Shown: positions 1 through 43,159, numbered from the stretch's first letter. The stretch: 43,159 bases of DNA from Perkinsus chesapeaki ATCC PRA-425 (GCA_013115145.1 JAAPAO010000284.1:1-43159), one strand, 5' to 3'. The notes: generated from the letters alone by a model not told the origin. Numbers and translations are program-made.

Positions 1-756
1 GATGAGTGAGCAACAGAAACCGCTGCGCGGGGCGAGCGAACACCCCTGTGGCGGACTAGTCGCACCGTGTGCAAACACACGTAGCAATTGGATTGTGCTG
101 CCGCGCCCATGGCGCGGAATATGTGCCAGTGCATGTGGACGCGTGCGTTTATAGAATCCTTCGATATATTTGCCCTAATCAACGTGCATTCATTTTCCTT
201 GAGTGCTCTAGCGTAATCAAAATGACAAGTATCAGCCTGACAACGTCTGTTGAGACGTTCCCCTCCATTCAAGTCCTAAGTTATTGATCCAACGGTAGCC
301 ATTGCGTTATATAAAACATGGTTGGGAATTGAACCACGGACCAAACGCCCGAATCCTCCAACAAGTCCTAACGCGCCTCTTCAGAATCCCAATGCCCTCC
401 TCATCATCAGTCTGTTGTTACAGAACAACTTTTATATACCGTTCATAGACGATGAGCAAACCTGACCGAATAGTTAGCATATGCGCTGTTGAGTTGGTGA
501 AAGGAAAACACTGAGATATGTTTCTGTGTTATGCCCCGCTCCCGAGGAGACTTGCCTGTGTCAGTCTAAGCCTTAGACTCTGAGGCATAACCTCGCTTAT
601 TTATGCATCATTCGGTACGTGGAGCGTTCTGGGACACTGGAAGTAGCCTGCCAACACTGTCGGGCTCCCGTTGGAGGGGACGGTCCCCTAGGGACCTCCC
701 TAAGAAGATGCTGCGACAACTTGCATCACGCAAAATTTATATGAACAATTGTATGT

Positions 757-838
757 GAGTGTTTTCCTGATTAGCTAAGGGGGTGGACTTACGATCCACT
801 GGACATGGTCCGCGTGGGTTAGAACCCCATAGCACTCA
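757..838 (+). pseudogene. Decayed copy of tRNA-Leu(UAA); anticodon now reads TAC
   Basis: Colinear 82-nt copy of 3038-3119. Acceptor and anticodon stems still pair. The D-loop GG is lost (GATTAGCTAA vs GAGTGGTTAA), the T-loop TTCGAAC has become TTAGAAC, and the anticodon TAA has become TAC (790-792). Confidence 0.8.
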
Positions 839-1399
839 TCGCATTAAGGGATACTTGCCTGGCTGTAACATAAGGCCTACCGGGCCGGTTAGCCGCTAGT
901 AACTTCACCAAACACCCAGCGCAGTGCATGCTAGACATCAGGAGCGCATCTCGGTATTTCCACTCGGCCTCGTTAAGCAGCTGTCGGTAGGTGTTTGCCC
1001 ACGTCGTTGAAGTAAATAATGCTGGCATCTGAGAGTCTTGTAACGAAACTGAACCATACTTATCCTCGCCATCGGCGAGTGATAACAAGACGCTCCGTCC
1101 ACACAACTACGGACAATTCTCGAATCCACGCGCATCAACAGCGCACAGTCCTACATCAAGGTGCGCTGTTACGCCTACCACTCACGCTGGGGAAAGAGAA
1201 CAGCGCACTTGAATCGAGAGCCTTGATTCAAGCCATCACATGGCGAACTACGGAACTCTCAATGGTTCTCGGTCCATGACCCCCATGGTAACTGCCACGA
1301 ATGAAGATTATGGCCTGACAAAGGTGCCGAATCGTGCTGAGAGCGCACCGGAGCACTTAGTTTACTGTATGTAATAGTGGCTTCATTCACATCTCAAAT

Positions 1400-2150
1400 T
1401 TGTCTGGAACTTTTAAGTAGACATTCTCGAGATATCTTCACGGGAAACTCTACCTATCACTCTCGGGTGTGATTGAGAAACCTTCTTAGGAGAGCTATTA
1501 GCCAGTGGGAATGGCCTATTCAACTGGACAGTTGCAGCACGCTCCACCCTCCGGAAGGCTCCACAGCCTATTTTTTTTATTGCAAGGCCAACTTCTACCA
1601 CTTTATCAGCGCAGATGCACTCTATCATCCAGATGGTTCTGTTCATCGCGGCTTTAGTCTGTACTGGATTTGAACTAAAGGAACACCCAGGTGAAGATAT
1701 GTAAGACTCGGCAATTGAGATATATAAATATACGACACGGCAATATACTGTAGGCTTGGTATATCTCATATACTGTATCTCAATTAACCTCGACCTATCC
1801 TCTTCGTTTCAGACTCTTCTCTCTTGAACAAGTCTCCACTAACACTGGTACGATCAGCCATGCCTATGCCCCCACTTCAATACATATGATGGTAGGTGGA
1901 AATTACCAAAGACCAAACGGAGCCTGCAAACTGGACGGTGACAAAATAACAGGGTGCGCATGCACTCCGCCTGCAGGTTTCTTGTTCTTTGCGGTAAGGC
2001 CTGACAGCAAGATACTGTGATAATCCTTGCAACTATAGGGTGCAAATTTGATGACTGTATGCGGGAAGAAATGTACCACCGAATCTGGTTGCGCTAAGCC
2101 CCCGAAAGGCATCGCAAAATGCACCTCAAGCATATGTCTACTGTCCTGCA
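1400..2150 (-). mobile_element. Possible highly degenerate non-LTR retrotransposon (APE endonuclease-like) remnant
   Basis: Broken minus-strand frames include 'LVFGNFHLPSYVLKW', which resembles the GDFNxP...W motif of APE domains, preceded by 'IITVSCC'. There is no intact ORF and no recognisable RT motif. Confidence 0.15.
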
Positions 2151-3037
2151 CTACCGACTCTGTAAGCGGGTGCGTGCATTCAAAGATTTGTACCGTATTT
2201 CTTGTAGGAGTGCATCGACGGTGGCATATGCATGAATACTATCCCTGACGGGGATTTCTGCATGTACAGCAGCTGATCTAATGGGAATTGTAGATAGGAT
2301 CCATGTATAGTCGGTGAATATGACAAAGGGTGACGCTTCATTTTATCAGCCGTAGGTTGTCAAGACGACTTGTCCTCATCATTAGCTCGAATTTTCTTAT
2401 CGGCGATTCAAGCTTGTACCTTTTTGTTGAGTTTCACGTTAAGGAACACACCCGCCACAAATAGAGATATTTATACGGCATTATCAGAGGTCCAGTGTGT
2501 AATTGCAACGGAATATGCTCAACCGGTCCTGCATTCCGCGTTGACTGAGCAGCCCGCTAAGGACACCTGGGAGCACATGATAAGCCCCATGTGTCCACTC
2601 TCTACTTCACAAGAGCCCCGAAAATACGTCTTGAACCTACCAAACCCTATTGGGTTCTACACTACTCCACACCTGTAGCACAGGAAGTAGGAAACCCAGA
2701 GCAGGCCGCTCATCGAACATTAGTCGCGAAGACTCCGCTGCGCACGTTGATGCCTTAGCCGAGCGCAGTGGAGCCTGGTTATTGCTTATACGTATGTTAT
2801 GCTCATGCCTATGCATCATCCAGCGAGCAGTTTGCAACTATGTGGAGCTGCCTTGGGTATCCATGGTCGTAGCCTGCCAATAGTATGGGGTATTAGCTTG
2901 AGGAGCGATGCTATACATCGATAAGATGAGTTCGAGACAGCATTTATGCCCCTTTTTCGATGTAGCACCCGAGATCCCCTGTCGGTGTTTGTCCTTAATG
3001 CGAGGAGATCAAGAGTTCGGATACAGAGTGATCATTA

Positions 3038-3119
3038 GAGTGTTTGCCCGAGTGGTTAAGGGGGTGGACTTAAGATCCACTGGACAATGTCCGCGTGGGT
3101 TCGAACCCCACAGCACTCA
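3038..3119 (+). tRNA. tRNA-Leu(UAA)
   Basis: Cloverleaf: acceptor GAGTGTT/AGCACTC+A; D arm CCC-GAGTGGTTAA-GGG; anticodon stem GTGGA/TCCAC with loop CT-TAA-GA (TAA at 3071-3073); long variable arm GGACAATGTCC; T arm GTGGG-TTCGAAC-CCCAC. Confidence 0.95.
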
Positions 3120-3390
3120 TAGTATCTTACGGATCCCATGCTGTCCGTATGATGCAGAGCTTACTTCGTGGGTTCACTACACACCCCGTGACAAAGGTTG
3201 TGCACCATGCCAGCTATCGGTAGTGTTCGACCGCATCGTTGAGGTACAAAATTTCGGCGTCCGATAGTTCACCACTTAAAAACACAGCGCTAGAATATAT
3301 GTAACGGCCGGCAACATTCACTCGCGAGGGAACGAGAAGCATGCATAATAAAACATCATCATAAGACTGGGAATGCTTCATCTCTTCAAG

Positions 3391-4531
3391 CTACGTGCAT
3401 GAGCAAGATGCCAACGGGTTTTTCTTCCCTTTGGTTCGCTGAACGCTTGGAGTCTTACCAATAGCCCCAAGTTGGAAACCTGATCAACAAAGAGCTCAAT
3501 GGATTCAAGAAGCGCTACACCGCTGCATCGCCAGCGACCTAGTAAGTTCACCTCGAGGAGGATTCCCAATCCCTGCAGATGACGTGTGGTGCGTGTCAAC
3601 ACTTGCTGAGTCGAAGCCTGCCCCGGTCCCTGACGCTGCTAGTCTGTTGTGTGTGCCCGTTTTGGAGTACTCGCTCATATCTGGTAATCCAGATTATCAG
3701 GCGCGGTTGGGAATACTAGAAGGGCAAGCCTACCTCTGACACTTTGGTGCCCCCTTCGCGCACCGCCATTAGCCAGGAAGCTCTCACCAAGCGCCAAGAA
3801 TGCATTGTCGATGTTCAGATTAGCACTAACGCACGTTCGATACAACTGATCATCAGAACGGATGCAATCAATGCCGGTATTTTCAGTCAGGATCACTCAC
3901 CGGTACGTGAAGTCTTCGCGCGAGACTTTCTGCCTCCTGTGGTGTGATAACAGCTTGTTCTAGCAAGTCAACCTGGCGATTGATCCTATAAATCCCATAT
4001 GAGTAAAAATGGTACTTTGTTCTGGACAAGTAGCATTGTAATCGCTCCACACTCATCAACAACCTTCTTGTACCATGATTCCACGGCTTCAAATGAAGCT
4101 CTATCGACAGTTGAGAAGGCTATGATAGCAGCACTAGCTCCCTTATAGTAACTACAGTGGCATGCTTTATATACCAACCTCAAACTAAAGCCACCGACCC
4201 TCTAGTAATGGCATCATATTCTTCTTGTCCAGCTGTATCCCACAGAAGGAATGTCAGCTCCTCACCAGCGGATTCTATCCACATACGTTTTTCCAAGAAG
4301 TCCACTGCCAAGGTCTTCTTGTATCTTACGCCAGAATCAGCGTGTTCCCTTTTGAAGACTCCCCTTACTCTTGGGTGAAGACACCCTTCGCAAATCTAGT
4401 AATCATGGAGGTCTTTCCTACTTGACCATTCCCAACAACTATAACCTGATCCCAGTGCTGCTGCTGCCGACATCACTAACACCGTATTGTAATACTACCT
4501 TCATTGAAAGATCAACATCTTCCTCAATCAT
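3391..4531 (-). CDS. RAB23: Rab23 small GTPase (multi-exon)
   Basis: Spliced translation: MIEEDVDLSMK|VIVVGNGQVGKTSMITRFAKGVFTQE|YKKTLAVDFLEK...LWDTAGQEEYDAITRG|YYKGASAAIIAFSTVDRASFEAV...LLVQNK|VDLLEQAVITPQEAESLARRL...LYRTCV, ending in ASCSCT* (prenylation cysteines). Introns are GT-AG. The N-terminus and GNGxVGK(T/S)SMI motif are typical of Rab23. Confidence 0.9.
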
Positions 4532-4712
4532 CACAGTAATGCACTGATTACCAAAATAGCAACTACTCCATCGCCACCAGTCGTACGCCGTCCACTCAGA
4601 ATTGACTAACACAACTGGCTCATCCACGCTAAGTAACGTCATAATTATAAATGGTGCTATTGTACGAGGGATACTTAGTTAAAAGAGCAATTGTTCAAAG
4701 GATTGGCGTGGG

Positions 4713-5495
4713 TCAATACGGGTAGTAGGGAAACTCACCCACTGGCAGTGTGCCTTCAGAGCCGCTCTGAGACTCGCTACTTGAACCTGCAAAATCCACT
4801 GAATTCCGGATCACCCTGTTCCCAGCATTACCTCCTTCATTTCCTTTACCGTGCTTCTTCACATACATCTCCCTTTGCTTTCGCTTGTACAGTTTCAATA
4901 GCCCCTCAACATCCGACTCACCACCTGACTGCGTCTTCTTTGGTTTCCTATCCTCCTTAATGATCCTTTGGATGCACTGGTACTGCCTATACTCCGTGTA
5001 AAGGGAAAATAATACATACCCGCCGAGCAGGTAGGCCAGCCAGGAAGTGCCTCGGCCACCCTCCGCAGGTTTGCCTTCCCAAGCCTGCTGTAGCTCTCTA
5101 CCCTCTCGAGCTACTCTAAGTCGCGGCACGAACCACTCTAGAATTCGCCGCAAAAATCGAATGATGTACGCGCGTACCTATCAGGCTTCCATCAATAGGG
5201 AATAGAAGGGCGCTACCGGTCCTACTCCAGCCAATGGCCCCGTCTGACCGAACCCTAAGACCTCGCTTCCCCAACTTTTGATGACTTGTAGTACCATACG
5301 AAGGCCTTCGAAAACAGCAGCCGACTCGGTAAGAAACCTAACAGTAGCAAATGCAGTTGCTTAGTTCTAGCTGCTAGTGATAGTGCGAGATTCTTGATCA
5401 TCCCTCCGAGCACGAAATATGTCACATATAGCCCGAATCTTTGCGCAATAACTGCTTGACTAGTAAACCCGTGGGGTACCACCATCACTACAGAG
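4713..5495 (-). CDS. Hypothetical membrane protein (probably spliced; boundaries uncertain)
   Basis: A 146-aa ORF has a hydrophobic segment (WLAYLLGGYVLFSLYTEY) followed by a charged region. An upstream ORF has hydrophobic stretches (FGLYVTYFVLGGMIKNL). No family recognised. Confidence 0.35.
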
Positions 5496-5599
5496 GTTTT
5501 TCCAGAGATAAAAACAAGTCTAACTATCACTAAAAAATCATTCCGACAACGCCATTTTACACAAGTTTCAACAAGGCATGTGGGAACTGGTGAACCTAC

Positions 5600-5916
5600 A
5601 ATTCTGATTGACGCCACACCACGGGCTCAATATAGGTATCCAGTAGAGTGCACTGCAACAATTATACCCCTTATTACCTTATTATAGTAGTGAGGTTGAT
5701 CTGTGGATGCATCTCCTTTGGAGGTCCATTGGCTTTACTATCCCCCTCTTGCTGAGCAGCAGCAGCAGTCGGGCCTCCCATTTGCTGTTGTGGCATGCTT
5801 CCCGCTATACCAGGGGTATAGCCGTATCCACCGTACGATGGATATATGCCACCTCCGGCCGCACCCGAATAAGGATAGCCAGTTCCCATCATAGGAAGGT
5901 GGCCTCCACCAAACAT
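5600..5916 (-). CDS. Hypothetical Gly/Tyr/Pro-rich low-complexity protein
   Basis: ORF MFGGGHLPMMGTGYPYSGAAGGGIYPSYGGYGYTPG...QQQMGGPTAAAAQQE has coherent compositional bias. The 3' splice structure is unresolved. Confidence 0.45.
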
Positions 5917-6085
5917 TCCTCAAGACAAGCTGTAGAAGCATCCTAATTAATGAACCAAACGCCAAGCTGGAGGACATAAGATGGAAACGCGGTTGATAGA
6001 ATCAGATAGACTATCTGATGTCACTCTTATTCCAATGATAATAAGCGTCGCTGGTCGTTTGGTGTATATTAAATGGTGTGTGTTT

Positions 6086-7517
6086 TTAGCCCATACGGAC
6101 GATACCCGATGCTATTAGCTTCTCCAAGGCACTAGCAATCTTAGGATCCTTCATGTACTGAAATACAACTTAATATATTCCCCGATATGACCGGCGGTCG
6201 CGGCGGCAAGGAGTATTACCTCCATAGCCTTCTGAGGGTTCTCCTGCATCTGCTGTAGCACTATGTTCATCTGAGGATCCTTCAATATCCTCTGAACCTC
6301 AGGATCCTGCATAGCATGCCTCACAGTCTCCGGATCAGGTGCTCCCTTGGATCGGGCCTGTTCGTTCACCTACGAGCAGTGACACTATAGAGCTTTTAGA
6401 GAGTATACTTCCTACCTTGGCAATAACAGCGGCCTTACCGTCGAGGAGCTCCTTATGGTTGGGATCAATCTCGAGGCCCCTAATACGGAAATTTAAGAGC
6501 GTGACAAGTGCAAGTCAGCCCACTTCTCGTAATCTTCAAGGGCCTTCTTGTAATCCTTCATCATGAAGTGCACTGTTCCCTTACGACTGTATGCCTTCAC
6601 GAATTTGGGATCGATCTGAAGGCATCAAAGTAACCTTCCAGGTATCTTTCACGCTCCAACCTTAAGACATTCATCCAGATCCCGGAGAGCGTCGGGATAG
6701 GCCATCAACTTTGTAAGAGCTGCTGCCCGATTCGAATACAGCTTGGCATCGTTCGGGTTACCTACGACCATTCCACTATGGCTCATGGCAACTGCAAGAT
6801 CCATACGTTTGATAGCCTCATCGTATTCCTTTTTAGCTCCTGCGTAGTCTCCCTGCTTGAAGCAGTCATTACCCTTAACACGATGGATATCAGCCAGCTC
6901 GGGGTCAATGTAAGCCTAAAATCCAAACACTAGAGGGTGCACGACAGACGACACATTCGGTACTACCTCTCTATCATGCTTCTCCTTCAAGTGTTTGCAT
7001 TCATTCAAAGCAGCGCGAGTGTGACGGTTATTGTCCTCAGTAAGTGCCTTTTGATACATTTCAATGGCCTCATCGAACCTGTCCAATACACTGCAAAATA
7101 TACCCTTTAGGCTCAGTGTACTTTTGCATTCGAACGTAACAAGTGGCCATCCTAACATAAGCCTTAGCAACCTTCTCAAAGGAGGCTCCGTCCTTTAGAG
7201 CCTCATTCATCTCATACCTATAACCACATCCACAATGCATCAACCAGCGCCGTGTAGCCTACCGTTTATCAAGGGCATCCTGTAGTAACTTTACACAGTC
7301 CTCGTACTTCTCCTGCTCTACCAACACAGCGGCCTTATTGTTATAATAGACCAAGTCATTAGGCTGCAGCTCGATAGCCTTGTCGTAACATTCAATGGCC
7401 TACAACACATATCTTAACCCTAATAATGCTCCGTACAGATACCTCGTCGAATTTCCGTTGTTTATAGAGGGCGTTGCCCTTGGCCTTTTCGGCATCAGCT
7501 GCTGCGGAATCTCCCAT
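6086..7517 (-). CDS. STI1: STI1/HOP Hsp70-Hsp90 organising co-chaperone, short TPR2A-TPR2B-DP2 form
   Basis: Exons give [25 protein letters not shown]|[26 protein letters not shown]...VAKAYVRMA...[15 protein letters not shown]...[24 protein letters not shown]...[21 protein letters not shown]...[32 protein letters not shown]|[23 protein letters not shown]. Confidence 0.9.
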
Positions 7518-7730
7518 ATTTAGCAACAAAACAATTAATCTACATGAATCGCTCCGTGGCTCACAGTACACTTGTAGAACTCTCCTTGTAAAGACTACTA
7601 GAGGGCAAATCAAGCACAAAGCTGTCCCGGTAGCACAACCAATTTCGAGAAGATATCGATTAGATGGGCGTGCGCCATAGCAGTAGCGCATTTTGTCGGG
7701 TGCCAAGTGCTACCAATTTTTGAATTGAAA
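7518..7730. promoter_or_regulatory. Compact divergent intergenic region (HOP / F-box-ankyrin gene)
   Basis: 213 bp separate head-to-head ATGs at 7517 (-) and 7731 (+). No motif identified. Confidence 0.35.
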
Positions 7731-9128
7731 ATGCTTTCGGACGCCCCTGATGACATATTCTTCTCTATACTGGAGTTCTGTGGTGCTTCTGACCACGCCA
7801 GGCTTATGGCCTGCAATAGGACCATGTTAAGCATCACTACCAACTGCGCTTACAGGCAATTTATCGACCTTCTAGCACCTCCAAAAGATTCTCCCATCAT
7901 CCCTCGGACTCTCGGTGACCTCCTTACCATGGTCGACTTGGCCCGTCGGAGCTCGGACAGTGTCAAGGCCGCTCGAGAGGCCTGCAATCTGGCCGCCTCT
8001 TACGGCCTTACTAAGTTCATTGGTCGAGTTATAGGGAATCCTAAACTCACTATGAAGATTCTATCAGGTGGAGCTCTCTCTCTTGCTGCTAGAGGAGGCC
8101 ATCTGGATACCGTTGAGTTCATCTTGAAAGCTCTCAAGCCTGTAGAAGCCTATGCCTTAGCGAATCCAGCAATACACCCTAGCAAGGCACCTATTCTACC
8201 ACCACTTGCCGAATGCTCTATCAGAGCGGCAGCCATACCGGGAGACGCAAAGGTGGCTTATATAGCTAAGCTGTTGCTGGAGGCTAGGGCAGATGTGATG
8301 GGGCTTCAAGCTGGGGAGGACGGGTGTCCGCTACGGCTTTTGGTACGGAAATGTAAGGAGGCTAACAAGGGAGGCAGCAGCGATGGGTATATTGGGACCG
8401 CTGGGGAGATAATCAGGTTCCTGGCCAACAAGTGTGCTATAGACTACAGGCTACCAGTTATACCTGCAGATGGCCCTAGCATGGAACACTTTAGACTGGT
8501 TGAGGTGGTTACTAAGGCACTGAGCTCTGCCTGCTATTGGGAGGATGATGTACTGGTTAAATGCATTACAGAGGGATTTGCTGTACACAAAGCAGCAAAG
8601 CTGTGGCTCAGGGCAGCTATTAGTGAAGTGCATTCTCAGACTACTAGTGAGACCTTTAATGCTAGTAGTGGGTTCAGGAATGGCACTCAGAGCCGGAGGA
8701 GTCTGCTACTGGAGGGCTCACCCTCCCCACTCTTCCTCGCGGTGACGGCGAGCAGGTCGGATAGAGCAGAAATGATGCTACGCTACATGCTTAAGGTTTG
8801 CGATCCCAATGTAGTGCTGCCATCTGGCAAGAGCCCTTTGTATCTAGCATGTGAGATCGGTGCCTCTAATGGAGTTATAAGGGCTTTGTTACTGGGCGGA
8901 GCGAAGGTCGATACTTGCACCTGTACTGGGCGGAATGCTCTCTTTGCTGCGGTCGAAAAGGGGCATATTGCTGCCGTTGAGACTTTGTGTAGCACTGCAT
9001 GGTGTGTGAATTTGACCCATATTACCCAGAGGACACATGGTGGAGTATCACCCTTCATGTTGGCCGAGAATAAAGGAAGGCTTCAGGTAGTAGGGTCGGG
9101 GGACGGTGGGGTAGGAACTATCGGCTAG
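7731..9128 (+). CDS. F-box-like / ankyrin-repeat protein (3' end may be spliced further)
   Basis: The N-terminus LSDAPDDIFFSILEFCGASDHARLMACNR is F-box-like. Ankyrin repeats include ALSLAARGGHLDTVEFIL, GKSPLYLACEIGASNGVIRALLLGGAKVD, GRNALFAAVEKGHIAAVETL and GVSPFMLAENKG. A likely donor (CAG|GTAGT) lies near 9086. Confidence 0.75.
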   Translation: MLSDAPDDIFFSILEFCGASDHARLMACNRTMLSITTNCAYRQFIDLLAPPKDSPIIPRTLGDLLTMVDLARRSSDSVKAAREACNLAASYGLTKFIGRVIGNPKLTMKILSGGALSLAARGGHLDTVEFILKALKPVEAYALANPAIHPSKAPILPPLAECSIRAAAIPGDAKVAYIAKLLLEARADVMGLQAGEDGCPLRLLVRKCKEANKGGSSDGYIGTAGEIIRFLANKCAIDYRLPVIPADGPSMEHFRLVEVVTKALSSACYWEDDVLVKCITEGFAVHKAAKLWLRAAISEVHSQTTSETFNASSGFRNGTQSRRSLLLEGSPSPLFLAVTASRSDRAEMMLRYMLKVCDPNVVLPSGKSPLYLACEIGASNGVIRALLLGGAKVDTCTCTGRNALFAAVEKGHIAAVETLCSTAWCVNLTHITQRTHGGVSPFMLAENKGRLQVVGSGDGGVGTIG

Positions 9129-9474
9129 TTAAATTGAAAGCGATCATCAACTCATAGATCCTTGTACACTATATCTGGGACAGATCGTAGCTTGCCTCTA
9201 GACAATCCGGAAGGATTTACTCAGACTTAGTTATGACCATCTGCAATATAGTAATATGTTGCATTTTTATAGGATAATACTGCTTTTGAGCTTATTAATG
9301 CTCAAGTATAGAGTATAGCTCGTCCCGGTACTGCCTGTCAGAATGAGTCAGGAAAAACATCCAGTTTTCGTATAGGTGTTCACATAGTTCGCTAATACGA
9401 CGTGAATATAGCTATAGATTGTAAAAGAATAACGGGATCCATCCCTGCTATGTGATCGTTGTTTTTGATTCAGA

Positions 9475-10202
9475 TGATGTTGGCAATGCTTGAGGCTTAC
9501 TCACGGGAGGCTCGGCGAGCCCTGGACCTACTAGGGGATGGCTGTGGTGTGTCGTTTGGCAAGCTGGCATTCTCAGTCACCCATCCATACCTCAATAAAA
9601 TGTGTGATAAGTACCGTGCTAAGCTGGAAGCGAGGGCAGAGGCACGTCTGATTCGGGGGTGCCGAGAAGTGCCCAGATTGAAGCCCAGGCCTCAGTCGGC
9701 TGCACCGTGCACCAGAGAGAAGTCTTTGACACCGAGGAGAACTTTGCAGAGGCCTTTGTTGACACCACGAGCAGCTGAAGAGCCGGCGAAAGTATCGGTG
9801 GCGGCTTCGAGATACATGGAAGTACACCAAAAGGCACCTGAGGAGAATCGAGTGTCTGTGAGGATGCTGGAGGTCAGAGAGCCCGAGAGAATCCCCGATG
9901 AGCTACGCACTAGTGGGATTAGGCTGGAGTCACGTTACCTTCATTCGCTGCTGGTGAGGAGCCGAGCGAATTCATTGGCGAGGAAGCGAAGGGTGAAGCG
10001 AGTAACGGAAGCATCATACGGGGGTGCTGTACATTGTAACTTTTTGAGGAGAGGAGCAGGCGCTGGTAAGACACCGAAGCTCCGCTCTAGGAGTGTTACT
10101 CGCCGAGAAGAAGGGGTCGGCCAAGTTGGGGGAAGAGGACCAGACTACGAGGAAGTTGATAGAATAGCAGAGTTCTTGGATGGATATTTTGGGCTCAGAT
10201 GA
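9475..10202 (+). CDS. Hypothetical basic, Arg-rich protein (possibly the last exon of a longer gene)
   Basis: A 247-aa open frame with protein-like composition; no family recognised. Confidence 0.5.
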
Positions 10203-10329
10203 GCCCCGTTGTTTAGTAATTGGAATGAAGCCACCCATGAATATGGACGTCGATGTTGTTACCGAAGATGACCAGTAGCGTTGTCAATTCTGGACGGAAA
10301 CCTGGTCGGTGTTGCTTGCCTTCTGAGAC

Positions 10330-13300
10330 TATGTATGCGGACCATGAGGCCCCGGATATCTTCGTCCGCTCCCGTCCCATCTCAAAGAGTACTGTTTGCT
10401 TGCTACAGACCTGCTGCTAGTTAATGTCCCGTCATTCGCCGTCGGAGTTCCGTGCCTCTCCCAGAGGTCTAGGTACTCCTCATCGCCCGACTGCCCCACG
10501 AAGGCCACTAGCTGTCCCAATTCTGGCTGGCATCAGAAGAGCTAGAACCGTATCTCCGTCCAGGGTGATCATGGAGGCCCTTGACGATCTGCCTTTCTAT
10601 CACTGACATTCTCCTTAGCCACTTACAGCACCTTCGTCCAGGAGCACAGGGCTGTTCGGTCGATACCGCATTCCCAGGGCGCGTCTGATACAGAGGGCTG
10701 ATGAGGGGCCTGTTGGGGAGGAGGAGGCAGCAGCTAGAGAAGAGGAGCAGCGAGCAATGCAAAGGTTGAGGGAACAGGAGCGAAGGTGGGCGGAATGATG
10801 GATGGGTGGGAGGTAACGCATAGTGGTCAGGAATCGGGAGAGGTTGCTGTTGGATGAGATAAAACAAGTTATGGAGCGACTGAGGGATGTGGTGATGGAA
10901 AAGGATACTCAGATCATGAGATTAAAGGAGAGGGTAAAGGCTGTGGGTGAGGGTATAGGGACCGTGGGAGAGTGGGGTACGGAAAGTACGAGTAGAAGAA
11001 GAGTTATGTTTTACAAATATCAACATTCGAATTGGCATCACTGGCATAGCCTGCTGAGTTCCGCTCTGTGCTCAAATAGGAGGGCATGCTCGTTCACTTT
11101 TTGTTGGATTCGAAGGTAATGTTGTCCTCTTGAAATTCCAATGGCCAATTTACACCTGGGTGGATGTATGCTAGGTAGTAGTTGTTTATTAATCGGTAGT
11201 CTAGTGGAACTTTCGATATGGAATAAGCGGGGTATATACGCCAGTGATATTAGTGATAACCATGCAACAGGTTAAGTTCCTGTCACGAGAAGGGGATCTT
11301 AGGAGAGCTTATGAGAAAAGTTCACAGGATGCTAACAGAGAGTGAGCAGCCATTCAACGACTGATGTCCCTCGAATCAGCGGGCCTCCGTCAGCTGCTCA
11401 CCCGGGCGGGGGCGGATACTCGCAATGATAGTAACTCAGTGTCAATCGTGAAGGTATTATCGCGAGCACATTGCATACAGCCGCGGGAATCTAGGTCTCT
11501 CTGTATCAAACAACTAGATGCCAGGAAAACAGTGTGTCAGGGTTTACCGACTATCAGAGCAGATTGAGAAAGATGCCGTTGCCTGTGCTGGACTGCGGAG
11601 TCAAGTTGCTAGGTTACGCAGAGAGCGCGATGAAGGGAAGACAGTGGTGAGGCCACTCAGGCATTTGGGAGTGTATGGGCTGTTGTAGATTGAAAGGCTG
11701 GCAAACAGAGTGGGCGAGATGGCGATTGATGCGGGGATCGGGGTGAAGTCAACGAATAAGATTGATGCTAAAATAGGGCCTGATAGCAGAGATGAACAAG
11801 AGCATAAGAACGTGGCTACGGATGAGGAAGAGGAGCGAACGGTGCTCAAGCTAGATGCCAGGACAGGACCCGATAGCAGTCGGGGAGATGACTATAGGGG
11901 CACAGGAGTGATGGACATTATGAAGGTTCATGCTAAGACAGGACCGGACAGTGAATGTGGAGAGGTTGATGAGGACGTTGATAATAATGGTGATGATGAT
12001 ATAGATGCTTTACGTATACAAGTAAGGGGATTAGGGTATGTAGAAGAGATAGAAGATGGTGAGTAGATTAGCCGATATAAAGCAGAGTTGGAAGTGTTAC
12101 GTGAAGCCACGAAGCTGGTCGACGTTAATGTCTCGACGGAACCCGGGAAAAGTCCCCAGCTACTATCCGTTCCGGCGGCTATCAGTGAGTAGTGGGAGGG
12201 AGGGGCAGCTATCCGATAAAGTCACTTTGCGTGTCCTGATGATGCAAGTGTCACTGTCTACAGGCGCCTCCATCCATGGTAGCTCGGGAGCACCTAGCGT
12301 ATCAAGCTTTGACGAAGAGGGGGCCGATATTGAAGGGTTGCGGATGACAGTTGCTAGGCAGCAGACTATTATAGATAGTCTTGAGGAAGACCTGAGAGCG
12401 GTAGGCGATCGCCTCTAGTAGGCGGGTTTCGGCAATACATCTTGGCAAGTGCACTTCTATAGGGATATAGTACCGACATAACCTCGTAAGGTAGTAAGCA
12501 GTGGCAAGTGTTCGGTTAAGTATCCATTTGGGTGGTTATGGTACCGGGCTCGCCGGTAGGGTTTGACTCAACTCTTTAGGCCTTCCGGGAGGTATACGAT
12601 GCTACCAATGAGTTGACGAAGGAACGTGAAAAGTGTGAGAAACTCCAAGAAGGTATCGCGGTACCAGACAACTCGGAGAAGGCAGCCTTGGACGAAGTTG
12701 ACGGATTACAGAAACAAGTCCGAGATTACCGCGACGAGGTAGAATACAGTTGAGATAGAGAAGGGTCTATCAGTGAACACGAGTAATGTATTATACGTTA
12801 TCTGTTCATTTGGTAACGATGAAGCGGCCGTACAGTGGAGTCTTTGGTAGGCACAGACGTTGAAAACACATTTAGCGGAAGCTACGTCTCTGGGGTTTGT
12901 CCCTAATTCTGTTTGCCCATCGGAAGGCGAAGAGACGCTCGACTCGCTGCAGCTGAAATGCGCTCAACTTGGCGTAGGGATGCCCGATTCCTTGGAATGG
13001 TAGCTTATTACAGGCTGCAATAAAGCCACTGGAAAAGGAGCTTCAGGAGACTAGTAAACGTACATCACTTGCAAGCATCGACGCTGGTGAGAGGGTTTTC
13101 GATCCTCTCGATGAGGCATCTCGAGATGGTAAGAGCCTGGCTCATTGCTGGGGCGGTCAACTCGGCAACTTTCGACAACTCAGAGTTGGAAGACAGAGTG
13201 GCCTTTTTAACTGCAAGGTTGGATGCATCTCAGCGGAGCGAGAATAAACTGAGGAACGCTTTGGTAGATGGTGATAGTAGGATTTACTAAAGACTCTCGC

Positions 13301-16300
13301 ATGTCTGATCCACTAACCTCGACCGTGAAGATTACTTCTTTCCGTATTATGCTGCGTTTGGGACAGGTACGTACCTGCGGAAACAACTTCTCCATGTCAG
13401 AGCCGCCATCCGCCATAGGTGAGTGCATCGCTGTTTCATTATTACTTCTACCGTACGCCGGTAACGTACTGGTACTCGAAACCTCGAAAGGCGAGCCATT
13501 TCTTAAACGCGAAAAGCCGGAAATTTTCTTTCTACTGCGTTCTCGCTTCAGACCTTCCTGTGGCTGCCGCCCCCACGGAATGGGGAATCTCAATAGAGGA
13601 TCAGCAGAAAGAGGTCGGCCTTATTCAGCCCAGTCGTCGTCGTTTTTGCACGTTGACGAACACCGTACCGGAGTTCCATGAAGATGAACTCAACGTCGTA
13701 GATGAGGCTGGTTCGTGCTAAGCATGCCCTCGCTTTGGCGAAACAGAAGGCAAAAGAGCTGCAGTTACGAGAGATGTTAAGGACTAGGACAGAGGATGTG
13801 AGTCATCATCATGCGTGGGAATAAATGTTACCATAACGCTGGAACATAGTCGGCAGTAGTTGAGTTGGAGAAGAGGACGCTCCTCCTCCTGTACCCAGTT
13901 ACTACACTTGGTACGAGGGGTGAAGCAGGTTGCTGAGAAGGAGAAACTGCAAGGCAGGGAAATGAGCATTGACTTCATAGAAGAGGTGGGCCATGCCGGG
14001 CAGCTTTCGCTATGTGGGGCTATTTGGCCCTTTGTGACGCAGCTAGGGTGTACATCTGCTAGGTTAATGGTGTTATGTCTACAGAGGAGGGCCTTAACGC
14101 AAGAATAAGTGATCATGAAGCTACTATTGATGAGCTTAAGAGAGAGCTGGATCGGCAAAATCGTGTAAAACCCCCTTCGCTGCTGCTGCTTTAACGGCTT
14201 TCAAGGCCGGGAGGGTATGGCTTCAAGACACACTTGGATTTTACAGGTGGTCGCAGAATTGGTGGCAGAATTGGAGCGTAACGAAAAGGTTTCGGGTCGA
14301 AAGATAAGGTGTATGAGGATCGAAGTGCAACAACTACTCGACAGGGAGGCTGACCGAGAGGTGAATAGGTTCAAGTTCCTGCTACGTGAGCAATACATAC
14401 TCGGCATTATTGGCTGAGGGATAGGGTCTGAGGTTCACCCGAGACCTGCAGTGGTATGATTACTATTGCTAATTCCTAAGTTCCTCGACAGTCCGTGCCA
14501 TATTAGAGTAGCCTCTTTAATCGACATTGGTGGGGCCACTGGCTCAACTTGTAGGCAGCTCACTGTTTGGGAAAAGTGTCCCCGACATCGTCGTCGTCAT
14601 CATTCCCATCTATGATCTAGCATGGGAATGGTCTAAAGTTTCTGGTTAGTTGGGAGGCCATCACAGACGACACTCCCATTTCGACGTATGCTTTGTTATG
14701 CCTCCCTCGTTCTGTAAGATCGAGCTTGAAGTGCTCCGTTGTCGAGTGGGTCCGGATGCCCTCCGTTGTCCAGTACCGTCGGGGTCGACCATGGATCAGC
14801 TCTGGATCAAGTGGGTGTGTAGATGTATTACGCGAGCTGATAGCTGTTGGCTGTAGATGCAAACATCTTGAGGAGATGCTTGAAGAGGCAAATACTACAA
14901 TAAAGAAGTTTAGAGGGTCGGGCACCGATTCACCGATATCAAGTAAGGCTACTGTAGGTTCCGGGGACTACTCTAACACTTTTTAGGTCAGTCGCGTTCA
15001 GTCGAGGGAGGACAGTGCCCGAAATGTCGTGTGCTGCAGAAGGAAATGGCTGTAAGCATGATCGGCCTACATTGCGCATTCTTATTTTCTATTATATCGC
15101 TCATAAAAAGAACGGAAGTGGTAGTTGGAGTCGCTGTAGTTTTGCTGGTGAGGTGGACGCCAAGCTCCCTTTCAGATCCTTAAGAGGAACCATGAAAGGG
15201 AGTTACGCTGGCGAAATGATGATGTGGCGGCCTATAAAGCTCAGACTGAAGCATTGCTGGTTGACTTTGTGCGTCCTGGACGCCACTGCTGTCCCATGTA
15301 CGGTTCTATCAGAAGCAACTACCGCCAGAGGAACGGGACATAAAGCTTATGCGAATGGAGCGGATTAGATGGCAGATAATGGTGAGGGCAGCAAGAGAGG
15401 ATAAAGCTGAGTTGGAATATGAGGCACTAATGACAAAACACAATGCTACGCAGTTCACTTATGTCCTATTTCAGCTTGCAAGCGTCAAGGAGAAACTGGA
15501 GCGCTCTCAAAAAGCGTTGAGTGAAGCCTGTACTCTCATGAAAGCTCTGTTGCACTGGCAATGACCATATGAAAGGTTCAGAGGCAGCAGCAGATAGGGG
15601 CACTTGTACCAAGTGTTCGAAGCATGAGCAGGAGATAGAAAAGCTGCGAGAGAAACTGTCCGATGCCGAGAATGAAGTGGAGATGCTGAGGATGCAGAGA
15701 GGTCGCAGCCAAATGGAGGTGAGAGGGGATTTCAGACTAGAGGATTGCTCCAGTATTACATACCTGCTCTTGATTGTCATGAGGCTCCTGCTAGCCAATT
15801 GTACGTGATTCAGATAGCGATGCTCCGAAGTAATGAGGAGGAGTCTGGCTTACCGGACGAGGTGAGATATCTTCACTTAGAGCAGCACAGATTGTCGAGT
15901 GGACAGCGGCTGGCTGCTGTACGATAACTCGTCCGTTTGCGTTACTTCTTCAGAGCTCCTCCTCCTCCGGCAGCAGCAGCAGTGCTGACAACCGAGCTGA
16001 AAGTCCTGGAGGTGGAACTTGTTACAGTTAAGGTGAACAAGCATACGGCCGTAGATACTCGTGAGGTTGGACGGCTTCGGGATGAAGTTGATGACAGAGA
16101 TGCTGAGATTGACAGACTTGAGATGATCCGCCGAACCCATATAATAGAGGTCAGAATAGACTCGCATTGTCGAACGGTGTGATCTTGGTCATATCTCGAA
16201 GCCTCTAGCTACTGGATTTGCCTAGATCGCGGAGTCCGCCCATATCATACAGGAGCACCAGAAGGAGATATCCGATCTGAAGAGGCGTTTGGTGGAGAAG

Positions 16301-17330
16301 GAGAATCAAGTAGGATGAATACACGCTGGAATGTGCTCTGAATGTGACACATGAGCTGCAGGTGGAAGATTTGGAGATGGATATAGCTGTGGCGAAGTCA
16401 AGGTTAATAGATGTACCACAAATCCCTGTAACTACGATATTGGGCGATTCGCAGCTGCTATACGGATGCTGATAGGCGGCAGCCGTGGTGGGAAACAGTG
16501 GGGTCGTTCGCATTGCTGGGAACGAAGAAGCCAAGGATCCATCTACGGTATAGGCATGATTGAGGGCTTCATTCGAATGCCGAATCCAGATTGAAGCGAT
16601 TGATGAACTTAAGGCTAGAGTGGGGCAGCTGACGGCGGACGCTGAAATAGGCAAGCTGAAGATGGTCCTTGTAGAAGAGGAAAGGGACTCACTTGCTGCA
16701 GATCTGTCTCGAGCAGAGGTGAGCAGCAGCAGTAGTAGTAGACTCATCGGTGATGATGTTATCTCTAGGACCGTATGCGTGTGGACAAGGCATACATACA
16801 ATCTTTGAAAGCAGCCATCGCCTCTCTGAAGCAGGATAATGACAGTCGCTCAGTCAGCTCAGATGAGAAGGGGAGAGAGTAAAAATCCATAGGCTGTTGT
16901 TGCCTTGTTGCAAACAGCTTGGATTTCACATTCATTCAGTCACCGTAACTCGCCGCCAGCGGCCCCTTCCATTATACCGCCTACCGGAACAGCTGCTGAG
17001 GAATATGTCAGGAAGCTGCTGCAAAATGCGGCTTCTCGGGCAGAACTCGGCGATGCCGCCCAGAGGTAGCGTGGTGACTGAACACATGAACATGTTCATA
17101 TGGACGTCCTGCCGTGCGGCATTAGCATATCCCCGCTCACATGTCTTCTCTTCTCCTATCTACCATTACCGAGTTGTTAATAGCTAAAGGATTGGTTCAG
17201 TCTGGCGCTCTCGCGGCCTCGAAACGTGCGGTAAAAGCCGTGCACAGTGTAGAAAAGAACTGCGCTTTGTACGTTATTGTAATGGACAGAAGCTTTGGAG
17301 CAGGCTTTGCTAACAACCTCCTGCTCTAGC
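10330..17330 (+). CDS. Large multi-exon coiled-coil protein locus (one or more genes; boundaries approximate)
   Basis: Many short E/R/K/L-rich heptad exons are flanked by GT/AG, e.g. RNRERLLLDEIKQVMERLRDVVMEKDTQIMRLKER, IEGLRMTVARQQTIIDSLEEDLRA, LEDRVAFLTARLDASQRSENKLRNAL, EIEKLREKLSDAENEVEMLRMQR, VGRLRDEVDDRDAEIDRLEMIRR and IDELKARVGQLTADAEIGKLKM. Confidence 0.6.
11722..11952 (+). repeat. Intragenic peptide repeat K-[ILV]-[DH]-A-[KR]-[IT]-G-P-D-S in an acidic exon
   Basis: KIDAKIGPDS (11758), KLDARTGPDS (11848) and KVHAKTGPDS (about 11922), plus degenerate AIDAGIG (11722), separated by D/E-rich spacers. Confidence 0.7.
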
Positions 17331-17362
17331 CCGTTTGGTATTACTAATTTTACCTATTCGAT

Positions 17363-20300
17363 ATGTCATCGCTGGATGCCGAGGCATTCGAGCGGAAGGT
17401 CGACGAAATCAGCAAGCAAATCAATGGTTTAATGCAAGGCACAGTCAGTCTGAGCTCGATGGGTTTCTGGCTTTACGGTTCACTCTCTATGTGGTCGCCA
17501 AATTGGCGACGCCAATCACGTGAACCATCTCAGGTGTCAGTAGATGAGATTGATCAGAACATTCAACGGGCTCAGAATGCGGAGGCTGTCAAAGCTCGAG
17601 AGGCCCAAGAAAAGGCCGAAGCCCTGAGGTGGGATCACCCCTTGGAATGATATATTTAACTTTTAAGTCTTTATAGCTTTCATTATGGAAGCGGGGTTGG
17701 GTAGCGGACAGTTTCATACATGCTCATATCTTTCGCGATATCTCAGGAAGTACGGGAGACCAGGGAAGGGCAATGGTGAAGGGTATATGCTTTTCTGCAA
17801 AAAGTGCTTCACTGAGTACGTGAGCCATACGGATCGCTGTGGCCGTTGCGGCAACGAGGAGTTGACCACAAGGGAAGAGAGGTTATCCGAGCTGCACTCG
17901 AAAGTGAGCTGAGAAACTGTCATTAAAATCTAGTCTCATGAGATTTCTATCAGGCTCGAAACCTGCAAAGGGAGAATGCGGCCCACGCGTGGCGGAAAGA
18001 TAAATGGGAAAGGTGGCTGAGGAGCCGTCAGTTGGTGCCCAAGTCTAGGGTCATCAATTATCAGAAGTGGGAATATTGGGAGCCTGATAGCGACACGGAG
18101 GATGAGGGTGAGCTTTAGATTGCCAAAGGTTGTTATATGGTTATGCAGGCGAGCCTATCGTACCGCACGACGACCCGAATTTCAAGGCGCTCGAAGCGGA
18201 TATGAAGAAAAGGAATGAAGCTCGTCAGAACAGAGCTAAGACTGCCAATAAGTGAGACATCTATCGATGTTATCGATAAATGCTCAGCGCACCCCGTGCT
18301 ATATAGGTACAAAGAGAGGGGTAATGCTCGTCTACGAGAGGGGGACTTTGCTGCTGCTATCGAAGAGTATGACGGAGGCCTTGAGTTCCAGAAAGATAAC
18401 AAAGCTCTCTGGACGAATAAGGCGCTTGCCGAGCTGAAGCTCGGTCGCTTCGAGCAGGCAGTTGACTCTTGCTCTAAAGTAAGCTTCAAACATGTGTGTG
18501 GGAGGTTGCACAATATGGTTTTCATCGCCTAGCGATCACGGGTTCACAGGTACTTGAGATGGTTGAGATCTTCGAGGACGACTACTCCCAATCAGCAGAT
18601 GCCTGTACGAAAGCACTCCTACGACGCAGTGCTGCCTTGCAGAACCTCAAACGCTGGGAAGCCGCAAAGTAGCCCATTTTCCAGCTTACCTTATCTCACC
18701 TCTCTGTCAGGTGCGATGCCGAAGAGGCATTGAGACTAGGTGTCGCAAGCGCGGAAGCGCAAGCCGCGATCGACACATGTGACCGCCACTTAGCAGAGAT
18801 CAATAGTCTTGAAGAAGATGGCGGAGAAGATACACCTAATCAGAATCCATTCAAAAGAGCTTCGAGTGAAGTAATTGCTATCGATTCAACGAACAGTCAC
18901 TATGGGACATACGTTGCTCATTGTTCCATCTCAGACCGTACAGCAGTTCCTGTTGGACGCAAAGCGGCCACCATTGGGGAAGATAAGCGACATCGATGAG
19001 TCTCTCCTTCTTGCAGCACTCTCGATTGATGCAGAGGCGCTGAAGAAGGTAAATCATTACCTATCCTTCAATAGGACCTACTTTTCCAGGTGGTTCATTG
19101 TGGAGGTCTCGAAAATCTTCTGGAAAATCTTTCCCGTGCCGCACTGCTACATAGAAATACAAGTATCGAAGACCCGGACGGCCTGCGCAACACTGGTCTG
19201 CTACGCTGTCTTCGACTGCTTATTCGTATTTGTGAACTATCTGATATAGCCTGTGAAATCTTCGCTTCAAAAGCTGGTGCTCACATCGCACGCCTAGTGC
19301 AGTTCATTAAGGCCAAGATACGTTGTGGTCGATGCGTGGCTCTTATGGCCGAGCTATCTACTCGCCCGGTACCTCGGAAGCAGCTGCAGGAAATTCTGTG
19401 TCGCGATGGCAATGGTGAGGTTGTTGACACCATTATCAAGCGTGTAGCTTGCCGAAAACGGTCTTCGGCTTTTGCGGCTCTCTGCGTCCTGGCCAACTGT
19501 GCTACCAATTGCCAGACTATGCGTTTGAGGTTGCAGAAGAGCACCGATCTGCCTAAAGCTCTAATAAGCAAAGTGAGTGATTTGGCAACGGCGGAGCAAG
19601 CAGCAGGTGTCATATGCAACGTTGGAGGGGATGCCATAGCGGAGTCGTGCTCTGTGGCGTTATTACGCGCTTGTGCTAAGGTTCGGGACGAAAAGTCTGC
19701 AATGTCTATACTCGGTGCCCTGCAAAATTGCTGCACAATATCAATACGGGCAACAGAGAGTGTTCTTGAACAAGAGAAGGCGGAGAGCGTTCTCTGTTCA
19801 ATCGCTCGCCGTCTACCATCCACTATTGGGAGAGTCCTCACCATACTTCTCCGACTCTCTCAAGTTCCTAATGGAGGCATCAGACTTGTCCACGACTCCG
19901 AAGCTGTTGTTCTGGCCGATGGAGTCATTGCTAATGCAAGCCGCTCTGAGCCTTCTGTCTGCGACCCCGCTATCCGATTGTTGTGCCAAGCTATCAGACA
20001 AGACAGCGCGTGTCTGAGCCCTGAGCTTGTCCGAGGGGCAGTCGATTTGCTAATGATGTACCCGCCAAATGGCTATGATGATCGAGACAAGACTTTATAC
20101 ATGCTTCGTGGAAACGCTTGTCTGATTATTGCTGCCGCTGCCGATATGACCCAGGCAGGCTCGAAGCTCTATGCAGAATATCTCACCAAGGCCGTAGTGC
20201 CAATGCTTGAATGTCTGAGAAAACAGGACCAGGCAAACGCAGGCAGTGCTTTGGCTAAGTGCTGTATGGCGAGCGAGAAGTGCAATGACCTACTGAGAGA

Positions 20301-20400
20301 GCAAGGAGGGCTCGATACACTGTGGAAGATGCAAAACAAGCTATTGAGGGGAGCTACTGCCAATGGTACGGCAAGAGGGAAAGAAATCGCTATCAGATGA
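17363..20400 (+). CDS. TTC12: TTC12-like TPR + ARM-repeat protein (axonemal dynein assembly factor family) with an extra zinc ribbon
   Basis: These segments match the recalled TTC12 layout: N-terminal FERKVDEISKQI; TPR exon KERGNARLREGDFAAAIEEYDGGLEFQKDNKALWTNKALAELKLGRFEQAVDSC; ARM-like helical C-terminus with LRGNACLII and QANAGSALAKCCMASEKCNDLLREQGGLDTL. Confidence 0.8.
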
Positions 20401-20507
20401 TAGCTCTATACTTACATGGCCACCGCGTGCTTTTTTACGTGAAGCGTCTTTGTTTATCACAACTAGTCGATGACTCCTGACTTCAGCATTGATTTAAGTT
20501 ATGTTAT

Positions 20508-22913
20508 ATGGTTAGACACGTTCATACAAGGCAGCATCGAACTGTTGATATAGACTTCACATATTCGGCATTATCTGACGTTGATGAGCCCCTTAGTCCG
20601 GCAGGGGTACAGAGAAAGGTGGACGCCATTGGTTTTGGTGGCTTCCAAGTTGCCGTCATCCTCCTGTGCGCGGGTAGGCCGTTGCTCTGTCGCAACACTA
20701 GTGATCGCCGTTGCTGTTTTCAGGCGTATTCTTCTCTGAAGGTAGCCAGCTCATGGTTATGGGGCCTGTAGCAACTCAGCTTCACGACCACTGGAACCTC
20801 CCACCGTCCGTGCGAGCTCTTTTAGTGTCAGCGGCTCATTTGGGGTATTTTTGCGGTAGGCATGTTCCGCTGGCTGCTAAGCCTTTAGCCTATCCCTATA
20901 GGTTGCCTAATCTCTGGGATTATTGGTGATCGTCTCGGGAGACGTCCTTGCGTGCTGCTATCATATATCACTATGGGAGGATTAGGCTTTGCTAGTGCAT
21001 CGGCTCCTACAGAGGTATCCTCAATATATTTGACGACCGCTTCTTTGGCTTTCTTACTTTCTTAGATATTTATGCTGCTCTACCGCTTCGGTACGGGAAT
21101 GGGATGCGGTATTGGTATTCCAGCTGCCCTGTCCCTCCTGTCTGAAGTATGCCCTTGCAAGCACAGAGCTGACGCACTCATCACTATGGCGTCCTTCATC
21201 GTCTTGGGGGAGCTCTTCGCATCGGCCAGTAAGTCACTCTGTATCACCGCTCTACCCGAACCTGCAAGCAGCAGCAGCTGTGTAATGAACACCTCCAGGT
21301 GTGCTTGTAACTGACCCACACCTTGACAGAAGCGGTGACCACTGCGATATATATTTACTCAGTGTCGCACAAGAGGCGGACCACCAAGTACACACTTTCA
21401 GTACAATAAGTCTTACGTCGAAGTCGTCCAACAGGTCTGTTCTTGGCGGAACTTGCTGAAGATCGCAGCTACGCCTTCGTTGTTTATGATTATGTTCGCT
21501 CTCACAATGCTATGGGAGTCTCCGCAATTCGTAACAGTTCGCCACAGGGACTATCAGGAGGTCAATCGTATATTGAAAACAGTGGGTTTAGAACCTGACT
21601 AGCAGGACGGCAAGTCTGAGTAGGTGCGGAAGTCCAATGGTGCATACCACGTACCAATCCGGTTCACCCCAGACTCAAGCAGCGTGCAGGAACAGCCTTT
21701 CGTAAGTGGTGACACGCTTCAACATTATTTTATGCCAATCACATGGCCTTGCAGAGTAGCAGCAGTCCAGCAAGCTTATTACTGCCAAGCACTTGACATC
21801 CTTGTTCTTTTTAGTCGCTTCGTCCAAATCCTTCAACAAGAGATGTGCTAGCATTTCAAACCCTCACTGGTCGTCATTACACGGGCACGTTATGGACAAT
21901 GGTGATAGTAACTGGCTGCAAGGACTTCTGCCTTTATGGCCTTGCTTATATACTCTTACAGTAAGTTACGTGCATTGATGCAGTGACAGCATCAACAGCA
22001 GGAGCCCTTTCATGGGTGCTGTTCAAGTGTGAGCCGGAATATCCTGGTACATTAGGTACTTCAACGGGATCAAGTCAATCTCGATAGGACTGCAGCTAGT
22101 GCTTGCGAGCTCCCTTGCTATCCCAGGTAGAGACCATTGACGGTTGCTACTCATCATTCAGCTCTCCGCGTTCCTCAATAGGTATATTATTCGCTCTCTT
22201 GCTTGGTAACTGTCGGGATCTTGGTCACGTCACGACGCTTCAAGTGACAGGCTTTATCTGCGCTTTGTGTGGGCTGGGAATGCTACAGTTGTCTTATATG
22301 CCCGGTAGGGATAATTGCCTTTGCGAGCAACCAACCAGGACAGCTTCCTCCGATCAGATTGGATGGGCTCAATCTCTGCTTACATCCTTAAGGCCACACT
22401 ACTAGCGTATCACTCGGTGGCGTCATGTTACACAGCTGAGGTGTTTCCCACTAATTGTCGGATGACGGCCATCGGCCTCGTAACTGGAACTGGTACGTCG
22501 GATCTTTTCTTTTGTGTTAGAAAGCCGCTCTCGTTTAGGTCGCCTGATCGGCCTCGCCGCGCCGGTGCTCCTCGAGCTATCGAAGGAATCCTCCCGAAAA
22601 TCGCTAGAGTTTTTCATAACGATGACCGTGATTCTCATGCTAGCTGCAACGACTCTGATTGGGATCAACCTAATATGGTAGGATCTGCCTTTTAGGAGTT
22701 CTTGTTGCTATGTTCCCTCTCATTTCCAGGGAGACGAAACAACTTCCCCTGGTAGCGATGAACCCAGAAGAAGCTTCAGCTGATATGAGTTTCACTTCAT
22801 ACCAGAGGGTTGCCGAAGCACAAACTCTGTTGAATGGAAACAGGAGGATTGATAAGAGAACTTCATATTCGAGTACCGCTAACGGTAGCTGCTCGATTGT
22901 TGAAGGTGCATGA
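20508..22913 (+). CDS. MFS transporter, SV2/SVOP-like (multi-exon)
   Basis: KVDAIGFGGFQVAVILLCA, GIIGDRLGRRPCVLLSY (MFS motif A), LYRFGTGMGCGIGIPAALSLLSEVCP, WRNLLKIAATP...LWESPQF, YTAEVFPTNCRMTAIG. The start codon is uncertain. Confidence 0.85.
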
Positions 22914-23586
22914 ATATGCGAATGTTGTGGTGCCGATGCACCTACGTACATGTTATTTTGTCCTTGTATTGTGCGTGTTCGAGTATTGTCAAGCGTGAGA
23001 ATAGCTAGGACGAATTCCGGTACTGAAGACTTGTCTTGGTCAACGCTTACTCCATGGGTTAGTACCCTCGGTCGAGACTGTGCTAATTGACTCGGGAACA
23101 GCTCTGACCTAAGTTTGATGTTCAAGCTGCTGCTACCGCGCCACGTCGCAAGGCAAATCGTATTCAAAGATATAAAGATTCCCGCTGAGCGCTTCGACTG
23201 GTACATGGAAAGAGAATGTTCTTATAAGTTGCCACGATCGCTGCATTCATCAAATCTCTGGCCACATGAAGTATAAGTGAACTGTCTGCTAACACGACTC
23301 ACAGGAGGCATGAACAAAAAGACTCCTATTCTGGAGCAGGCCCAAAGCGCGTTGGTTTTCCGCGGGAAGCAGTGTGGCTCAGACGCGGTCGACCAAATAA
23401 TGGCGTGCTACAACTGCGGGCACGAAAGAATGACGCATAACTGATGAGTAGAACTGATGATAGACAGAGTTAATGCAGGGTGAAATACCAATATGCCGTG
23501 ATAAGTTTTCGTAACCTTTGGCAAAGCCCTTGTGCGAATGCCTCCGAGGGGCAAACTACTTCAGGAGTTCGAAATTCATGATGGCT

Positions 23587-25657
23587 TCATGATGATGATG
23601 CTCTGCTCGATGTCCACGACTTGATAGCACCAACCATCTTCTCTATTGCATCACTGACATTAAAAAACATCCATGGGTACGAGGTTTAAAAATTCGTACT
23701 CGACATCTTTGCTCCTCTGTGAGTCGGGTACCATCCAATAACAATGACTAGCTCTAAGCACCTAAGGGAGCTTTCGTCAACGTCCTGAAGCTTCAGCTAC
23801 ACCTCGAATACACTCAGTCCTTTGTTCGCTTTGTCGATCTTGCCAGCCTCTTTCCATGGATCTGAATCGCCCAATACAACTAAAATATTGGTTGCATTGG
23901 GGAGCTGCCTTCCGCCAAACTTCAAGAGTAACTCGGAGATCCTATTCTGAACCTGTGAGGGGCGACAAAATTCCCCTACATCACAGTCGCACAATACATC
24001 AGTCTTGGACATTGAGAACGCATCCTGGCAAATAGACTGCTCATTATTGAGGACAGCCGCGTCTTGTATGAAAGGACATGAGCTTCCTTCGTTGCACGAC
24101 TGGAAGGCAAACCACTGACTACAACGTTGAAACTCATACAGCTTGTAGCTCTGCAGATTATTTCGTTGTTTTAAACTAAAAAGATTTAGATCCACTTTTT
24201 TCTTCCTTCCGGCAGTTTATTACGCTGAAATGTATGCCGAGTAAGTGAGCCGAGAAGCTCGTGGGCTGTCTTGATAAAGAGTCTCGCGGTATACCGTCAT
24301 GACTTCTTCCCTTGAGGAAAAGACAAGTACACGATAATCCATAACTCTACTCAATGTTTTACAACCTACTCTGTGCTTTTATCCTCTCCTGCAATGTAGT
24401 GACAGATTTTTCTAATGTTGCAGAGTGGCGAGTCACAATAGAGCTGGTTACCTTGCACTATAATATTTGGTGGCATGCGGGCAACCCTGAGATAGGATCA
24501 TCGATTATTAACCGTAACGTCGCTCTGAGTGGCCAGTGTCACCAGAACCACTTAGATCCCTCATCTTCTAGATAGGCGTTCGGAAGATTATAGAACTCTT
24601 CGAGATATCGTCTACCCGACTGTGTTCGAAGCGATCTCTTCAAGATACTGCTGGCCCTTTGAATCTAACCGTAGAATTCAAAATTCGATGGCGTCCACTG
24701 GGAAGACACTCACGAATGAGAGACACTCTACGCTCCCACCAAGCCTCGGGTCTGAAAAAGCAGCGGCTACGGCGTTGTTATACCTGATCATGTAAGATGG
24801 TGCAAGATGATCCATAATAGTATGAAGTTACTCCGGATAGTCGTATTGCAGTCCAAGCACCGGACAGCTTGCAACCGCTCCAACAAACAAAGTTGGATAC
24901 GTAAGTCGTGTCCAGGCGGCAAGACTCTGACGGAAGAGCAACGGAGATGCAGCAAGCGCTCTGGTGTATAAGTCTTACTCCGGGGTAGCTGCATCCCATG
25001 AGCAGAAACCGGGCATTCTCTAGCTTGTATTTGCTGATAATGTGCTCCTGAAATGTGTGTAAGTCTTCGATAGCCTGTCCAATTGTGAAGAGCTGCTTGA
25101 GGTCACCTAGCGGAGGTGACTTGACCGGGATGGACTCGCCGTAGAATCTGGGAGTGGTTTGCTGTAAGGGGCATAGACAGGCCCGTGTTGTAGAGGAACA
25201 CATTACCTATGTTCGAGGGCAACCACTGTTGCCTTCAACTCGTAAGCAACTTGGTTTACATATGTACCAATCGGTTCCATTTCTTTGCCGTCCTTCTCGC
25301 CCTCCACCTTCACGAGGACTATCTGTCAGATATAAAAAACATCACACAGCTGCTATATTATAGCATGTCGCTGAAAATCACAACGTTGAGTGTGACTCAC
25401 ACTGTGTGAGTCATGCTATATGGCTTACCGGATACTCAGCCTGGGGGTTCTGAAATTCATCGTCATACAAGTATCGTTGCTTGAAAGTCCCTGAGCAGTA
25501 GCTCTACCAACTCAGCAGCCACAAGTAAGGGAAATAGTCGAATGAGCCCACCTCTGGTATTGAAGTGATCTACGGCCTGATCGAACTCGAGAGGCTTCCC
25601 AGCCTTGCTGGGGTGATTGAAGACGAAGAGACTCGACAGTAACCAGAATGACCGCAT
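23587..25657 (-). CDS. Serine peptidase family S28 (PRCP/TSSP-like), copy A; intactness uncertain
   Basis: Signal-peptide-like MRSFWLLSSLFVF, FDQAVDHF, AIEDLHTF, nucleophile motif LMGCSYPG, Asp motif GDSDPW and His motif RASHCYW, so the catalytic triad is present. One junction needs an 18-nt intron (24206-24223) to stay open. Confidence 0.8.
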
Positions 25658-26346
25658 GGTGATAGGTAACAGAGCGTGGAACTGACAACTGAGAGAACCA
25701 TGATATAAAGGTCTGATTCACGAAGTCGTGTGTCAGACGTATGCGTACATCACGGTGACGTCGCCAACTGTGACCTCTGTTGACAGGTAAAGGTTTTGAC
25801 TAGGTTAGAGCCGCTTATATTTGCAGCCAAAATAAGTGTCTCTAAGTCAAAACCTTCAGCAATAAACCCAAAACCCCATAAAGCAAATGATTTGCTACAT
25901 ATCAGGCATATACACTGTCTCTTACGCGGGCTTCAATAGGTCGTCGTGTGCCAAGGATGTCGAGTTGCGAGAAGAGTAACTTCCGCTGTACGGTTGATTC
26001 GTACGAGTAGAACCTCCATAGATAGCATCGCATCTTTTCTAAGACGAATAAGGTTCTACTTCCTCTAGCATTACTTGCCAGCTCGTGTAGTTGCTTATGA
26101 TGACTCGCAAGTTCGAGCAATCGGGTGATGAATCTAACACTCGCCTAGCATATATATTATTCTCGATGAATCGATGTCCCTAATCGATTGTATGTCGTGA
26201 ATATAAAATCCCTATGTCCTAGTGCATGGGGTATATTCCTGGTGCGCCGTGTTAGGGGGGGTGATCGTGCTGGGGGGGGGGGGCGTCTCGCCTGGAGCGC
26301 GGCGCTACGACCGCTACACCAGTATGCTCCGGTGCATGTGTCACAA

Positions 26347-27034
26347 TATGTTAAACATAACTCAAGTTCTACCTGATGTTGACGAACCTCTAAATCCAGC
26401 AGGGGTACAGAAGAGGTGGACGCAGTCCGTTTTGGTGGCTTTACCAAGTAGATAGCTCTCTATTACAATTCTAGTGTTGACCATTGAATGGCGAGCCCTG
26501 GTTATGTAATGCTGATTTAGTGTTGCTCGGGGTGAGGCATCGAGCACACGCTTGCAGCGCCATGAATAGTACGGGTCTTTTCTCGGAGGAATCTGGTGAA
26601 GCTCGCAGCTACACCTTCGTTGTTCATGATTATGTCCGCTCTCGCAACGGTGTGGTAGTCTCCGCAGTTCGTAACAGGAACTACCAAGAGGTCAGGCGTA
26701 TATTGAAGACAGTAGGGTGAGAACTTGACTAGCAGGATGCCAAGTCTGAGTAGGTGCGGACCACATACCAATTTGGTTCACCCCAGACTCTAGCAGCGTG
26801 CAGGAACATTCATACCATGCGTGTGCCATTGGTAAGGTCTGGCTCCTAAGAGTTCTTGTTGCTATGTACCCTTCTATTTTCAGGGAGACTAAACAACTTC
26901 CCCTGATAACGATAGATCCAGAAGAAGCTTCAGCTGATATGAGTTTCACTTCACAGCAGAGGGTTGCCGAAGCACAAACTCTGTTGAATGGAAGCAGACA
27001 AAAAAACCTCATACTCGAGTACGGCCGATGGTAG
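26347..27034 (+). pseudogene. Internally deleted, frameshifted paralogue of the SV2-like MFS gene
   Basis: Blocks are homologous to about 20578-20650, 21430-21700 and 22696-22890, joined directly with large deletions. There is a frameshift in the QRKVDAIGFGGFQ-equivalent segment. Confidence 0.85.
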
Positions 27035-28638
27035 CTGCTCGATTGCATGTTATTTTGGCCTTATATTGTGCATGTTTGAGTCCTGTCAAACGTACCGAGG
27101 TTGCGGAGGTTTTTCATTTGCTGACTAACACTCAACGAACTCTGGCATATCTCAAAAGCAAATAAAATTCTCAGCCTCCTACTATCACATCGCGTTTTGG
27201 CAAGATAGAGCATAGTAAATAGGAAGAACGCCGACAAGCGCTTCGACTGATACACAATAATGGAATGCTTGTGACATACAAAGTAGGTACCTTAACACTT
27301 GTTTCAGCAACCTCCAACCGAAATGCTCTTTGCCTGAGCCAAAGAGGTATCAATGCTTTTAGAGATTTCGAGCCTCTGTGATCGATGTCCAGGACTTGAT
27401 AGTACTAATCATCTCGTCGATTGTAGCCCTGAATGGAGTAAGTTTTCATGGGTCAAGAGCTTATAGTTAATCTTACCTGACATCCTCGCTCATCTGTGAT
27501 TCATCCTTAATTCAATAACAATGACTAGCTTTAGGCACCTGAGGCGATCCTTGTGAACTCTATGAGACTTCAGCTACACCTCGTATTCGCTTAGTCCGGG
27601 AATCGTGGTGTTGATCCTGCCAGCCTCCTTCCATGGATCAACTTCGCCCAACACAACGAGAATATTCGTAGCTCGGTGGAGCTCTTTTCCGCCAAATTTC
27701 TCTAATAGTTCGGCAACAGTATTTTGGATCTGAGAGGGCCGACAAGTTGTTCCTGCATCACACGCTTGCGCACTACATCAGTCTTCGATCTCAAGAATGC
27801 GTCGTGGCAAATAGACTGCTCAATATTGATAACAGCTGCATCTTGTATAAAAGGACATGAGCTTCCTGTATTGTACGAATGGAAGAGGGCCCATTGATTA
27901 CAACGTTGGAAGTCAAACAGCTTGTAGAACTCTAGATTGGTCCGTGCTTTGAGGCTAAATGAAGGTTTATTCACTGCCCTTCAAGGGACAGGCCCCGACA
28001 ATGGGGCGGCTACCTTGCGGAAATGAATGCAGAATAAGTGGACCATTGAGGCATTGTGCCCTCTGGCTGAAGAATCTTGCGGTATATCATCGTGATTTTA
28101 TCCCTTCGGAGAAAAGCAATTCATAATAATCCATATCTTTTGACTCTGTCCTCTTATCCATATCTCAAACGTAGTCGCAGATCTTTCTGATATTGCTTAG
28201 TGCCGCGTCACAGTACGGCTCGTTTCCCTGCAGTCGGGCCCTGAGTGGTTGGCGGGCAACCCTGAGAGATGACCCTCGAGCATCAACCATAACATCATTC
28301 AGATGTATCTTACCACCACCACCTAGATTTCTCGTCCTCTAGATAACCGCTTGGGAGATTATAGACTCTCTCGATATATCGTCTGCCTGCGTGCGCACAG
28401 GGGGGTGAGTCTGGCATTAATTGATTTTAAAAAACTCGTTATACCTTTCGAAGACGGGGAACAAAATGAGCTATGTCTCGCATTGATATTCGGAGGGGTT
28501 GAGGAGTTACGTTCGGGGCTTGATGCAATAGCGCAAATAGCTGAGAGTCTCAGCCTGAGACCTACCCGAGAAACTGAACGCAATAAAGATGCGGAAAGAA
28601 ATTATACAGGGACCAGTTAACCAACTACGCTGAGAGAA

Positions 28639-29412
28639 CTATGGTGATCCGCTATGTTCGAGAGTCTCCTCATAAGCCGCGCAGGCTCGTCGGGGCCTGG
28701 CCTCCTTGAACGAGTTACTAGACTCGATCTGTCGTTTAGCGTTATACATTGCTCCGATGTGCTTCATCGCATCAGAATCAGACATACACTTTACCATGCT
28801 AACAGTAGATTCTCTGTTGATCACCCCATGGAGAGACTCGATGCTCTCTTCGGTGACGGACCAGGCAGATATGCCTGCGATGTCTAACTGCCGAAGGCTA
28901 TCCAGTAGATGATGCAGAGTTACATGCAGGCTTAGTGTCAGTGGCAGACAATCCTTCGAAACGACCTCCGACAACCTGTTCAGGTGAACTTCTACTTTAT
29001 CAATTCACTTTGTGTCATCGTCTTCGTCTTCAGAGCTGTGATCAGCGTAAACCAGATGACGTATCTCTCCCCAAAGCCTAATGATTGTCGCAGTAGTTGC
29101 CCCCAAGCCAGCCGCTTCCCATAGATCCTCTGCATCAGGCTGCGCTGAGATTCTAGAAGCCAAGGTCGCGCAATCTTTGCCTGTGAGGGACACAGCTTGG
29201 ATAAACTTTCGATCCAGACTTGACGAAGATACTGGTAGAGACGTGGCAACACCATAATTCTCTTGTAGGAACTTCTGGATCTTCTGGCGGTCTTCAGGGC
29301 TCTTAGAGTATCTCCCCAGAAGTGCCTTCACAAGGTTCATACCTAGGTGTAGAACTGGGCAGGCAATAGCCAGGAATGGAGATCCTTCGAATTCATACAG
29401 GGGCTCGAACTG
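28639..29412 (-). pseudogene. Transposase C-terminal core (RAG1/Transib-like zinc-binding helical domain and catalytic Glu), one premature TGA at 29005-29007
   Basis: One continuous frame: FEPLYEFEGSPFLAIACPVLHLGMNLVKALL...SPEDRQKIQKFLQENYGV...SLTGKDCATL...DDDTK*IDKVEVHLNRLSEVVSKDCLPLTLSLHVTLHHLLDSLRQLDIAGISAWSVTEESIESLHGVINRE. Confidence 0.75.
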
Positions 29413-29591
29413 TGAAGATATTTGTGTAGACAGTATCCATTTGTGTTAGATGTCCCCTTTGCGTATGAGCTAAGATATCTAGCGCGACGCTAGTGCTGTG
29501 AATAGTTTGATACATTTTATAATTGAATAAAACTCACTAATAATTCTACTTGTGTTAACTCAATACTCAACAATCATAGTTCATCATATTA

Positions 29592-30318
29592 TCACTCCGT
29601 TCCTTTCGGCTTGCCCAATTGCTTACGGAACGCGGAGGCACACCCAGTGCTTACTTGGCCAGCCAGGTTCTCCTTCTGAGAGGCGTCTACCAGAAGAGCA
29701 TGCTTGGCTGAAACCGAGAGTTGCGAGAAACTTAGCACTCCGTCAGTCGAAGTGGGGCCACAAGAACCGAGAACCTCTTTGTCAACAAGCATTAGGACAG
29801 GCATAGTACTACTGCTACTACTGCTACCAGAACTGACACTCGGTTGACATTCGTTGCTTGTCACAGCGGCAGACTCTTTCTTTGGTCTACCGGACCGTCC
29901 TTTGCGGCGGTTGGCATTGCAGTTTTTAGCAGTCATATTATCGCAAAAGTAGCAGTCCGTCCCAGGGACGTGCAAAAGGGCCTTTTGCACCATCGCAGAA
30001 GGGCAGGGTACGCCAATTCAGTGGGGGCGTCTTCTTTATACCCAGCTTTGCTTTGCGTTCCCGAGACTGGCGAGTCTGTACACCTTCTCCGGCCCACTTC
30101 TGTATATACTTCTTGGGATCTGTTCCGAGGGAAATATCACATGCTGAGCATATCTGGCATGGAGCGTTCTTTAGAGCTAGCATACCGGCTGTCTCATCGC
30201 CCCATACCGTCTCGATCTTAGCACGAACCGATGGTCTACTGATGGGGACCCCCCTATTATTGTGCTGGAATCCACATAAGAAGCAGAATCTGTCTTTGCA
30301 CGGGATGGCTGGCGTCAT
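29592..30318 (-). pseudogene. Transposase N-terminal Cys/His zinc-binding region (RAG1 non-core / Chapa-domain-like), frameshifted near 29990
   Basis: MTPAIPCKDRFCFLCGFQHNNRGVPISRP...NAPCQICSACDISL...NW, then, after a frame change, LLHVPGTDCYFCDNMTAKNCNANRRKGRSGRPKK. Confidence 0.7.
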
Positions 30319-32473
30319 AGTGGTTATATCGATACCAACAATACAACTAACAACAGGGATGGTCTTTGAAACACTCCTCAATACAAACTCCTCAATACAC
30401 GCACGCACGCGTGCGTGCGGACCTTGCCTCTTATGATCTGGTTGGCGTTTTGAATCTGAGCGTAGACGACGTCAACTAATGAGAGTCTCACGAACAAAAG
30501 ACGCTCTGCACTTCCACCGAGCCTCAGGTTATAAAGAGCAGCGGCTATCGCGCTGTTATACCTGATGATATACGTCGGTAAGGGACGATCTACAGTGTTG
30601 CATAATCACTCCTGAGAGTCGCATTTCAGTCCAAGTCCCGGGCAGCTCGCAACCGCCCCCACGAAAAAATCTGGGTATCTAACTCGAGCCCAAGCTGCAA
30701 GACTCTGACAGAATAGGACCAGAGATGGCCCGGACCACTGTGGACGAGTCTCACTCCATTATAGCTGCACCCAAGGAGCACGAACCGGGGAGTTTCCAGC
30801 TTATGTTCCCTAATGATATGCTCCCGGAATGTGCGCAAGTCTTCGGCAGCCTGTACAACTGTGAAGAGCCCCTTTAAGTCAGCAAGCGGTGGTGACTTGA
30901 CCGGACTCGACTCACCGTAGAATCTACAAATGGCCTCAAGCGAGTGACGACATGCAACTTCATTACCTAAGCTCAAGAGCAACTACAGTTGCCTTCAGCT
31001 CGTAAGCGATTTGGATCATATACATCCCAATCGGTTCCATCGCTCTGTGTTCCTTCTGGCCTTCCACCTTCACGAGGACAATCTGTTACACGTCGAACTA
31101 GTCACACTGTGACTGTCACAGCTGCATATGGCAGCTCACGGGCGCAAGAATGCTAAGAATGATTTACCGGAGATTCAGATTGGGGATTTTGGAGCTGATC
31201 GTCATACAAGTATCGTTGCGTGAAAGTTCCTGAACATGGAATGTCGACCCCTTGATAGAATAGCCGAATGAAACAGACCTCTATGCTTGAAGTGATCTAC
31301 AGGCTGATCGAAATCGAGCAGATTGGCGGCTGTGATCTGGTCAGAGAATGTAAGGAGCTTTAACCGGAACAATAAAAGCCGCATGACTGGGAAAGCTGAG
31401 AGTGTGAATCTTACTATTAGCCCATAAGCTGTATGACTCGCTAGTAGCGAGTCGCTAAATGCGTCACTGCCTAGTCACTACACTGCCTAGTAGGCAGGCT
31501 ATAGGTATCCTACTCTGGTTTCTATGGTCATGGTGAAAATGAAGTGAGGCGTGTAGACACGATCAAGTTCTAAGGTCAGGAATGCACCCGCTGTAGGAGT
31601 GGTTCATCCAAACACGATCTCTAGAGATTACATTATACCCCTTCTACCGTAGAGGGAGACTCTTTATGGTCTCGGGAAGAGGGTATTCATCGTCCTTGGA
31701 AACGTCAGAGTTTGAGCAATCGAGCGTTGAAGCTAATACTTGCCCAGGAAATGGATTATTTTCGAGCTAACGTAACACTGTGCTACTAACACACAGTCGA
31801 CATCATAGTCCCACTTATGAACCAGTGAAAAACTTCCTCAATAGGGATCCACCTCTGAGAGTCATGGAGCTATGTTCATCAAAGGACTACTTGTCATTAC
31901 TGCTGTTTCCGGATGACTGGATAGGTAGAGGTGACCTGCCACTTGAAGTGGTCCACTTCTAGGAGGAAGACTTGGTCTTGATGGCCTTCACTACTCTGTG
32001 TTGCCGTCTTGAGCTTGCCAAGGTGCGCATATACGGACCATACTGAGATATAATAACTCTCTCCGAGAGTAGTATAGTCATTTTAATGCATGGCTAGTGG
32101 AGTGATCATGATAGATAAAAAGTGTATCTATGTAGCTCTGAGCTAGTTGGGTTAAGTGCATACCGTAGAGATGCAATGACGTGGCGCTGAGACCAAGGAA
32201 ATGTGTGTGTGCGAGTTAATTGTCGAACGCTGAAGAAGGGTTCGTTAGACTATCCATACTATGTGTAGCTTCCGAACGATAATTATAACCCATGACGGTT
32301 TTAATTATTGCCATCATGCAATTCTATTTACTAAGATAATGCCATTTGGCTAGAGATTGAAAACTCTGGATGGTCAATATTACGTCCTAGTTATAGCGCA
32401 GTGTAAGTATTACTTACTGAGTAAAACTGACCAACTACCCATAACGCATGTGTGGCAAGTATTTAATAGAAAA

Positions 32474-34068
32474 ATGCCACGGTCCTCAGTGCAGCTCCTA
32501 CAACCTCTCCTGTCCTCTGAAACACCTCTCTCCATCCAGGACCTCGTGAGTTGGGCCTGTATCCGGTCCCTTACCACAAGACTCATCCTGTAGGCTACCA
32601 ACGAGCGGGAGCCTAGTACAATAGCCATCACACATTTGCTTCTCTTTGTTTCACAATGGCTCGCAGCAGGTAGGGTATGAAGGCAGTTCAGGGGCCTCTG
32701 GTTACCGGGTTTATGGCGTTTGTTCAGGCAACTATGTATTCTATCGATCCTTCTACAATCAGGAAGAGGAGTACATGGGATATTATGCCGCTCCGGTATA
32801 TTCTTTGATAAGAGGAATTCTGGCATTGAGCCTCATACCGATACTTTATTGGACTAGTCGACCGAGCCTTGGCCAAGTAAAGGCGTCTCTTAGCAGGACT
32901 GTGGTATGAGTAGCATGAGCAGATATTAACAGTCCCCACCTCTGAGCAGAAAGCAGCTATGATAGAAGGCATAGCAGGGTACACTTGTACGTAAGCCTAC
33001 TTCCAGTACAAGCTATATTTCAGGGCGATTCGACAAAACCTCATCCCTTTGGGGCTAATGTTCACTGACGCCACTAGCGCGGGTAGTCGGGCATGCTCGC
33101 GGACTCTCTTCTTTCGCACAATGGTTGACAGGTATTGTCCAACCTTTCGTGCCAATAGGATCGACCATGCTCGCCGTATTCCTAGGCTTGGAGAAGGGGA
33201 ATAAATACAAGTTATTCATCACGCGATGTGATCAAGCGACGGTTTCTACCCCTGTGTCATGCTCAGATACCTTTCGATACTTGTTGGTATCGCAGGTGTC
33301 CTGATAGCAGGCCGCTTGTATGCACTGCATGAGATTGACGTCGGTTTTATCATCCTACTAGGAGTTCCGATAACCAAAGCTGCACAGGTTGTTCGCTCTT
33401 GCTCGTCTGGTTGCTATTCCGCTTTCAGCTCACTGAGCAGCGAGTAGCGATGACACACATGGATCGAGCCGCACTTCATATACAACAGCTGCTCGTTCTG
33501 GCGGTTTTCACAGCTGTACTCGTCTACATTGTCTTCACCGGTGATTCGTCGATGTTATGGTGAGACATGATCAGTTTTCTCGTCCGTCTGTTGATTCGTA
33601 TTTAGGACCTATGTCAAACGCCTTGGCGGAGTCGGTTGGGCTTCAATCGCCTATTCGGTTGTTTTCGTCTTGCTCATCGAATGGTGGATACAACTGAAGG
33701 CTGTCAGGGTGATCGGTCCAATCACAGTAGGCCTCTATCAGGTAGCACCAATAAATCGGCAGATCCTGTGCCCCGCTGATGCCACATGCTGCATTCAGGT
33801 CCTCCAGCCATGCTGCTGTTTCATCCTATGTCATATCGTACTGGGTGAGAGTTATCATACCCATCAGCTGATTGGAGCTGCACTGATGTGCACAGCTCTG
33901 GCGATTCATTGCCTAGTTCAATTCGAGAATCCGCCTCGGCACCCTACGACAGACCAACGAAGGCGACACACGCCGCCAGTCCGCCTTCAACGAGCCACTG
34001 TAGCGGCGGCAAGCTCCAAGAGAGCACGCAAGATAACCATTGGACAACGTGCCACCACTGGTATATGA
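32474..34068 (+). CDS. EamA/DMT-family transporter (multi-exon)
   Basis: Two EamA halves: AITHLLLFVSQWLAAGNYVF...PVYSLIRGILALSLI...IVQPFVPIGSTMLAVFLGLEKGNKYKYLSILVGIAGVLI, and WASIAYSVVFVLLIEWWIQLKAVRVIGPITVGLYQVLQPCCCFILCHIVLGESYHTHQLIGAALMCTAL. Introns are GT-AG. Confidence 0.8.
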
Positions 34069-34389
34069 TATATATCGTTGTCATGATTTCGTCTTGAGTT
34101 GTTCGGGCTACTATCTCGTCACTATTAACTTGCTATAAACACAAGAACACGCGACCGCTCAATAATGCTAATGAATGTAGTATGCGATTTCTCGCGTTAA
34201 GTAGGAGGAGTAAAATAATCCCCTGATTGGACATCAGGAAACTACTCAGAAGAATGCCGATAAGAAATGCGCACATCAGCGCTGTATATGCTGCATAAGA
34301 CAATAACATTTAGTTAAGGAGCAGCGGGGGGGTCGGCAAGTAATTGACCGGTGATGTAAGGGATACAAATATCATATATCATCTCTTAT

Positions 34390-37359
34390 TTATGCCGAGT
34401 TGGATACGGCGTCAGGCTGAGCGGCTTCATATGCCGACAAGTTCCTGACTGGGGTGAAGTAACAGAAAATGGGATAAGATAGATATAACAAACCGATGAT
34501 CCATGTCAACAGTTGTCCCAGTACAGCCACACGGTGCTTCTGAGAGCGGGGGATAGTATGGTGCATCATGATAACCTTCTCGAGACCCTGTCCGAGATGT
34601 GCAATGAAGAAGCACACACCGCAGAGGTAGAAGATAACCCACCCGAAACTGGTGAACATCTCCTTGGTCATAAGATAGAGATCCTTGAATTCGACAACCG
34701 GGCAAGAGAGATCGTCCTCGGCACAATAGAAGGGATACATCCACTTTGCACGGAATCGGTAGATAGGAGCATGAGACTCGCGCACAAACCTCAACTGGCT
34801 AAGATGCACAATGAGGAAGATCAAAAGGAAAATACCAGTAATAGGCATCCAGAGCTGATCAAGAGGCATGTGGATGTTCTTGAACTTGAACGTTCTCATA
34901 AGAGCAACAACGACATGCATCAGACCGGCAAGCAAGAGATAGATCTCGACAGGAAGCATCAAAGTACCCCACACGAACGGATGGTTAAGGAAGTAGGCAT
35001 AGGCGTTGAAATGAACGGCACCGAAGAAAAGATGGATGTTACCGAGGGCGTGAATAACGACAAAGACGCACATGAACATAGCGGGACGCGTGACACCAGT
35101 CTTATCATAAGGATGCTTGAAGTTCTTGACGGAGAAGATGGTAGCGAAGACTTCATAAAGGAACAACCACACGAAGTAGCAGAAGGCAGCGCACCACTCA
35201 TACACCGTATAGCCAACAGCAGGTCCGAGTGGACCGAACTGCTTAGCGGTGTTTCTGTCAGGACCCCACCATTGCTCTTCAGAAAGGAGAGGAGTGCTCA
35301 AATCATTGGACACTGCACCAGCAGCTGCAGAAGAACCGCCGCCCATCACAGAGTTAAGAGGACCGAGGTAATACTTCTTGCCGATGGTACTCAATGTCTT
35401 GGAATCATGAATCATGTTGAACTGAGTAGAACCATCCTTACCAGCATAGCTCATAATAGCAGCAGCTCCACCAGGATGGATCGGAGCCCAGTCGGTAAGA
35501 TCGTAGACACCATCATCGATGATCATCCAGCAATCCTTATCAGTGTTGTGCTTTGCAACCTCCTCGGCACTCAACACCTTACCACCGGCAGGAGCGGCAC
35601 CAGTAGCGGGGGCAGCGGCTGCAGCAGCAGAGGCAAGTGGTCCGAGCTCATAAGGCTTTCCGTACTTCTCCATAGTGCCAGCAGGGTGGATCATGTTCCA
35701 CTCATCAGAGGCGTCCTTACCAGCGTACTGAAGAATAACAGCCTCTCCACCAGGATGCTTCGGGAGCCAGTCAGTGACGTTGTAAACCATGCCGTTGACG
35801 ATAATCCAGCAGTCATCCTTGGTAGTGTGCTTAGCAACTTCCTCCTCAGTGTAGCCTGCAGGTGCAGGAGCAGAAACTGAACCACCGGATCCAAGAGGAC
35901 CAAGTTCATAAGGCTTGCCGTACTTCTCCATAGTGCCCTTAGGATGGATGGCATTCCAATCATCAGAGGCATCCTGACCAGCGTGCTGAAGGATAACATC
36001 AGGTCCACCGGGATGCTTCGGGAGCCACTCAGTAACATTGTACACCATGCCGTTGACAACAATCCAGCAGTCATCCTTAGTAGTGTGCTTAGCAACCTCG
36101 TCCATAGTGAGAGCCGGAGTACTGGGCTGAGCCTCGCCACCAATAGTAGAGCCGAGGGCACCAAGCTCATAAGGCTTGCCGTATTTCTCCATAGTGTCCT
36201 TAGGATGGATGGCATTCCAGTCCGTAGAGGCATCCTGACCAGCGTGCTGAAGAATGATCTCAGGTCCACCGGGATGCTTCGGGAGCCACTCAGTGACATT
36301 ATAAACCATGCCATTGACAACAATCCAGCAGTCGTCCTTAGTAGTGTGCTTAGCGACCTCGTCCATAGTAAGCTTCACACCACCAGTGCTTGAACTACCC
36401 GCCATGGCGTCACCGAGCTTACCAACAATGTATTTGCCACCGTACTGCTGAAGAACCTCGGGACGATGGATGGAGTTGAAGGTGTTGGAAGCATCTTTAC
36501 CAGCAAACTTGACAATGGCAGCTTCTCCACCAGGGTGCTCGGGCAGGAACTTGGTAACGTTCATAACATAGCCGTTGACAACAACCCAGCAGTCATCCTT
36601 GGTGTTATGCTTAGCAACCTCCTCCATAGTGAGACGCTTAGCATTAGCAGCAGGGGCCGCGGACTTCTTGTTCTTACTCTTCAAGTCGCCAATGAGATAC
36701 TTGGCACCGTCTTTATCGAGAATGGAGTGCTCGTGGCATGTATTGAACTCCAAAGAGCAATCGGTACCAGCGAAGGCAGTGAGGGCCATGATTCCACCAG
36801 GATGCTCCTTCTCGAAGCTAGTGACATCATAAACCTTACCATCAATAACCAGCCAGCAATCATCATCAGTATTGTGTTGAGCGACCTCATCCATGGAGAT
36901 AGCGTCCACAAGACTTCCAACAAGATATTGCTGATAGTCCTTCAGCATGTCCTTCTCGTGAACGGTGTTGAACTCAAGTGAACAATCTTTACCAGCAAAG
37001 GCACTAAGAGCCAGAGAGCCACCAGGATGCTCGTTTTGGTATTTAGTAACATCATAGACCTGGCCGTTAATGATGACCCAGCAGTCATCATCGTTATCGT
37101 GCTTGGCAACCTGCTCTTTGGTGAAACCCTGACAGAGCTTACCAACGATAAGATCCTTATGCTGCTGTATGAGCTCCTTCTCGTGGACTGTGTTGTATTC
37201 AAGGGAACAGTCAGTACCGGCGAAGGCGTTGAGGGCCAAGGCGCCTCCAGGATGCTCATTCTGGTACTTGGTCACGTCGAGGATGTCACCGTTGATGATA
37301 AGCCAACAGTCTTTGTCAGTGTTGTGTTTTGCAACTTGCTCTTTAGTATAGGAACCCAT
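34390..37359 (-). CDS. 8 x cytochrome b5 domains fused to an SdhC/FrdC(b558)-type di-heme membrane domain, intronless, 989 aa
   Basis: Eight repeats of EVAKH...DCW.....VY.VT.....HPGG.......AG.D....(F/W/Y)N..H, each with both heme His. The C-terminus has about 6 TM helices with four His (VIHALGN, LMHVVVA, IVHLSQ, IAHLGQG). The ATG is at 37359; the ORF track start is an upstream GTG. Confidence 0.9.
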   Translation of the reverse strand: MGSYTKEQVAKHNTDKDCWLIINGDILDVTKYQNEHPGGALALNAFAGTDCSLEYNTVHEKELIQQHKDLIVGKLCQGFTKEQVAKHDNDDDCWVIINGQVYDVTKYQNEHPGGSLALSAFAGKDCSLEFNTVHEKDMLKDYQQYLVGSLVDAISMDEVAQHNTDDDCWLVIDGKVYDVTSFEKEHPGGIMALTAFAGTDCSLEFNTCHEHSILDKDGAKYLIGDLKSKNKKSAAPAANAKRLTMEEVAKHNTKDDCWVVVNGYVMNVTKFLPEHPGGEAAIVKFAGKDASNTFNSIHRPEVLQQYGGKYIVGKLGDAMAGSSSTGGVKLTMDEVAKHTTKDDCWIVVNGMVYNVTEWLPKHPGGPEIILQHAGQDASTDWNAIHPKDTMEKYGKPYELGALGSTIGGEAQPSTPALTMDEVAKHTTKDDCWIVVNGMVYNVTEWLPKHPGGPDVILQHAGQDASDDWNAIHPKGTMEKYGKPYELGPLGSGGSVSAPAPAGYTEEEVAKHTTKDDCWIIVNGMVYNVTDWLPKHPGGEAVILQYAGKDASDEWNMIHPAGTMEKYGKPYELGPLASAAAAAAPATGAAPAGGKVLSAEEVAKHNTDKDCWMIIDDGVYDLTDWAPIHPGGAAAIMSYAGKDGSTQFNMIHDSKTLSTIGKKYYLGPLNSVMGGGSSAAAGAVSNDLSTPLLSEEQWWGPDRNTAKQFGPLGPAVGYTVYEWCAAFCYFVWLFLYEVFATIFSVKNFKHPYDKTGVTRPAMFMCVFVVIHALGNIHLFFGAVHFNAYAYFLNHPFVWGTLMLPVEIYLLLAGLMHVVVALMRTFKFKNIHMPLDQLWMPITGIFLLIFLIVHLSQLRFVRESHAPIYRFRAKWMYPFYCAEDDLSCPVVEFKDLYLMTKEMFTSFGWVIFYLCGVCFFIAHLGQGLEKVIMMHHTIPRSQKHRVAVLGQLLTWIIGLLYLSYPIFCYFTPVRNLSAYEAAQPDAVSNSA

Positions 37360-37558
37360 TCTTAAAATGGAGGACCGAAAGGAACCTATGAAACTAATAA
37401 CACAGATGAGAGACACCCCAGCACGATGCCTAGCTAGGCCACGCTAAGCTTTTGACACAAAAACCCCGTCTATTTGAGAATCTTCTCACAATTTTCCCAA
37501 AGCCGGTGCAAGCGGTTACGCCACGAAGATACCGATAAGTTCCCCCGAAACATATCCT

Positions 37559-37867
37559 ATGCTAGTGGTCTCTATGGCATGTGTTAACGTTGCCTGTACC
37601 GAGGACGCTAAGCACGCTAAAAGGCCCCCTCACGGCAAAATGAGCATTCTTGAAGTCCAATTCAAGCCCTCCACACTTCCTAATGCGAGCATGTACATCA
37701 ATGTACGATCAAAGAGCGATGGAAGTACCTATATAAGTTTTACGGTAGCTCACAGTGCTGATAACCTTCGATTTCCCGACTCGAGGGCATTTGCACGCGT
37801 GCGCAAGGAGACAAATAACACAATGTTCAGCAAACACAACTTGACCTCGCGGCTTGTCTCCATTTAA
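37559..37867 (+). CDS. Small hypothetical ORF between the two b5 genes
   Basis: 102-aa ATG-initiated ORF with a mildly hydrophobic N-terminus; no family recognised. Confidence 0.2.
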   Translation: MLVVSMACVNVACTEDAKHAKRPPHGKMSILEVQFKPSTLPNASMYINVRSKSDGSTYISFTVAHSADNLRFPDSRAFARVRKETNNTMFSKHNLTSRLVSI

Positions 37868-38083
37868 GTCGTTTCCGATGGGCTGGCCACTACTTGAACT
37901 CAACATAGAGCATCTTTTCACTAACACACTTTTCAAAAAGTCAGCAGCGACTGCGTGATTCCCTATCAAAAATGCCAGTCGTCATGAGTTGATCGATAAC
38001 GAGCTTGGCCTAGGACAGTATTCGCGTCAACTTGCTAAATAGGGAATTGTCGGTCGCTGCATATGCAAACAACAATAATAGAA

Positions 38084-40315
38084 TCAGGGGCTCTTGTGGG
38101 GGTGGGGCTGCTGAGCCTGGTATGCATCCCAGTCCCGTATGGGGCACAAGTAGCAGTAAACGGGGAATGATAGATAACAGAGCCCGATAAATATAATAAT
38201 AGCCTCCGCCAAGGAAATAACGCTCGCCTTCCGGCTTCGGGGGATCAGAGAGTGAGATGTGATGATCTTGCGAATGCCCTCTTTTCCATGTGATATGAAA
38301 AAGATAACTCCAATCAAGTAGAAGGCACACCATCCAAGGTTGGAGAATAGCTCCATCTCCATTCTATATAGATCCTTGAAATGCACCACCTCACATGAAG
38401 TATCATCTTTTTCACAGAAGAACGGATACATCCATTTACTTCTGAAGTAGTACTTGGGCGCAGCGTCCTCGCTCACCAGCCTAAACTGGGTCAAATGGAC
38501 AACGATGAATGCCAGCAGGAATACACCCGAGATAGCCATCCATAGCTGATCAACACCCATAGAGATCTTCTTGAACTTATACGTTCTAACACATGCCACA
38601 ACAACGTGCATCAACCCAGCAAAAAGCAGGTAGAGCTCGACTGGCAGCATAAGCTTCCCCCATGGCACAGGGTGGTTTAGGAAGTAACCATAGGAGTTGA
38701 AGTGATCAGGGCCAGCGAAGATATGAAGGTTTCCAAGACCGTGGATCGTGACGAAGAATATCATAAAAAGTGCTGCTCTAGTGAGACCAGACTTGTCGTG
38801 AAGCACTTTGAAATTCTTAGCAGTAAAGACAGTAGCACCGATTTCATAACCAAGCATGAGGATAAAGTAGGCCAAAGCACAGGTATACCTCACAGAGAAC
38901 GTCGTTATTGATGGACCCAGCGGGCCGTACTCTGCTGCAGTGTTGCGCTCTTCGCTCCACCAGTGCTTACTGGCCAACGATGACTTCTCCAATAACGGTT
39001 GGGCCAAACTGTTGCCGATAGACGCAGCAGCCGGGACCGAACCCAGATCCCCGACAAAGTAAGTCTTGCCATGATTCTCCAACGTTCCTTCTGGATGGAT
39101 CATATTGAACTGTTCGGTAGCGTCCTTCCCAGCATAGGCCATAATAGCGGCAACACCACCAGGATGTAGAGGAAGCCATTTGGTGACATCATAAACCTTC
39201 CCGTTTATGATAACCCAGCAATCATCTTCCGAAGTATGCTTAGCCACCTCGCTCTCATCGAGCACCCCAGCTCCACCGTTAGCGCCGCCCATCATAGAGC
39301 CAAGCTCGGCTACTTCGTACTTTTTCCCGTACTTCTCCATAGTATCAGCCGGATGAATCATATTCCACTGCTCGCTGGCGTCCTTACCAGCATAAGCCAT
39401 AATAGCAGCTTCCCCACCCGGGTGGACTGCTAAGAACTCGGTGACATTGTAAACCATATTATTAACAACAATCCAGCAGTCGTCCTTGGTGTTATGCTTG
39501 GCCACTTCATCCAGCGTCAATGCATTACCGCCTTTGCTGGCCGGTGCTGCTGCTGCACCAATCTTCCCAATAATGTATTTACCACCATATTTCTGCAGCA
39601 CTTCCGGTTGATGTATCATGTTCCATTCCTCAGATGCATCCTTGCCAGCATACTGCATGATAGCAGCCTCACCGCCGGGATGCTCGGAGAGGAAGGCCGT
39701 TACGTTGAGGACAAAGTCGTTAACCACAACCCAACAGTCGCTCTTGCTGGTATGTTTGCCAACCTCACTCATCGACAGGCCACCACCGCCAGCGGCAATC
39801 GAGGTCGACCTTCGGCTCTTACGACGCTGTTTCTTCTGGACCATTACCGGCCCTAGAATGTACTGGCCAGCTTCCTCCTCAAGAAGGGACTTAGCGTGAC
39901 ATGTATTGTATTCTAGAGAGCAATCGGTGCCCCCAAAGGAAGTGAGAGCTATAGCTCCACCTGGATGATCATGTTGATATTTTGTTACATCTACCACCAT
40001 GCCGTTGATAACAACCCAGCAGTCCTCAGGCTCACGGTGCTTCTCGACCTCGGACATAGGTATACCTTCAGATAGAGTACCAATAATAAGGTCTTCAAAC
40101 TTATCCATAAGCTCCTTATCATGCACCGTATTGAACTCTAGAGAGCAGTCTGTGCCAGCAAATGCCGTAATTGACAAAGGGCCTCCTGGATGGTTTTGAA
40201 GGTACTTGGTGCAGTCGATAACATTGCCGTTGAGGACTATCCAGCAATCATCAGGACGATTATGCTTGGCCACCTGCTGAATGGTATATACCTTCTGGTC
40301 AGGTTGCTGCTGCAT
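38084..40315 (-). CDS. 5 x cytochrome b5 domains fused to the same SdhC/FrdC(b558)-type membrane domain, intronless, 743 aa
   Basis: Five HPGG...N..H b5 repeats. The membrane domain has VTIHGLGN, LMHVVVA, VVHLTQF and ISHGKEG and is colinear with the paralogue at 34390-37359. Confidence 0.9.
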   Translation of the reverse strand: MQQQPDQKVYTIQQVAKHNRPDDCWIVLNGNVIDCTKYLQNHPGGPLSITAFAGTDCSLEFNTVHDKELMDKFEDLIIGTLSEGIPMSEVEKHREPEDCWVVINGMVVDVTKYQHDHPGGAIALTSFGGTDCSLEYNTCHAKSLLEEEAGQYILGPVMVQKKQRRKSRRSTSIAAGGGGLSMSEVGKHTSKSDCWVVVNDFVLNVTAFLSEHPGGEAAIMQYAGKDASEEWNMIHQPEVLQKYGGKYIIGKIGAAAAPASKGGNALTLDEVAKHNTKDDCWIVVNNMVYNVTEFLAVHPGGEAAIMAYAGKDASEQWNMIHPADTMEKYGKKYEVAELGSMMGGANGGAGVLDESEVAKHTSEDDCWVIINGKVYDVTKWLPLHPGGVAAIMAYAGKDATEQFNMIHPEGTLENHGKTYFVGDLGSVPAAASIGNSLAQPLLEKSSLASKHWWSEERNTAAEYGPLGPSITTFSVRYTCALAYFILMLGYEIGATVFTAKNFKVLHDKSGLTRAALFMIFFVTIHGLGNLHIFAGPDHFNSYGYFLNHPVPWGKLMLPVELYLLFAGLMHVVVACVRTYKFKKISMGVDQLWMAISGVFLLAFIVVHLTQFRLVSEDAAPKYYFRSKWMYPFFCEKDDTSCEVVHFKDLYRMEMELFSNLGWCAFYLIGVIFFISHGKEGIRKIITSHSLIPRSRKASVISLAEAIIIFIGLCYLSFPVYCYLCPIRDWDAYQAQQPHPHKSP

Positions 40316-40449
40316 TGCTGTAAAAGTAACTGCATGGAAATGATATTAAACAAACAAACAACCACGACGACCACCGGGGGGGTAACATCGTCGATCGGAG
40401 CAGAGATAACAATCCCCCGACCCTACAGCACTGATACGACTATTGCTGC

Positions 40450-40662
40450 ATGAAGGTCGTAATACAGCCCTCAAAAGCGTTACCAAAAACTATATTCCTC
40501 GATATAAACAAGAATATTGTAACCAATAGAGACGTAATGAGTATTGGGCGAACCCTTCGGAATGTGCGCTGGGCGAGCGCTATTTACCACCATTATTTGT
40601 CTAATAAACCTGAGTTCGAAACGTGTTGTGAGTGCGAACGAGCTCTAGCTTTTTGCTCCTAG
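40450..40662 (+). CDS. Small hypothetical ORF
   Basis: 70-aa ATG ORF ending in CCECERALAFCS; nothing supports it except the open frame. Confidence 0.15.
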   Translation: MKVVIQPSKALPKTIFLDINKNIVTNRDVMSIGRTLRNVRWASAIYHHYLSNKPEFETCCECERALAFCS

Positions 40663-40949
40663 CGACGATGCTAGCTGGGATTATGCAGCGATGAACAGTA
40701 CACGATAAGCATTGATGAACTCGAGAGGAGGGGGGATGATGGATACTGCTGCTGCTACAGTGGAGGATGATGCAGCTTATTATTATATTATTTGGTACAC
40801 CAATCGTGGCTTAGTTAAAAGAAGAAAATTACAATAGCACGCTGGCAGTAACAACAAGCATATTCGACATAGAAAGCAACAATCGGCGTCATCATTAAAC
40901 AGTTAAACATTTCCCATCTTAGTCTTAAAGGATTGCGTCAGGCCTTGTA

Positions 40950-41310
40950 TTGCCAGCTTATCATTGGCGTTGAGGAAGGTATCCTCCTAATAATAACAAC
41001 AATAATATCGCAGCTGCAGCAGGTACCAGCGATGTCATACCTGTTCCTGCTCCTTTTGGATCTTCTTGACACGCCTATTGACCCTCCTAAGTTGATCCTT
41101 ATTCTCCCCAACCATTTGGTTGTTACGTTCGACCTGATAAGAGATCCACCCTACTAACAGCAGTAATGAGATAAATCCTAATAATAAAAACGCTTCCAGA
41201 CCACTCCCTGTGAAGCATTGCTGCCATGCGGAAGTATACACCGTGCTGCTGCTGCTGCTGCTATGTTGGATAGTATTGGTCCGAACAGCATAAGAGCAAT
41301 CCAGTACGCT
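40950..41310 (-). CDS. Hypothetical small single-pass membrane protein (spliced, boundaries uncertain)
   Basis: A TM segment (AFLLLGFISLLLLVGWISY) is followed by a charged coiled stretch (NKDQLRRVNRRVKKIQKEQEQ). Confidence 0.35.
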
Positions 41311-41347
41311 CTATTGGGTATACCACCATGACCATGCCCCCTAGTAA

Positions 41348-43159
41348 TTACCTGTCCTTGCAGATCAGTAGCGAGCTCGTCTTGTTTCTGCGACTGAGCT
41401 TGGATCCTTTCCGCAAAGTTCTGACAGGCATCAGCAGCTTTACCCTAATAAAGCGGCGACAGCATCCTACTCTAACATCGCCAATGGAGCTGCGGATTTG
41501 GTCCAGATCTCGATCGACATCATCAGAGAACGTTGAGCTGTTTGCGGAGGATAACTGTGCAATGGCGCTCATAGAATGGTACTATCCTCCGCTCACCGGC
41601 TACCTCATCATCATCCAACGGCTTTGTCTTGAGACCAAGCTTTTGCCGGTAGTTAGTAGCATCTGGTTTCTTCATCGCTTGCTTATTCACAGGCTCTGTG
41701 CTAACAACCCCACCTCGGCCACCAGGCATAACATCAGGATCCTCAGATGAAGATGAGTCTAGACCAACACAATAGCTACACGGCTTAGTTAAAATATTAC
41801 CATCGCCAAGGGAAAGGTTATCGAGGTCATCATCTAGGGACGAGTCATCGGAATCAGAATCCAAATCTTTTGGCTGTTTTGGTTTCTTCCCCTTCTTTCC
41901 ACCGAGCCTGAGATACTACGTGAAGGGACCTCCTCACGGTCATGAGCGCCCCACCACCAAGGCCGCTTTTTGGCCTCCTCCTCGGCCCTCCGTTTCTGTG
42001 CCAATGCCTTCTTCTTTCTATTGATCTTCTTTTGTTTATCAATCATTGCCTTTGCCGCTCCTACAGTCACACTGCTGCTCTCTGTACTACCACACTGTAG
42101 CCTTACCTAGCTGTTCCTCATTTCTATTATTCCATTCAACCGGTGGGGGCTTAGTATCCTTACGGTTGTAGAACAACAAACGAGTTATCCAATTGCGATT
42201 CATATCATCTACAACGCCTCGACTCTTCCTGATGGACAACAGAAGATATTCCTAGATCTCTGCAACCAGGCAATTGCGTAAGAAGGAATCTTCATCCCAT
42301 ATAACAATGGAGCCATCAGAAGGCTTGGATGGTATAAGCATTAGGCCATAGGGGCCATCTGCCAACGATCCACTTTGCGAATTTCACGGCTTTCGGTAAT
42401 GACTGGATAATTATAATATTACTGTAAATAATCTTCGACATCAGCTGCATCTCCTCTGATACGCTGCATCTGTTTAGTCTGATTCTCCATAGTAGTTGCC
42501 TAATCCGTCAGTCATTCGAGCACGGGTGAAGCTAAGATACGTTACAGTCTTTGATCCTATTTCCTTGGTCTCCTCTAGCATTCGCTTAGTCCGTTGCAAG
42601 GATGCCTTAGTCTGATTTCGAGTCTTCCGGATATCCCTAAACTAGAGTGTGCCACCCGGGCCATGAGCTCCCTTATAGTACGATTCAACTTTGCTGGCTT
42701 CATACTCATCATCACTGTCCACCTTATCATCTACGGCCTTCTGCTGCTGCCCATCCTGTGTACCGTCACCAAAGAGGATTTTCCTATTAGCTTGTTCTGA
42801 CATGTTTGATATTAACACTGAAAATCATGCCCTAGCAGACTGCCCAGCGTTGTCTCGCCATCCTGCGCCCTCCATATTGCGTGATATCCTCGTCACCAAA
42901 GCGTGCATGGATCAACCTATAGATTCCATCTAAAATGCTTTAATAAGTTTGGATCATGACCTATATGTCCGATAGACCCCTGTGTGAACCTAAGTGCCAT
43001 TTCCAGTCAAAGAACGAGATCAAACGCAACAACTGATTGCCGAATATCGAGTCAAATCGATTACCTGGGCGCGCGCTATTGCCCTGAATCGTGGCGGTCT
43101 AGTGGTTGAACTCGACATGGAAATGGGATGGGATCAAAAAGTTTCTTATATCTTATTGC
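41348..43159 (-). CDS. Hypothetical multi-exon charged protein, 5' part probably beyond the window
   Basis: Exon-like frames: QQQKAVDDKVDSDDEYEASKVESYYK, EYLLLSIRKSRGVVDDMNRNWITRLLFYNRK, AKAMIDKQKKINRKKKALAQKRRAEEEAKKRPWWW, DSDSDDSSLDDDLDNL. No family recognised. Confidence 0.5.

Follow-up and report, generated by a model that had tools for sequence, protein, structure and literature searches.

RAG and Transib elements are released through a hairpin formed on the flanking DNA, and to our knowledge the non-core zinc domain (NZD) of RAG1, the recombinase of antibody genes, has been traced so far to no proteins other than RAG1-like ones and the Chapaev transposases of animals. The Chapa domain, with its two interleaved zinc sites, is related to the RAG1 NZD, and a 2026 preprint presents Chapaev as the sole lineage consistently keeping an NZD. 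The CMCT clade is composed of EnSpm/CACTA, Mirage, Chapaev and Transib together with Plavaka, ESTA and Lanisha, and its elements have target-site duplications of 2-5 bp and termini of the form 5'-CA...TG-3' (PMC12730594); DUF1280 corresponds to Chapaev (PMC3985635). Chapaev and Chapaev3 (CMC group; DUF1280) are known from lancelet, sea anemone, Hydra, Aplysia, mosquito and nematodes. They have a two-zinc domain of Chapa type at the N-terminus, a DDE core bearing C(2)C and H(3-4)H behind it, CAC...GTG termini and a single ORF without a RAG2-like partner. The family described here is alike in all these respects, whereas its host is an alveolate protist.

Perkinsus is a parasite of shellfish. The stretch analysed, referred to below as the window, is a single strand of 43,159 nt from Perkinsus chesapeaki ATCC PRA-425 (GCA_013115145.1 JAAPAO010000284.1:1-43159). 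It holds an insert that is very probably a dead, non-autonomous copy of a Perkinsus cut-and-paste family, which would represent a divergent Chapaev-like lineage of the EnSpm/Mirage/Chapaev/Transib group, RAG1 included. The preliminary description had proposed a relic joining a RAG1-like N-terminal zinc domain to a RAG1/Transib-type core, outside animals; the core model, the profile alignment with Transib and the zinc-ligand layout agree with this, and the family resides in the alveolate Perkinsus. The likeness behind its wider label, RAG1/Transib/Chapaev-like, is one of fold and motifs only, and the nearest neighbours turned out to be Chapaev-like rather than RAG1 or Transib.

A Peptidase_S28 gene is present in the window as a tandem duplicate, and one copy carries extra DNA (28396-30411) that its paralogue does not. 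As far as 28303, matches between the two copies are offset by 3775-3779 bp, and from 30465 by 5776-5778 bp; in a pairwise alignment homology stops at 28387 and resumes at 30428; this shift and this break place the extra DNA at about 2.0 kb, as the approximately 2 kb insertion described earlier. Both junctions are spanned, with zero differences, by contigs of two independent samples, and the insertion is genuine and no assembly artefact. An empty allele, that is, a contig skipping the insertion, was not seen among contigs of the independent samples. The proviso that the insertion might not be repeated has fallen away: several distinct flanks adjoin 28396, the depth of the inverted-repeat region is 7-18 times that of the flanks, and related copies are present in both P. 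chesapeaki and P. olseni.

The element is read on the minus strand, where translation recovered all of the peptide motifs quoted before. Its 5' leader (30319-30411, minus strand) is truncated: set against the longer copy L001, it is without the 5' inverted repeat and some 205 bp; homology between the two ends at 30387, and L001 extends 205 bp further, repeat included. The N-terminal zinc domain (Chapa/NZD-like; 29989-30318, minus strand) retains the Met start, PC, CFLCG, ICSAC and FCDG, and is 54% identical to residues 1-107 of the intact relative P0006 (tblastn); the motif series CFLCG..HNNRGVPI..PCQICSAC lies within 30429-29941, minus strand. In a different frame of the same strand, the following piece (29595-30017; P0006 residues 112-224 by tblastn) encodes HVPGTDCYFC..GRPKK; it contains the last Zn ligands (DCYFC) and an AT-hook (RSGRPKK), then a linker rich in Ser and the beginning of the pre-catalytic region. 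TDCYFC is a true part of this motif; "HVPG" is an artefact of approximately 19 bp private to the window copy (29963-29981, minus strand, position from read comparison), which frameshift the zinc domain. Other copies omit 19 bp at 29962, and intact relatives are in frame at this point and read FCDG-x-DCYFC.

Transposase residues 225-464, to which D343, D407 and CxxC belong, are replaced by unrelated filler (29411-29594), in place of which L001 has approximately 600 bp of transposase coding sequence. The section 29411-29572 of the filler is a separate high-copy repeat with a depth of up to about 40 times that of the flank, and the joint between 29410 and 29594 occurs in other copies. The next piece (29008-29445, minus strand), found by translation, homologue search and tblastn, contains PVLHLGMNLV at the D/CxxH-like position and LTGKDCATL. 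An in-frame stop codon (29005-29007, minus strand), where relatives have W, divides the C-terminal half. Beyond it, the C-terminal piece (28642-29004, minus strand) spans LHVTLHH..SVTEESIESLH by translation and has H(3-4)H as LHVTLHH, the block of the catalytic Glu as WSVTEESIESLH, and RPRR as a basic tail; it is 51% identical to P0006 residues 465-717 (tblastn), and its motif columns are invariant throughout the family. The 3' terminal inverted repeat of 122 bp (28396-28517, minus strand) begins CACAGGGG, has the terminus CACAGGGGGGTGAG and matches, in inverted orientation, the 5' end of L001 (3921-4028). Within it are a block rich in A/T and, in common with a second Perkinsus subfamily, the motif CAAAATGAGCTATGT. 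With a single 122-bp repeat kept, both catalytic Asp residues and CxxC gone, a frameshift and a stop, the window copy is dead; it is now unable to encode a transposase or to be mobilised.

The left flank octamer TGCGTGCG, read directly at 28388-28395, recurs at 30412-30419, giving flanks with up to 8 bp in common. The target-site duplication is likely the last 7 bp of this octamer, GCGTGCG, after CT, a reading supported by the 7-bp duplication in the complete relative L004. At the truncated junction lies a 20-bp perfect palindrome (30400-30419; arms CGCACGCACG and CGTGCGTGCG), the right arm of which terminates in the flank octamer. It is the longest perfect palindrome of the window, arms of 10 nt were reached in 4 of 100 shuffles, and it is also present in independent contigs. 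Simple P-nucleotide copying of a duplication of 7 or 8 bp does not account for it, as it has two surplus central CG pairs, and because of this misfit a hairpin-repair origin of the 5' truncation stays a conjecture.

Intact relatives are 2.45-2.65 kb in length and have one intron-less ORF of about 727 amino acids; the window pieces share 67-94% identity with proteins of P. olseni and P. chesapeaki. An exhaustive HMMER search of 1.84 billion proteins with a clean four-sequence alignment (A4) as query gave only 16 matches, the full-length 727-aa P0006 being one of them, and a length-limited homologue search gave Perkinsus fragments only. So far the family is known mainly from these two species. 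Full-length copies with both catalytic Asp residues, the existence of which had been raised for checking, were found, namely the 727-aa P0006 with D343 and D407. Likewise, the statement that no RAG2-like ORF is visible holds for full-length elements, each with a single transposase ORF. The 2452-bp contig L003 is a complete element that has one ORF and whose inverted repeats measure 18 bp, and the inverted repeats of L004 are 143 bp long with 98.6% identity. Judged from these relatives, the element ends are 5'-CAC...GTG-3' with inverted repeats of 18-143 bp; the termini are CACAGGGG in the window copy and L001, CACGGTAGGG in L004, CACGTCCGG in L007, CACGAGGG/CACAGGGG in L006 and C/TACTTGC in L003. 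An RSS-like reading of the inverted repeat, with a heptamer, a 23-bp spacer and an A-rich nonamer, was not adopted, since subterminal DNA is commonly rich in A/T.

When the CAC terminus is assumed, the target duplications are 7 bp in L004 (CGCGCCG), 6 bp in L007 (CGAGTG) and 6 bp with one mismatch in L006; this estimate of 6-7 bp comes from three complete copies only, and a one-base shift of the terminus alters the length by two. In the window subfamily the duplications are often GCG-initial after CT (CT followed by GCGTGCG here; GCGTTCG and GCGCACA in other copies). The 5'-CA...TG-3' termini of the CMCT clade are therefore shared by the Perkinsus family, whereas its apparent 6-7 bp duplications, as seen in three complete copies, depart from the 2-5 bp of that clade and from the 2-4 bp of the CMC group.

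The intact protein opens with a two-zinc domain of the RAG1-NZD/Chapa type; an AT-hook comes next, and then a DDE core that is RNase H-like, with D343, D407 and E659. The zinc-domain ligands are C7, then C12xxC15 and C57xxC60, then C106 and C114xxC117; those of the RAG1 NZD, by the NMR ligand scheme, are H102, then C110,C113 and C175,C178, then H206,C210,C213. The layout 1+[2..2]+3 is thus common to the family domain and RAG1 NZD/Chapa, and a published Chapa alignment has the same layout (PMC4411706); local motifs CxxCG, P-S-x-I-C-x-x-C and W...C/H...CxxC also agree with that alignment. Atlas features of the domain reach 0.90 against RAG1_imp_bd clusters, and the predicted-structure TM is 0.49-0.58. 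Assignment of the domain to the Chapa/NZD type is suggested by this pattern and by language-model and predicted-structure neighbours, not by an E-value. One difference from Chapaev is that Perkinsus copies have Cys at every ZFb ligand position, whereas His occurs there in most Chapa/NZD domains; others are the long inverted repeats (59-143 bp) and the lack of a detectable DUF1280 sequence match.

In the core, P0006 has D343, D407, C422xxC425, H633/H637/H638 and E658/E659, and the columns D, D, CxxC, H(4)H and E, which are the motifs of the CMCT clade, are conserved in Perkinsus copies and three distant relatives. CxxC is located 15 residues past the second Asp and H-x4-H 20 residues ahead of the Glu, a placement that by sequence corresponds to the RAG1/Transib arrangement; the order D..D-x-K..CxxC..xxLH..H-x4-H-x20-E is also that of Transib and RAG1. 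Only noise was obtained when the four window pieces and P0001, P0005, P0006, P0007 and P0013 were searched singly against Pfam and PDB, hmmscan of eight family members at E up to 10 gave no RAG1, DUF1280 or Transposase_21 match, and PDB sequences searched with the family profile, likewise at E up to 10, gave none to RAG1/Transib chains. Accordingly no sequence method ties the family to any named family, and the likeness appears at the level of fold and motif only. When the family profile was aligned with a bona fide Transib, two collinear weak matches were obtained, one over D-x-K..CxxC and the other over H(4)H..E; H(4)H follows the second Asp at a spacing of 220 residues in the family and 223 in Transib, and a collinear pair was reached in 0 of 80 shuffles.

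With AlphaFold2, the whole protein (8 sequences) gave pLDDT 44 and searches with that model gave weak RAG1 matches only, while the cropped core (14 sequences) gave a confident model, with pLDDT 74 and pTM 0.74. In the Foldseek search of PDB with the core model, a check proposed earlier, the top 47 matches were all RAG1, BbRAGL or HzTransib (E 2.8e-9 to 3e-5, best probability 1.00). VIA-align with RAG1 gave Z 18.9 over 342 residues (model 1-398 on RAG1 501-982), and Z was 17.4 for HzTransib and 14.1 for P element, with Hermes at about 8. The core is hence predicted to have a RAG1-type catalytic fold, RNase H with a ZnC2/ZnH2 insertion, and the modelled likeness to HzTransib (6PQN), mouse RAG1 (4WWX/6XNX) and BbRAGL (6B40) extends from pre-RNase H to beyond E962 (Z 15-19, 310-350 residues). 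The nearest structural neighbours of the model are unnamed cnidarian proteins (TM 0.72) and DUF1280 (TM 0.65 over 328 residues); DUF1280 clusters are also near by features (0.87), although hmmscan found no DUF1280 match.

These solved matches, the terminus CACAGGG/CACGGTA resembling the CACAGTG heptamer, and a D2-to-E spacing of 252 residues, near that of RAG1, could suggest a canonical Transib or RAG-like element, close kin of the direct ancestor of RAG1 and not Chapaev-like. We know of no solved EnSpm or Chapaev structure, and for this reason RAG1 as the best PDB match cannot tell Chapaev from Transib. We regard such a canonical element as very unlikely. A real Transib from locus L007, used as a control, matches Pfam RAG1 at 5e-7 and HzTransib at 6e-18, and the Perkinsus family matches neither, its likeness lying below Pfam/PDB detection; the cnidarian and DUF1280 clusters are structurally nearer (TM 0.65-0.72 against about 0.5). 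The D1-D2 spacing is 64 residues against about 108, and canonical Transibs lack the Chapa/NZD domain, which the family has in common with RAG1. The 5-bp GC-rich duplication and adjacent RAG2-like gene of Transib/RAG1, and a RING finger, are absent from the family, and its symmetric long repeats at both ends differ from the 12/23 pair of RAG1.

Membership of the Dada superfamily, described in Perkinsus marinus with 6-7 bp duplications that are often GCG-initial (PMC3706591), is still less probable. The shared genus, the similar duplications after CT and the intron-less Perkinsus genes are points of likeness, but Dada elements lack terminal inverted repeats, are 4.7-11 kb long and reside in small-RNA genes (tRNA and snRNA; PMC3706591). 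They have a DxxH motif and a C-terminal CCHC finger where the Perkinsus family has CxxC/H(4)H; the P. marinus proteins (Dataset S1) carry DxQRK, YxDxxCC and LDxMH and none of the family's motifs; and the fold matches RAG1/Transib at Z 17-19 against about 8 for hAT. Dada was rejected after comparison with the published paper's own alignment, the family having inverted repeats of 18-143 bp and the window copy lying in a protease gene. Least credible of all is host coding sequence, with protease exons and no mobile element, as in public gene model P0008, which joins the transposon pieces to Peptidase_S28 exons, since the stretch is missing from the paralogue, bounded by a repeat end that adjoins many distinct flanks, interrupted by a frameshift and a stop, and homologous to elements that carry inverted repeats and target duplications and occupy unrelated loci in two species.

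For the divergent Chapaev-like family, the zinc domain and AT-hook would probably bind the A/T-rich subterminal section of the repeats, and the core would probably nick at the CAC end, the element being freed via a hairpin on the flanking DNA. Integration would probably proceed by a staggered cut that produces the 6-7 bp duplication, often GCG-initial. The window copy inserted within the gene body of the downstream one of the two Peptidase_S28 duplicates; its 5' repeat and about 205 bp were lost later, possibly via a failed one-ended excision, the middle third of its gene was lost as well, and the frameshift and stop were gained.

The window copy is a relic only, and in the public gene model of this locus pieces of the transposon are wrongly joined to the protease. 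The apparently intact 727-aa copy in P. olseni is a small element open to biochemical testing, and duplications of 6-7 bp, should they be confirmed, would be a novelty in the CMCT group. A protist family built from the same two domains broadens the host range of this architecture, and bears on the timing of the union of the zinc domain with a RAG1-like core. It is possible, though doubtful, that the Perkinsus family and its few relatives in eukaryote assemblies form a deep separate RAG1/Transib/Chapaev branch, in which NZD/Chapa was already joined to a RAG1-like core outside animals; alternatively, the family may have moved between molluscan hosts and their parasite. If the deep branch is real, its lineage would differ in integration geometry, with 6-7 bp duplications, and the fusion of zinc domain and core would be older than Metazoa.

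The two tandem gene copies of the window, at ~21.5-25.5 kb and 26.7-31.2 kb, both encode a Peptidase_S28 protease. The offset between them is 3775-3779 bp in repeat families D4, D5, and D13 and 5776-5778 bp in families D3, D6, and D8; the downstream copy therefore holds about 2.0 kb of extra DNA. Pairwise alignment, in which homology stops at 28387 and resumes at 30428, agrees with the offsets in bearing out the ~2-kb insertion missing from the paralogue that had been noticed in a preliminary description, and all peptide motifs quoted there have been found in the insert, on the minus strand. Since contigs from two independent samples span both junctions with zero differences, the insert is real, and no insert-skipping contig was seen among the contigs of the read data. 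The public gene model at this locus (P0008, window 26.7-31.4 kb) joins transposon pieces by splicing to Peptidase_S28 exons and is best regarded as an erroneous annotation of the disrupted protease gene. Elsewhere in the window, a tRNA-Leu(TAA) gene is located at 3038-3119, an 86% similar copy of it at 757-844 is not called as tRNA, and two large genes with eight and five cytochrome b5 domains occupy 34390-40315.

The left end of the insert (28396-28517, starting CACAGGGGGGTGAG) has an inverted counterpart at the 5' terminus of a longer P. chesapeaki copy (locus L001, 3921-4028) and is therefore a terminal inverted repeat; the remainder of that copy is 94-98% identical to the window. In the read data, position 28396 is adjoined by several different flanks and depth over the repeat is 7-18 times that of its flanks, which together with the related copies argues that the insertion is a repeated element and not a host gene fragment. 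The L001 copy itself is bordered by reverse-transcriptase-like and integrase-like ORFs (2293-3033 and 6353-7176, judged by eye), and its 3' end is lost at 5947, probably through another insertion. The window copy has lost the second terminal repeat and ~205 bp of leader, and its coding sequence is left in four minus-strand pieces, broken up by one frameshift, unrelated DNA, and one stop codon (29005-29007). Compared with P0006, the full-length P. olseni transposase, residues 1-107, 112-224, and 465-717 are kept, and residues 225-464, including both catalytic Asp residues and a CxxC, are missing. This gap is filled with ~183 bp of unrelated DNA, of which 29411-29572 is a high-copy repeat whose depth in one run is up to ~40 times that of the flanks; this repeat is unrelated to the element, and the other loci retrieved contain no match to it. 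The frameshift, within the zinc domain, results from a 19-bp insertion that only this copy has. The window copy is a dead relic that can no longer be mobilised.

For the family search, HMMER was used with a clean chain alignment of four natural family fragments against 1.84 billion proteins. Only 16 proteins were found at E < 0.001, nearly all of them P. olseni or P. chesapeaki proteins, with four distant ones in addition. The 727-aa P0006 is encoded by the one long ORF of a 2452-bp contig, which corresponds to the entire element and has inverted repeats of 18 bp. In P. chesapeaki, the element at L004 916-3561 carries 143-bp inverted repeats of 98.6% identity and an ORF broken once. Distant elements on two ENA eukaryote contigs have inverted repeats of 59 bp and 138 bp. 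ENA assemblies with relatives are ERZ25069837 and ERZ25766962. All element ends start with CAC, except one P. olseni end, which is TAC. When the CAC terminus is assumed, the target duplications are 7 bp (CGCGCCG) for L004, 6 bp (CGAGTG) for the distant relative on contig L007, and 6 bp with one mismatch for that on L006; TGCGTGCG is common to both flanks of the window insert. Flanks of the CAC terminus are often GCG plus four nucleotides: GCGTGCG after CT here (28388-28395), and GCGTTCG and GCGCACA elsewhere (reads, 28393-28400). Two Perkinsus subfamilies that otherwise differ have in their inverted repeats a common 23-bp block (CAAAATGAGCTATGT...), 91% identical between them (window 28458-28480; L004 980-1002 and 3475-3497), which is a candidate transposase-binding site.

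The family alignment conserves P-x-L-H, T-G-K-D, G-D-S-G-G-G including D343, G-D-x-K-x6-G-x5-C-x-x-C (D407, C422, and C425), and H633-x4-H638 followed 20 residues on by T-E-E-x-I-E-S with E658/E659. P0006 is full length and carries both catalytic Asp residues, D343 and D407. Sequence methods, including searches of Pfam and PDB sequences, gave no link to any named family. When the family profile was compared with a genuine Transib transposase (from locus L007, its identity borne out by matches to HzTransib, 6e-18, and to Pfam RAG1, 5e-7), two collinear local alignments were obtained, which are exactly the D-x-K..CxxC and H(4)H..E blocks, spaced by 220 residues in the Perkinsus family and 223 in Transib; neither the top score nor the collinear pair was reached in any of 80 shuffles. 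This Transib fragment (11407-12627) lies 4 kb from the distant relative of the Perkinsus family on the same contig. A template-free AlphaFold2 model of the core, with family sequences as sole input (pLDDT 74, pTM 0.74), was searched by Foldseek against PDB, and RAG1, BbRAGL, and HzTransib occupied the first 47 places (E 2.8e-9 to 3e-5). VIA-align gave Z 18.9 with RAG1 (342 aligned residues; model 1-398, RAG1 501-982) and 17.4 with HzTransib, and 14.1 with P element transposase and ~8 with Hermes. The closest ESM Atlas models are cnidarian proteins without name (~700 aa, TM 0.72) and proteins of DUF1280 (TM 0.65), which in Pfam is the Chapaev transposase family (PMC3985635).

In the mouse RAG1 non-core zinc domain (NZD), two zincs are held by C110, C113, C175, and C178 (ZFa) and by H102 with H206, C210, and C213 (ZFb), and type I Chapa domains, the Chapaev counterpart, follow the same 1+3 scheme (bioRxiv 10.64898/2026.01.24.700457). 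The order in P0006 (C7, C12xxC15 ... C57xxC60, C106, C114xxC117) has an identical interleaved layout, and its local motifs CxxCG, P-S-x-I-C-x-x-C, and W...CxxC parallel the Chapa alignment (PMC4411706). The L007 relative retains His ligands (H-x4-CxxCG and W-x3-H-x4-CxxC). By language-model features, P0006 residues 1-140 adjoin RAG1_imp_bd clusters (score 0.90, 193/256 features), and their predicted structure is near RAG1 N-terminal fragments (TM by query 0.53-0.56), with ZAD domains further off; this neighbourhood of RAG1 and ZAD echoes the findings of bioRxiv 10.64898/2026.01.24.700457. An AT-hook, GRPKK, comes after the zinc domain. Ligand layout, core-model fold, and the profile comparison with Transib support the original proposal of a RAG1-like zinc domain combined with a RAG1/Transib-type core. 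Full-length family elements have neither a RING finger nor a second gene, in keeping with the earlier remark that no RAG2-like ORF is visible.

By analogy with RAG and Transib, the element would be cut at its CAC end, and a hairpin would form on the flanking DNA. Its ends would be bound by the zinc domain and AT-hook at an A/T-rich subterminal block and the shared CAAAATGAGCTATGT motif, and the stagger on integration would be 6-7 bp. A 20-bp perfect palindrome, CGCACGCACG|CGTGCGTGCG (30400-30419), lies precisely at the junction at which the window copy lacks its 5' end; it ends in the flank octamer and holds an inverted copy of the octamer. This is the longest perfect palindrome in the window, and its arm length was reached in only four of 100 shuffles. 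The palindrome may be a footprint of the opening and repair of a hairpin. It hints that a one-ended excision failed and was repaired once the hairpin had opened, a model that it does not exactly fit.

Dada elements were considered because they also occur in Perkinsus and their GCG-initial 6-7 bp duplications resemble the GCG+4 flanks of the present family. Dada is unrelated and was rejected because it has no inverted repeats, which the Perkinsus family has, because the catalytic blocks differ in the alignment of the Dada paper, and because Dada targets small-RNA genes. The motifs and termini that define the EnSpm/Mirage/Chapaev/Transib group are present in the Perkinsus family, as is, at the level of ligand pattern and model, the Chapa domain that marks Chapaev. 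The family is so distant from DUF1280 and Pfam RAG1 that sequence searches detect neither, and its duplications seem to be longer than the 2-5 bp reported for the group (PMC12730594; bioRxiv 10.64898/2026.08.26.747230). For these reasons, it is described here as a divergent Chapaev-like lineage and is assigned to neither Chapaev nor Transib. The type of element is known, here in a variant form and in an unusual host, and the longer duplications would be a real difference from the group if they hold true in more copies.
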